From a bacterium (GTDB lineage: Bacteria > Patescibacteriota > Saccharimonadia > Saccharimonadales > SZUA-47), in NCBI GenBank assembly GCA_030428125.1, contig JAUIBF010000003.1, positions 1,516-65,515 of the forward strand: DNA of 64,000 nt. Direction: 5' to 3'. The notes under the pieces were generated by a model. The model was not told the origin of the DNA and ran no database searches. It saw nothing but the letters and a program-made list of their open reading frames with translations. Each line of letters opens with the position of its first letter. The first letter of the stretch is position 1. This document shows positions 1 through 64,000 of this stretch, in pieces. A program made the position numbers and the translations under genes.

Positions 1-4
1 GTTT

Positions 5-3000
5 GTGGGTAGCTTACAGGTTCAGGGTCAATCTAGCTTTAACCAATCTTTATCTGTAAACGATATGCTTAACGTTGCTGGCGAACTAAAAGTAGATGGC
101 CGTGGAGCGTTCGGCAATAACGGTTCTATTGGTACCACAAGTACGATTCCTGGAAGTGCCGGAACAGTAGATGCCGAGCTTTCCGTAGAAGCAAACCTAA
201 CATCTTTTGAGGACGGTGGTATTTCAGCAGGGGTTGCTGGCATATTAAATGTAAATCCACCTAGTAATCCATCTAGTAATAATATTACGACCGGATTGTT
301 TGGAATGGCTACGGTTGATGCATCGAATTCTACCGATGTAGATAACTTAGAGATTGCGGGTATACACGGTGCAGCAATTGCACAAGGAAGTGGTGATATC
401 GGTAATGTTTACGGATTAGATGCAGTTGCCTTTAACATATCAACCGGAACCGTGAGTAACTTAACGGGTTCAAATTCGACCGTAATCAATCTCGGGGTTG
501 CAACTACGGTTGACGGAAGCTATGCAGAGATAACTAACGCAGGCAGCATAACAGAAGCATTTGGTGGTTCATTTATCATAAACAATACTGCTGGCACTAT
601 AGGTACTGCAATCGGTCTAGATGTTCAGGTAAATAATAGCAATACTATCAACGATGCCATTGGAATCAGCGTAACTGACGCAGAAGCAACTAACGCAACC
701 AATTTGTTCTTGGGTAACGGAAGCTTACAGTCTGGAAATTACTCAATATACAACTCTTCTACTCGCGCAAACTATTTTGCCGGTACACTTACAGTCGAAC
801 CAAGCATAACAACAGGTGACAGTGACACAGCTGGTCAACTAAGAGTCTCCGACGGCTCAAGTAACTACGCAACCATAGACGTTGAAGCACTAGCAGGAGA
901 CTATACAGTATCCATACCTACCATCACTGGAAATGATACCTTCTGTCTAGAGTCCTTAGCTAACTGTGGTGGTTCAGGTGTATCTGATTTGCAAGGTGCA
1001 TATAATGGCGGAAACACCATCAACACCACAAACAACAGAGATATATTGTTCACACTAGAAGATACAACCACAGACAGTAACTTCGTTGTTAACATAGCGT
1101 CTGTCTCTGGTAGCTACTTTGCTCTTCAGAACAACGGCACAGATGCTGTACGCTATGATACTACTAATGGGTTTAGTGTCCGCAGTACCACATATAGCTC
1201 CACTGAAGTTATAGGATATGGCGCATCAGCTGGAGGAATTAACTCAGTATTATTTGGCGCGGGAAGCTCTACAACAAATGATGATGCTGTTGCGATTGGT
1301 CATAGCGCAGATTCAGATGGATCAGGTGTAGCAATCGGGTACGACGCTACCTCGGCCGGCAACTCAGTAGTGATTGGTAGGCAAGCCGGTACATCAAGCG
1401 ATCAGACTGTAGCAATAGGGTCCTTTGCTGGTGCGACATCCCAAGGCGCTACATCCATTGGTTGGAGTAGCTCCGCTGCAGGATATTACGGCGTAGCATT
1501 AGGTGTTAATACATCAGCAGGTCACGGTGGTTCTATCGCAATAGGTGGAGGGGCGGCTACCACGGCTGCAGATCAACTAGTAGTTAATTTATCAGATGGC
1601 TTCACGGGAAGCTCTAGTGCATATTTTGGCAACGGTGTTACCAATGCATCACCTAATAATTTCACTCTTAACGCAACCGGAGGTTCAGGTACGAACGTTG
1701 GTGGAGCCGACTTTACCCTAGCCGCCGGTAGAGGTACCGGATCTGGTGCTGGTGGAGCAATATACTTACAAACAGCTCCATTAGGAAGCTCAGGTACATC
1801 ACTAAACTCTCTAGTCACTAGACTAACTGTTCAAGAAGACGGAGACGTACAAATTAATAGTGGTAGACTATCAGTCTCCGACGGCTCCTCAAACTACGCA
1901 ACCATAGACGTTGAAGCACTGGCAGGTGACTACACAATCTCTATACCAACAGTCACAGGTAATGATACCTTCTGTCTAGAGTCCTTAGCTAACTGTGCAG
2001 GTGGAGGAGTTGCCACTCTCCAGGGTGCCTACGACGGCGATGTTGATGGGGGTGACGTTATCGTAGAACTAACTTCTACAGATGGTGGAATCATTGTCAG
2101 AGACAATACTACTACTCCACTAGGCTCAACTCTATTTGCTGTACAAAATACTTCCAGTGCCGATCTGTTCAGCGTAGCTGCGTCAGGAGTAACCCTAGGG
2201 GTTAGTACTACCATAGCCGCCGACCAATCCCTAATCTTGACAGGAGGCGTTACTCTGCCAGTTTCACCTACAGAAGGTGAGGTGTTCTATGATAGCGGTA
2301 ATAATGTCCTGTATATGTATGATGGCAGTGGTTGGGACATCCTAAACGGTGGAGTTGGTACATCAATATTTGTCGCAGCTAGTGATTCGCCCAACAAAGA
2401 ACTTGCCAACTTTGTAGCTGATGGAACAGATGATCAGGTAGAAATTAACGCTGCTATAGCATCTCTACCAGCAGCGGGAGGCGTAATCAACCTAATGGAA
2501 GGTACGTTTGTTATAAGCGATTCCATAGAGTTAGCAAACAATACAAACTTGAGGGGTACCGGCACTGGTACCATACTGCAATCTGTTGCGGACGGTGGGG
2601 TACCAAATGACTTTGCACTTGTTACCAACGAAGATACCATAGGTGGCAACAATAACTTGTACATATCGGACGTAGTCATCGACGGAAATAAGGGTAATAT
2701 TACGGCAAGTAACAGGGAATCTATCTACTTTGAAAACGTTGGTAGCGGTACCGGATCTTCCACCGTTGTTGGATTTGTAATTGATTCAGTAACAATTATT
2801 GATTCCGACAGGCATGCTATACAAGCGGAGACTAGTGACAATTCATATGTGGCCAACAGCAGGATAATAGATTCAAATCAGGAAGGAATTCATATAAATG
2901 GTTCATCTAGAAATACGTTTGCCGACAACTATTTAGGTGGAAACACAGGTTACGGTATTAGTTTGACGGCCAGCAATGATAACAGGGTAAGTGGCAATAT

Positions 3001-6000
3001 TATGGAGAGTAATGGCCATGGAGTACGCATAAATAATGCGTCAAACTACAACGTTATAGATAGTAATAGTGTCAGAGATAACTCTAATTATGGAATTACA
3101 ATGTCGGGTGGCGGTACAAACAGTCTAAACGTGTTTAGCAACAACTCGATCAATGGTAACGGTGGTTCTGGTATCAGAATTGAAACTTCATTCCGTACAT
3201 CTGTAATTGGCAACAGCTTATATGATAATGACTCCTCGGGTGCAAGTGCCAATATATACATAGGCTCTAATGCTGACGACACTCTAGTGAGCAATAATTT
3301 CATTAGAGATGTTGGTGATGGCAGCGATGCTATAGAGATCAGTGCTTCCAACAGCGACAGGACTTATTTAGCCGATAACGTAATGTTGAGCACGGCTGGT
3401 ATATCTGATTCCGGCACAGACACAATATATGCTAACCAACTAGATAACTCGGGCAACTTAACCCTTCAGGCAAATGGTATAATCGATATTCTTTCGGATA
3501 CCGACATCACTGGCACTCTCACAGTTTCTTCTACTTCAGACTTTGTTGGTCAGGTTACGGTAGGTGATGGCTCTACTGCCGGCACCTTACGTGTCTCCGA
3601 CGGCTCTTCAAACTACGCAACCATAGACGTTGAAGCACTAGCAGGAGACTATACAGTATCCATACCTACCATCACAGGTAATGATACCTTCTGTCTAGAG
3701 TCCTTAGCTAACTGTGGAGGAGGTGGAGGAGCTACAGATTTGCAGGATGCTTATGACGGTGGAAACACTATCCTGGCCGATAACGCTGGGGGTGACATAG
3801 ACCTAACTGTATCTGAAGCAACAAACTTCATTGTAGATATTACAGGAACAGGAAACTTCTATGTACAGGATAGCGGAGTAAATAGGATTCAAGTTGAAAA
3901 CGATGGAGATAACTATTTTTCAACTAACACCTTAACTAATAGCAACAGATTCTTCAACTCCTCCGAGGAAGTAGCTAGGATTAATGGAAATGGCCTACTA
4001 ACAGTTAACCTGGGAAGCAACGTAAACGGTGGTTTGTTGGTTCAAGGAAACTTGGATACAGACCTGTTTAGGGTCAACGCGACCGCCGAAAGTATTGGAA
4101 TCGGTCTCAACCCAGATGTTACAGCTAAATTCGAAATCGACAAAGTAGCAAACAATGCTGCCAACTCAGTCGTCGCAAGAATCGGCGGTAATCTTCGCTA
4201 CGTTGGAGTAGACGGTGAAGTACAGTCAGGCTTACAAGTCTCACCAAGTATCAATCCTGCCTCAGACAGCACCGCTACATATTATGGAATTTCAGCTTCC
4301 CCAACGGGAACTAATGGCAGACTAACAGGAGCCGACGCACGAATCATTGGTGTAAATAGTCGTGCGGTGTTTAATCATACTTCTGTTCTGGGCCAAGCCG
4401 TTGGTGGTCGATTCTATGTAGAAAATGAAACAACAGGTACGATTACAGAAGGTCGTGGCCTACAGGTGATCAATGGCGTGAACCCGAGTGGCACGATAAC
4501 TGACCTAGTAGGCATTAATATAGCAGAACAAACTTCCGGAAGTGACGACAATATAAATCTTCTTATCGGTCAAACCATAATTCCTGACGGCGATTATTCC
4601 ATCTACAATGCTTCTACTCTTGCTAACTTCTTTGGTGGAACTTTAACAGTCGAACCAAGCATAACAACAGGTGATAGTGACACAGCTGGTCAACTAAGAA
4701 TCTCTGATGGCTCCTCAAACTACGCAACCATAGACGTTGAAGCACTGGCAGGAGACTATACAGTATCCATACCTACTATCACTGGTAATGATACCTTCTG
4801 TCTAGAAACACTGGACAATTGTGGTGGAAGTGGTACAGATGACGAACTTGTAACAGTTGCCGCTAGTGACTCTTCTGCTGCTCACCAAGCAGCTGCCGAT
4901 TACTTAGCAGACGGTACAGATGACCAAGTACAGATTAACGATGCACTAACAGCTGCTGCAGGTGGCAGAGTATTGTTACTTCCTGGTACATATACTACTC
5001 ACCGAACAGATGATGGTAATGCAACTGTATTAATCCCAAATGACACCATCCTAGAAGGCTCTGGCCCAGGTACAGTCGTACAGCTTGGTGATATTGATGC
5101 TACAGATAACCTAATAGAAAACTCCGATACATCTACTGGAGAGGGTATAGTTATTCGTAACCTAACATTAGATGGGCAAAACGATTTGAATACCTCCGGA
5201 ATACAATATGGGATTTACCTTAACGGTGTTGGAATTGCCGACAACTCCAGAAAGAGTGGCTCGGTTGAAAGAGTGAATATTATAGATTTTAGAACGCGAG
5301 GCGTTTACTTGAATAATTCTTACCACACAACGATTATTGACAACAAAATCGAAAATAGTGGACAAGGCATCAGACTGACTAACTCAGATTACAGCACTGT
5401 AAACAACAACACACTAAGCAACAACGGTGGCGCAACTATATATATAGAGTCTGACTACGTTAATGTAACTTCAAACAGTATCTATAACTCGGGTAGTACC
5501 GCGATTTGGATGAATACCATTACTTATTCTAATGTCAGCAATAATATAATTAACACTAGTTTTTATGGAGTAAACATAGATGGTGGCTCAAACAATATTG
5601 TGTCGAAAAATACTTCTACGAATTCAAGTAGTGTTGGCATAAATCTAGATTCAACAATGAGCAATATTATATCTTCGAACGTAATCCATTCGGCAAGTGG
5701 AGCTGATAATAATCATGGAATTAGTATTCAGTCTGGCTCAGACTATAACCAAATCGTCGCTAACTATATTACAGATGATTCATGCAACACTACGTGTTAT
5801 GCAATTAGAATTTTGGATTCTGCATCAGATAAAAACACCCTAGAAAATAACAGATATTCAGATACGGATGTAGATTCTGGTGATGACGCTAGTATATTTG
5901 ATGATGGCACAAACACTATCTACATAAATCAACAGACTAATACCATATCAAGCGAAGCTTATGACGTCACTGATTTAGTAACAAGAGTATCGGCCAATTC

Positions 6001-8167
6001 AACTACGGCCTTCCAGATCCAAAACGCTGCAGGTGCGTCGGCTCTAATAATAGACACCACTAATCTAGAAGTGGAACTGGGTGGAGACCTAGTCTTCGAA
6101 AACGCTGAAGTAATATCTAACGCTGTTGACGGTGAACTAAGAGTGACCGGAGATCTAAACCCGTCGGCAAACGATACCTATTCCCTAGGTTCAGATTCTT
6201 TACGCTGGGCAGATCTCTATCTAGGCCCTAACAGTCTAAACATCGGTACATCAGGAGACAACGGTGTACTAAGTTATAACACCACAGACGACCAGTTTGA
6301 ATTCAACCAAAACCTACAGGTCCAGGGATATGGAGCCTACGGTAATGCAGCGGTTATTGGTGGTAGTCCAGCAGGTTACGATTCTATATTATCTGTTGAA
6401 CAAAACGTAACATCGATATCAAATGGTGGTTCGGACGTAGGGATATTTAGCGCACTAACAGTTAATCCGAATATTAACCCGTCTTCAACAGCGGAAGTTG
6501 GCGCAGTGGTTGGACAAATAACGATCGATCCAACAAACACTACTAACACCACTGACTTATTCTACACAGGCGGCACATTTGGAGTTATAGCTCAGGGTAC
6601 AGGTACTACCGAGTTTGCTATGGGTTCTCAGTCTGGTGTAATTAATGTATCAGCCGGCATTACTAATGTACTAGGCGCGTATAATACTGCTCTCAATGCA
6701 CAAGGTACCGTAAGTTGGTTGGCGGGGACGCAAATAGTAGCCAACAACTCTGCTATTGGCGTTACCACCGAAGCAGTCGGTGCCGATATATCAGTAATCC
6801 AAGACAGTATTGGTGCACTTACTACAGCAAGAGGTATTGAGGTGTTGGTTGCGCAGACTTCCGGAACAATATCAAACGCTGCTGGAGTACAAGTCCATGA
6901 AACAGAAGGCACTAACGCCACCAACCTGTTACTTGGTACAGGCACAATACCTTCAGGTACCTACTCCATCTACAACGCTTCTTCTCGCGCTAACTACTTC
7001 GCAGGCGCATTAACAGTTGATGGTGCGATTGACGTAAACTCTACTTTGCAGGTTGACCTTACTGGAACTGCTACCACAAATGGTATTTGTCATTCTGGTG
7101 CAGACATAGATACTACAGGTACTGACAGAGAGCTTGTCGCTTGTTCTGCTGCCCCTAATGACTACGCAGAATTTTACCCAGCGGAACAGGGAGTGGCTGC
7201 AGGTGACATTGTATCTACCACGGATAATCTCCTAACCTATGAAGCTCAAGGTGCTGATCCAGAAACTGGAATAGTTTACTCACTTGGCCAAAAACAAATA
7301 AGCATAGTTAAAAAAGCACAAAGCAGTAACGATACTATCATTGGTATTGTTTCTACTGCACCGTACCAAACAATCGGTAAGGATATCCCGGTATCAGCCA
7401 ACCGTAAGCCAATTGCGTTGAATGGGCGAGTGCCCGTTAACGTCAACAACGAGGGTGGACCGATTAATGCAGGTGATCGGATAGCTCTATCGTCCATTGC
7501 TGGTGTAGGTAAGCGAGCAACTTCTCCGGGAATGACAGTAGGTATAGCACTAGAGCCATTTACCGGTAGTAGTGGTCAGATAATGATTTATGTACAGAAT
7601 TACTACTACGTTCCATCCATCGGTGGCGTGCTACAAGGCAACGATTTGAGCATAGCTGGGGATGCACTAATTGGTGGCTCAACAGAAATAGGGGGAAGTC
7701 TAAATGTTTCAGGTCAGACAACCGTAACTAACCTAACCGTAACCGGTACAGTGACCGTAACTAACCTGACTGTAACAGGCGACATAGAAATAGTAGATCT
7801 AACAGTAAACGGAAAGATAATTACTCAGGGTGATAAACCCGAAGTATTAGCTGAAACAACAGAGGTGGGGGCTAACACAGCTAGCGTCACAGTTAATGTA
7901 GAGGGAACTGATGTTGCGGGTAGGGTTGAACTCGAAACCAACGAAGACACCCCAGAAGAGCTAACAGTAAAGATTACATTTAACGAGTCGTATGAAGGTG
8001 GCATACCAATTGCCGTCATCAGCCCGGTTGGCAAGAAGAGCAACGATCTAGGAATCTACATAATTTCTATCACAGGTGATGAAATGATAATTGGATTCAC
8101 AAACCAGCCGGCTGATAACAAAGAATATAACTTTAACTATCAAATAATCCAAACCATAAACGAATAA
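5..8167 (+). CDS. Giant modular cell-surface protein, 5-prime end probably outside the window. Contains three ~230-aa head modules, four Cys-bracketed junction modules, two right-handed beta-helix (pectin-lyase-fold, tailspike-like) modules and a peptidase-G2/IMC-like C-terminal region.
   Basis: The 2720-codon ORF is open to the window edge and has no signal peptide at its apparent N-terminus. Beta-helix rung repeats lie at ~2411-3420 and ~4901-5930, each preceded by ADGTDDQV(E/Q)IN. A DYAEFYP...IIGIVSTAP block lies at ~7078-7620. Confidence 0.8.
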   Translation: MGSLQVQGQSSFNQSLSVNDMLNVAGELKVDGRGAFGNNGSIGTTSTIPGSAGTVDAELSVEANLTSFEDGGISAGVAGILNVNPPSNPSSNNITTGLFGMATVDASNSTDVDNLEIAGIHGAAIAQGSGDIGNVYGLDAVAFNISTGTVSNLTGSNSTVINLGVATTVDGSYAEITNAGSITEAFGGSFIINNTAGTIGTAIGLDVQVNNSNTINDAIGISVTDAEATNATNLFLGNGSLQSGNYSIYNSSTRANYFAGTLTVEPSITTGDSDTAGQLRVSDGSSNYATIDVEALAGDYTVSIPTITGNDTFCLESLANCGGSGVSDLQGAYNGGNTINTTNNRDILFTLEDTTTDSNFVVNIASVSGSYFALQNNGTDAVRYDTTNGFSVRSTTYSSTEVIGYGASAGGINSVLFGAGSSTTNDDAVAIGHSADSDGSGVAIGYDATSAGNSVVIGRQAGTSSDQTVAIGSFAGATSQGATSIGWSSSAAGYYGVALGVNTSAGHGGSIAIGGGAATTAADQLVVNLSDGFTGSSSAYFGNGVTNASPNNFTLNATGGSGTNVGGADFTLAAGRGTGSGAGGAIYLQTAPLGSSGTSLNSLVTRLTVQEDGDVQINSGRLSVSDGSSNYATIDVEALAGDYTISIPTVTGNDTFCLESLANCAGGGVATLQGAYDGDVDGGDVIVELTSTDGGIIVRDNTTTPLGSTLFAVQNTSSADLFSVAASGVTLGVSTTIAADQSLILTGGVTLPVSPTEGEVFYDSGNNVLYMYDGSGWDILNGGVGTSIFVAASDSPNKELANFVADGTDDQVEINAAIASLPAAGGVINLMEGTFVISDSIELANNTNLRGTGTGTILQSVADGGVPNDFALVTNEDTIGGNNNLYISDVVIDGNKGNITASNRESIYFENVGSGTGSSTVVGFVIDSVTIIDSDRHAIQAETSDNSYVANSRIIDSNQEGIHINGSSRNTFADNYLGGNTGYGISLTASNDNRVSGNIMESNGHGVRINNASNYNVIDSNSVRDNSNYGITMSGGGTNSLNVFSNNSINGNGGSGIRIETSFRTSVIGNSLYDNDSSGASANIYIGSNADDTLVSNNFIRDVGDGSDAIEISASNSDRTYLADNVMLSTAGISDSGTDTIYANQLDNSGNLTLQANGIIDILSDTDITGTLTVSSTSDFVGQVTVGDGSTAGTLRVSDGSSNYATIDVEALAGDYTVSIPTITGNDTFCLESLANCGGGGGATDLQDAYDGGNTILADNAGGDIDLTVSEATNFIVDITGTGNFYVQDSGVNRIQVENDGDNYFSTNTLTNSNRFFNSSEEVARINGNGLLTVNLGSNVNGGLLVQGNLDTDLFRVNATAESIGIGLNPDVTAKFEIDKVANNAANSVVARIGGNLRYVGVDGEVQSGLQVSPSINPASDSTATYYGISASPTGTNGRLTGADARIIGVNSRAVFNHTSVLGQAVGGRFYVENETTGTITEGRGLQVINGVNPSGTITDLVGINIAEQTSGSDDNINLLIGQTIIPDGDYSIYNASTLANFFGGTLTVEPSITTGDSDTAGQLRISDGSSNYATIDVEALAGDYTVSIPTITGNDTFCLETLDNCGGSGTDDELVTVAASDSSAAHQAAADYLADGTDDQVQINDALTAAAGGRVLLLPGTYTTHRTDDGNATVLIPNDTILEGSGPGTVVQLGDIDATDNLIENSDTSTGEGIVIRNLTLDGQNDLNTSGIQYGIYLNGVGIADNSRKSGSVERVNIIDFRTRGVYLNNSYHTTIIDNKIENSGQGIRLTNSDYSTVNNNTLSNNGGATIYIESDYVNVTSNSIYNSGSTAIWMNTITYSNVSNNIINTSFYGVNIDGGSNNIVSKNTSTNSSSVGINLDSTMSNIISSNVIHSASGADNNHGISIQSGSDYNQIVANYITDDSCNTTCYAIRILDSASDKNTLENNRYSDTDVDSGDDASIFDDGTNTIYINQQTNTISSEAYDVTDLVTRVSANSTTAFQIQNAAGASALIIDTTNLEVELGGDLVFENAEVISNAVDGELRVTGDLNPSANDTYSLGSDSLRWADLYLGPNSLNIGTSGDNGVLSYNTTDDQFEFNQNLQVQGYGAYGNAAVIGGSPAGYDSILSVEQNVTSISNGGSDVGIFSALTVNPNINPSSTAEVGAVVGQITIDPTNTTNTTDLFYTGGTFGVIAQGTGTTEFAMGSQSGVINVSAGITNVLGAYNTALNAQGTVSWLAGTQIVANNSAIGVTTEAVGADISVIQDSIGALTTARGIEVLVAQTSGTISNAAGVQVHETEGTNATNLLLGTGTIPSGTYSIYNASSRANYFAGALTVDGAIDVNSTLQVDLTGTATTNGICHSGADIDTTGTDRELVACSAAPNDYAEFYPAEQGVAAGDIVSTTDNLLTYEAQGADPETGIVYSLGQKQISIVKKAQSSNDTIIGIVSTAPYQTIGKDIPVSANRKPIALNGRVPVNVNNEGGPINAGDRIALSSIAGVGKRATSPGMTVGIALEPFTGSSGQIMIYVQNYYYVPSIGGVLQGNDLSIAGDALIGGSTEIGGSLNVSGQTTVTNLTVTGTVTVTNLTVTGDIEIVDLTVNGKIITQGDKPEVLAETTEVGANTASVTVNVEGTDVAGRVELETNEDTPEELTVKITFNESYEGGIPIAVISPVGKKSNDLGIYIISITGDEMIIGFTNQPADNKEYNFNYQIIQTINE
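833..973 (+). repeat. Intragenic junction module, copy 1 (GQLRVSDGSSNYATIDVEALAGDYTVSIPTITGNDTFCLESLANCGG)
   Basis: About 140 bp, near-identical to 3581-3721. The differences I saw are synonymous codon swaps. Confidence 0.9.
1862..2005 (+). repeat. Intragenic junction module, copy 2
   Basis: Same peptide module (GRLSVSDGSSNYATIDVEALAGDYTISIPTVTGNDTFCLESLANCAGG). It shares long identical DNA runs with the other copies. Confidence 0.9.
3581..3721 (+). repeat. Intragenic junction module, copy 3
   Basis: Encodes GTLRVSDGSSNYATIDVEALAGDYTVSIPTITGNDTFCLESLANCGG and is near-identical at DNA level to copy 1. Confidence 0.9.
4688..4828 (+). repeat. Intragenic junction module, copy 4
   Basis: Encodes GQLRISDGSSNYATIDVEALAGDYTVSIPTITGNDTFCLETLDNCGG. 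Like copy 1, it is preceded by TLTVEPSITTGDSDTA. Confidence 0.9.
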
Positions 8168-8202
8168 ACAAATAGTCTGTATACTGATTATAGAGAGGGC
8201 AT

Positions 8203-10005
8203 TTGTTCACCATGTTTAGGGCTAGGCTAGCAATGATGACGGTTTCAAATCATAAAAAGCCATTGCTGTTTGCAGTTGGTTTCGGAGTTATTGGCGTTAT
8301 TCTAGTTGTCAGTAGCTTTGCTGCGTCGGACAAAGGTGTACATTTAGAAGCAGAAGAAAGTCAGATTAATGGTCAGTTATACATAAACAACGACGATGCG
8401 GCTAGTGGTCAGACTTATGTAGTATTTGGTCAAGACGCGGAGGGATGCCCGGTTGGCGAGTTTGGTATAGCTCCGAATTGTTTTAATTCGGACTCCGTTT
8501 TAGGGGTGAACGCCAGAGTAGTGGTCAATGATTTTGACGACAGTATAAAAGGCATGGCTTTCGGTAATTGGACTTTTGGTTGGGGCAGACCCCTACTTAA
8601 TGAAATAGCTCCACTAAAAGATATAGTAAAGGCAATCGAACCAGGACTACTGCGTTATGCCGGTGGCTTGTGGGCGAATTACGTAGGCTATGATGGCAAT
8701 GAACGTGACCCTTATACAAACTATACGGTAAGGGGTAATACATACAGTTTTACATATTCACCTCGTGAGTTGCTTGATCTAGACGGGTTTGCAAAAGCTG
8801 TAGACGCCGAGGTGATGATTCAGGTTAATATATCCCAGAACGATCCACAGATGTGGGCTGATCTGGCGCAGTTTATAGAGGACAATAACCTCACAAACAT
8901 TACGTCATTTGAGCTAGGTAATGAACTCGATCTAGAAAGATACCAAGGTGACACAGAAGTTGGGATAACCACCACAGAATATAAAAGCAGAGTATCGTCT
9001 TACCAGCAGGCTATAAAAGCCGTAAAATCGAATGCAAAGATAGTCGGTGGTGTACCGGCTGCAGCGAGCGATCAATTCTATTCCGGTGATTGGAGTGGGA
9101 TAACAAATGTTTCACAGTACATACCTGCTGCACTGGAAGGAGCCAGGGATGCTGGGCAGGATCTCGATTCTGTTAGTTTTCATTGGTACCAAACATCAGG
9201 AGATGTAGATGTAGAAAATGTTAGGGAGTGGTCCTGGGGAATTAACCCTAACGATAACGAATTTTGGCGCGAGAGTTATACGCGAGCCTGGTCGGGCAAG
9301 GTGGCTCCTTGGGTTAAAGAAGACACAATGACAAGCTATCCGGATGTAAAGCTAGGCGTTAGTGAACTCGGGATTAACTCGTCAAATGATATTCCTGCAA
9401 ACGGTAATCACATCGGTGCTATCTGGTATTCTGATGTACTTGGTCGGCTAGCTTATAGTGGCGTTGATTGGATAACGCAGTGGGACACATACATTAATCC
9501 TGGCTCTGATTCCGAGTCGTTCTCATTGCTATATTCTGATAACGAGTATACAAATAACCCCAATATTCAAATGAGGCCAACGTTTATGGCATATCTAATG
9601 TACGAACAGTATTTTGGTGATCAGTTGGTTGAATCATCCAGTTATAACAACAGTGATATTTCAATTTGGGCTTCCAAAGATTCGGAGGATCCAAACAAGC
9701 TTAAACTTAGAATTACAAACTTTTCAGATCAGACCATAAACACACCTGTTGCTTGGAACGGTTTTAGTGCAGCAAGTGGTCAGACATACTTATTGTCCAG
9801 TTCTAACCCGACAGCAAATAATGCTGAAAGTGCTAGGTCTAGCGCGCCGACGACTATAAATGGCGTTAGGGTAAATGGAAATGACATCGATAGTGACATA
9901 GCCAGTATTTTGCCAAATGATATTGATGTAAACAGTCACCATGTTAACGTCAGTCTACCTGCGTATACGTCCATGTCTTTAGTCTTAGATGGCTCATTTA
10001 ACTAA
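8203..10005 (+). CDS. Membrane-anchored or secreted glycoside hydrolase, clan GH-A (beta/alpha)8 type. Family not assignable by eye.
   Basis: N-terminal hydrophobic anchor KKPLLFAVGFGVIGVILVVSSFAA. Motifs LRYAGG, FELGNELD (acid/base NE), HWY and GVSELG (candidate nucleophile), plus a C-terminal beta-sandwich-like tail. The start (TTG 8203, ATG 8212 or ATG 8233) is uncertain. Confidence 0.6.
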   Translation: MFTMFRARLAMMTVSNHKKPLLFAVGFGVIGVILVVSSFAASDKGVHLEAEESQINGQLYINNDDAASGQTYVVFGQDAEGCPVGEFGIAPNCFNSDSVLGVNARVVVNDFDDSIKGMAFGNWTFGWGRPLLNEIAPLKDIVKAIEPGLLRYAGGLWANYVGYDGNERDPYTNYTVRGNTYSFTYSPRELLDLDGFAKAVDAEVMIQVNISQNDPQMWADLAQFIEDNNLTNITSFELGNELDLERYQGDTEVGITTTEYKSRVSSYQQAIKAVKSNAKIVGGVPAAASDQFYSGDWSGITNVSQYIPAALEGARDAGQDLDSVSFHWYQTSGDVDVENVREWSWGINPNDNEFWRESYTRAWSGKVAPWVKEDTMTSYPDVKLGVSELGINSSNDIPANGNHIGAIWYSDVLGRLAYSGVDWITQWDTYINPGSDSESFSLLYSDNEYTNNPNIQMRPTFMAYLMYEQYFGDQLVESSSYNNSDISIWASKDSEDPNKLKLRITNFSDQTINTPVAWNGFSAASGQTYLLSSSNPTANNAESARSSAPTTINGVRVNGNDIDSDIASILPNDIDVNSHHVNVSLPAYTSMSLVLDGSFN

Positions 10006-10030
10006 GCAGTTAAGACGTACTTTGCTACAG

Positions 10031-10058
10031 GGTCCGACCTTGCAAAGGTAATGCATTA
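10031..10058. repeat. REP-like palindromic element upstream of the RAYT gene
   Basis: Sequence TTTGCTACAGGGTCCGACCTTGCAAAGG. It shares TTGCTACA.GG.C.GACC.TGCAAAG with 10760-10788 and a 16-mer with 22382-22406. Confidence 0.6.
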
Positions 10059-10091
10059 AGATTATGATTATATTGAGTAGAGGGGTGAATC

Positions 10092-10706
10092 ATGCCGTCA
10101 AAGAACATAACCAAAGATTACATAACGCACAGTTATTATCATGTGTATAACAGAGGCGTAAACAAGCAGACTATTTTCCACGATGATCAGGATTATCAAG
10201 TATTCCTAGGTTTATTGAAACGTTATTTATCCAAAACTCAGCAGAAAGATAACTACGGCCGAGACGGCGTAAGTTTTCATGACGATATTGAACTGCTAGC
10301 TTTTTGTTTAATGCCTAACCATTTTCATTTATTGATTTACGTAAACGAGCGACCACGTGCTATGTCAGACCTAATGCGCAGAGTCTGTACTAGCTACACA
10401 ATGTATTTCAATAAACGTCATAACAGGGTGGGGAGTTTGTTCCAGAGCAGATTTAAAGCTTCAAGAATCGACAACGAGCCTTACCTATTACACATTTCTA
10501 GATATATCCATCGTAATCCAGAAGATTACTACAATTGGGAATACTCAAGCTACCCGTACTACATTAAAGGTCGGGAGGCAGAGTGGGTGAGACCACAGAA
10601 AATTTACAATTTGTACGAGTGGGGCACGTACGAGCAGTTTGTGAATGATCATGATAACCATCATCACATGATGGAAGAAATCGCCTCAGAACTCGCCTCC
10701 GGCTAA
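10092..10706 (+). CDS. IS200/IS605-family Y1 (HUH) transposase-like protein, REP-associated tyrosine transposase (RAYT) style
   Basis: Motifs YHVYNRG, MPNHFHLLI (HUH) and SRYIHRNP (catalytic Tyr region). There is no tnpB partner, and palindromes flank the gene. Confidence 0.75.
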   Translation: MPSKNITKDYITHSYYHVYNRGVNKQTIFHDDQDYQVFLGLLKRYLSKTQQKDNYGRDGVSFHDDIELLAFCLMPNHFHLLIYVNERPRAMSDLMRRVCTSYTMYFNKRHNRVGSLFQSRFKASRIDNEPYLLHISRYIHRNPEDYYNWEYSSYPYYIKGREAEWVRPQKIYNLYEWGTYEQFVNDHDNHHHMMEEIASELASG

Positions 10707-10739
10707 ATCTCGAATTTTAACCAACTCACGGTTCGCGAC

Positions 10740-10788
10740 TTTGTTCTGCAGGGTCGGACCTTGCTACAAGGACGGACCCTGCAAAGTG
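10740..10788. repeat. Compound REP-like hairpin downstream of the RAYT gene
   Basis: GCAGGGTC-gga-CCTTG-cta-CAAGG-acg-GACCCTGC (10748-10782), followed by AAAG. It contains CTAC (GTAG on the other strand). Confidence 0.65.
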
Positions 10789-11169
10789 AAGGCAGAAGGC
10801 TTAGAGGGAGCAGTTTTGTGTGGTATCGTGAGGCTGATATAGAATGGCTAGCCATATAGTACTATATACAAATATTATCCTAAATTTCTGCTTTAAGGAG
10901 TAAATAGGTTGCCAAACGGCGTTAAGAGCCTTAGAGCGACTATTTTGTGGATAACTGAGGTAAAACACCTTATGTTTTTCTTGATATCGGTATATATAAA
11001 TAGTACACTAGGGTCAGATCTGACTGACAAAACAAAAACCAAAAATAAACAGATCTAACAAGCTAAGTGGCAGAAAGCTGCTTTACTTGCACACTGAAAG
11101 AAGGGGACGCGAGTACCTCTTTGATTTGGTGTAAAACAAAACAAATATAAAACAAAAAGGCGTTACAAA

Positions 11170-14100
11170 TTGCGCGCAAAGCTTTATAAGCAAAGGCATG
11201 CTAATTGGCAAGAGAAAATTAACATTAGTTTTCTGTTGCCAATTTTTATTTTATTGACCTCTGTTATCGCGCTGTTTATAACAGTTAACCCGGCATCTGC
11301 TGCAACTTCTACTAACCTGAATTTCCAGGGTAGGTTAGCTACAAATACCGGAGGCTTAGTACCTGATGGGTCGTACAATATTGAGTTCAGGCTTTATGAC
11401 GATGAGTTTGCAGGATCTAACCTTTGGACAGAAAACCGTACAGGTGGAAACACCGTAACTGTTCGTAACGGATACTTCAGTGTTTACCTAGGAGAAGTAA
11501 CTCCGTTTGGCGCATCTATTCCATGGGATCAAGAACTATGGCTGACTATGAACGTTGAAGGGGATGGTGAAATGTCGCCTCGCTTCAAGCTCACCGCGGT
11601 TCCTTATGCGTTTCGAGCCGGGGCAGTAACTGATTCTGCCGGAAACGCTTATACTGGCGATGATCTTGCACAACTAGCACCAAGTTCAGTCCAGGCGATC
11701 AACTCTGCACTATCTGCGCTTAGACTGAACCAAGTTGGCGCCGGAAACATTTTGCAGCTGCAAGGCGATGGTGCAGATGTTTTTACTCTCGATAAGCTAG
11801 GTAACACATCCATCGGGGCTGGGATTACACTAGGCAACAGTAGTTCATCCGCAGCAGGTACTATTCGTTGGAATGGAACAGATCTGGAGGTGCACAACGG
11901 AATCACATGGGTCTCGCTAACTGCCGGTAGTGGGGGAGGTGCTGCAGTCGGAACTACTACCACTAAGCCGTCGAACGAAACTGTTACAGCAAGTACTGCA
12001 TTCCAGAATGACGACCATCTGTTCTTCCCGATCGGAGCAAACGAAACCTGGGCTTTTCGCTACACGGTTCTGGCCAATGTTCCGACCGCACCGGATATCA
12101 AGTTTGCTGTTACTGCACCATCAGGTGCTTCCTGTGTGGTTAGTTATATCGATTCCGAAGCGGCTGCTACTAACGGGAACTATGGATGTGGCGTATCTAC
12201 AGGGCTGGTAACTGGCAACGGTGCAAATGATGTTTACGAAATTGTCGGTACGGTAACTAACGGTGGAACTGCAGGTGTAGTTCAGCTTCAATGGGCTCAA
12301 AACACAAGTAACGCCGCAGCCGTCACAGTGCTAGCTGGAAGTAGTGTGTTTGCTACCGGTGAAGGAAGTAATGCAGACTCGATTGTGCAAGGCGGTAATG
12401 GATTCGGCCAAGCCGTAGAGATTGGTTCAACGGACAACTTTGGATTACGGTTTATCACAAACGATTCCGACGCGTTGGTGTTTACCAACACTGGAAATGC
12501 TACATTCTCAGGGACTGCAGGATTCAACGGGTTAGTTTCGGCTAACAATGGCTTGGATATCGTCTCAGGTGGATTAGACTTAAGCAGTGGTGACATAACA
12601 GGGGTAAATGGACTCACGGTAACTACTGTGAATGCGACAAATGTTAATGGCGACGGTTCTGGTTTAACAGACCTAAATGGCTCAGAAATTACTACGGGAA
12701 CAATCGCTGATGCTCGACTAACTAGCAACATTAGTCGTCTAGATACGGCTGGTGATTTCACAGCAACTCAAACATTTACCGGAGGTGCCGTACTCGGAAA
12801 CTTCACCACTACTACTGCCGGGGCTATCCGATGGAACGGGTCTGACTTCGAAGGCTATGATGGTTCGGAGTGGAAGAGCTTTACGACTGGTGGTTCAGGA
12901 TCAGGCTCACCTGTTACAGCAACTTTCTACGATAATGCCGGAGGACAATCAATCGCATCTGGCTCGTTCACGACAATCAATCTAGACTCTACTCTCAACA
13001 ACTCGGATTCAGGAATTGTTGATGTTGCTAGTGACGAAGTTACTGTAACAGAAGACGGATACTATCAGGTTGCTTATCAAGTAACTGCAACTCTGGGTGG
13101 AGGAACGCGTTCAGGATTTAACGCCAAGCTTCAGCTTGATACTGGCTCTGGATATACAGATATTCCAGGTTCACAATCATACCACTACGGTAGACTAGTG
13201 ACAGAAACAGCTGGTACATCATCTGCGACCGTAATCCTAGATCTTTCTGCAGGAGATTCAATTCGGATTCAGGGTCAAGGAACATCACAGTCATTCGCTA
13301 CAGTTTCAGGTGCATCAAGTTTATCGATCACCAGAGTTATCGAAAGCACTGTTATCGGTGGTGGAGGAGGTGGGTTGTCCTTTGAGCAAAACGGAAATGA
13401 CTTTGGTACAACCGCAATACTTGGTTCTACAGGCAATAACGGTTTACGATTTATCACAAATAACAACGCAGCACTTGAATTTACAGCGGCAGGAGCAGCA
13501 AGCTTCAGCCAGTCAGTCGATATTCTGGGCGGGGATTTAGACCTCAACACCGGCGATATTACGGGGGTTAATATCCTAACAGCTACGTCATTGAGTGGTG
13601 AAGGGTCAGGAATTACTGATCTAAACGGTTCGGAAATTACATCTGGAACGATTAGCAATGCGCGGTTGAGTAGTGATGTAGTCTTGCTCAATGCCAATCA
13701 AACATTTACCGGAGTTCCAACGTTTGATAGTGGCTTAACTTTGGGTGATTCAAGTAGTACAACTGCTGGGACTATTCGCTGGAATGGAAGTGACTTCGAA
13801 GGCTTTACTGGGCTTGGCTGGGTCTCCCTAACCTCCGGCGGCGGCGGTGGTGGAGGTGGTGGCTCAACGCCAGATCCGTTTGGACCATACACCTTCGACG
13901 CCGATAATGACACTGATGAAGACGCTTGGACATTTGACTCACCTCAAGGCACAGGACTACAGGCAGCAGGTGGTAGCAACGGTTATTGGGTGCATGACAC
14001 AGACGACACTCCTTCTACAAACGTAGGACCAACTTCTGGTCAGGGAGGCGACCCTGATGGATATGTTTATACTGAGGCTTCTGCCCCAGGCGCACTTAAC

Positions 14101-15738
14101 GATCAGTTTACAATGACTCACGATACAGTTATTGATGCGTCCGAAACAGACTGGAACGTAAGCTTCTACTGGAACCAGAGAGGTGATGAAAACCTCGCCA
14201 CCGTAGAAGTTCAAACTAACGAAAGTGGTGGTGGCTGGGTAACACGTGGCACTTATGGAACTGGTGGACCTGATGTGCCGACTAGTGGAACGCAGCAGTG
14301 GAACGAAGAAACTTTGAGCTTGGGAGGCATTGTCAGTGATGAATCTACCCAAATCAGATTCCTGGTAACATTCCCGAGCACCGGCACATCCTGGAACAAT
14401 GACTTTGGTCTAGATACAATTTACATTTTCCCTGATGGAGCAAGTAGTGGAATTTCATTTGACCAGGGTGGAAATAATTTTGGTGGAACCGCGATCTTAG
14501 GGTCTACCGGTAACTATGGACTCACGCTGATTACCAATAATAGCGCAGCCGTCATTATAGACGAAAACGGTGATTCAGTATTTGCTGGCGACACGACGTT
14601 TAACGGATTAGTTAGGCTAGGATCGGCGCCAACACCAGACGCTGACGCGCAAGCTTTATTCTATAGTGGCTCAACGACAGGCAAGGGATTAGTGATCCAA
14701 GGTGCTGCATCGCAAAGCGCGAATCTATTCGAAGTACAAGATAACTCGGGAGTAGTGCTCGGTGGATTTGACTCAGATGGAGGGTTAGTCCTCGGATTAA
14801 CTACTGTAACCAGTGCAGCTAGTGGTTCTCAGAATATTTCATTTGGTGATGAATCGGGTGTTGTCTGTTTGAGTGGGTCAACAACTTGTGGATTCTTGCC
14901 GCTTGCAACAGGAGCATATGTCACCGATGCAACCACCAACGATACAATTGCTATTAATAAAACTGGTGGTAGCGGCAATATTATTTCGCTTCAAAAGAAC
15001 GGAGGCGCAGTATTTACCGTGAGCAACACCGGTGCTCTTCAGATTCAGAACTCAAGCTCTAGTGCATTAGATATCCGAAACGTCGGTGGTACAAGTTACT
15101 TCTCTGTTGATACAACCACAGGTGTTGTTAGAGTAGGTCCAGCAGCAGCTGACGGAGTGGGTGTGTTGTTCGTACTCGATACCAAAAATACAGCTGGTGA
15201 CCCATCCGGAACGGACGGAGGAATTTACTACAACTCAAATCTAGGCAGGTTCCGCTGTTACGAAAATGGTGAATGGAAAGACTGTATCGGAACAAGGCAA
15301 GTCAGGAGCTTTATTGATACGACCGTAGATACAGTAATCGATAACAACACTACCGACTACTGGGATACAGCAGCCGAGAATAATAACTCGTATCCGAACA
15401 TAACTCCTTCCACTATAACCAAGGCTATTACGGCAAGTATTGTTGTAGAAGCTTTAGAAACTGGAAACAATGGTGACAGAATTGTTCAGTCAAGAATTGA
15501 AAGAGGAATTGGTGCGCCACCAACGTGTGGATCTGGAACTGTAGTAGGGCCAATTGTTAGTCACTTCACCACCAACAATAACCAGGCGGATACCGCAACA
15601 ATAGTATTCGTAGATGAACCAGCCACAACCAGCACTGTTTACTACACGGTGTGCTCTGATACCGCTACAAGTAATGCAGCCAACATGACCATGACTAGAA
15701 TCAGATTCACATTAGAGGAAGCTAATAATTCAAACTAA
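11170..15738 (+). CDS. Large secreted or anchored tail-fibre-like surface protein with repeated modules, a C1q-like jelly-roll and a MAM-like domain
   Basis: N-terminal signal/anchor ISFLLPIFILLTSVIALFITVNPASA. Three (A/G)G(T/A)IRWNG(T/S)D(L/F)E repeats. Two ~160-aa modules are duplicated at ~12395-12890 and ~13375-13835. MAM-like block at ~13885-14430. TTG start with AAAGG 9 nt upstream. Confidence 0.8.
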   Translation: MRAKLYKQRHANWQEKINISFLLPIFILLTSVIALFITVNPASAATSTNLNFQGRLATNTGGLVPDGSYNIEFRLYDDEFAGSNLWTENRTGGNTVTVRNGYFSVYLGEVTPFGASIPWDQELWLTMNVEGDGEMSPRFKLTAVPYAFRAGAVTDSAGNAYTGDDLAQLAPSSVQAINSALSALRLNQVGAGNILQLQGDGADVFTLDKLGNTSIGAGITLGNSSSSAAGTIRWNGTDLEVHNGITWVSLTAGSGGGAAVGTTTTKPSNETVTASTAFQNDDHLFFPIGANETWAFRYTVLANVPTAPDIKFAVTAPSGASCVVSYIDSEAAATNGNYGCGVSTGLVTGNGANDVYEIVGTVTNGGTAGVVQLQWAQNTSNAAAVTVLAGSSVFATGEGSNADSIVQGGNGFGQAVEIGSTDNFGLRFITNDSDALVFTNTGNATFSGTAGFNGLVSANNGLDIVSGGLDLSSGDITGVNGLTVTTVNATNVNGDGSGLTDLNGSEITTGTIADARLTSNISRLDTAGDFTATQTFTGGAVLGNFTTTTAGAIRWNGSDFEGYDGSEWKSFTTGGSGSGSPVTATFYDNAGGQSIASGSFTTINLDSTLNNSDSGIVDVASDEVTVTEDGYYQVAYQVTATLGGGTRSGFNAKLQLDTGSGYTDIPGSQSYHYGRLVTETAGTSSATVILDLSAGDSIRIQGQGTSQSFATVSGASSLSITRVIESTVIGGGGGGLSFEQNGNDFGTTAILGSTGNNGLRFITNNNAALEFTAAGAASFSQSVDILGGDLDLNTGDITGVNILTATSLSGEGSGITDLNGSEITSGTISNARLSSDVVLLNANQTFTGVPTFDSGLTLGDSSSTTAGTIRWNGSDFEGFTGLGWVSLTSGGGGGGGGGSTPDPFGPYTFDADNDTDEDAWTFDSPQGTGLQAAGGSNGYWVHDTDDTPSTNVGPTSGQGGDPDGYVYTEASAPGALNDQFTMTHDTVIDASETDWNVSFYWNQRGDENLATVEVQTNESGGGWVTRGTYGTGGPDVPTSGTQQWNEETLSLGGIVSDESTQIRFLVTFPSTGTSWNNDFGLDTIYIFPDGASSGISFDQGGNNFGGTAILGSTGNYGLTLITNNSAAVIIDENGDSVFAGDTTFNGLVRLGSAPTPDADAQALFYSGSTTGKGLVIQGAASQSANLFEVQDNSGVVLGGFDSDGGLVLGLTTVTSAASGSQNISFGDESGVVCLSGSTTCGFLPLATGAYVTDATTNDTIAINKTGGSGNIISLQKNGGAVFTVSNTGALQIQNSSSSALDIRNVGGTSYFSVDTTTGVVRVGPAAADGVGVLFVLDTKNTAGDPSGTDGGIYYNSNLGRFRCYENGEWKDCIGTRQVRSFIDTTVDTVIDNNTTDYWDTAAENNNSYPNITPSTITKAITASIVVEALETGNNGDRIVQSRIERGIGAPPTCGSGTVVGPIVSHFTTNNNQADTATIVFVDEPATTSTVYYTVCSDTATSNAANMTMTRIRFTLEEANNSN

Positions 15739-15784
15739 GAGGATATGATATGATAACTACAGATACAGAGGGGAAAATAAAGAG

Positions 15785-16537
15785 ATGAATATTATCGCTG
15801 TTCTCAATCAAAAGGGTGGGGTCGGAAAAACTACCAGCACCATCAATATCGCCGCATCCTTAGCTTCATCTGGCAAGTCGGTATTGGTAATTGATTTAGA
15901 TCCCCAAGCAAACGCCACGAGTGGTTTAGGGATAGATAAGAATGTAGTTGGTTCGTCTATATATAATGTACTAACTACTGGAGATAAGGCAGAGAACGCC
16001 ATAATAGATACTCATATAGATGGACTCAGAATTTTACCGGCCACAACATCACTAGCAGCTGCTGAACCGGAACTAGCCGGTGAACTTCAGAGGGAACTTG
16101 TGCTAAAAAAATCCATTAGCCAATTGGTATACGATGTCATATTAATAGATTGCCCACCTTCGTTAGGGCTGCTCAGTATCAATGCACTTGCAGCAGCTGA
16201 TAGTGTCCTAATACCTGTCCAGACCGAGTTTTATGCATTAGAAGGTCTGGGTCTACTAATGCAAACTATTCAGAGGGTGCAGGGCGGATTGAACCCGGAC
16301 TTGAAACTTCTCGGGGTAGTCATGACCATGGTAGATCCTAGAAATAGCCTATCCGGACAAGTAATTGAAGAAGTTAAAAAACATTTCGGAGAATATGTAT
16401 TCAATACCTATATACCCAGAAATGTCCGGTTAGCTGAAGCACCGAGTTTTGGAAAAACAATATTTGAACACGATAGGTGGTCTAAAGGCTCACGTGCATA
16501 TAAAAACCTGGCAAAAGAGGTAATCAATCGTGGCTAA
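15785..16537 (+). CDS. parA: Chromosome partitioning ATPase ParA/Soj
   Basis: Deviant Walker A NQKGGVGKTT, plus DCPPSLG and the typical length. Adjacent to parB. Confidence 0.92.
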   Translation: MNIIAVLNQKGGVGKTTSTINIAASLASSGKSVLVIDLDPQANATSGLGIDKNVVGSSIYNVLTTGDKAENAIIDTHIDGLRILPATTSLAAAEPELAGELQRELVLKKSISQLVYDVILIDCPPSLGLLSINALAAADSVLIPVQTEFYALEGLGLLMQTIQRVQGGLNPDLKLLGVVMTMVDPRNSLSGQVIEEVKKHFGEYVFNTYIPRNVRLAEAPSFGKTIFEHDRWSKGSRAYKNLAKEVINRG

Positions 16538-17375
16538 GCAAACATTAGGCAGAGGATTTGATAGTTTAATTCCTCAAGACTTCTCACTAGGGGATGTTGC
16601 AACCCCAAGCGAGCAGATTAAACAGATGTCTATAGATAATGTAGCTATTAATCCAGATCAGCCTCGAAAGACTTTCGACGAAAACGCACTAAAAGAGCTA
16701 TCGCAGTCTATCAAGCAGCACGGAATAATTCAGCCTCTAGTAGTTACTCCATATGGAGACAAATATAGAATAGTTGCAGGCGAACGCAGGTACAGGGCCT
16801 CAAAATTGGCCGGCCTAAAAAAGCTACCGGTTGTCGTTAGGAATCATGAAGAACTAGAAGAATTAGAAATTGCGTTAGTCGAAAACGTGCAACGCGTTGA
16901 TTTAACTCCACTAGAGCAGGCTGCTTCAATTGTCCGTTTGCGTGATCAATTTAGTCTCACACCCAAGCAGATTGCTAGCAAATTAGGCAAGGCAGAGACG
17001 ACAGTCAGTAATATTGTTCGTTTGCTTCAATTGCCTAAAGAAGCAGTCGAAGCCCTGCAGAAAAACCAGATAAGCGAAGGTCATGCGCGGGCAATTTTGG
17101 CCTTAAAAACAGATGAAAAAATGCAAGAAAAATTATTGAACAAAATAATTACTCAGAAGCTTTCGGTTCGCGAGGCAGAGCAGTTCGTCAAGCAAAATAG
17201 AAACTCAAAACCAGCCAAAATTGACTTAAGTGCAAGTACATCAAAATTAATAAACTCATTAGACAAATCAAAACGAAGTCGAGTTTCTGTTAGTGAAAAA
17301 ACCAGCACCTCAGGTAAGGTTACGATTAGATATTCAAGTCAAGATGAACTCAAAAAGATAATTAATAACCTATAA
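16530..17375 (+). CDS. parB: Chromosome partitioning protein ParB/Spo0J
   Basis: Motifs GRGFDSLIP, IVAGERRYRA and an HTH region. GTG start overlaps the parA stop. Confidence 0.9.
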   Translation: MAKQTLGRGFDSLIPQDFSLGDVATPSEQIKQMSIDNVAINPDQPRKTFDENALKELSQSIKQHGIIQPLVVTPYGDKYRIVAGERRYRASKLAGLKKLPVVVRNHEELEELEIALVENVQRVDLTPLEQAASIVRLRDQFSLTPKQIASKLGKAETTVSNIVRLLQLPKEAVEALQKNQISEGHARAILALKTDEKMQEKLLNKIITQKLSVREAEQFVKQNRNSKPAKIDLSASTSKLINSLDKSKRSRVSVSEKTSTSGKVTIRYSSQDELKKIINNL

Positions 17376-18011
17376 GCTAGTAAAATTATCAACTGGTACA
17401 AAACGCAGAGTAGCTGTTCCGGTTAAGTAGAAGTTTGGCACTGCTCCGAAGCTACGTGAGTCTTTTGAGTTAGTGCGATTATCTCCCAGTACAAATATCT
17501 CATTTTCTCCGACCGTTATGTCTACATTATCTGGCGTTGTAACTATATCTTTCGCGTAGTCTTGCCCTTCATCAGGGTTGAATCCATCAGGGTTTTCGTC
17601 GTTATAAACAGTAACTTCTCCATCAGAAACCACAACACGATCACCCGGCAAGCCGATCACTCTTTTTATAAGATGATCAACCTCGTCTCTGCCGTTAGTG
17701 CTAATAAATAGTGGCCTATCAAATACAACTATTTCATATCGCTGGGGTATATACTCTTTACCTCTGATACGAGACCAGTTTTTAGAGAACTTTTGAACTA
17801 TTAGTCTGTCGCCATTCTGCAGAGTAGTTTCCATGCTTTGACCGTAAACTTCGTATGACTGAAAAATAAAAACGGTGATGAAGATTGCTAAAATTGGTGC
17901 TAAAAGCAGAATCCCAATCGTAGAAGCTATGCTTTTCCAGCCTTTCTTAGACGATTCTCCAATATTTTTAGTGTGCTCGTCTGGGATTAGTGGTTCGTTT
18001 ATTTCGTTCAT
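17370..18011 (-). CDS. lepB: Signal peptidase I
   Basis: N-terminal TM segment, then GQSMETTL (Ser), KRVIGLPGD (Lys) and GDNRTNSKDSR. Confidence 0.9.
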   Translation of the reverse strand: MNEINEPLIPDEHTKNIGESSKKGWKSIASTIGILLLAPILAIFITVFIFQSYEVYGQSMETTLQNGDRLIVQKFSKNWSRIRGKEYIPQRYEIVVFDRPLFISTNGRDEVDHLIKRVIGLPGDRVVVSDGEVTVYNDENPDGFNPDEGQDYAKDIVTTPDNVDITVGENEIFVLGDNRTNSKDSRSFGAVPNFYLTGTATLRFVPVDNFTSL

Positions 18012-18097
18012 CGCACTCTTACTATACAGTATCGGGTTGGTTTATAGCGCAAGCTTTACGATATAGGGGTGCAGGAGGTATAATAAGTTCTTGCTTT

Positions 18098-27585: not shown

Positions 27586-27621
27586 AGTGGTACAATTGAT
27601 AGAAGAAAAGTAGGGGAGTTT

Positions 27622-28185
27622 ATGAACGATAAAGACGTAACCAAAGAGTTAGAGGACAAACTAAAGGCAGGCAAAGAACATTTTGCTAGTGAACTTACCA
27701 AACTACGAACAGGTCGTGCGCACCCGAGTATGGTTGAAGGCGTAATGGTTGAAGCATACGGCGTACAAACACCAATGATTCAGCTAGCAACAATCACCAC
27801 ACCTGAACCTCAACTAATCCAAATCTCTCCATTTGACCCTGGAACAATGAAAGACATTGCCGATTCTATACGCAAGAATGAGTCGCTAGGTCTAAATCCT
27901 GTAGACGATGGTCGTGTAATTCGAATCCAGATACCTCCTCTAACTACAGAGCGACGTCAACAAATCGTTAAGCAACTTGGCGAGAAACAAGAAGAAGCAA
28001 TGATTGCGCTTAGAAAAGCTCGTCATGAAGCGCAGGACACAATAAACGCTGCTAAAAAAGACAAATCTATTTCAGAAGACGATGCAAAAAGAGTCCAAAA
28101 GCAAGTAGACGACGCTGTAAATGCAGCCAAAACTGATATCGAAACTACTAGTAAAGAAAAAGAAGCAGAAATCCTGAAAGTCTAG
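27622..28185 (+). CDS. frr: Ribosome recycling factor
   Basis: Motifs KLRTGRAHPSMVE and IPPLTTERR. Confidence 0.95.
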   Translation: MNDKDVTKELEDKLKAGKEHFASELTKLRTGRAHPSMVEGVMVEAYGVQTPMIQLATITTPEPQLIQISPFDPGTMKDIADSIRKNESLGLNPVDDGRVIRIQIPPLTTERRQQIVKQLGEKQEEAMIALRKARHEAQDTINAAKKDKSISEDDAKRVQKQVDDAVNAAKTDIETTSKEKEAEILKV

Positions 28186-28200
28186 AAAGAAAAATATTTA

Positions 28201-28881
28201 GTGGAAGAAGTTAGAATACCAAAACATGTCGGAATAATTTTAGACGGCAATAGACGCTGGGCAAAGAAATCAGGACTAGATACTTTAAAAGGGCACCAAA
28301 AAGGCTCTGAAGTTTTTAAGGAAATATCACTACACCTTTTCGATAAAGGAGTAGAGTTTGTTTCTGGATATATTTTTTCTACTGAGAACTGGCAGCGTAA
28401 AGCCGAAGAAGTAGATTATCTTATGCGACTGGTAATCAAAGCCGTAGAAATGCATCTGGATGAGTACCACAAAAAAGGAATTAAGATTAAAATTCTCGGA
28501 ACTAGAGAGAATCTAAAACCTAACATTCTCAAAGCAATTGAGCGAACCGAATCTAAGACCGCAGAAAACACAAACGGTACCCTAGCGCTTTGTTTCAACT
28601 ACGGTGGACATCAGGAAGTAGTAGATGCTGTTAACTCAGCCAACACTTATGGTGAATTTACTGAAAAAATTATTAAGGATAACCTATATGCTTCCGAGGT
28701 TCCTAACATAGATTTACTAGTCAGAACATCAGGTGAACAACGTTTAAGTGGCTTTATGATGTGGCGTGCTCAGTATGCAGAACTGTTTTTTGAACAAAAA
28801 CTTTGGCCGGAGGTTACAGTTGACGATTCTGATATGTGGCTCGATGAATATAATAATAGAAACAGAAGGTTCGGTGGGTAA
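28201..28881 (+). CDS. uppS: Isoprenyl (undecaprenyl) diphosphate synthase
   Basis: Motifs HVGIILDGNRRWA and RTSGEQRLSGFMMWR. GTG start. Confidence 0.9.
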   Translation: MEEVRIPKHVGIILDGNRRWAKKSGLDTLKGHQKGSEVFKEISLHLFDKGVEFVSGYIFSTENWQRKAEEVDYLMRLVIKAVEMHLDEYHKKGIKIKILGTRENLKPNILKAIERTESKTAENTNGTLALCFNYGGHQEVVDAVNSANTYGEFTEKIIKDNLYASEVPNIDLLVRTSGEQRLSGFMMWRAQYAELFFEQKLWPEVTVDDSDMWLDEYNNRNRRFGG

Positions 28882-30033
28882 ATGTTAGTTTTTATCGGTT
28901 TTATATTAATTTTACTTTTGGTGGTAGCACACGAGGCAGGGCACTTTTTTGCAGCACGAAGAAATGGAATTGAAGTAGAAGAGTTTGGCATTGGATTTCC
29001 TCCGAAGGCGAAAACTTTGGGCAAGAAAAACGGTACCGAATACACACTGAACTGGCTGCCATTGGGAGGCTTTGTGAAGCTAAAGGGTGAGCATGATGCT
29101 GATACGACACCAGGTTCCTTCGGCGCAGCTAAGTTAATCGACAAAGTTAAAGTTATGATTGCAGGGGTAGCTGTGAACTTTTTCATTGCATTTTTATTGT
29201 TCACTTTCATTGCACTTATCGGTATGCCACAGCTAGTGGACAATCAATTTACAGTGGCCAGTAACGAAACTGTAACAAGACAAGATGTTCTAGTCGGATA
29301 TGTCGCCGAAGACTCACCAGCAAGCCAATTAGGTCTAGAAGTAAATGATGTCATTTACTCCATTGAGGACATACAAAGCTGCATTACTCTGCCTTGTTCA
29401 GATAATGTTATAGAGATAAAAACAGGTGATGATTTACAAAAGGCAACAGAAAGTCTGGCCGGCCGTGGGGTGCTTGTGAATTACTATGATGATTCGGAAG
29501 GGGAAGACAAGTCGAGTGCTACAGGACTCAGGACTCAAGATGAGGTTGAAGCGAGCAGAGACACGGACGAACCTCAAGGTTACTTGGGCGTAGTGCCAAG
29601 TGAATTTTCTCAGAAACGCTATACCTGGGCGGCGCCAATAGTCGGTGCGGGAACTACTGTGCAATTCACAGAGCTAACGTTTAAAGGCCTAGCATCAATC
29701 GTCAGCGGCTTATTTAAGGGTGATACCGAAGCAGCAACAGAACAGGTTTCTGGTGTAGTAGGCGTAGGATTTATCTTTAGTAGTGCAAGTTTCTTAGGTC
29801 CAATATTTATGCTGATGATTGTGGCTGTTATTTCACTTTCTCTAGCGATTATGAACATTCTGCCAATTCCTGCACTAGATGGTGGGCGACTATTTGTTAC
29901 TTTATTATTCAGGGCCTTAAAAAAACCACTGACGAAAGAGACCGAGGAACGAATCCATGGCACAGGATTCGCGCTTCTAATGGTGTTATTTGTGCTTATA
30001 ACGGTAGTAGATGTCCAAAGATTCATCCTCTAA
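28882..30033 (+). CDS. rseP: Site-2 (M50) intramembrane zinc metalloprotease RseP-like
   Basis: HEAGHF (HExxH) in TM1, a PDZ-like middle region, and NILPIPALDGG. Confidence 0.88.
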   Translation: MLVFIGFILILLLVVAHEAGHFFAARRNGIEVEEFGIGFPPKAKTLGKKNGTEYTLNWLPLGGFVKLKGEHDADTTPGSFGAAKLIDKVKVMIAGVAVNFFIAFLLFTFIALIGMPQLVDNQFTVASNETVTRQDVLVGYVAEDSPASQLGLEVNDVIYSIEDIQSCITLPCSDNVIEIKTGDDLQKATESLAGRGVLVNYYDDSEGEDKSSATGLRTQDEVEASRDTDEPQGYLGVVPSEFSQKRYTWAAPIVGAGTTVQFTELTFKGLASIVSGLFKGDTEAATEQVSGVVGVGFIFSSASFLGPIFMLMIVAVISLSLAIMNILPIPALDGGRLFVTLLFRALKKPLTKETEERIHGTGFALLMVLFVLITVVDVQRFIL

Positions 30034-30790
30034 AAAACAACCAGTATTTGTAGGAATTTACAGATTTATCCCTGCGATTTTTATAACATTGGGCTCTGCC
30101 ATTCTTTTTCTCGCCGGACAGTTTATTGGAATTTTATTGTTCACAATCGTACTAAGCCTGTTGGGTATGTCCCCTGAAGAGATATCTAATAGCCTAAGCG
30201 ATAGTGTGCCAACAAAGTTTGTTGCTGTACTATTTGTTGAATCAATAAGTGTCGGGATGGTAATCGGACTACTCAAATATGCTGGTGAAAAACCACTCAG
30301 GTACTTAAGGGTTGATAAAATACTACCTAAAAAAGACCTAAAGTTTGTCGTAGCTGCCTACGGGCTTTACTTCATTAGCTTTGTCGTTATTTCAACTTTA
30401 GGTGCTGTGTTAATTAAAAATCTAGACGTTGATCAGCAACAACAACTTGGCTATGGGGCAGTGGCCGGCATTGACCTTGTTTATGTTTTTATAACACTCG
30501 TAGTGCTGCCACCTGTAGCAGAGGAGATTTTATTTAGGGGGTTCATGTTCCAGACATTGATAGGCACCGTTAACATAAAAATCGCCACAGTACTAACTAG
30601 TGTTGTCTTTGCAGCTGCGCACCTAGAATTTTTTGGTGATAACCCGTTAAACTGGATCGCAGCTATTGATACTTTTGTACTGTCGCTTTTCTTGATTTGG
30701 CTTTTTCAAAAAACTAAAAACTTGTGGGCACCTATTCTGCTGCATGCATTTAAGAATTTTATTGCATTCTTGGTAATTTTTGTAATCTAG
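30011..30790 (+). CDS. CPBP (CAAX) family intramembrane glutamic endopeptidase
   Basis: Motifs EEILFRGF, FAAAHL and HAFKNF in a polytopic protein. Confidence 0.8.
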   Translation: MSKDSSSKKQPVFVGIYRFIPAIFITLGSAILFLAGQFIGILLFTIVLSLLGMSPEEISNSLSDSVPTKFVAVLFVESISVGMVIGLLKYAGEKPLRYLRVDKILPKKDLKFVVAAYGLYFISFVVISTLGAVLIKNLDVDQQQQLGYGAVAGIDLVYVFITLVVLPPVAEEILFRGFMFQTLIGTVNIKIATVLTSVVFAAAHLEFFGDNPLNWIAAIDTFVLSLFLIWLFQKTKNLWAPILLHAFKNFIAFLVIFVI

Positions 30791-30856
30791 CATTTACGTA
30801 ATAATAAGGTACAATGGGGTCATACATGAGACGAGTTATTATTTCATCCTATATTA

Positions 30857-30888
30857 TGCTCAAGCCCGCATTTCGGGTATTTTTGAGC
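30857..30888 (+). terminator. Hairpin between the CPBP gene and proS (terminator or leader structure)
   Basis: GCTCAA-g-CCCG-cattt-CGGG-tattt-TTGAGC. The T-run is internal to the structure, so the function is uncertain. Confidence 0.3.
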
Positions 30889-30931
30889 AATTTCTAATAA
30901 AGACCGATAAATATCTAAAGGATGAAATAAG

Positions 30932-32191
30932 ATGAAACGTAGCCAACTATTCGTAAAAACACTAAAAGACGCACCAGCTGACGAGGTAGCTAAAAACGCT
31001 CAGCTCTTAATCAGGGCAGGGTTTGTGTATAAAGTCATGGCCGGGGTTTACGCATACACACCACTAGGTATAAGAGTTATTGAAAAGATCAAGCAAATTG
31101 TACGAGAAGAAATGGATGCTATTGGTGGAGCTGAACTGATTATGACAGCCTTACAGCGTCCAGATACGTGGAAAGAAACAAAGCGCTGGGATGATGAAGT
31201 GGTTGATGTTTGGTTTAAAACTAAGCTTAAAGACGAGCAAGAATTAGGGCTTGCTTGGTCGCACGAAGAAGCAATTATTGAAATGATGAAGACTCACGTT
31301 TCGAGTTATAAAGATTTGCCGCAGTATGTTTATCAATTCCAGACTAAATTCCGTAATGAACTACGGTCAAAAAGTGGAATTATGCGAGGCCGGGAATTCG
31401 TAATGAAAGACATGTATTCTGCTTGTCTAGATTCTGAACAGCACGAGAAGTTTTATCAGGATTGCATCGATGCCTATATGCGAGTTTTCGACAGACTTGG
31501 AATCGGCGAAGACACCTTTGTGACCTTTGCTGATGGTGGAGCTTTCACTAAATTTAGTCACGAGTTCCAAACTGTTTGTGATGCCGGCGAAGACACGGTT
31601 TATATGAATGAAGACCGAACAGTGGTACTGAATGAAGAGGTCATGAACGATGAGACGCTTGCCGAAATGAATGTCACTAAGGAAGAATTGAAGCCGGTTG
31701 TGACAGCTGAGGTAGGAAATATATTTAATTTTGGGACACAAAAATCAGAAGAAATGGATTTTTCCTTTACGAATAGCGACGGTAAAAAACAATTTGTGCA
31801 CCTAGGTAGCTACGGAATAGGAATTACCAGAGTGATGGGTGTGATTGCAGAGAAAATGAGTGATGAAAAGGGCCTCATTTGGCATGCGAACGTTGCGCCG
31901 TATCAGGTCTGTCTAGCATCAATCGGGGACGTGTCGGAGCAGGCCGAAAATCTATACAAAGAATTGATGAAAAATGGAATCGAAGTACTGTACGATGATC
32001 GTGATGTTCGGCCAGGAGATAAATTCGCAGATGCAGACTTAATGGGTATTCCAATCAGAGTTGTCATTAGCAGTAGGTCTTTAGAAAATAACGAAGTGGA
32101 GGTTAAGATGCGAGAATCAGATGATGCAGAAATGGTTAACCTATCAGATGCAATTGAATCGATTAAGCGTAAGCTTTCGGCTCTAGAATAG
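30932..32191 (+). CDS. proS: Prolyl-tRNA synthetase, short form lacking the INS editing domain
   Basis: N-terminal AKNAQLLIRAGF, motif 2 FRNELRSKSGIMRGREFVMKDMYS, and a C-terminal anticodon-binding domain. Only 419 aa long. Confidence 0.88.
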   Translation: MKRSQLFVKTLKDAPADEVAKNAQLLIRAGFVYKVMAGVYAYTPLGIRVIEKIKQIVREEMDAIGGAELIMTALQRPDTWKETKRWDDEVVDVWFKTKLKDEQELGLAWSHEEAIIEMMKTHVSSYKDLPQYVYQFQTKFRNELRSKSGIMRGREFVMKDMYSACLDSEQHEKFYQDCIDAYMRVFDRLGIGEDTFVTFADGGAFTKFSHEFQTVCDAGEDTVYMNEDRTVVLNEEVMNDETLAEMNVTKEELKPVVTAEVGNIFNFGTQKSEEMDFSFTNSDGKKQFVHLGSYGIGITRVMGVIAEKMSDEKGLIWHANVAPYQVCLASIGDVSEQAENLYKELMKNGIEVLYDDRDVRPGDKFADADLMGIPIRVVISSRSLENNEVEVKMRESDDAEMVNLSDAIESIKRKLSALE

Positions 32192-32290
32192 TCGCAAGCG
32201 CTTTGGTATAGTAGAGACTACTAGAGACAAAACAGATATCGACTGTACATATTTAAAATTGAACATAGTTAATGAAGGGAACTGAGAAAG

Positions 32291-32749
32291 ATGAAAAAAC
32301 AATACCACCTAACAAAAGAAGGTGCTGAAGAATTAGAAAAAGAGCTGGAGCACTTAAAATCTCAGAGAAGCGAAGTGGCTGAGAGAATTAAGACAGCACG
32401 TGAATTCGGTGACTTATCTGAAAACGCTGAGTACAGTGCAGCACGGCAAGAACAAGAAAAGAATGAATCTCGAATCAGTGAAATCGAGCATATTTTGGAA
32501 AACTTAAAAGTTATTGAGCAACCAAAAGATAAAGACAAGGTTGAGCTTGGAAACACCGTAGAGCTTAAAAATACTGGTGGAGACAAGAAGTTCACAATCG
32601 TAGGGTCTGTTGAAGCCGATCCACTGAGTGGAAAAGTATCAGATGAATCTCCGATCGGAAAAGCCCTGCTTGGAAAGAAGCTTGGTGAGGACGTAGAAAT
32701 CATTACTCCTGCCAAAACCACAACCTACAAAATAGCAGCAATATCCTAA
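32291..32749 (+). CDS. greA: Transcription elongation factor GreA
   Basis: Motif REFGDLSENAEYSAARQEQ and a C-terminal FKBP-like domain ending in YKI. Confidence 0.92.
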   Translation: MKKQYHLTKEGAEELEKELEHLKSQRSEVAERIKTAREFGDLSENAEYSAARQEQEKNESRISEIEHILENLKVIEQPKDKDKVELGNTVELKNTGGDKKFTIVGSVEADPLSGKVSDESPIGKALLGKKLGEDVEIITPAKTTTYKIAAIS

Positions 32750-32796
32750 ATAACTATCATCTGTCAGAGAGTTAAGGTAAACTGTTAGGTGAATTT

Positions 32797-34329
32797 ATGA
32801 GATGGTTGGATAAAATAGCTGATGAGTTGATTGAGAAACACGGCGACAACGAGATTGTTGTTAGTTCAGGGGTGTCTCCGTCTGGTACTTACCACTTAGG
32901 TACTTTACGAGAAGTTTTGACCGCAGAGGCTGTCTATCGAGAGCTAAAGTTGCGTGGCCGTAAAGCCCGTCATATTCATGTTGTTGATGATTTAGATATC
33001 TTTCGTAAGGTTCCAGTTGATGTTGATGAAAGCTTTTCGCAATATTTAGGATTGCCACTATGTGATGTTCCGTCTCCAGACGAATCCAAGGCAGGTAATT
33101 ACGCCGATTTCTTTTTATCAGACTTGCTTGTTGCTTCTGAGGGCCTACACTTAGATATGGAAGTATTACGTGCAAATGAAAAATATCGGGACGGACAGTT
33201 TGTGGAGGCTATCGAAAAAGCGCTGAGCTCAATTCCTGAAATTCGTAAAGTTTTGGAAGAGGTATCTGGACGGAAACTTGATCCAAATTGGTCCCCAGTG
33301 CAGGTGATTGAAGAGGGCCGATTAAAAAATCGAAAATTTATATCTATTGATTCCGAGCAGAAAACCATTCAGTACGAGGACGGAGAGGGCAAAGAGCAAA
33401 CTGCAAATTATGCAGATGGGACGGTTAAACTCAACTGGAGAATCGACTGGCCTGCGCGCTGGTGGATGTTGGGTGTGAACGCCGAACCTTTTGGTAAAGA
33501 TCATGCTACAAAAGGTGGTTCTTACGACACAGGGGTTGAGATTGTCAAAGATGTATACAATGCAGAAGCACCACTACCGATACCCTATAACTTTATAAAT
33601 AAAACGGGTGACACCAAAAAAATGAGTAAAAGCGCAGGAGATACCATAACTGCCGCTGACTTACTGCAAATATTACCTCCCGAATTGGTGTGGTTCTTTA
33701 TTCTCAGGTACAGTCCTGATAAATTGCTATTCTTTGATACTAGTGAAACGCTAATAAAGCTGTTCGACGAGTTTAGTGAACTTTTAGCAAAAGAAGATAA
33801 AACTGATGATGAAAAGCATCTTGTAGAGCTCTGCCTAATGGGCGTTGATTCTCCGACAGTGAGCAGGGTGCCATTTACGCATTTATTTGTAAGCTACCAA
33901 TCGTCATTGCGCGACGCAAACAAGACTATCGAAATTATTTCTCGGACTGAATACGCAGGGCAGGCAAAAGAAGACAAAGATATCGTTGTCAAAGAACTAG
34001 AGTTTATTGACTCGTGGCTAAATAATTGGGCTGCAGAAGATGTTAAGTTTGAACTTGTCGATCTAGATGAAAACAAGTTCAGCGAAGAACAAAAAATATA
34101 CATGAAGCAGCTTGCCGAATTAATAGATGGAGCTCCAGAAGATGCAGACGGTGAGTGGTTCCATAAGGCAATTTATGGTTTCAAGGAACAATCAGAACTA
34201 GAGCCTAAAATGCTTTTCCAAACTTTGTACCAGGTGTTAATTGGCAAAGATTCAGGCCCGAGGGCTGGGTGGTTCCTAAGCATGTTACCACGAGATTGGT
34301 TGTTAGACAGATTAAATCTTGAGAAGTAA
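32797..34329 (+). CDS. lysS: Lysyl-tRNA synthetase, class I (archaeal type)
   Basis: SPSGTYHLGTLRE (HIGH-type signature) and KKMSKSAGD (KMSKS), with the ~510-aa length typical of class I LysRS. Confidence 0.85.
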   Translation: MRWLDKIADELIEKHGDNEIVVSSGVSPSGTYHLGTLREVLTAEAVYRELKLRGRKARHIHVVDDLDIFRKVPVDVDESFSQYLGLPLCDVPSPDESKAGNYADFFLSDLLVASEGLHLDMEVLRANEKYRDGQFVEAIEKALSSIPEIRKVLEEVSGRKLDPNWSPVQVIEEGRLKNRKFISIDSEQKTIQYEDGEGKEQTANYADGTVKLNWRIDWPARWWMLGVNAEPFGKDHATKGGSYDTGVEIVKDVYNAEAPLPIPYNFINKTGDTKKMSKSAGDTITAADLLQILPPELVWFFILRYSPDKLLFFDTSETLIKLFDEFSELLAKEDKTDDEKHLVELCLMGVDSPTVSRVPFTHLFVSYQSSLRDANKTIEIISRTEYAGQAKEDKDIVVKELEFIDSWLNNWAAEDVKFELVDLDENKFSEEQKIYMKQLAELIDGAPEDADGEWFHKAIYGFKEQSELEPKMLFQTLYQVLIGKDSGPRAGWFLSMLPRDWLLDRLNLEK

Positions 34330-34331
34330 AC

Positions 34332-34799
34332 ATGAGAGTATATCTGGTCAGACATGCAGAAACCGACGCAACCCGTCTTACTAGAGATGATTTTGGACCA
34401 AAGGGGGCGCCAATAAACAGTACCGGTGTAAAGTCATCGAAAAAATTAGGCATCAAAATCAATGAGCTAGGGATTGATAAAATTCAACCGGTAGTAGTTT
34501 CTGAGCTACAGAGAACACACCAGACTGCAAAAGCCGCAGGCTTTAACAACGTAGTTATTAACCCCTTACTAAATGAAATTAATACAGGTGACATTAAAAA
34601 AACATTGGAACTAGTAAGAAATAGACAAGTTCCTGAAGAAGCAAAAGAGGCTGCAAGGAAAATTCTTGTAAATCCACCCAAAGAAAAGTTTTGGTTTACT
34701 CACGGACTAGTTTCAGCTGCACTTTTAGATGAACTAGGGTACGTTAATAGAAAAGACTATATCCCAGAATACGCAGAACTAGTAGAAATTGAAATCTAA
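34332..34799 (+). CDS. Histidine phosphatase (phosphoglycerate mutase-like) family protein, short
   Basis: Motifs VYLVRHAET, SELQRTHQTA and THG. Confidence 0.65.
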   Translation: MRVYLVRHAETDATRLTRDDFGPKGAPINSTGVKSSKKLGIKINELGIDKIQPVVVSELQRTHQTAKAAGFNNVVINPLLNEINTGDIKKTLELVRNRQVPEEAKEAARKILVNPPKEKFWFTHGLVSAALLDELGYVNRKDYIPEYAELVEIEI

Positions 34800-34812
34800 C
34801 ATAAACTACAAA

Positions 34813-35373
34813 TTACTCGGAGTCGTGGCGTAAACCAGTAATGACCATAATTAGCCAAGTGCAAGCAAATATAATTCCTGAATATAGTACAATACTGCCC
34901 CAAAGCTGAATCCGGTAACCTTCGTTGAAGTAGTCGTTAAAGTACTTAACGGTGGCGAATGCGTATGTACCAACCGATAGCGTCGCTATGGTTAAGAGGG
35001 CGTGTCGATTCTTTAGGGTTGCGACGATTAAAAGTGGCAGGGCATAAAAAATGGTAGATGTGCTAGCCATACCTCTCTCCCAATAAGTCGTTAAACCTGC
35101 GAATATTAGAAAAATTAGCGATAGAGTCAGAATTAATATAGCTGGACGGTTGAGTAAGTTATTTTTTTGCGAGGCCATGTACCAGGCAAACGTGTTAACA
35201 CCGAGAATGAAGGTAAATATCAACCATCTATCAATTATAGATTCTCGAGTAATTAAATTCCCGGAATCAAAAATCACAATCGATAACGCATAAAAACCCA
35301 AGACAAAGTAAACAGTTCTGGTAATACGAGTTAGCGTTAAAGATAAATTATTCTTTTTCTTTGCTTTCTTCAT
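34813..35373 (-). CDS. Polytopic membrane protein, unknown function
   Basis: Five or six hydrophobic segments after MKKAKKKNN. I prefer the start at 35373 to the track start at 35463. Confidence 0.5.
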   Translation of the reverse strand: MKKAKKKNNLSLTLTRITRTVYFVLGFYALSIVIFDSGNLITRESIIDRWLIFTFILGVNTFAWYMASQKNNLLNRPAILILTLSLIFLIFAGLTTYWERGMASTSTIFYALPLLIVATLKNRHALLTIATLSVGTYAFATVKYFNDYFNEGYRIQLWGSIVLYSGIIFACTWLIMVITGLRHDSE

Positions 35374-35424
35374 ACGGTGTTGGTTTAAGCATAACCTAAA
35401 TTGTACTGCTGATACAATAGTCCT

Positions 35425-36036
35425 ATGGTGAGCAGAAGAAAAAAGTCTAAAAAATATGAACAAAGAACTATGCTAGTGCTCATTGCGCTATCAATCTGTG
35501 TTTTTATTTTGATGTTAATGTTGGTGGTGATTAATAGCGATGAAATGGACAGTGGTAGTAATAGGGAAGTCGCTCAGATATTAAAAGGAGACCCGGGTGT
35601 AGCAGGTAGATCCTGTGGCATACTATCTGAATTGGAGGCCAAAAATATCATCCCTGCCAGAGAGCTCAAAGGTACATTTTCTAATGAGCCACTAAAAAAC
35701 AAGGTTATGCAAGGTAGTAGTAGCGAAAGAGGGATTCACTGGTTTGACAGTTGTCGATACGTAGACTCAACAAACAGCAATGTTTATGCTGAGCTGTTTA
35801 TAGAAACCTACGGTAGCGAAATCGAAGCCATTGCTGATTTTAGGGAGTCCTTGCCAAAAGTAGGGACAATAGAGGAGATCGAAAGCAAGTATTATGACGA
35901 ACTTATCTATAGTTCTGGTGCGTGGTTTGCTCGTGATGGTATGGTGATAATTAAAGTTTCGGCAAATGATGGACGCTCCGGTGATTTAAAAGAGTTCTCT
36001 GAAAATGTGTTCGTAAAATTAACTAGTGAGTTATAG
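35425..36036 (+). CDS. Hypothetical exported or anchored protein
   Basis: Basic N-terminus followed by a TM segment (MLVLIALSICVFILMLMLVVI). No known motif. Confidence 0.5.
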   Translation: MVSRRKKSKKYEQRTMLVLIALSICVFILMLMLVVINSDEMDSGSNREVAQILKGDPGVAGRSCGILSELEAKNIIPARELKGTFSNEPLKNKVMQGSSSERGIHWFDSCRYVDSTNSNVYAELFIETYGSEIEAIADFRESLPKVGTIEEIESKYYDELIYSSGAWFARDGMVIIKVSANDGRSGDLKEFSENVFVKLTSEL

Positions 36037-36131
36037 TTTAAAAAATAGGTAGATTACCTTATACTTAACATTAGCGTTTTGCGCAGTTCTTTTTTGAGTT
36101 TTACAAAATCAAATATCTAGGCATAGTTAGT

Positions 36132-37679
36132 GTGGGAAGTCTAAAATCCAAAAATTACAGTTATAAAGAAGAATCAGGGTTTTCATTGCTCGAGGTGATG
36201 GTTTCATTATTTCTCGTTAGCCTACTCCTAGGTGTGATGTCTTCAATCGTGCAGAACGCGATGTCTCTGAATGCTAAAGCAAAACTGAGGTCTGATGCTG
36301 GTGCTTTAGCGTTTAAGAAAATTCAAGATTATATAAATTTAGATTACGACAGCATACCTATAGGTGATGATGGCTTTGCATATGAGGTTGAGGATTTCTC
36401 TTCAGAAGCAGAATCGCTAAATTTGCGAAATGCTTCTGCTAAAGTTTATATTGAACCTGAATCCGAACTGCAAACCCCGACAACTACAAGCAATAATTAC
36501 TCTCAGGTTGTCAGTGCCGACACGGCCTTCGTTAGTGGTTCGGAAATCGCCGCCGTCGATTACGATGATGCCACCGGCGACTGGTATCGCGTATCTAGGA
36601 TTAGTGATAATAATTATTCAAACTATACCTATAGTCGTTACGCATCCAGCCCAGACAATTTGGCATCCCCGTCAATTGACCTAGGATCTTCAACGGTCGT
36701 CGAGACCATTCGGGTAAATTGGTTCTCTTGTGGTTATGGGGCGAATAACTTCAGGGTTGAGGCGAAGGACAGTAATCCTAGTAGCAATAGTGGCTGGACA
36801 ACAATAGTGAGTGGGCTATCTGACAATGGAATATCTTGTTCTGGTGGGAGTAACCCACAGGATATAGATGTAAGTTCAAACTCTACCCCATACCGTCACT
36901 GGAGACTATACTTTATTGATGCCGAAGACGATGACTATGCAGTCATATCAGAGCTAGAAGCGTTTTCTGCTGCCATTCCTGGTGATACTGTAGAGCAAAA
37001 TGGCGCCGATGCTTCAAGTAATCCGGGTCAATTATATTTCAGCAGTTCAGACTTAGAGATGTCAGAGGATGGCTCAAGAGGGCATCAGAGTTTAGGGATG
37101 ATATTCGATGGTGTTAATGCTGCGCAAGGGGCCACGGTAGACAATGCTTATCTAGAATTTACAGCGGACGAATCAGACTCCGATAGCGTTTCTTTGCTTG
37201 TGAGGGGTGCGAATGTCGACAATGCATCACCGTGGTCTGGTGACTATGCTGTTGATAATGCCGTGGACTCTGATGGCTCCGATGGTAGCACCGGTACAAT
37301 TGCGACAGTTTCCTGGAACCCGTCGTCATGGACCAGTGGAGATAATGGTGCCAACACCCAGGTCGATGTTACGGCAATAGTTCAAGAGATTATCAATAGA
37401 GCAGGTTGGAATCCTGGGAACGACATAGCGCTCACTGTACAGTATGTTTCTGGTAGTGGTAGAAGAGTTGCAGAACGTACGCCAGCACCGGAATTAGTAT
37501 TGGAGTGGTCAGAAGAAGTCACTAGTACCCCCGGAGATTATGTGGATGCGGATTTGGATGGGGACGTAGACAACCCGAATCTTTTACGCGCAACGGCCAT
37601 CATTACATACGAGGCATTTGGGAAAACTCATACCTCACAATATTCTACTTTTATTCGTAAATTTGGAGTTAGCGACTAA
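36132..37679 (+). CDS. Prepilin-type (type IV pilin-like) protein with a discoidin (F5/8 type C)-like domain
   Basis: Leader ending in ESG followed by FSLLEVMVSLFLV (G/F-x-x-x-E class III signal). Discoidin-like block IDLG...IRVNW...FRVEAKD...YRHWRLYF...AVISELEAF at ~36665-36965. Confidence 0.75.
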   Translation: MGSLKSKNYSYKEESGFSLLEVMVSLFLVSLLLGVMSSIVQNAMSLNAKAKLRSDAGALAFKKIQDYINLDYDSIPIGDDGFAYEVEDFSSEAESLNLRNASAKVYIEPESELQTPTTTSNNYSQVVSADTAFVSGSEIAAVDYDDATGDWYRVSRISDNNYSNYTYSRYASSPDNLASPSIDLGSSTVVETIRVNWFSCGYGANNFRVEAKDSNPSSNSGWTTIVSGLSDNGISCSGGSNPQDIDVSSNSTPYRHWRLYFIDAEDDDYAVISELEAFSAAIPGDTVEQNGADASSNPGQLYFSSSDLEMSEDGSRGHQSLGMIFDGVNAAQGATVDNAYLEFTADESDSDSVSLLVRGANVDNASPWSGDYAVDNAVDSDGSDGSTGTIATVSWNPSSWTSGDNGANTQVDVTAIVQEIINRAGWNPGNDIALTVQYVSGSGRRVAERTPAPELVLEWSEEVTSTPGDYVDADLDGDVDNPNLLRATAIITYEAFGKTHTSQYSTFIRKFGVSD

Positions 37680-37681
37680 TC

Positions 37682-38476
37682 ATGAAGAAACACACTAATA
37701 ACGAATCAGGATTTTCACTAATTGAAGTACTGACTGTTATACCCATTGCAACTATGCTGGTTGTTATTTTGATATCGGCACTGTTTTCTCAATATGCTAA
37801 CTCGCTTGCAGAGTCGGCCAGGACTACACTACGCACCAACGGTCAGACTATTTTGATAAACCTCCAAGATGAACTTTTATTCACGATTGCTTACGGAGAA
37901 GGATTGGAAGGAAGACTAGATGACCCCAATGAGCCAGCATTGGGCTGGACTTACGACACGGATCCCGACACATTAATAATCAATGAAATAGCACTAGATT
38001 CCACCAGAAGAGACGAAGACAGACACATAGTCAGACAGTTCATAAATAACTGCGAAACATCCAGCATAACTGCAAATCCACTAGCAATTAACAATGTCAT
38101 ATATTTTGTGGAAGATGTAGCAGGCAGTGACTATGACAGGTTAGTAAAAAGGACTATTACGCCTGAATACAACTATTGCAGTATTGATATATCGACCGGG
38201 AGCCCATGCACTCCGGTAACTACAACATGTAAAACAAACGCCAAGGTCACAACTTGTCCCGAAGCACTGGTTGGTTCTGACAATTGTGAATCAAAAGACT
38301 CGGTTCTATCTGAAAATGTACTGGATTTTGATGTGAGATATTTTGCAGAAAATAACATCGAGACTCCATATCCTTCGAATGCTGATAAGTTAGAATTGAC
38401 CTTAGTTTTGGGCGATAAGACATTCGGTAGGCATGTAGAGGCAGAAGTCAAACATACGATTAGGAAGATTAACTAA
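37682..38476 (+). CDS. Prepilin-type minor pilin-like protein
   Basis: NESG followed by FSLIEVLTVIPIATMLVV. Follows the preceding gene after a 2-nt gap. Confidence 0.75.
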   Translation: MKKHTNNESGFSLIEVLTVIPIATMLVVILISALFSQYANSLAESARTTLRTNGQTILINLQDELLFTIAYGEGLEGRLDDPNEPALGWTYDTDPDTLIINEIALDSTRRDEDRHIVRQFINNCETSSITANPLAINNVIYFVEDVAGSDYDRLVKRTITPEYNYCSIDISTGSPCTPVTTTCKTNAKVTTCPEALVGSDNCESKDSVLSENVLDFDVRYFAENNIETPYPSNADKLELTLVLGDKTFGRHVEAEVKHTIRKIN

Positions 38477-39693
38477 TGAGATTCAAGCTACCTAAATTAC
38501 GGAGTAAAAGCAAACAAAATGGGTTTGTTATGATAACGGTGATTACATTCATACCTTTAGTTTTTATCTTAAGCACAGTAACGATAACTATGGCGATACA
38601 GGCCTATAATACCACTACCAATCAGGAGCTAATACGGCAGGCTCAGCTTGCAAGTGCTACGGCCATGGATTATGCAAAAGAACAGTATGAACTAGACCTG
38701 AATTATTCCGGCACAGCGGAGACTACATTGTATGAGACGGATACACATGTAATTACATTTGAAGTTGTTAGTAAGGGTTACTCTAACCCAACCAACACCC
38801 AACAGGACATCCAGGGAATCGGAAGAGTTTATAAAAAAGGCGAGTCGGTAGCTACATACACTAGAGAAATTCAAGGCAAGGTAACTTATACATCGGGATC
38901 GTTATCGAGCGCCAGGTTTATATTCATCATAGATAATTCAGGGTCTATGAGTGAATCTGAATGGCTAGACTCTAAAAGTACGGTCGATGCCGCAATAAAT
39001 TATGTTATCGATAACGCCCCAACTGCAGAAGTTGCCGTGATTCAGTACGGCACAAACCATTACAGTCAGGAGCATAAATATGACGTGACGGTTTCGTTTA
39101 CAAGAGATAAGACTACTGCGACAAACTGGGATAGAGAATTTGGACCAGGTAGTTCTGCCTACTATGATCTACAAGATCATTTGCCTGCATCACTTGCTAG
39201 AATGCGAATCGAGTCAGTTTATGGACCCGGTGATGCGTTAGACTTGAACGGAGCAACCGATATCCAATACGTCCTATTTACAGATGCGTGGAGTGATGGA
39301 TTGCCGTCTGGTAACTGTTGTTCCCACTTAAAAATGCGTGCAGCCGATCCATCAGGGTGGTTCGATGCCAATGGTGGAAGCTTTAGTGTTGGGGCAAATT
39401 TCGAAGAGTATAATTTATTAAAAGATGGAACCGTTTTTTCTGAAGACGGCTATCCCGGTCTTACTTCACAATTTACGATTCTAAATATAAACGACGATAG
39501 CGATACGCAGTCAACTTCTGCTGCAGTTGCTTCACCAGGAGGTTCCTGGAACGGAGCAATCGATAGTAACCCGGACGATCCTGAAGGTAACGGACTTTTA
39601 CCTCGAAGGTTTATAAGTACAACTCTTGCCGCGGGACCAGATGAAATTCTATCGCTCTTGCAAGAAATTATTGAAGAAGAAATTAATATTTAA
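38476..39693 (+). CDS. PilX/GspK-style minor pilin-like protein with a vWA domain
   Basis: QNG followed by FVMITVITFIPLVF (no Glu5). MIDAS-type FIFIIDNSGSMSESE at ~38911. Confidence 0.7.
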   Translation: MRFKLPKLRSKSKQNGFVMITVITFIPLVFILSTVTITMAIQAYNTTTNQELIRQAQLASATAMDYAKEQYELDLNYSGTAETTLYETDTHVITFEVVSKGYSNPTNTQQDIQGIGRVYKKGESVATYTREIQGKVTYTSGSLSSARFIFIIDNSGSMSESEWLDSKSTVDAAINYVIDNAPTAEVAVIQYGTNHYSQEHKYDVTVSFTRDKTTATNWDREFGPGSSAYYDLQDHLPASLARMRIESVYGPGDALDLNGATDIQYVLFTDAWSDGLPSGNCCSHLKMRAADPSGWFDANGGSFSVGANFEEYNLLKDGTVFSEDGYPGLTSQFTILNINDDSDTQSTSAAVASPGGSWNGAIDSNPDDPEGNGLLPRRFISTTLAAGPDEILSLLQEIIEEEINI

Positions 39694-39733
39694 GTCTAGC
39701 TCAATATTGTCGGGATATCATGCGAATTGTGAT

Positions 39734-40675
39734 ATGATTACTTCTATGGCTACAACAACTAAGAGGGGAGCTACAAAGAAGGCTAGCACGCGTGCTAAGT
39801 CTGCTGCCACCTCAAAGAAAACCACCACTAAAAAGACAACTAAGAAAACCACCACTAAAAAGGCTGCAGCACCAAAGAAAACTACCTCAGCAAAAGTAAC
39901 TAAAGCTCCGAAAAACACAGCCAAGAAGACTGATGTATTCAAGCAGTTAAATATCTGGAACTGGGTATTGGCAGTCTTAGCACTTGGACAGGGTGTGGCA
40001 CTGTTTGTACTTAGCGAAACATCAAAGGTGACAGTAACAACCAACTACTTAACCGAAGACAAGCTGTCAGGTATTGATGTCGTCGCACAGCGTACACTAT
40101 TTGACTTCAATATACTCTACTTGCTACTTGCGTCTCTGGGCGCGACAGCAGTTTTGCACGCTTTACTAGCTTCAGTATTAAGGAAGAGATATGAATCTCA
40201 AGTCAGCAATGGAGTTAACGTTGCTCGCTGGATAGGTCTATCAGTAACAGTTGCAACTGTAATGTTAACAATTTCCATGTTGGCAGGAGTAACCGACCTA
40301 TCAGCGCTAATATTGATAGCAGTAGCTTCTGCGTCAACTGGTTTACTTGCAATCGTACGAGAAGCAAGAGGGACAGCTAGAAAAGCAACTACTGTCGCAA
40401 GTATTCTTGTTGCGCTAGCTCCATGGATTGCAGTAGCACTATACCTAATCGGCGCTAATAAATACGGTGATGGTAGCGTAGATTCTTACATTTACGTACT
40501 TGTAGCCTCAGCGGTGGTTATCTTGTCGCTACTTGATGTAAATATGTATTTGAACAACAAAAAGACTGCTAGATGGGCAGATTATACCTATACAGACAGA
40601 GTTTACATGCTTGTGAATTTTGTACTAGTCTCAGCCGTTGCCTGGCAAGTATACGTTGCACTTTTGGCAAATTAG
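39734..40675 (+). CDS. Heliorhodopsin-like 7-TM protein lacking the Schiff-base lysine, with an N-terminal K/T/A-rich tail
   Basis: Seven hydrophobic segments. The blocks RKRYESQVSNGVNVARW and RVYMLVNFVLVSAVAWQ resemble HeR TM2/3 and TM7 as I recall them. Start at ATG 39734 or 39746. Confidence 0.55.
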   Translation: MITSMATTTKRGATKKASTRAKSAATSKKTTTKKTTKKTTTKKAAAPKKTTSAKVTKAPKNTAKKTDVFKQLNIWNWVLAVLALGQGVALFVLSETSKVTVTTNYLTEDKLSGIDVVAQRTLFDFNILYLLLASLGATAVLHALLASVLRKRYESQVSNGVNVARWIGLSVTVATVMLTISMLAGVTDLSALILIAVASASTGLLAIVREARGTARKATTVASILVALAPWIAVALYLIGANKYGDGSVDSYIYVLVASAVVILSLLDVNMYLNNKKTARWADYTYTDRVYMLVNFVLVSAVAWQVYVALLAN

Positions 40676-40698
40676 CCAACAGTTAGTACCCAATAGAT

Positions 40699-41964
40699 AT
40701 GTCAAAAAACCCAGTTATTTTGAATCAGCTAGAACTGGGTAAGTTAGTTCATGGTGGGCAATCTATTTCTGAAACTAAAAATGGTAAAAAAATACTCGTC
40801 TGGGGTGGATTGCCGGATGAAGTTGTTGATGTTCGCATAACAAAAAAGAAATCTAGTTACCTAGAAGGTGTTGTCGAAAACGTAGTTAAATCAAGTGAAT
40901 TCCGGATAGAGCCCAAAGAGCCAAAAAGTTTCTTATCAACCAGTCCTTGGCAGGTGATGGAATATGATTTTGAGAATAAATCAAAGCAAGCAATCCTAGA
41001 AGAAACCTTTGAAAGGGAAGGCGTAGAAATTGAGTGGGATGAATTTAAGTTTGAAGACCAGCAGTATGGCTATCGGAACAAACTAGAGATTGGTTTTTGG
41101 GGTGATGACGATGGTCTTCATCTAGCGCACTATGTACGTGGTTCACACGGTAAAGTCACATCTGAGAATAACGCACTTGTTAAAGACTGCATTAATGTGG
41201 CTGCCAGGGATGTATGTAGTGAATTAAATAAATTAGATATTTGGGCAGGTAAACTAAAAACTTTAATTCTAAGATGCAACAAAGAAAACCAGGTGGTCGG
41301 TGCTGTATTTCTAAAAGAAGAAATTGATTTTAGTCAGTTCAAACTGCCTAAGTCATTAAAAGGTTTAGATATATATTTTTCCAATCCGAAAAGTCCTGCG
41401 AGTGTGCCTACTAAATTATTACGAGGCTTAGGCGATACTAACTTAACGGATGAAATCGTGGGACATAAAATTGAATACAATGTACTTTCGTTCTTTCAAG
41501 TCAATCTAGAAATATTCGAAAAAGCACTCAGTCGAATAAAAAAGTATGTGTCAGATGAAAAAAGCGTAGACATGTACAGCGGAGTGGGCACTATCGGTAT
41601 CGCGGTTGGCTCAGAAATATTAGTTGAGTCTGACGAGCAAAACATCAAAACCATTAAACTTAATTCAAAAAATGCAGAGGTGGTCCATGCGCCGAGCGAG
41701 AAAGCTTTGGAATATGTTGACCCAGAAAACATTTTGATAGTCGATCCACCAAGAGCTGGCTTGCACAAAGACCTAGTCAGTAAACTATTACAAGTTCTAC
41801 CACCAAAAATAATTTACTTAAGTTGTAATCCTTCTACGCAAAGCCGGGACGTAAAGCTACTTAGTGAAAAATACAAAATTTCTTTTGCACAAGGTTTTAA
41901 CTTTTTCCCACGTACACCTCATATAGAATCTCTGATATTATTGACTCGAGAAATAAATGATTAA
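40699..41964 (+). CDS. TRAM-domain RNA (uracil-5)-methyltransferase, RlmD/TrmA family
   Basis: N-terminal TRAM-like region, then DMYSGVGTIG, VDPPRAGL and YLSCNPSTQSRD. Confidence 0.75.
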   Translation: MSKNPVILNQLELGKLVHGGQSISETKNGKKILVWGGLPDEVVDVRITKKKSSYLEGVVENVVKSSEFRIEPKEPKSFLSTSPWQVMEYDFENKSKQAILEETFEREGVEIEWDEFKFEDQQYGYRNKLEIGFWGDDDGLHLAHYVRGSHGKVTSENNALVKDCINVAARDVCSELNKLDIWAGKLKTLILRCNKENQVVGAVFLKEEIDFSQFKLPKSLKGLDIYFSNPKSPASVPTKLLRGLGDTNLTDEIVGHKIEYNVLSFFQVNLEIFEKALSRIKKYVSDEKSVDMYSGVGTIGIAVGSEILVESDEQNIKTIKLNSKNAEVVHAPSEKALEYVDPENILIVDPPRAGLHKDLVSKLLQVLPPKIIYLSCNPSTQSRDVKLLSEKYKISFAQGFNFFPRTPHIESLILLTREIND

Positions 41965-42277
41965 AGATAGATATTTCGCCCCACTAACGATTGCCAACTT
42001 AGTAACAAGCCTGTCCTCATTATTATTTTTGTACGAGGCTTTCTTTGGGGAATCAGGTGTCGAAACGGTTGATATCAGGCTTGGCAAACTCTTTTTTGCA
42101 GTGTTTCTAGTTTTGGTAGTTCATGTAATAAGCGCAATAGTTATCGTGCGTTTTTTAGTGGGTAAACTTGCTAAAGCAAGAGTTCAAAAAGGTGATAATC
42201 TGGCGCTGCTTTTAGCTATCATTTTTCCTCTGACTCTATGGTTGCTAAGTATTATGATTCTAACCTGGACAAATTAA
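41957..42277 (+). CDS. Small membrane protein (3 TM)
   Basis: Hydrophobic 106-aa ORF with stop/start overlaps to both neighbours. Confidence 0.45.
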   Translation: MIKDRYFAPLTIANLVTSLSSLLFLYEAFFGESGVETVDIRLGKLFFAVFLVLVVHVISAIVIVRFLVGKLAKARVQKGDNLALLLAIIFPLTLWLLSIMILTWTN

Positions 42278-42960
42278 TGAAATTACACAGATATTATTTA
42301 GCAGACACTGACTTAGTCCATGATTTTTGGATGGATGACGCAGATTTGTTTCATCAGTGGACTAGGGTGCTCAGGTACAAAATAGGTAGAGAACTCATAC
42401 TTTTTAATTCACAGCGTGAAGAACGACTCTATAAAATTGAAAAAATTGGAGATAACGCAGTTAACCTAAAATTAGTTACAGAGCTAGTACCAAAATTACC
42501 CAACAAGGAGGTTTATCTTTGTTTCGCAATGCTGAAAAAAGATAAGAACGAATGGGTTTTACAAAAGGGTACAGAGTTAGGTGTTAGTCACTTTATTCCA
42601 CTACTAACTGATAGAACCGAGAAAACAGGTTGGGATATAGAGCGAGCCGAGAAAATTATAATTGAAGCTAGCGAACAATGTGAGAGAACTGACATCCCTA
42701 AACTTCGCGAACCTCTAAAGCCACAAACGCTTGTTAATGAACTTGAAGGAAAAGTTCCGGTTCTAATTGCAGAGCAGGGTGACAATATTACTCAGACAAA
42801 CTTAGGCAATGTTGCCATTTTGGTCGGGCCTGAAGGTGGCTGGAGTGATGAAGAAAAGAAGTTTTTTGCTGAACGGAACTTACCAAATTTCACTTTATCT
42901 AAATTTACTCTTAGGGCAGAAACAGCGGCCATTACAGCTGCATCTTTTACTCAGTTTTAG
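42277..42960 (+). CDS. rsmE: 16S rRNA (uracil1498-N3)-methyltransferase RsmE
   Basis: Motif GPEGGWSDEE and a SPOUT C-terminal region. ATG 42277 overlaps the upstream stop (TAATG). Confidence 0.8.
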   Translation: MKLHRYYLADTDLVHDFWMDDADLFHQWTRVLRYKIGRELILFNSQREERLYKIEKIGDNAVNLKLVTELVPKLPNKEVYLCFAMLKKDKNEWVLQKGTELGVSHFIPLLTDRTEKTGWDIERAEKIIIEASEQCERTDIPKLREPLKPQTLVNELEGKVPVLIAEQGDNITQTNLGNVAILVGPEGGWSDEEKKFFAERNLPNFTLSKFTLRAETAAITAASFTQF

Positions 42961-43595
42961 CTCTTATTTGAAGCATTGATTAGGATATCACAGGCTAAAT
43001 TAGCGTACTGTTCTTTTATAACCAGTGTCATTTCATCTTTAGTTGAAATAATTTCTTCTAAATTAACACCGTTTTGCGACACCAGACTGACAATATAAGC
43101 ACAAACTCCAAGTACTGGTTCGTGGCCGGGCAGAAGCTTAACAGTGACACCCACTAAATTGTCTTCGGTCTCTAGTACTGCAGCTTCATTAATGCAGAGC
43201 TTATCAATTAAGGCCGTTCGCGTAATTAAACCTCCGAAATTTATGCCTTTTGTAATAACAAAAAACTCGTCTAGCCTGTTTAGCTCGGCTACTGCTCCTT
43301 CAATAGCCTGGTAAAAGTCATCAGATTTAAAACACAATACACTTAAGCCCGTTTGCAGTGTTATATCGCCAATAAAATTTTCAGGGTGTTGATCTGTTTC
43401 AGACTGACTGGGCGAGTAGCGACTTAAAGCCATGGTTATGGATTCACGAGAAACTTTTTCACCAACTTCCTTTTCTACTTCATTTTGAATTTCACGTGCC
43501 AGTGCGGATAAATTAATCAAGTCACGTCGAATGTGCTCAACAACAAATGGCCGGGTAGCGAGTATTTCGTTAACAGTAGAGCTAATAGTTTTCAT
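42957..43595 (-). CDS. Hypothetical protein with a C-terminal ACT-like fold (putative small-molecule-binding regulator)
   Basis: Weak pattern match only: LVGVTVKLLPGHEPVLGVCAYIVSLVSQNGVNLEEIIS. The ATG lies 6 nt after a -10 element, which suggests a leaderless transcript. Confidence 0.35.
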   Translation of the reverse strand: MKTISSTVNEILATRPFVVEHIRRDLINLSALAREIQNEVEKEVGEKVSRESITMALSRYSPSQSETDQHPENFIGDITLQTGLSVLCFKSDDFYQAIEGAVAELNRLDEFFVITKGINFGGLITRTALIDKLCINEAAVLETEDNLVGVTVKLLPGHEPVLGVCAYIVSLVSQNGVNLEEIISTKDEMTLVIKEQYANLACDILINASNKS

Positions 43596-43630
43596 GTTAT
43601 AAATATAACAAATTGTTATAAAATTGTCAA
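43596..43630 (-). promoter_or_regulatory. Promoter with overlapping palindromes for a probably leaderless 42957-43595 transcript
   Basis: On the minus strand: TTGACA (43630-43625), 17 nt, TATATT (43607-43602), 6 nt, ATG. Palindromes TATAACAA-A-TTGTTATA (43604-43620) and GTTATA-AA-TATAAC (43596-43609). Confidence 0.5.
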
Positions 43631-43697
43631 AAAACGCGAAAAATATGACTTTTAGGTAATTAAATTAGATAATTGTGCTTGTGAAAAGGAGATTATC

Positions 43698-44438
43698 ATG
43701 AATTCACAGAAAACCAGCTTACTATACATGGACGACTTTGACGTAACATCATGTGATTCTGAAGTAGTAAATATTGATCGAGTTGATGGACAAGTGGATA
43801 TTGTTCTGGCCGAAACATGTTTCTACCCAAAAGGTGGAGGTCAAGACTACGATAAGGGAGTAATCAGTAGTGATATTGCGAAACTAGAAGTAGAGAAGGT
43901 TTCGATTGATGACAACGGGGTTGTTCATCACATCGGACGTCTAGTAGGTGACCTACAAGTAGGGGATATGGTCGGCTGCGAGGTTGATATAATTCGTCGA
44001 ACCTTAAACACCAAACTTCATAGTGCCGGCCATGTTTTGGACATGGCCGTGAGTCATATCTATCCTGATTGGGTGCCGGGTCGGGGAGCGCATTACCCGG
44101 ATATGTCTTTTGTGGAATATGGCGCCGATGTGAACCTAGATGACAGAGATAAAATTGTAAACAAAATTCAAGCCGAGCTAGACAAACTAACTAGCAGAAG
44201 TACAGCCAACACAATTAAATTTACTACACGTGAAGAACTAGAAAAAATATGTAGGCATGTACCAGACTACCTACCTACCAACAAACCAATCAGGGCAGTT
44301 TTATATGACGACTTTGCTGTTCCTTGTGGAGGCACACATGTTTCTAGTTTGGATAAGATTGGCAGAGTTCTAGTTACAAAATTCAAGATAAAAGACGGAA
44401 AATTGAGGATTAGCTACAAATTATCTAGCCAGATCTAG
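43698..44438 (+). CDS. alaX: AlaX-type alanyl-tRNA editing protein
   Basis: Motifs HSAGHVL and VPCGGTHV (the zinc motifs of the AlaRS editing domain). Confidence 0.8.
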   Translation: MNSQKTSLLYMDDFDVTSCDSEVVNIDRVDGQVDIVLAETCFYPKGGGQDYDKGVISSDIAKLEVEKVSIDDNGVVHHIGRLVGDLQVGDMVGCEVDIIRRTLNTKLHSAGHVLDMAVSHIYPDWVPGRGAHYPDMSFVEYGADVNLDDRDKIVNKIQAELDKLTSRSTANTIKFTTREELEKICRHVPDYLPTNKPIRAVLYDDFAVPCGGTHVSSLDKIGRVLVTKFKIKDGKLRISYKLSSQI

Positions 44439-44496
44439 AAGAGAAATGTTTACCTAGTGCGATATAGCTTAGCTGCACTGTTACAATAAGTGCTAG

Positions 44497-45282
44497 ATGA
44501 ATTATTGGAAAGAACGAAATGCACCGTATAAACCGGGGCAAAAAACACCATACAAGGTTAGTCGTAGCAAAATAGAACTGTTCATGCAGTGTCCGCGCTG
44601 CTTTTGGTTAGACGTTCGCTTGAAGATAAAAAGACCGAGTAGCCCACCGTTTAACATCAATAAAGCAATCGATGAATTGTTTAAAAAAGAGTTCGATACC
44701 TATCGTAAAAAGGGCGAACAGCATCCATTAATGAAAGACAATAACTTAGATGGGATTCTGCCATACCAACACGCTGACTTGGATAAGTGGCGAGAAAATT
44801 TTGTTGGGGTTGTGCATTTACATGAGCCTACTAATTTGCACGTTTTCGGTGCAGTTGATGATGTATGGGTGGATAAAGACGGCAAGATAATTGTTGTCGA
44901 TTACAAGGCGACTGCCAAAGATAAACCAGTAACATCACTAGGGCCTGAAGGGTCGTGGCAAGACATGTATCGGAGGCAGATGGAGATATACCAGTGGCTG
45001 CTGAAGCAGAACGGTTTCGATGTTAGTGACACGGGGTATTTTGTATATGCAACAGGAACTCAAGACAGAGAAGGCTTCAATAATGTTGTTGAATTCGAGA
45101 CCCATGTTTTCCCACATCACGGATCAAGTAACTGGGTGGAAGGTGTGTTGAAAGATATGAAAAAAGTTATGGATTCTGATGACATGCCGGAGGTCGGCGT
45201 GGCAGCTATGGGAGGTCCATGTGAGTATTGCGAATACGCCAAAAGCCGCACAAAGTTAACCCTGGCTGCACTAAAAAAATAG
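44497..45282 (+). CDS. PD-(D/E)XK nuclease, Cas4/RecB-like, with four Cys
   Basis: Motifs QCPRCFW, GAVDDV, VVDYKAT, QMEIYQW and C-terminal CEYCEY. Confidence 0.7.
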   Translation: MNYWKERNAPYKPGQKTPYKVSRSKIELFMQCPRCFWLDVRLKIKRPSSPPFNINKAIDELFKKEFDTYRKKGEQHPLMKDNNLDGILPYQHADLDKWRENFVGVVHLHEPTNLHVFGAVDDVWVDKDGKIIVVDYKATAKDKPVTSLGPEGSWQDMYRRQMEIYQWLLKQNGFDVSDTGYFVYATGTQDREGFNNVVEFETHVFPHHGSSNWVEGVLKDMKKVMDSDDMPEVGVAAMGGPCEYCEYAKSRTKLTLAALKK

Positions 45283-45308
45283 CTATAAATAGCGTATACT
45301 GTAATCAA

Positions 45309-46556
45309 ATGATTGATATACAACTTTTGAGGGATAATCCTGATTTAGTACGTCAGAAGTCGGTTGAGAAAAAAGTCGAGGTGGATATCGATAATGCACT
45401 GACTCTAGATGCTTCATACAGAGAGCTTCTACGGGAAGTCGAGTCTTTGAGGCAGAAGCGTAACGAGATTTCAGACCAAATGAAGGGTGGTAAGCCCGAG
45501 CAGCATTTGATTGACGAAGGAAAGAAGATCAAGGTTGAACTAGCACACAGAGAAGAAATCCTAGCGAAGTCAAAGTCCGAGCTCGACGGAATACTCAGTA
45601 GGATTCCAAACCCGCATTTTGACGATGTTCCGGTTGGTGACGAAGAAGATTCTGTTGAAGTAGGAAGATTCGGCGACTGCGAATCAACTGGCGCCGAAGA
45701 TCATCTAGACTTTGCTACAAAGCGCGGGTGGGTAGATTTTGAAAGTGGCGCTAAAGTAGCGGGTGCCAAGTTCTACTTCTTAAAAGGTGATTTAGCACTG
45801 TTAGAAAACGCACTGTTGCAGTATGGATTATCGGTTATGGCCGAAGAGCAAATGACCTACGTAACCGTTCCACATTTAGTTAATTCGCGTACAGCGACAG
45901 GTACGGGTTTTGCCCCAAGAAGTGATGAGCAGAGCGATGAGTATTTTATCGAAGGTGAAGATTTAAGTCTAATCGCGACTGCCGAGATGCCACTTACGGG
46001 ATTGCATAGTGATGAAGTTATAGAAGAAGACAAACTTCCGATTCTGTACGCCGGCTATAGTTCATGTTACCGAAAAGAGGCCGGAACATACGGAAAGCAT
46101 ACACGTGGATTATTCAGAGTCCATCAATTTAATAAGCTAGAAATGTATGCCTTTACGTTGCCGGAAAATAGCGCTGAAATGCATGACAGACTCCTGAAAA
46201 TCGAAGAAAGAATTTGGCAGGCAATTGGTATTCCATACCATGTCATAAACATCGCAAGTGGCGATTTGGGAGCACCAGCAGCCAAAAAATTCGACATTGA
46301 ATATTGGTCAAAAGTCGACGGTAGTTTTCGTGAACTTACAAGTTGTTCGAACTGTACAGATTTTCAGACACGCAACTTAAACATCCGTGTAAAACGTAAG
46401 GACGGAAAAATCGAGCTCGTTCACTCGCTAAACGGAACGGCTATTTCAATGGCAAGGTCATTGGTAGCAATCATTGAGCATTATCAAAACCCAGATGGAA
46501 CACTAACAGTTCCAGAGGTGTTAAGGCAATACATGGGAGGAAAGAGTTACCTATGA
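45309..46556 (+). CDS. serS: Seryl-tRNA synthetase
   Basis: MIDIQLLRDNPDLV with a coiled-coil arm, then FRVHQFNKLE and NGTAISMARSLVAIIE. The track start at 45228 overlaps the upstream gene. Confidence 0.92.
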   Translation: MIDIQLLRDNPDLVRQKSVEKKVEVDIDNALTLDASYRELLREVESLRQKRNEISDQMKGGKPEQHLIDEGKKIKVELAHREEILAKSKSELDGILSRIPNPHFDDVPVGDEEDSVEVGRFGDCESTGAEDHLDFATKRGWVDFESGAKVAGAKFYFLKGDLALLENALLQYGLSVMAEEQMTYVTVPHLVNSRTATGTGFAPRSDEQSDEYFIEGEDLSLIATAEMPLTGLHSDEVIEEDKLPILYAGYSSCYRKEAGTYGKHTRGLFRVHQFNKLEMYAFTLPENSAEMHDRLLKIEERIWQAIGIPYHVINIASGDLGAPAAKKFDIEYWSKVDGSFRELTSCSNCTDFQTRNLNIRVKRKDGKIELVHSLNGTAISMARSLVAIIEHYQNPDGTLTVPEVLRQYMGGKSYL

Positions 46557-46936
46557 TAAAACATATAGATATTGCAGCAGCGCAAAAGACTTATGTTATC
46601 GACGCGGACCTGAATAAATATATTCAGAAAAAAATCGGTAAGCTAGATCGACATATGAAAAAGGCTAATCGTGAAGTTGCGCGAGCAGACGTAAAGCTTA
46701 AAGAAAGTACTGGAAAAGGCGGCAAGAAGTGTACCTGTGAAGTAATTTTACATATTCCGGGCAAAAAACTCACAGCTTCTGAGTCAACGGTAAATATGTA
46801 TGCGGCAGTAGATATCGTAGAGCAAAAATTACAAAACCAGCTTAAAAAATCTAAAGAAAAGCAGTCCGGTAACACCAACAAAAGAAAAGCACGAGCTCGC
46901 AAATCGCTATCAGAGATTTTTTCACGGAAAAGCTAA
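46553..46936 (+). CDS. hpf: Ribosome hibernation promoting factor (HPF/RaiA, short form) with a basic tail
   Basis: Pattern of the S30AE fold: IQKKIGKLDRH...CEVILHIPGKKLTASESTVNMYAAVDIVEQKLQNQL. Confidence 0.8.
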   Translation: MIKHIDIAAAQKTYVIDADLNKYIQKKIGKLDRHMKKANREVARADVKLKESTGKGGKKCTCEVILHIPGKKLTASESTVNMYAAVDIVEQKLQNQLKKSKEKQSGNTNKRKARARKSLSEIFSRKS

Positions 46937-47064
46937 GCCGTATACTGTATACTAGAACTAATAAATAGTATGTGGTGAATTGCTGATTATATGGGTAGGA
47001 GTGGATACCTAAATCTATGAGAGCGCTCTCACAAGTAGAAGAATAAGTAAAGGTTAGAATTAAA

Positions 47065-49683
47065 GTGAAGAAAACGATTAAGAGAATTCTGGGCGACCCA
47101 CAAGTAAAAACTCTAAAACGCCTACAAAAACGAGTTCCTGATGTAAATAAAATCGAACCTGAAATGGAAAAGCTTTCGGACTCTAAGCTGAAAGACAAAA
47201 CCAAGGAATTCAAGAAACGATTAGAAGAAGAGAAAAAAACAGACCTAGATACTCTGATGCCAGAGGCATTCGCTGCAGTTCGCGAAGCAGCAAAAAGAGT
47301 TCTGGGTCAGCGACACTACGACGTTCAGCTTATCGGTGGCATGGCCTTACATGAAGGCATGGTAGCTGAGATGAAGACAGGTGAAGGTAAAACTCTTGTC
47401 GCAACACTGCCTGTTTATTTAAATGCACTATCCGGAAAGGGTGTGCATGTTGTTACGGTGAACGACTATCTTGCGCAGCGTGATGCTGGTTGGATGGGCG
47501 AAGTTTATCATTTCATGGGACTTTCAGTGGGAGTAATTATCCCCGACCACAGCTATATTTATGATCCTGAGTTTACTAATGATGCTCATGACGACCCAAG
47601 GATGAAACGCCTAAAACCTTGTACGCGTCAAGAAGCCTATCAAGCTGACATTACTTACGGAACCAACAACGAGTATGGCTTTGATTACTTGCGTGACAAT
47701 ATGGTCAAAGAAGAATCGCAGCTAAGGCAGCGCGAGCTAAACTATGCGATAGTTGATGAGGTTGACTCTATCCTGATTGACGAAGCACGTACACCTTTGA
47801 TTATCTCGGCACCGGCAGCTACAAGTGGTGCAAGCTATGGACAGTTCTCTAAAGTTGCCAGGCAGCTTAAGAAAGAAGAGCACTTCGAAGTTGATGAAAA
47901 ACGAAAAGCCGTAACTATGACTGATGATGGCATAAGTTTTGTAGAAAAAGTTTTAGGTATCGACAACCTGTACGACTCTAAGAACATTCGAACAATTTAT
48001 CACTTAGACCAGGCTTTGCGCGCCGAAGCATTATTTAAAAAAGACAAAGACTATGTGGTCACTAAAGACGGCGAAGTAGTGATTGTCGACCAGTTTACAG
48101 GTCGTTTGCTACCGGGAAGACGCTATAACGAAGGTCTTCATCAGGCTATCGAAGCTAAAGAAGGCGTAGAAGTTCAAGAAGAGTCTATGACTCTAGCCAC
48201 GATTTCGTTCCAGAACTATTTCCGACTTTACGACAAGTTGTCTGGAATGACTGGAACTGCTGCAACTGAATCAGAAGAGTTCCATCAGATTTATGAGCTT
48301 AATGTACTGGAAGTACCTTCTAATCGGCCACTAGCTAGAATTGATAAGTCCGACAAGATTTATCGAACCAAGAAAGCAAAGTACAACGCCATAGTTGAAG
48401 AAGTAAAGAGCAGACAAGACCAGGGGCAGCCAGTTTTGATAGGAACCAGCGCGATCGAGCACAACGAAGAGCTGGGCAGGCTTCTCAAAAAGGCCGGGAT
48501 TAAACATCAGATACTTAACGCTAAAAATAACGAACGTGAGGCAGCAATTGTTGAAAAAGCTGGTCAGAAAGGTTCTGTAACTCTAGCCACAAACATCGCC
48601 GGACGTGGTACCGACATCGTGCTTGGCGAAGGCGTTCGAGAAATCGGTGGACTTTGTGTAATTGGTGGTGAGCGACATGAATCTAGACGAATCGACAATC
48701 AGTTGCGAGGTCGTTCTGGTCGTCAGGGTGATCCAGGTGAAACCCAATTCTACGTAAGTACAGAAGATGATTTGATGAGAGTCTTTGGTGGTGATCGAAT
48801 CAAATCTATCATGGATAGGCTTAAAATCGACGATGATGTACCTGTGCAGAACAGAGTTATTTCTAAAAGTCTAGAAGGTGCCCAGAAAAAAGTAGAAGGA
48901 TTCAACTACGATTCGCGTAAAAATGTTGTTCAATACGACGACGTTATGAATCGGCACAGACGTGCTACCTACACAATGCGTCGCGAGATTTTGAAGCATG
49001 CAAACATAACAAATAGAATTAATGAATTCCTTATGGATGAAGTTAAGACCCTGGTCGCTTCACCAGAATCAATGAGCGAAGAATTCGAGACGGTACTAAA
49101 AGAACTGTTCGATTTTGATGATAATACCATCGACAAGTTGTTTGATGTAGAAGCGGAAAAATTTGAGAAAGCACTAACCAAAGAAGTATTAAAGAGGCAT
49201 GTCGAGCAAACCGACTTATTCGGTGAAGAAGTAATGCAAAAAGTAGAGCGAGATATATTCTTGCAGGTTTTAGACAACCTATGGATGCAGCACTTAGAGA
49301 ACATGGACCATCTTCGCCAAGGCATTAACTGGATTTCTGTAGGTCAGCGCGATCCATTAGTTGAATACCGAAGACAGGCTCAAGTATTGTTCGAAGCAAT
49401 GCAACAGGATTTACGTCATGATACGATCAGAGCTCTATTCCACGCACGTCCGGTATCTCAAGACAGACTAGACGACTCTGTGGAAACAGAGCTTACCAAA
49501 GCTGCTAAATCATCTGTTGATAATGCCGATAAAGTATTGAGTATGGATAGTAAAATCGATGACGATGACTTCAAACTAGCTTCAGATACCAGCGCGACTA
49601 AATCAAAACCGTCAAAGAGCCATAAGAAACAAAAGCGTAAAGCAGCTAAGAAGGCTCGTTCAAAACAGCGTAAACGTAAATAA
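47065..49683 (+). CDS. secA: Preprotein translocase ATPase SecA
   Basis: Motifs MKTGEGKTLVATLP, DEVDSILIDEARTPLIIS and TNIAGRGTDI. GTG start. The K/R-rich C-terminus has no Cys zinc motif. Confidence 0.95.
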   Translation: MKKTIKRILGDPQVKTLKRLQKRVPDVNKIEPEMEKLSDSKLKDKTKEFKKRLEEEKKTDLDTLMPEAFAAVREAAKRVLGQRHYDVQLIGGMALHEGMVAEMKTGEGKTLVATLPVYLNALSGKGVHVVTVNDYLAQRDAGWMGEVYHFMGLSVGVIIPDHSYIYDPEFTNDAHDDPRMKRLKPCTRQEAYQADITYGTNNEYGFDYLRDNMVKEESQLRQRELNYAIVDEVDSILIDEARTPLIISAPAATSGASYGQFSKVARQLKKEEHFEVDEKRKAVTMTDDGISFVEKVLGIDNLYDSKNIRTIYHLDQALRAEALFKKDKDYVVTKDGEVVIVDQFTGRLLPGRRYNEGLHQAIEAKEGVEVQEESMTLATISFQNYFRLYDKLSGMTGTAATESEEFHQIYELNVLEVPSNRPLARIDKSDKIYRTKKAKYNAIVEEVKSRQDQGQPVLIGTSAIEHNEELGRLLKKAGIKHQILNAKNNEREAAIVEKAGQKGSVTLATNIAGRGTDIVLGEGVREIGGLCVIGGERHESRRIDNQLRGRSGRQGDPGETQFYVSTEDDLMRVFGGDRIKSIMDRLKIDDDVPVQNRVISKSLEGAQKKVEGFNYDSRKNVVQYDDVMNRHRRATYTMRREILKHANITNRINEFLMDEVKTLVASPESMSEEFETVLKELFDFDDNTIDKLFDVEAEKFEKALTKEVLKRHVEQTDLFGEEVMQKVERDIFLQVLDNLWMQHLENMDHLRQGINWISVGQRDPLVEYRRQAQVLFEAMQQDLRHDTIRALFHARPVSQDRLDDSVETELTKAAKSSVDNADKVLSMDSKIDDDDFKLASDTSATKSKPSKSHKKQKRKAAKKARSKQRKRK

Positions 49684-50978
49684 TGCTTAGACACAAAGTT
49701 GAACACATTAAACTTCCGAGTGGGTTAGAAGGTTTAATTATTGATACACCCAAAACAGGTGTAGTTGTTGCAGAAGTTAGCTTCAGGGCAGGTGAGTTCA
49801 TGTTGCCAAAAGAAAAATGGGAAACAGCTCACTTAATGGAGCATGTACTATTGGGCGCTAATAAGTACTATAAAAAAGCACGAGATTTTCAGGCAGCGAT
49901 TGAACAGAACGGTGCATATTCTAACGCTTCCACGAGTGTTTACGACATCACTTACGAAGTAGAATCTGCTGATTTCGAGTGGCAAAGAGTACTAGGATTA
50001 TTGTTTGATGCTATTAGTACTCCGTTGTTCTTGCAGGAAGAATTTGATACTGAAAAAAGCAATGTTCGCGAAGAATTAATGAGTCGCTCGAATAATCATT
50101 TTCGACACTTAAATCTGGGTTTGAGGCAGGCTATGGGCTTATGCTCATTAACTGACCCAGAACGAATTGAGTTGATGGAAAGTGTTACTCGTGAAGACCT
50201 AGTGAAACATTATAAAAAGACACACACCTTACCAAATGCAAGATTTGTTATCGCTGGCAACTTCAAGGGTCACTACGATGAAGTAGTTGAACTTTTAAAA
50301 CAACGATTAAAGCTCTCTACATCAGGAAAACGTATCCCGTTGCCAGACGAAACACCAATTTCTCCACAAGATCCACTAGTTGCACGAAAGCCGAGCGTTC
50401 CAAATATTTACCTATACCTAGATATGTACGCTCCACGGGTTTTTAATGAAAAAGAGTCACACGCTTTGAACCTACTATCTACATTGATGACAGAAACTAT
50501 GTATTCCAGAGTTTTTGGAACTGCACGAGAAAAAGGCTGGGTTTACGGAATGGGTTCAGGCTCGGCACATTTAGGCTCAGCGACTGGTTGGTGGATGGGG
50601 GCTCAAGTTAGTAAAACAAATAGCCAACCTCTACTTAGGCTAATTAGAGATGAATGTTTGCGCGTGCGAAACGGTGAAATTGATGATGAGGATTTCGACG
50701 CTGCTAAGAAGCATCTGCTAGGAAAAACCATGCGCTCAGGGCAAACTGCAAGCGGATTAGTTAACCAGTACGGTAAGTATTATATGAATGACGAAGTTGA
50801 AGATTTGAGTAAGTTAGCAAACAAATTAAAGAAACTTAAGAAATCTGACTGTATAAAACTATTCCAAGAGCTGAGTAGTGAGTCTAGCTGGGGCATTGGC
50901 GTACTAGGCGCTACTTCTATGGTTCCAGCTCGCAAATTACACGCGTACGCGTCAGAAATTTTCGCTCAAACTAACTGA
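49683..50978 (+). CDS. M16 (pitrilysin/insulinase) family zinc peptidase
   Basis: HLMEH (HxxEH) near the N-terminus and a two-lobe length. Confidence 0.75.
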   Translation: MLRHKVEHIKLPSGLEGLIIDTPKTGVVVAEVSFRAGEFMLPKEKWETAHLMEHVLLGANKYYKKARDFQAAIEQNGAYSNASTSVYDITYEVESADFEWQRVLGLLFDAISTPLFLQEEFDTEKSNVREELMSRSNNHFRHLNLGLRQAMGLCSLTDPERIELMESVTREDLVKHYKKTHTLPNARFVIAGNFKGHYDEVVELLKQRLKLSTSGKRIPLPDETPISPQDPLVARKPSVPNIYLYLDMYAPRVFNEKESHALNLLSTLMTETMYSRVFGTAREKGWVYGMGSGSAHLGSATGWWMGAQVSKTNSQPLLRLIRDECLRVRNGEIDDEDFDAAKKHLLGKTMRSGQTASGLVNQYGKYYMNDEVEDLSKLANKLKKLKKSDCIKLFQELSSESSWGIGVLGATSMVPARKLHAYASEIFAQTN

Positions 50979-50995
50979 AGGCATATACTTTAGTT

Positions 50996-52072
50996 ATGGA
51001 AAATATAGAATCTCTTAAATCTGATATCGAGAATGCTTATCAAAATTTAGACATTGATTCTCTGAATACTCAAAATGAAGATTTGCAGAAACAGATGCAA
51101 GATCCTGATTTTTGGTCCGATAATGAACGAGCTCAAAAAATCAGCAAAACACAGTCAGATGTTCAGAATAGAGTAGACTTTTGGAAGGGCTTAAAAAAGG
51201 ATGTAAATGAGCTTCTAGATTTAAGCCAAATGAATGACGAGTCGCTTCAGGAAGAAATTGAGACTCAACTCAAAGAAATCGAAAAGAAATATTCAGTTGC
51301 TCGTCGCGAACTTCTTTTTAATGGCCCTTATGATAAATCTGACGTTATCCTGAGTATTTACGCCGGTGCAGGTGGTACTGATGCCCAAGATTGGGCAGAG
51401 ATGCTGTTACGAATGTACGTTCGTTGGGCTGAATCTAATGGCTTGAAGGTGAATACGATTGATAAATCATCAGGAGATGAGGCTGGAATAAAAAGCGTAA
51501 CAATAGAAATTTCGAACGGAAGTTTCTTGTACGGAAAACTTCAGTCCGAAAACGGAGTGCATAGACTGGTACGTTTGAGCCCATTTAATGCAGATAACTT
51601 ACGTCAGACAAGTTTTGCGCGTGTAGAAATAATGCCGAAAATTGACTCACCTAACGAGGTGGAGATTGACGAAAGTGATCTGAAGATCGATGTTTACAGA
51701 AGTGGTGGCAAAGGTGGTCAAAGCGTGAACACTACAGACTCCGCAGTCCGGATTACGCATGAACCTACAGGAATAGTTGTTGCAATTCAGAACGAAAGAA
51801 GTCAGCTGCAAAATAAAGAAACAGCCATGACTATTTTACGGTCTAAATTAGCTCAACTACAACTTGAACAGCACAAAGATAAAATATCTGAACTAAAAGG
51901 TCCAAGCGAACAAGCCGCATGGGGAAATCAAATCAGGAACTATGTAATGCACCCGTATTCAATGGTCAAAGATACACGAAATAAGCACGAAACCACAGAT
52001 GTAAACTCGGTACTAGATGGTAACATCAACGAGTTTATTGATGCGTATCTCGATAGCAAAATTAATAACTAG
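50996..52072 (+). CDS. prfB: Peptide chain release factor 2, a single ORF without the programmed frameshift
   Basis: Motifs RLSPFNADNLRQTSF (SPF) and [20 protein letters not shown]. Confidence 0.93.
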   Translation: MENIESLKSDIENAYQNLDIDSLNTQNEDLQKQMQDPDFWSDNERAQKISKTQSDVQNRVDFWKGLKKDVNELLDLSQMNDESLQEEIETQLKEIEKKYSVARRELLFNGPYDKSDVILSIYAGAGGTDAQDWAEMLLRMYVRWAESNGLKVNTIDKSSGDEAGIKSVTIEISNGSFLYGKLQSENGVHRLVRLSPFNADNLRQTSFARVEIMPKIDSPNEVEIDESDLKIDVYRSGGKGGQSVNTTDSAVRITHEPTGIVVAIQNERSQLQNKETAMTILRSKLAQLQLEQHKDKISELKGPSEQAAWGNQIRNYVMHPYSMVKDTRNKHETTDVNSVLDGNINEFIDAYLDSKINN

Positions 52073-52112
52073 ATAACTGAAACGCTAATGTCTTTGATAT
52101 AATTATAGTTAA

Positions 52113-52802
52113 ATGATCTTACTAGACAGGGTAACTAAAACCTATAACAAAAAAGGTCCGGCGATTGAGCGGATCAATTTACATGTCGAGAACAAAGAAT
52201 TTGTTGTTATAGTTGGTCAATCAGGTGCTGGCAAGTCTACACTATTAAAGTTACTAACCAGAGAAGAAAAGCCGACAAGTGGCAAAATCATCGTAGGTGG
52301 AATTGACTACGAGAGATTGCGTGACCGGGATATTCCATATCTTCGTCGTAAAATCGGAACAGTTTTTCAGGACTTTAAATTGCTTCCAAATAAGACCGTA
52401 TTTGAGAATATTGCATTTGCACTAGAAATAGTCGGAATGGGGAACAGAGAAATTCGACACACCGTTCCAAAGGTAATAGATTTAGTTGGGCTAAAGGGTA
52501 AAGAAGATAACTATCCTAATGAATTATCCGGTGGTGAAAGACAAAGAGTGGCCATAGCGAGAGCTGTAGTGCGGCAGCCAAAAATATTAATCGCGGACGA
52601 GCCTACAGGAAACCTAGACCCTAAGCATGCCTGGGATGTTATAAGAGTCCTAGAAAAAGTCAATAAGCATGGAACCACGGTTCTTCTTACTACCCACAAC
52701 ATGGATATTGTTAATAAGCTAAAGCGTCGTGTTGTAACTATTCGAGACGGCAAAGTCGTTGGCGACAGGGCAAGCGCCGGATATAACAAGCAGGTTGTGT
52801 AA
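52113..52802 (+). CDS. ftsE: Cell division ABC ATPase FtsE
   Basis: Motifs GQSGAGKST, LSGGERQRVAIARA and ILIADEPTGNLD. Followed by ftsX. Confidence 0.92.
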   Translation: MILLDRVTKTYNKKGPAIERINLHVENKEFVVIVGQSGAGKSTLLKLLTREEKPTSGKIIVGGIDYERLRDRDIPYLRRKIGTVFQDFKLLPNKTVFENIAFALEIVGMGNREIRHTVPKVIDLVGLKGKEDNYPNELSGGERQRVAIARAVVRQPKILIADEPTGNLDPKHAWDVIRVLEKVNKHGTTVLLTTHNMDIVNKLKRRVVTIRDGKVVGDRASAGYNKQVV

Positions 52803-53767
52803 TGAGACCAAAGTATCACTTTTATTCTACGGTTCGTGTACTAAAATCCGGATTTGTGAATTTATTCAGGAACCTATGGCTGACAATTGCTGCAACTGCA
52901 GTTATGCTTGTTGCGCTAACAATAATTTCACTAGGCGTAGTCCTGAATGTAACTGCAAACAATGCTATTGATGTTCTGTCCAAAGAACTTAAGACAGGTG
53001 TGTTCCTGAATGATGATGTGCCAGTAGAGAAGAGAAATGAACTAGAGAGTGCACTACGAAGTTTAGATTTCGTTGAAAATGTAGACTATATTTCACCAAA
53101 CGAAGCACAAAGACGGCTAACGGAGAACCCGATAATAGGAAATGATGTACTACAGGCAGAATCTATTTTTGAAGGTGAGGATTTTTTGGCAGCTTCCTTC
53201 GAAGTTAGCTTGTCCGATTTGTCTAGGGCGCAAGAACTTGCTAATCTTGCTGAAAGTGAGCAGTTTAATGAAGTTGTTAAGCGAGTGGCGCTCGGCAAGA
53301 CCGATACTGGAGATCAAACTGATGCTGAAAAAGCTATTGAACGTGCAGCTGCTACCGAGAGATTCATAACAATAAGTAGTATTATCTCGGCTGGAACTCT
53401 AGCGGCTGTTTCTATAATGATAATCTTCAATACAATTCGGATGGCTATTTATACGAGACGTGATGAAATATCTATAATGAAGTTAATTGGTGCAACCCCT
53501 AATTATATTCGAGGTCCGTTTCTGGTTGAAGCATCACTGTACGGGGTGATAGCTGGAATATTAGCTAACTCAATTGTGTACACTCTAGTTTATAGTCTAG
53601 GCGCTAAAGTCGCTGAAGCTCCAGAGTTTTCTGAAACGTATTCATACTTTACTGAGCCCACAACGATTACCTTAATGCTGCTAAGCTCGATTACTCTTGG
53701 TGTTTTAATCGGAGCTCTTTCAAGTATGTTAGCGATGGAACGCCATCTTAAGCTAAAGCACTGGTAG
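52802..53767 (+). CDS. ftsX: Cell division ABC permease-like FtsX
   Basis: TM1, a large extracytoplasmic loop, three C-terminal TM segments, and MKLIGAT. Confidence 0.88.
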   Translation: MRPKYHFYSTVRVLKSGFVNLFRNLWLTIAATAVMLVALTIISLGVVLNVTANNAIDVLSKELKTGVFLNDDVPVEKRNELESALRSLDFVENVDYISPNEAQRRLTENPIIGNDVLQAESIFEGEDFLAASFEVSLSDLSRAQELANLAESEQFNEVVKRVALGKTDTGDQTDAEKAIERAAATERFITISSIISAGTLAAVSIMIIFNTIRMAIYTRRDEISIMKLIGATPNYIRGPFLVEASLYGVIAGILANSIVYTLVYSLGAKVAEAPEFSETYSYFTEPTTITLMLLSSITLGVLIGALSSMLAMERHLKLKHW

Positions 53768-53770
53768 CGT

Positions 53771-53844
53771 TTATGAGAGGGGGACACCCCCTCTCATCGC
53801 GCAGGAAAAGTGAATAAATCACTTTTGCTGGCTACTCACCCCCC
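53771..53844. repeat. Inverted-repeat element, copy A (after ftsX)
   Basis: TTATGAGAGGGGG..CGCGCAG..hairpin..TGGCTACTCACCCC. Includes the perfect hairpin ATGAGAGGGGG-aca-CCCCCTCTCAT. Confidence 0.75.
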
Positions 53845-53945
53845 ACGGACTCGTAGCATTCATGCAAGGTCCAAAAGCCAGCAGTCGTAAGACGGAAAGT
53901 TTTATAAGATTAGGAATCAGAGAGTCGGGTTTCTAAAATCTCTTA

Positions 53946-54281
53946 CTAGGCGGCGAGGGTGAATTGTTGGTCTGATTCTGCTCTAAGTCCACTGAAGGCG
54001 ACGTGTTGAGGATTTATTTGAAAACCACTGACGCAACTAAAATGATTCGTATTTCTAAGATGATTTAAGATTGAGTCTATGTCCAAGTATTTTGTATCAA
54101 CTAAGTTAGCTGTAAAGCCGCAGCCAGGGACGTCACCACTATCTACGAGTTTGGCCTCTATGCTAGAAACTAAAATTCCGGGAGTATTAGATAATACTTC
54201 ATTAATGCGTTCCAAGTGATCGGCATCTAGTCCAAAACCCTCGGCAAACCCAACAAAATGCGGACTCGTAAAGTCAGTCAT
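53946..54281 (-). CDS. Hypothetical 111-aa protein ending in ...FTLAA
   Basis: ORF only. No TM segment or signal peptide and no known motif. Confidence 0.4.
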   Translation of the reverse strand: MTDFTSPHFVGFAEGFGLDADHLERINEVLSNTPGILVSSIEAKLVDSGDVPGCGFTANLVDTKYLDIDSILNHLRNTNHFSCVSGFQINPQHVAFSGLRAESDQQFTLAA

Positions 54282-54420
54282 AAAATCTCCTAAGTATACT
54301 TTAAATATAGCATAAAAACTTTAAAAAGTCAATATCCTATATCATATATGATAATATATACAACCTCTGATACCATAAAATCTTAAAAAATGCTTGATGC
54401 TTAAGGTATAATATTAAGGA

Positions 54421-55596
54421 ATGTTAAATACAAACATCTCAACCATTTTAAAAAGTACACGCACTCTCATTTTAATGGGGGTTTTATTGGCTGTTTTGGC
54501 AATTTCTAGTTTTCCGACAGCAAAGCCAGTGGAAGCAGCGACTATTGACGAGTTACAAGAGAAATCACAGCAACTTCAGGCAAGGATTAGTGATAACAAT
54601 GAGAAGATCGCAGAACTTAGCACCAAAGCCGAGTCTCTACAGGTAAAAGTAGACGAACTTAATGCCGAAATTGCTGCAGCTAATGCCGAAATTGACTTAA
54701 CTGAGGTTAAGCTAGAGGAATTATCAATTAGACTTAAAGAAGCTGAAGAAGAACTACAGCGACAGAAGGAGCTCCTTAAGTCAACTCTGCAAGCTATCTA
54801 TGAGCGAAGTGGCGTATCGACATTTGAGCTTCTAATGGCGACAGATAGCTTTACGACATTTGTTAATGAACAAGAATACCTAGGCCAACTTCAGTCTGCG
54901 GTAAAGCAATCTACCGAAAAGGTCATAAAGCTAAAGCAGCAAATCGAAGAGGAAAAACGCAACCAAGAAGCATTGTTGCAGAAGCAAAAGGAACAAAGAG
55001 CGATAGTTGATGCCAAAAGAGCAGAACAGCAAGAATTACTTGACGCTACTCAGGGTGAGGAAAGTCGCTACAGGGCAGTAGTTGCTAAACAATTATCCGA
55101 ATTAGAGGAAGCAGAGGAGCAGCTCGCGGCACTACTGGCTGCAGGAAATTACGTGAGCTATGGTCCTGTTGCCAGAGGACAAGTCATCGGGTCTGTAGGT
55201 AGTACAGGATTTTCAACAGGACCACACATACATTTTCAGGTCTATCAAAATGGCTCAACCGTTAATCCGTCAGCCGGTGGAACTTCGTTGATAAATGGCT
55301 ACTCATGGCCACTTTCTGGTGGAGTAGGCTGGATATCTCAAAGCTACGGTTGTGTCGCTCCGGCTTGGTACTATGCTGTTAAGTGTAACGGTGGCTCAAA
55401 CAGCTTCCATTCTGGTTTAGATATTGCTGCGAATGCATATACCCCTGTTGTGGCTGCTGCTGATGGAGAAGTTATTTTCAAAGGTTGTCGAGCAGGGCTT
55501 GGTTATGTAGTGGTGGTTAATCATGGTGGTGGCTGGCAGACATGGTACCCTCATATGGTGACACCTGATGGTCAAGTTTACGGATACTGTGGATAG
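54421..55596 (+). CDS. Coiled-coil M23 (LytM-type) peptidoglycan metallopeptidase, an EnvC/PcsB-like FtsEX partner candidate, with catalytic segments in permuted order
   Basis: Signal/anchor, then ~200 aa of heptad-rich sequence. GSTGFSTGPHIHFQ (HxH) comes BEFORE FHSGLDIAAN...AAADGEV...GYVVVVNHGGGWQTWYPHM (HxxxD). Confidence 0.8.
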   Translation: MLNTNISTILKSTRTLILMGVLLAVLAISSFPTAKPVEAATIDELQEKSQQLQARISDNNEKIAELSTKAESLQVKVDELNAEIAAANAEIDLTEVKLEELSIRLKEAEEELQRQKELLKSTLQAIYERSGVSTFELLMATDSFTTFVNEQEYLGQLQSAVKQSTEKVIKLKQQIEEEKRNQEALLQKQKEQRAIVDAKRAEQQELLDATQGEESRYRAVVAKQLSELEEAEEQLAALLAAGNYVSYGPVARGQVIGSVGSTGFSTGPHIHFQVYQNGSTVNPSAGGTSLINGYSWPLSGGVGWISQSYGCVAPAWYYAVKCNGGSNSFHSGLDIAANAYTPVVAAADGEVIFKGCRAGLGYVVVVNHGGGWQTWYPHMVTPDGQVYGYCG

Positions 55597-55621
55597 TTAA
55601 TTTCAAACAAGAGGGGAAATA

Positions 55622-56845
55622 GTGGAGGAACAGCAAAATCAATCTGCGGATGTGAAACAGAAATCACCCAGCAGAAAAACAGCATTGCTTACACTTGCCG
55701 GATTGTTAGTTTCAACCAGTATTTTTATGTCTGGCTGGCTGTTTGGTTCCGGAAAACTTACTATTAGCACCGACAGAGTCGTACCCACAATTACTAAAAA
55801 CGACAGCGTACCTACTGATGGTTTGGATGAACTTTATACCAAAATACTCAATAACTACGACGGGACCCTAAGCGAGGATGATGCATTAAACGGCATGAAG
55901 AGTGGTTTAGTCGGGGCGCTAGACGATCCATTTTCTGAGTATCTGACAGAAGAAGAAACCACAGCCTTTAACGAAAGCCTTAACGGTACATTCGAAGGTA
56001 TTGGAGCTGAGCTATCTAAGGAAGGAAATTTTGTCCAAGTCGTGGCACCTATCAGGGGAACTCCCGCTGATCGTGCAGGTATTCAGCCGCAAGATATAAT
56101 CATAGAGATTGATGGTGAGTCAGCGACCGATATTACAGTTTCGGAGGCTGTTGAACGTATCCGTGGTCCAAAGGGTGAAGAGGTAGTGTTGACCATCATA
56201 AGGGATGGTGAGCAACTCGAAGTGCCTATCGTAAGGGACACAATTGAGATTGCTAGCGTGGAATGGGAAAAGCGTGACGATATCGGGATAATCACAATAA
56301 GTAGATTTGGCGACGATACTTCGTTGTTAACTAGACAAGCAGCGGAGGAATTGAAAGAACAAGGAGTCAGCAGTATCGTTCTAGACTTACGTGGTAATCC
56401 TGGCGGCTTGCTGGATTCATCGGTCAGCGTTTCAAATGTTTGGTTGCCTAAAGGCAGCACTGTTCTAGAAGAAAAACGAGGTGGTGAAGTAATTGAAACG
56501 TTTAAAACCAGTGGGCAGCCGGTGTTGGCAGGAGTTCCTACAGTGATTTTGATAAACGAGGGAAGTGCCAGTGCTAGCGAAATTGTAGCTGGTGCCCTCA
56601 GAGATAACGACGCAGCAACGATAGTTGGCATGACCAGCTTCGGTAAGGGTAGCGTACAAAGGTTAATTCCACTTAGCGCAGGAGGTTCGTTGAAAATTAC
56701 AATAGCTCGTTGGTTTACTCCAGACGGAATAAGTATCGACAAAGAAGGCATTAAGCCAGATACAGAAGTTGATTTGACTGCAGAAGACAGAGAAGCAGAC
56801 CGCGACCCACAAATGGATGCTGCCATCCAAGAACTTTCAAATTAA
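55622..56845 (+). CDS. S41 C-terminal processing peptidase (CtpA/Prc family) with PDZ domain
   Basis: Motifs GIGAEL, GTPADRAGIQPQDIIIEIDG, LDLRGNPGG, SASASEIVAGAL and GKGSVQ. GTG start after GAGGGG. Confidence 0.9.
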   Translation: MEEQQNQSADVKQKSPSRKTALLTLAGLLVSTSIFMSGWLFGSGKLTISTDRVVPTITKNDSVPTDGLDELYTKILNNYDGTLSEDDALNGMKSGLVGALDDPFSEYLTEEETTAFNESLNGTFEGIGAELSKEGNFVQVVAPIRGTPADRAGIQPQDIIIEIDGESATDITVSEAVERIRGPKGEEVVLTIIRDGEQLEVPIVRDTIEIASVEWEKRDDIGIITISRFGDDTSLLTRQAAEELKEQGVSSIVLDLRGNPGGLLDSSVSVSNVWLPKGSTVLEEKRGGEVIETFKTSGQPVLAGVPTVILINEGSASASEIVAGALRDNDAATIVGMTSFGKGSVQRLIPLSAGGSLKITIARWFTPDGISIDKEGIKPDTEVDLTAEDREADRDPQMDAAIQELSN

Positions 56846-56859
56846 GTAACACGTAGCTA

Positions 56860-56931
56860 GGGGTGAGTAGCCAGAGAGACGAATTCATTTCGTCCACTGC
56901 GCGACGTGTCGGGGATGCCCCCCTCTCATAA
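56860..56931. repeat. Inverted-repeat element, copy B (after the S41 gene), reverse orientation relative to copy A
   Basis: The reverse complement reads TTATGAGAGGGGGG..CGCGCAG..GACGAA-atgaa-TTCGTC..TGGCTACTCACCCC. Confidence 0.75.
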
Positions 56932-56949
56932 GGCGAAGCCGTAAATATC

Positions 56950-56979
56950 TTGCACTTCTTACAACAGATAAGGTAATAT
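56950..56979 (+). promoter_or_regulatory. Candidate pyrG promoter
   Basis: TTGCAC, 18 nt, TAATAT. Confidence 0.35.
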
Positions 56980-57007
56980 ATAGACTAATCAAGGGGAAGA
57001 TTTAAGA

Positions 57008-58618
57008 GTGGCTAAGAGTTCGCAGGTTAAATATGTATTTGTTACAGGTGGTGTCTTATCGGGAGTCGGTAAGGGTATTGCTGCCGCCTCAATAGGAAAC
57101 ATCTTAAAAAGCCGTGGACTTAAAGTAAACATCCAAAAATGCGACCCTTACCTAAACTTCGATGCCGGTACGCTTAATCCTGGTGAGCACGGTGAATGTT
57201 TTGTAACCGTCGATGGCGCTGAAACTGATCTAGACCTAGGACATTATGAAAGATTCATGGATGTTGAGCTAAAGCAGTCCAGTTCACTAATGAGTGGACG
57301 TGTTTTAGGTCAGGTTATCGCAGATGAGCGTGAAGGTAAATATCTAGGAAAAACTGTTCAGATTATTCCTCATGTAACTAACGCTATCATTGACGAGATT
57401 CAAAAATCAGCCGAAGGTTTTGACGTTCATATCGTAGAAATTGGTGGTACTGTCGGTGACTACGAATCTTTAAGCTTCGTCGAGGCTATCAGAGAATTAG
57501 CCGTAAAAGTTGGCAGAGAAAATTGTGCCTTTGTTCACGTTGTGTACCTGCCATATCTGGGTGCATCAGGCGAGCTTAAATCAAAGCCAGCGCAAAATGC
57601 TGTACGTGAATTGCGTGGTCTGGGGATTATGCCCGATATCTTGGCAGCTCGCAGTGAATATGAAGCACCCAAGGAAGTCATCAATAAGCTAGCAATGTTC
57701 AGCGGTGTGAAAGAAGAAGCAATCGTACTGCTTCCAAATGCCGAAACGATTTATGAAGTTCCGTTGACTCTCGAAGAACGTGGTATCGGAAATGTTTTAA
57801 CTAAACAGCTAGATTTAAAGAAGTCTAGTGCAAATCTAAAGGACTGGAAGAAGCTCGTTGCCCACGCTACCAAAAAGGGTACACCGTCGGTTAGGGTTGG
57901 GGTCGTTGCAAAATATCTGAACAACAAAGATACCTATATGAGCGTATTTGAAGCGCTAACTGCTGCTGGATGGGCAAATGATTATCAAGTAGAAATTGAC
58001 TGGATCGACGCAGAGCATATTACTCCTAAGAACGTAGCGTCTAAGCTCAAAAACGTTGATGGAATTGTAGTGCCTGGTGGTTTCGGACTTCGTGGTTTAG
58101 AGGGCAAAATAGCTTCTGCTCAATACGCACTAAAAGAAAAGTTACCGTACATCGGACTCTGTTTAGGTCTACAAATGGCAGTAGTCGCAGCGGCACGGAA
58201 CAGTGGCTTAGCTAAAGCAAATAGCGTCGAGCTGGATCCAGATACGCCTGATCCGGTAGTGCATATAATGGAAGACCAGAAATATATTAAAGACATGGGT
58301 GGAACAATGCGCCTTGGTAACTATGAATGCCATATTAGACCTAAGACTCTCGCAAGTAAAGTATATGGGTCTAAGACTGTATTTGAGCGTCACAGGCATC
58401 GCTATGAATGCAACAACGATTACCGCGATCAGTATGAAGGCTGGGGGATTAGAGTTGCTGGAACTTCGCCAGACGGTCATCTAGTCGAGATGATCGAAGC
58501 CGTTGATCATCCTTACTTCTTAGCAGCTCAATCGCACCCTGAATTCAACTCTCGTCCAAACCGGCCACAACCGATGTTCAAAGGCTTTATAGAGGCATTG
58601 ATAAAAGCCAAAAATTAG
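57008..58618 (+). CDS. pyrG: CTP synthase
   Basis: Motifs KYVFVTGGVLSGVGKG, GLCLGLQ (GATase Cys) and HRHRYE. GTG start after AAGGGGAAG. Confidence 0.95.
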   Translation: MAKSSQVKYVFVTGGVLSGVGKGIAAASIGNILKSRGLKVNIQKCDPYLNFDAGTLNPGEHGECFVTVDGAETDLDLGHYERFMDVELKQSSSLMSGRVLGQVIADEREGKYLGKTVQIIPHVTNAIIDEIQKSAEGFDVHIVEIGGTVGDYESLSFVEAIRELAVKVGRENCAFVHVVYLPYLGASGELKSKPAQNAVRELRGLGIMPDILAARSEYEAPKEVINKLAMFSGVKEEAIVLLPNAETIYEVPLTLEERGIGNVLTKQLDLKKSSANLKDWKKLVAHATKKGTPSVRVGVVAKYLNNKDTYMSVFEALTAAGWANDYQVEIDWIDAEHITPKNVASKLKNVDGIVVPGGFGLRGLEGKIASAQYALKEKLPYIGLCLGLQMAVVAAARNSGLAKANSVELDPDTPDPVVHIMEDQKYIKDMGGTMRLGNYECHIRPKTLASKVYGSKTVFERHRHRYECNNDYRDQYEGWGIRVAGTSPDGHLVEMIEAVDHPYFLAAQSHPEFNSRPNRPQPMFKGFIEALIKAKN

Positions 58619-58676
58619 AGTAGCATAAGAAGCATCAGCCCCTCAGGGTATTTATCAATAAAGAAACGGAAAAAGA

Positions 58677-59063
58677 ATGAGCGAAGATAAAGCAAAGCGA
58701 ATTTTACTTGTCGAAGATGATGACAGTTTGGCAAATGTGTATACCACCCGTCTAGAGGCGGAAGGATTCACGATCCAAAGAGTACCTAATGGAGAAGACG
58801 CCCTTGCGGCTGCTGTAAGTTTCCATCCTGACCTGATTTTACTTGATGTCATGATGCCAAAAGTTTCAGGTTTTGACGTGCTAGACATCCTTAGGAACTC
58901 CCCGGAAACAGCAAACTTCAAAGTAATAATGCTAACAGCTTTATCTCAAGAAACTGACAAACAACGAGCAGAAGAGTTAGGTGTTGATGATTACATGGTT
59001 AAATCCCAAGTAGTTATTGCCGATGTCGTAGAACGCATCAAACACCACCTTGGCATGGCTTAG
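58677..59063 (+). CDS. Stand-alone response-regulator receiver (CheY-like) domain
   Basis: Motifs LLVEDDD, LILLDVMMP, MLTALS and DDYMVK. No output domain, and no kinase in the window. Confidence 0.85.
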   Translation: MSEDKAKRILLVEDDDSLANVYTTRLEAEGFTIQRVPNGEDALAAAVSFHPDLILLDVMMPKVSGFDVLDILRNSPETANFKVIMLTALSQETDKQRAEELGVDDYMVKSQVVIADVVERIKHHLGMA

Positions 59064-59082
59064 AGTCTTCTCGTCAGAAACT

Positions 59083-59112
59083 AAAAAGGGCTCCAGATAC
59101 GGAGCTCTTTTG
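59083..59112 (+). terminator. Rho-independent terminator
   Basis: AAAAA-GGGCTCC-agatac-GGAGCTC-TTTT (7-bp stem including one G-U pair). Confidence 0.7.
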
Positions 59113-59120
59113 ATATAAGG

Positions 59121-59149
59121 TTGACAAAAACGCTAATGTTTGCTATAAT
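59121..59149 (+). promoter_or_regulatory. Consensus sigma-70-type promoter for the 59189-60724 operon
   Basis: TTGACA (59121-59126), a 17-nt spacer ending in TGC, then TATAAT (59144-59149). Confidence 0.7.
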
Positions 59150-59188
59150 TACACCTGTTAAATCAAAAATAAAAAATAAGAAAAAATT

Positions 59189-59659
59189 ATGAACCAAATG
59201 ACACCTCAATCACCAGAAATACCAAGATTCGAAGCACCTGAACCTTCTAGGATGCAGAGATTATCAATGGCAGCCGCAGGACGATTATTGGGTGCAGGTA
59301 AGAATGCCGATCCTCTTGTAACTACAGAACTGCTTGTGACCCAAGTTGGGGGATATCAAGAAGTTAAGCCTAAGGTGCCCGGTCTAGAATCACCAGCCAA
59401 ATATACACATAATGATGCCAGACCGGTGCCAGTAGCTGCAGCACAAGATGAAACTACCAAAAAATCATATACAATGGCATATTCTACGGCCTCAGAGTTT
59501 GATGATGCAAGAGGTAAGCACCTAGAGTCAGCAATGGCGTCTACCGTAAGTAGGCAACGCGCCACAGGTAAAAAAGCTGGAACGCTACGAGGTAAAGCCG
59601 CTAGAAGGCTAGTCGGACACGCAACCAAAGGTGTTGGTTTAAGCGCACACAAGTCTTAG
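59189..59659 (+). CDS. Hypothetical, probably disordered protein with a basic C-terminus
   Basis: ORF behind a consensus promoter. Low-complexity, P/A/K/R-rich sequence. Confidence 0.45.
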   Translation: MNQMTPQSPEIPRFEAPEPSRMQRLSMAAAGRLLGAGKNADPLVTTELLVTQVGGYQEVKPKVPGLESPAKYTHNDARPVPVAAAQDETTKKSYTMAYSTASEFDDARGKHLESAMASTVSRQRATGKKAGTLRGKAARRLVGHATKGVGLSAHKS

Positions 59660-59680
59660 TGTGCTAGTTAGAGGACAAAA

Positions 59681-60724
59681 ATGCCTGAAATCACCACAGA
59701 ACATTTCATGCAGCCGCAGACACCGATTAGTACCTATAGTGAGAATTTACCTTCTTACTTTGTGCATCGTAATGAACGAGATGCCAGTGGTAACCTAACA
59801 GGAAATAAATTTCTAGAGGGTGGTTGGTATGCGGCAAATACTTACGTTGATGATGGGGGTTTGCAGGTTGTAACTATGGTTAAGCCGGATACAGAAGGTA
59901 CTGGTGGGATTGAAAAGACCATTTCACTTGAGGCATTTGACTATGCACAATCAGAAGGCGCAAAAAATGTGGGTTCCTTATCTTTATCGCAAGGAGTAGA
60001 GGTGGAAATGAATCCTGTCGAAGACGAAGGGGTTTCTGCAGATCTATACGACAAACTATTTGATCCAAACTATGACATGGAGTCACTATCAGTAGAAGAA
60101 GCTGCTGTAAACATCCCCGACCTATTTAAAATGATTAATTCTCATGAGGCTGATGGTTTTGGACAAAAACGATTAACACCAGAAGAGGTATCTGTGGTGG
60201 GCGAAGGACTTTCAGCGCTCGGAATAACAACCGAACAGCCCACTAAAGAGCAGTTAGAGTCTATGCATGCTCTCGCTGTAAACAGAGTAAATAGTGGAGC
60301 TGCAGAAGGCTACCTGAGATCTTTGCCATTTAAACCAATCTCTGAAATGCACGCCATGAAAGATAGCGCTAAAAGAAGTGTTGTAACTTGGAGCAGCGAT
60401 AATCCAATCTATATCGACCCGATAGCTATAGAAAGTGGAGGTTCAGATTTCTTGAACTGGGCAGGGGATTCACATAATCGTGCAAAAAGCAGAACGACCG
60501 CTGAGGGTAAGTCTGTGAATGGCTCTACCTTTGAAGCAATTAAGGAATATGCTGCCAACTTCGATACTCAGATTCCTGAGACTGATACGAATGGACTAAA
60601 TATTATTGTTGGCAACGATGGTGTTCATTGTTTCGTATCACATGGGGTCCATAGGGTCGCAGCAGCAAAGTTAAGAGGAGAACCGATACGGTTCTCCTCG
60701 ATGGTCTTTTACGACGCTAGATAA
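59681..60724 (+). CDS. Hypothetical protein with a C-terminal ParB/sulfiredoxin-like domain
   Basis: GAGGA RBS. The C-terminal pattern IYIDPIAIE...NIIVGNDGVHCFVSHGVHRVAAAKLRGEPI resembles the ParB N-terminal-domain core DG.HR..AA...G..I. Confidence 0.45.
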   Translation: MPEITTEHFMQPQTPISTYSENLPSYFVHRNERDASGNLTGNKFLEGGWYAANTYVDDGGLQVVTMVKPDTEGTGGIEKTISLEAFDYAQSEGAKNVGSLSLSQGVEVEMNPVEDEGVSADLYDKLFDPNYDMESLSVEEAAVNIPDLFKMINSHEADGFGQKRLTPEEVSVVGEGLSALGITTEQPTKEQLESMHALAVNRVNSGAAEGYLRSLPFKPISEMHAMKDSAKRSVVTWSSDNPIYIDPIAIESGGSDFLNWAGDSHNRAKSRTTAEGKSVNGSTFEAIKEYAANFDTQIPETDTNGLNIIVGNDGVHCFVSHGVHRVAAAKLRGEPIRFSSMVFYDAR

Positions 60725-60733
60725 GCTTAAGGT

Positions 60734-61006
60734 TTACTCAACAACGACTTCGGTTCGTGGAACTGTTTTGCCGGTGAAGTTTTTCTTGCGACGTGAGATA
60801 AATTTAACCACGCCGTCTTTTGCTGCATGAATAGTGTAGTTTCGGCTAATGTATGTACCAGCTCCTGCAAGCTTGGTTTGACCAACTTGACGAACTAAAA
60901 CTTCGCCTTTGTTGACTTTTTGGCCACCAAAGCGCTTAACACCTAATCTCTGACCAGGACTGTCGTGGACATTTTTAGCGGTTCCGCCCGCTTTTACATG
61001 TGACAT
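60734..61006 (-). CDS. rpmA: Ribosomal protein L27
   Basis: Motif KAGGTAKNVHDSPGQRLGVKRFGGQKV. There is no rplU next to it. Confidence 0.92.
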   Translation of the reverse strand: MSHVKAGGTAKNVHDSPGQRLGVKRFGGQKVNKGEVLVRQVGQTKLAGAGTYISRNYTIHAAKDGVVKFISRRKKNFTGKTVPRTEVVVE

Positions 61007-61131
61007 ATTTTGTAATTCCTCTCTTGAGTGATTTGTGTTTAATTATACCTTAAACAACACCTTAGCGCAAGCGTTAAATGCTAAATAAACAAGACATTCA
61101 ATTATCGATACATGTAAAGTAAACTATAGCT

Positions 61132-61971
61132 ATGCTTGAAATAAAATACTTTCGTGCTGCGCATGTTATTTTTTCTAATCTAGAAACTGCGCAAGGCAGA
61201 CAAGATAGAATGAGTCTGATTGAAAATCAGCTTCAGGCATCAAGCGGCAGAGATGTACAGTCGCTGCTATATGAGATAGGGGTTGCACTTTCTCGAATTA
61301 CAACTGCGACTCAGCTTCACAGTTACTTAAAAAATGCTATATACGAATTCGAGTTAAGAGGGCTAAAGGCAATATCTGTCGACGGAAACTATGAGGATGC
61401 CATAGAAGTTCTAAAAGGACGACTATACGGCCCCGATGGACTTAAAGAGTTAGCTCAACAGAGGTATCGAAATATAACTGTCAACCTGGGACATATTGCC
61501 GAAAGTGACACTTCTACCCAGCAAGAGTACTGGAAATCCTCAATCAGTAGTCTGAAGAAGTTAGTCATAAAAGAGCTGCTGGATTACATAGAGGTTAACA
61601 AGAGTATACTCCATGTCACGGTTGACGAATTCAACACCACAAGCTCATATATTATGAACCGTTTATATGCTCTTAAATCCCAGGCGGAGAGTCAGCAATC
61701 TGCGCTGATTAAGATCCATACAACATCAGAAGTTTTAACTAGTATTGAGACATCTGGATTAGATATTTCCAATATCCACGACTTTTTAATTGAGGCTAGC
61801 AGGGGATCCAATACGTTGATTTTTGGCAAAAGGATTGAAGCATTAATTTCACGCTCCTTACCACTGAAGTCATTCACTCAACCATATCTGGAAATTCAAG
61901 CAGTGCTACAAGACCATTGGGCAGAACTAAATAAAATCGAAAGGGACTTCATATCTGGTAGGAAGAGCTGA
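61132..61971 (+). CDS. Hypothetical helical protein
   Basis: ORF only, no motif recognised. Confidence 0.45.
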   Translation: MLEIKYFRAAHVIFSNLETAQGRQDRMSLIENQLQASSGRDVQSLLYEIGVALSRITTATQLHSYLKNAIYEFELRGLKAISVDGNYEDAIEVLKGRLYGPDGLKELAQQRYRNITVNLGHIAESDTSTQQEYWKSSISSLKKLVIKELLDYIEVNKSILHVTVDEFNTTSSYIMNRLYALKSQAESQQSALIKIHTTSEVLTSIETSGLDISNIHDFLIEASRGSNTLIFGKRIEALISRSLPLKSFTQPYLEIQAVLQDHWAELNKIERDFISGRKS

Positions 61972-62182
61972 GTAAAAAAATAGAACAGGAAATAGACGGC
62001 TTATTTACTAGGTTGGAGCTAATCGATCAAATACCTGAAGCTATTGATTTAGAGGAGACCACTGCGTATTTGCTAGAGACTTCAAACAAGACATTTGCAG
62101 ACGTAAAAACTCACACCACTGATTGGCTTCACCGTCTGCATGCGTTGCGACTGGAAAAGTAATTCTTTAATCTAAAGGTCTT

Positions 62183-63367
62183 CTAAGATTTTTCGATTAG
62201 GAGCAGTTCGCGACCAACAACCTGGTTATCACGATGATAGATTAACTCGTCGTTTGCGGCATGTTTAAGCGTCAACTTTTTAAAGCCTGTTTCTTGGACG
62301 TAGTTTACGACAGGTAAGTGTAAAAATTCATGCTTGCCTCGCCAAGTTGGTATCGCTAGACATAATCTAGTTCCTGGTTTGACTTGAGTAGCCAAATTTT
62401 GCAAGAATTTGTGATGCAAAGAATTAACCTCGTGCATAATTTTCGATAGCTGATCAGATGGGGGCAGAGAAGAAAGTGGTCGCCCTAGGTATGTTTCGCA
62501 GGCTACTGCTTTAATAGCATCGGGATTATTCCATTTGAAGTTTGTGGCGTCGCCAATTTCGATACGCCTATAGTCACCGGCCTCTGGGAATTTTTCATCT
62601 AGCCAATTTAGATTATCAATTGTGTATTGAACCATTCTCGGCTCTACGTCTGTACCATAAATGTCAAAATTCATTAGTGAAGCTTCTTGTAGCAATACTC
62701 CTGTGCCACAGAATGGATCGAGAACTATGCCTCCTAGATGTGGGTCTAGGTTGGTGACAGCAAGATTAATAATAATCTGAGCCAGCTTAGGAGGTAACAT
62801 ACCGACTTTTGCATCGCGCATAGGTCGAGCCTGGTCACGGGCTGCGTAGGCATCAATATCTTGGATATCAGTTGTCTGTATGAGGAACGTTCTTGTACCG
62901 TCAGATACAATGCACAGTTCCCAGCCGTTAGGACCAGTTAGTTTGTTGTATAAGACTGTAGCAGTTCCTAGGACTGATTCTTTTTGTGGAACCATGCGAA
63001 CAGATTTTCCGGTTTGTCGGATTGCTTTTTTGAGCTGCAGGGCAGTACCAGCAATTTTCTTAGGCGAAACCTGTAAGCCAAAAACACTAATACCAAATAT
63101 CAACTTTCCTTCGATGTAATCAGCGTGTGTAGGAGCGTTTTCTAATAGGTGTTTTTCAATGGCCTTCCAGTCGTTAGGTAACTCTACAATAACTTTGCCG
63201 AGTCTGATGCTCCCACCAAGTCTTTTGAAGTCTATTTCTGAATGATGTAAATCTATAAAACAAGCATTATCTGAGAACGGTTCAATATTTTCGGCACCGA
63301 ATAAGCATTCCAGCTCTGCTATTCCTAGTTTTGGTTGCCTCCCGAGGATTGCGATACTCTCAAACAT
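62183..63367 (-). CDS. Putative class I SAM-dependent (Trm11/RlmL-like) methyltransferase
   Basis: Motifs GMLPPKLAQIIINLA and VLDPFCGTGVLLQEA (motif I), with an N-terminal ferredoxin-like/THUMP-like region ILGRQPKLGIAELE. Confidence 0.5.
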   Translation of the reverse strand: MFESIAILGRQPKLGIAELECLFGAENIEPFSDNACFIDLHHSEIDFKRLGGSIRLGKVIVELPNDWKAIEKHLLENAPTHADYIEGKLIFGISVFGLQVSPKKIAGTALQLKKAIRQTGKSVRMVPQKESVLGTATVLYNKLTGPNGWELCIVSDGTRTFLIQTTDIQDIDAYAARDQARPMRDAKVGMLPPKLAQIIINLAVTNLDPHLGGIVLDPFCGTGVLLQEASLMNFDIYGTDVEPRMVQYTIDNLNWLDEKFPEAGDYRRIEIGDATNFKWNNPDAIKAVACETYLGRPLSSLPPSDQLSKIMHEVNSLHHKFLQNLATQVKPGTRLCLAIPTWRGKHEFLHLPVVNYVQETGFKKLTLKHAANDELIYHRDNQVVGRELLLIEKS

Positions 63368-63417
63368 ACCTGGTATTATGTAGGTTAGAACTCAATAAGA
63401 CAAATAGGGGAAACTGG

Positions 63418-64000
63418 TTGAATTTTAAATCTTTCAAGTTCTGGATAAACATAATTACAATTGGCGCGTTAGTGCTGTTGATCGTTTTGGCGCGCAAGCA
63501 AATAGGTGATGCCATCCATACCGTTTGGACACTTAATTTCTTTTGGCTGTTTCTTATTATTCCTGTTCAAATTGGTAACTATTTGGCAGTAGGGAAGTTT
63601 TACCAAAGTTACCTAAAAACTCTCGGTGAAAAAGTTCGCCTGAAAGAAACTTTCAAAATTGGGTTAGAAATGAACTTCGTAAACAATGTCTTTCCATCTG
63701 GAGGTATCAGCGGATTTGGATATTTAGGAGTTAGGCTCAAAAAACTAGGCGTAAAGGGCTCCAAAACTACACTGCTGCAAACTTCTAGGCACTTGCTTAC
63801 ATTTGTTTCTTTCATTTTCTACTTATTATTAGCATTACTTCTACTCTCTATTTTTGGTTCTGCCAGCAGGTTGATAATTTTAGTAGCTACAACTCTGTCA
63901 TCATTCATTGTCTTCGGAACATTGATACTGCTGTACATCATCAGTAACGAAGACAGAATTACTCAATTTATGGCTGCACTTCCGAGGTTAGTAAATAGAA
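63418..64000 (+). CDS. Flippase-like / lysylphosphatidylglycerol-synthase-TM-region family membrane protein (partial, runs off the window)
   Basis: Not in the ORF track because there is no stop in the window. TTG start 6 nt after GGGGAAA. Polytopic, with the motif NFVNNVFPSGGISGFGYL. Confidence 0.55.
   Translation, partial: MNFKSFKFWINIITIGALVLLIVLARKQIGDAIHTVWTLNFFWLFLIIPVQIGNYLAVGKFYQSYLKTLGEKVRLKETFKIGLEMNFVNNVFPSGGISGFGYLGVRLKKLGVKGSKTTLLQTSRHLLTFVSFIFYLLLALLLLSIFGSASRLIILVATTLSSFIVFGTLILLYIISNEDRITQFMAALPRLVNR

What the first reader, a model, noticed from the sequence alone, without database searches (positions are those of the whole stretch)
39734..40675. Heliorhodopsin-like 7-TM protein without the retinal lysine, fused to a histone-H1-like tail, directly after the pilin operon
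Seen: about 65 aa of K/T/A low complexity (KKTTTKKTTKKTTTKKAAAPKKTT) are followed by seven hydrophobic segments. From my memory of heliorhodopsin 48C12, the TM2/TM3 junction (FFKRYSASLMKNQNIFRWVEYSLSS versus RKRYESQVSNGVNVARWIGLSVTV here) and TM7 (RAYIVLSLVAKSALAWQ versus RVYMLVNFVLVSAVAWQ here) align almost residue for residue. The position of the Schiff-base Lys (K241 in 48C12) is Val here (gtc, 40628-40630), and the last TM contains no Lys at all. The TM3 counterion Glu (E107) position is Gly (ggt, 40235-40237). Inference: this is a rhodopsin-fold protein that cannot bind retinal covalently. Its basic tail would be cytoplasmic if HeR topology holds. Its start region overlaps the end of the vWA-pilin gene, so co-transcription with the pilus genes is possible.
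Basis: partly seen in the sequence, partly recalled or inferred. Interest (0 to 1): 0.7.

Follow-up and report, generated by a model that had tools for sequence, protein, structure and literature searches.

The report
Heliorhodopsin that lost its retinal site
This gene from a Saccharibacteria (CPR) bacterium encodes a genuine heliorhodopsin-family membrane protein that has lost its light-absorbing retinal site yet is still kept by selection, which suggests that this poorly understood protein family also has a job that does not need light.

Summary
ORF 39734/39746-40675 (+) is a full-length heliorhodopsin (HeR) family member: Pfam PF18761 E=1.4e-43, and the AF2 model matches TaHeR 6is6 at TM-score 0.93. 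The Schiff-base Lys is Val (40628-40630) and the counterion Glu is Gly (40235-40237). All five Schiff-base residues and 9 of 10 retinal-wall residues differ from 30 canonical relatives.

It is not a pseudogene. It is the positional orthologue of Lys-containing HeRs in a conserved Saccharibacteria housekeeping block. It forms a clade with three other Lys-less proteins that share two indels. Non-synonymous divergence is 0.23-0.33 while synonymous sites are saturated.

The dimer residues, the cytoplasmic polar cluster, the lipid-facing Trp cluster and the basic loop ICL3 are all kept.

The ~62-aa K/T/A tail (+21 charge, disordered) is not specific to this protein. A whole Saccharibacteria HeR sub-clade has it, with or without the Lys. 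It resembles histone H1 only in composition.

The gene does not overlap the upstream gene; the gap is about 52 nt.

An exhaustive search found about 90 Lys-less HeR clusters, so the loss is recurrent.

Most likely it is a light-independent HeR scaffold that acts through its cytoplasmic face. I found no paper describing Lys-less HeRs.

The parts
39746..40675 (+). Coding sequence of the Lys-less heliorhodopsin-family protein. The likely start is ATG 39746 ('MATTTK...'). NCBI calls ATG 39734, and a Logan gene call uses TTG 39707. The stop is at 40673-40675.
39746..39931 (+). N-terminal polybasic K/T/A low-complexity tail, residues 5-66. It has 21 K+R and no acidic residues, and is predicted to be disordered and cytoplasmic.
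   Evidence: Composition. AF2 pLDDT <50. Shared across the clade. Its sequence follows the flanking-gene tree.
39923..40666 (+). Seven-helix HeR-fold domain. AF2 helices are 64-93, 127-146, 163-183, 189-212, 217-244, 251-275 and 284-311.
   Evidence: AF2 pLDDT >90. Foldseek match to 6is6 with TM-score 0.93 and rmsd 1.8 A.
40025..40111 (+). Extracellular loop 1 beta-hairpin (residues 98-126), a hallmark of HeRs. In the Lys-less clade it is 5 residues shorter.
40235..40237 (+). Codon GGT = Gly168, at the position of the counterion Glu (48C12 E107).
40628..40630 (+). Codon GTC = Val299, at the position of the retinal Schiff-base Lys (48C12 K241).
39980..39982 (+). Ala83, at the position of 48C12 His23 in the Schiff-base cavity.
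40616..40618 (+). Asn295, at the position of 48C12 Ser237 (the S of the SxxxK motif).
40559..40573 (+). Basic patch K276-K277-T-A-R280 in intracellular loop 3. It is retained in the Lys-less clade. The equivalent lysines of AbHeR are needed to bind glutamine synthetase.
   Evidence: PMC9529153
39694..39745 (+). Intergenic gap between the vWA-like gene and the HeR start. No promoter-like or terminator-like site was found.
36132..39693 (+). Upstream cluster of three pilin-like genes. The 515-aa protein has an N_methyl prepilin motif. The 264-aa protein has a prepilin-like N-terminus. The 405-aa protein has a sub-threshold vWA match.
   Evidence: Synteny with L001, L003/4, L007, L009 and L010.
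40699..42960 (+). Downstream conserved neighbours: a TRAM/U5 RNA methyltransferase (40699-41964), a small 106-aa ORF, and an RsmE-type methyltransferase (42238-42960).
   Evidence: The adjacency is conserved in more than 20 Saccharibacteria loci.

Best explanation
The gene encodes a true heliorhodopsin-family 7-TM protein of a Saccharibacteria (CPR) bacterium. Its chromophore site has been taken apart. The Schiff-base Lys is Val and the counterion Glu is Gly. All five residues that hold the Schiff base are replaced, and so are nine of ten retinal-wall residues, mostly by smaller or more polar ones. It therefore cannot make a retinylidene pigment and is almost certainly not a photoreceptor.

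It is nevertheless a working gene. It sits where canonical HeRs sit in related genomes, and it has evolved under purifying selection since the loss.

What selection has kept is the rest of the HeR machine:
- the fold and the dimer contacts;
- the cytoplasm-facing polar cluster (R104, W105, E149, Y226, E/D230, H80, N101 in 48C12 numbering);
- the lipid-facing Q26/S242/W246 cluster;
- the basic ICL3 patch;
- the long polybasic, disordered N-terminal tail.

I infer that it works as a light-independent, 'always apo' HeR. In this picture it is a membrane-anchored dimer that binds or regulates a cytoplasmic partner or ligand through its basic cytoplasmic face and tail. This resembles the way characterised HeRs bind glutamine synthetase through ICL3 lysines, but without light control.

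Shown: family membership, loss of the retinal site, selection, orthology, and which residues are retained. Inferred: the topology, partner binding, and the role of the tail. The partner is unknown.
For: - Family and fold.
- Site loss: K241V and E107G. The Schiff-base set is changed at 5 of 5 positions and the retinal wall at 9 of 10, while the same positions are invariant in 30 of 30 Lys-containing relatives. There is no Lys in the membrane core.
- Selection: in the TM domain pS is 0.73-0.87, which is saturated. pN is only 0.23-0.33 among the four Lys-less proteins. YN00 gives omega of about 0.10 for P0001-P0002. The ORF is intact in four diverged lineages.
- Orthology: the gene order is the same around Lys-containing L001 and around Lys-less L003, L089, L090 and L091.
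- Retained features: surface clusters 5 of 5, dimer residues D127 and Y179, and R104/W105/E149/Y226. Across 95 Lys-less family members, R104 is kept in 89, W105 in 94, E230 in 84 (plus 10 Asp) and W246 in 89.
- Cytoplasmic face: the ICL3 'KK..RW' motif is invariant in the clade, and the equivalent lysines are required for AbHeR-GS binding (PMC9529153).
- Topology: the inside loops carry 11 K+R and 3 D+E, and the outside loops carry 4 and 8.
Against: - No partner has been identified. The neighbouring genes (pilin-like genes, RNA methyltransferases) give no functional clue, and their adjacency looks like inherited gene order.
- In the AbHeR work, regulation of GS needed light and retinal, so a dark-only role has no precedent among HeRs.
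- The amino-acid substitution rate is 2-3 times that of Lys-containing orthologues. Partial relaxation of selection would produce the same pattern.
- The pocket-lining side chains are about 100-330 A^3 smaller in total than in Lys-containing orthologues. That could instead point to a new ligand or a new conduit.
- There are no expression data.
- Only 64 kb of the genome was seen, so a second rhodopsin elsewhere is not excluded.
Confidence: 0.5

Rival explanations
1. It is a receptor or binder for a non-covalent ligand. The emptied and enlarged retinal pocket, merged with the cytoplasmic inner cavity, now holds another hydrophobic or amphipathic molecule. Candidates are free retinal or retinoid, a carotenoid, a host-derived lipid or a quinone. 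The protein senses or sequesters that molecule.
For: - The 20 chromophore-lining positions lose about 300 A^3 of side-chain volume in the window protein instead of being back-filled.
- New polar residues appear in the pocket: F72S, M141T, S237N, A210D.
- The inner-cavity residues that bind anions in 48C12 are kept (bioRxiv 10.1101/767665).
- Saccharibacteria depend on host-derived lipids and retinal (bioRxiv 10.1101/2022.02.13.480300).
Against: - The residues at the former counterion and Lys positions are not conserved within the clade (G/G/F/W and V/V/V/C). That argues against one precisely shaped new site.
- The volume loss varies from 100 to 330 A^3 between clade members.
- No structure or binding data exist.
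Confidence: 0.2
2. It is a regulatory subunit for a functional rhodopsin encoded elsewhere in the genome. It would form hetero-oligomers with a Lys-containing HeR or a type-1 SacR, as was proposed for betaproteobacterial Rh-noK genes that lie in tandem with proteorhodopsin.
For: - The dimer-interface residues D127 and Y179 are retained.
- Some Saccharibacteria genomes carry more than one rhodopsin: 115 sequences in 86 genomes (PMC9166423).
- The Rh-noK precedent is summarised in PMC10308929.
Against: - There is no second HeR in the 64-kb window (tblastn), and no tandem arrangement in any of the nine Lys-less loci fetched.
- The Lys-less gene occupies the orthologous slot of the Lys-containing gene. 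It replaces that gene rather than accompanying it.
Confidence: 0.12
3. The tail is the functional part. The 7-TM domain serves mainly as a membrane anchor for a +21 disordered tail. The tail would tether nucleic acid (nucleoid or RNA) or anionic lipids to the membrane of a very small cell, or would simply enforce the N-in topology.
For: - The tail is conserved in length and composition in both Lys-containing and Lys-less forms, with pN below pS.
- It has no acidic residues.
- Only one other protein in the window, SecA, has a comparable basic tail.
Against: - Many Saccharibacteria HeRs, including the Lys-less L063 and P0076, have N-termini of only 10-30 aa. The tail is therefore dispensable for whatever keeps Lys-less HeRs.
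- Specific polar residues inside the 7-TM domain remain conserved, which a mere anchor would not need.
Confidence: 0.1
4. It is a passive channel or transporter. Removing retinal and shrinking the core residues opened a conduit through the HeR fold.
For: - Viral HeRs can transport protons (cited in PMC12873467).
- Core residues are replaced by smaller and more polar ones.
Against: - The hydrophobic extracellular half typical of HeRs is not obviously replaced by a polar pathway.
- No ion-binding motif is conserved.
- The sites in question vary among clade members.
Confidence: 0.05
5. It is a decaying relic. Light sensing became useless, for example through lack of retinal or a dark habitat, and the gene is drifting towards loss with no remaining function.
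For: - The amino-acid substitution rate is 2-3 times that of Lys-containing orthologues.
- Identity to the sister genome is 47% in the TM domain, against 71-84% for the neighbouring genes.
- The residues at the former key sites vary.
Against: - Synonymous sites are saturated, yet pN is only 0.23-0.33.
- Reading frames are intact in four diverged lineages, and 106 columns are invariant among three of them.
- Non-chromophore functional residues are selectively retained.
- About 90 Lys-less clusters persist across the family.
Confidence: 0.04

Closest known systems
Canonical heliorhodopsins (48C12, TaHeR; Pfam PF18761; Saccharimonadia HeRs of Chiriac et al. 2022, PMC9166423)
   Same: It is homologous over the full length. 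The predicted fold is the same, with the long ECL1 beta-hairpin, and the topology is N-in. Dimer and surface residues are shared. The chromosomal slot is the same as for Lys-containing Saccharibacteria HeRs.
   Different: It has no Schiff-base Lys, no counterion Glu and no SxxxK motif, and most retinal-contact residues are replaced. It cannot be a retinylidene photoreceptor.
Rh-noK / Lys-less type-1 opsins (betaproteobacterial Rh-noK, haloarchaeal opsins without a canonical retinal site, freshwater FArhodopsins; summarised in PMC10308929 and PMC7714340)
   Same: It has the rhodopsin fold without the retinal-binding Lys. It is retained as an intact gene, and a retinal-independent or regulatory role is suspected.
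   Different: Those proteins belong to the type-1 lineage with the opposite topology. The betaproteobacterial Rh-noK genes lie in tandem with a functional pump. Here the gene is in the HeR lineage, stands alone, and replaces the Lys-containing orthologue at the same locus.
Fungal opsin-related proteins (HSP30/YRO2/MRH1; mentioned in PMC7714340)
   Same: They are Lys-less seven-helix proteins thought to act through protein-protein interaction in the membrane, for example by regulating the H+-ATPase or by acting as chaperones.
   Different: They are eukaryotic, of the type-1 lineage, and not homologous at family level. The comparison is an analogy of principle only.
HeRs with N-terminal cytoplasmic additions (MORN-HeR, Znf-HeR and 'ntv' extensions; Bulzu et al. 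2021, PMC8612252)
   Same: The extra cytoplasmic N-terminal segment is restricted to one lineage and is suspected to recruit partners.
   Different: Here the extension is a low-complexity polybasic disordered region, not a folded domain. I could not check whether it corresponds to one of the published ntv1-10 variants.
Histone H1 C-terminal domain and bacterial H1-like basic tails
   Same: It is lysine-rich, free of acidic residues and disordered.
   Different: No sequence family match was found. The composition is K/T/A (31% K, 31% T) rather than K/A/P. It is attached to a membrane protein.

Membership tests
Heliorhodopsin protein family (Pfam PF18761 / NCBIfam NF038020) | A significant full-length match to the family profile, above the curated cut-off | tested here: met
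   Pfam 149.5 bits against 26.7, covering profile positions 1-241 of 242. NCBIfam 138.7 bits against 100.
Heliorhodopsin protein family (Pfam PF18761 / NCBIfam NF038020) | The seven-helix HeR fold with a long beta-hairpin between TM1 and TM2 | tested here: met
   In the AF2 model the TM domain has pLDDT >90 and strands at 98-108 and 115-126. Foldseek gives TM-score 0.93 and rmsd 1.8 A to 6is6, against about 0.55 for type-1 rhodopsins. This is a predicted structure, not a solved one.
Heliorhodopsin protein family (Pfam PF18761 / NCBIfam NF038020) | Inverted topology, with the N-terminus in the cytoplasm | tested here: met
   The positive-inside count gives 11 K+R and 3 D+E on the predicted inside loops, plus a +21 tail, against 4 and 8 on the outside loops. 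This is inferred from sequence and was not measured.
Heliorhodopsin as a retinylidene photoreceptor | A Schiff-base Lys in TM7 (SxxxK motif; 48C12 K241) | tested here: not met
   The position is Val299, and Ser237 is replaced by Asn. There is no Lys in any membrane core.
Heliorhodopsin as a retinylidene photoreceptor | A counterion Glu in TM3 (48C12 E107) | tested here: not met
   The position is Gly168.
Heliorhodopsin as a retinylidene photoreceptor | Binds all-trans retinal and shows a photocycle | not testable with these tools
   This needs expression with retinal and spectroscopy. The sequence predicts no covalent pigment.
Rh-noK (Lys-less microbial rhodopsin-like proteins) | Rhodopsin fold without the retinal-binding Lys | tested here: met
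Rh-noK (Lys-less microbial rhodopsin-like proteins) | Type-1 lineage and a tandem arrangement with a functional pump, as in the described betaproteobacterial examples | tested here: not met
   It belongs to the HeR lineage. There is no second rhodopsin in the window or next to any fetched Lys-less locus.
Linker histone H1 | Homology to H1, or at least the K/A/P-rich composition of its C-terminal domain | tested here: not met
   No linker-histone family appears in the Pfam or NCBIfam scans even at E<=10. The composition is K19 T19 A12 P2 over 62 residues.
Type IV pilus operon member | Functional or transcriptional linkage to the pilin genes | tested here: inconclusive
   The gene is on the same strand after a 52-nt gap with no predicted terminator. 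The adjacency is conserved in six related lineages. It is absent in more distant Saccharibacteria, where HeR keeps only its downstream neighbours. No RNA data are available.

The most novel reading that the evidence does not exclude
The loss of the chromophore lysine is not an accident of one gene. It is a recurrent, selectively tolerated switch in the positional orthologues of HeR across Saccharibacteria. There are about 90 Lys-less clusters at 50% identity and at least 37 state changes on a rough tree. The 7-TM part of the gene even appears to have been exchanged between related genomes at the same locus.

If this is real, the HeR scaffold has a core function that does not need light, and retinal is only an optional modulator. 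These natural apo-HeRs, with their polybasic tails, would then be a direct handle on the still-unknown cellular role of heliorhodopsins.
Probability: 0.35. Interest if true: 0.8.

Novelty: new variant of a known kind. Interest (0 to 1): 0.62.

Why it matters
The cellular function of heliorhodopsins is still largely unknown. Only a few partner interactions have been reported, namely glutamine synthetase and photolyase.

A clade of HeR orthologues has discarded the whole retinal site. It has kept the dimer residues, the cytoplasmic polar cluster, the basic loop and the tail under purifying selection. This argues that part of the HeR function is independent of light, and it points to the residues that carry that function.

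It also fits the biology of Saccharibacteria, which cannot make retinal and must obtain it from hosts.

There are two practical consequences. First, the NCBIfam 'equivalog' model scores this protein above its cut-off, so annotation pipelines will name it 'heliorhodopsin HeR' although it cannot be a rhodopsin. Second, published surveys that filter for SxxxK will have discarded such proteins, so their abundance has probably been overlooked.

Tried and rejected
- The exact-sequence look-up of P0001 found no contig. A start-codon variant, P0047, later gave the same strain (L086).
It therefore missed the window's own genome and the Lys-less clade. It did establish the Saccharibacteria context.
- Supplementary Table S15 of Chiriac et al., which lists TM7 motifs of CPR HeRs, is not held.
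- Corrected dS could not be computed for most pairs because of saturation. I used the raw proportions pN and pS instead.
- Promoter and terminator scans were at chance level and say nothing about operon structure.
- Rfam and tRNA scans of the window found nothing.
- H1 homology of the tail was rejected because there was no family hit.
- Independent convergent loss in the window and L003 lineages would explain the tree conflict, but I rejected it. The two proteins share two indels, and 34 of 51 co-changed conserved positions carry the same derived residue.
- Recent foreign acquisition was rejected because the GC content is ordinary.
- ORF 19755-20510, a 6-TM protein, was checked as a possible second rhodopsin. 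It has no Pfam family.
- Seven literature searches found no description of Lys-less heliorhodopsins. The library lacks most subscription journals, so absence is not proof.
Full report
**1. The observation**

The + strand carries an ORF that ends at 40675. ATG 39734 is the start used in the NCBI protein P0001, which is 100% identical. All 45 homologues from other organisms, however, begin at the conserved 'MATT(T)K'. ATG 39746 is therefore the more likely start.

The upstream vWA-like gene stops at 39693. The gap is 40-52 nt.

The family assignment is far beyond chance:
- Pfam Heliorhodopsin scores 149.5 bits (E=1.4e-43) and covers the whole profile.
- The NCBIfam HeR equivalog scores 138.7 bits against a cut-off of 100.
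- The solved HeRs TaHeR and 48C12 match at E=1e-27 and 2e-20.

In those alignments, and in a MAFFT alignment numbered on 48C12, K241 aligns with Val299 (GTC, 40628-40630). E107 aligns with Gly168 (GGT, 40235-40237). Every Lys after residue 63 lies in a loop, at a helix end, or in the cytoplasmic juxtamembrane stretch at the start of TM1, so none can substitute.

**2. Structure and topology**

An AlphaFold2 model built on a 30-sequence alignment gives pLDDT above 90 for seven helices and for the long TM1-TM2 beta-hairpin typical of HeRs. Residues 1-60 score below 50 and are predicted to be disordered.

Foldseek places the model on TaHeR 6is6 with TM-score 0.93 and rmsd 1.8 A. Type-1 rhodopsins reach only about 0.55.

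The predicted inside loops carry 11 K+R and 3 D+E, and the outside loops carry 4 and 8. With the +21 tail this supports the N-in topology of HeRs. The topology is inferred, not measured.

**3. Organism and locus**

The nearest loci in species-representative genomes are all Candidatus Saccharibacteria MAGs. The same strain, with all ten neighbouring proteins 100% identical, occurs in run SRR24442554. That run is a biofloc aquaculture metagenome (PMC10582022).

The gene lies in a conserved housekeeping block with this order: M50 peptidase, Rce1-like protease, aminoacyl-tRNA synthetase, GreA, aminoacyl-tRNA synthetase, a variable segment, HeR, U5 RNA methyltransferase, RsmE, PDDEXK nuclease, SerRS, HPF, SecA.

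In the window and five related lineages the variable segment holds three pilin-like genes. More than 20 Saccharibacteria loci share only the downstream neighbours.

No terminator or promoter signal stands out in the short gaps on either side of the gene. Co-transcription is possible but untested. The adjacency looks like inherited gene order rather than a functional link.

**4. What was lost and what was kept**

I used the structural residue classes defined for 48C12 (bioRxiv 10.1101/767665). I compared the window protein and its two closest Lys-less relatives with 30 Lys-containing relatives in which these positions are invariant.

| Residue class (48C12 numbering) | State in the Lys-less proteins |
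|---|---|
| Schiff-base set K241, S237, E107, S111, S76 | changed at 5 of 5 |
| Retinal wall (10 positions) | changed at 9 of 10 in the window protein (for example F72S, M115V, M141T, N142G, F206L) |
| H23 and Y108 | replaced |
| H80, N101, N16, R104, Y92, W105, E149, Y226, E/D230, W173 | kept |
| Lipid-facing clusters Q26/S242/W246 and Q247/S201 | kept |
| Dimer residues D127 and Y179 | kept |

The ICL3 motif 'KK..RW' is invariant in the clade. The equivalent lysines of AbHeR are required for binding glutamine synthetase (PMC9529153).

The pocket is not back-filled. The summed side-chain volume at 20 lining positions is 2472 A^3, against 2769 A^3 in Lys-containing orthologues. This is a sequence-based estimate only.

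**5. The gene is not a pseudogene**

Four Lys-less proteins form a clade with 100% bootstrap support (three of them in the bootstrapped tree; P0050 joins them in the later family tree). They are P0001, P0002 (L005), P0003 (L003/4) and P0050 (L089, GCA_964617685.1). They share a 5-residue deletion in ECL1 and a 4-residue deletion in the TM4-TM5 intracellular loop.

Of 51 conserved positions changed in both P0001 and P0003, 34 carry the same derived residue.

In the TM domain, synonymous differences are saturated in every pair (pS 0.73-0.87). Non-synonymous differences are:
- 0.23-0.33 within the Lys-less clade;
- 0.10-0.14 among Lys-containing orthologues;
- 0.35-0.41 between the two groups.

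YN00 gives omega of about 0.10 for P0001-P0002 and 0.047 for a Lys-containing pair. The protein therefore evolves two to three times faster than canonical orthologues but remains clearly constrained.

The residues at the two former key sites are not conserved. The Lys position reads V/V/V/C and the Glu position reads G/G/F/W.

**6. Positional orthology and a tree conflict**

The Lys-containing HeR P0004 (L001) has the same neighbours as the window gene. Those neighbours are 71-84% identical to the window's, whereas the HeR as a whole is only 51% identical and its TM domain 47%.

Flanking-gene trees on both sides join the window with L001 at 100% bootstrap. They place the Lys-less L003 outside.

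The tail agrees with the flanks: it is 77% identical to P0004 and 58-61% identical to P0002 and P0003. From about residue 73 to the stop, however, the window protein is closest to the Lys-less proteins.

This mosaic needs one of two things. Either the 7-TM-coding part was replaced by recombination between related Saccharibacteria, in an unknown direction, or two allele types persisted for a long time. GC content is ordinary. I could not resolve this point.

**7. The tail**

Residues 5-66 hold 19 K, 2 R, 19 T, 12 A and no acidic residue.

Tails of 60-82 aa with 19-29 K+R occur in one sub-clade of Saccharibacteria HeRs, in both Lys-containing and Lys-less forms. Other Saccharibacteria, Actinobacteria, Chloroflexi and archaeal HeRs have N-termini of 10-30 aa.

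The tail matches no histone family. In the window, only SecA has a comparable basic tail.

N-terminal extensions of HeRs have been catalogued before (ntv1-10, MORN-HeR, Znf-HeR; PMC8612252). I could not check whether this tail is among them.

**8. How common is the loss?**

An exhaustive HMMER search of 1.84 billion cluster representatives found 880 HeR-family proteins at E<=0.001.

I pooled the best 150 of these with the earlier hits, giving 201 sequences. Of these, 95 lack the Lys. The replacements include V (20), Q (12), T (10), S (10) and A (9). This sample is biased towards relatives of a Lys-less query.

On a neighbour-joining tree built without the chromophore columns, the Lys state changes at least 37 times. 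The tree is rough.

Two Lys-less representatives match named Saccharibacteria MAGs: P0131 is identical to L036 and P0133 is 74% identical to L063. Two distant Lys-less proteins, P0055 and P0076, sit in the same housekeeping block as the window gene.

Across all 95 Lys-less proteins, R104, W105, E149, E230, Y226 and W246 stay conserved, while E107 is kept in only 19.

**9. Interpretation**

The chromophore site is gone, so covalent retinal binding is excluded by sequence. Selection maintains the rest of the protein, especially its cytoplasmic face.

The best-supported reading is a light-independent HeR scaffold that binds or regulates a cytoplasmic partner or ligand through the ICL3 patch, the polar cluster and perhaps the tail. 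The partner is unknown.

The rivals are listed with their tests: a non-covalent ligand binder, a subunit of another rhodopsin, a tail anchor, a channel, and a decaying relic.

**10. Comparison with what is known**

CPR heliorhodopsins are known: 80 were reported in Saccharimonadia, with the most common TM7 motifs SLVAK, SLIAK and SFVAK (PMC9166423).

Lys-less rhodopsin-like proteins are also known, but in the type-1 lineage (Rh-noK, haloarchaeal opsins, freshwater FArhodopsins, fungal ORPs; PMC10308929 and PMC7714340).

Published pipelines screen HeR candidates for SxxxK, which would hide Lys-less members.

I found no paper describing Lys-less heliorhodopsins. The library lacks most subscription journals, so this is not proof of absence.

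I therefore rate the finding as a new variant of a known kind. It is real and of moderate to high interest, because it bears on the open question of what heliorhodopsins do.

Noticed in passing
window 39746-40675 compared with L001, L003, L005, L089: There is a mosaic signal inside the gene. The tail and both flanks group the window with the genome that carries a Lys-containing HeR (L001). The 7-TM part groups with Lys-less proteins of more distant genomes. This suggests recombination at the tail/TM1 junction, or long-lived alternative alleles.
   Followed up: partly
window 36132-39693: Three co-directional pilin-like genes lie upstream. The 515-aa protein has an N_methyl prepilin motif and a weak NedA-like galactose-binding domain. 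The 264-aa protein has a 'GFSLIEV' N-terminus. The 405-aa protein has a sub-threshold vWA match. They are conserved upstream of HeR only in a sub-group of Saccharibacteria.
   Followed up: partly
window 47047-49680: SecA carries a strongly basic C-terminal tail, with 16 K/R in 30 residues. It is the only other polybasic tail among the ORFs of the window.
   Followed up: no
L001 8987-9430; L005 1577-1849: A NUDIX hydrolase gene lies between HeR and the methyltransferase in L001 (Lys-containing) and L005 (Lys-less). It is absent from the window, L003 and L089. Its presence does not track the Lys state.
   Followed up: no
window 41957-42277: A 106-aa hydrophobic ORF overlaps the end of the U5 methyltransferase gene and the start of the RsmE gene. 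It was seen only in the same-strain locus L086 and has no family match.
   Followed up: no
window 19755-20510: A 252-aa ORF with six hydrophobic segments has no Pfam family. It was checked as a possible second rhodopsin and is not one by Pfam.
   Followed up: partly
window 1-64000: No tRNA gene and no Rfam family at gathering threshold was found anywhere in the 64 kb.
   Followed up: no
P0054 (JGI, 315 aa): This relative groups with the Lys-less clade on the rough tree. It has Lys replaced by Tyr but keeps the counterion Glu and most retinal-wall residues. It may represent an early stage of the loss.
   Followed up: no
NCBIfam NF038020 versus window 39734-40672: The 'equivalog' model HeR scores this Lys-less protein above its cut-off (138.7 against 100). 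Automatic annotation will therefore call it a heliorhodopsin although it lacks the chromophore site.
   Followed up: yes
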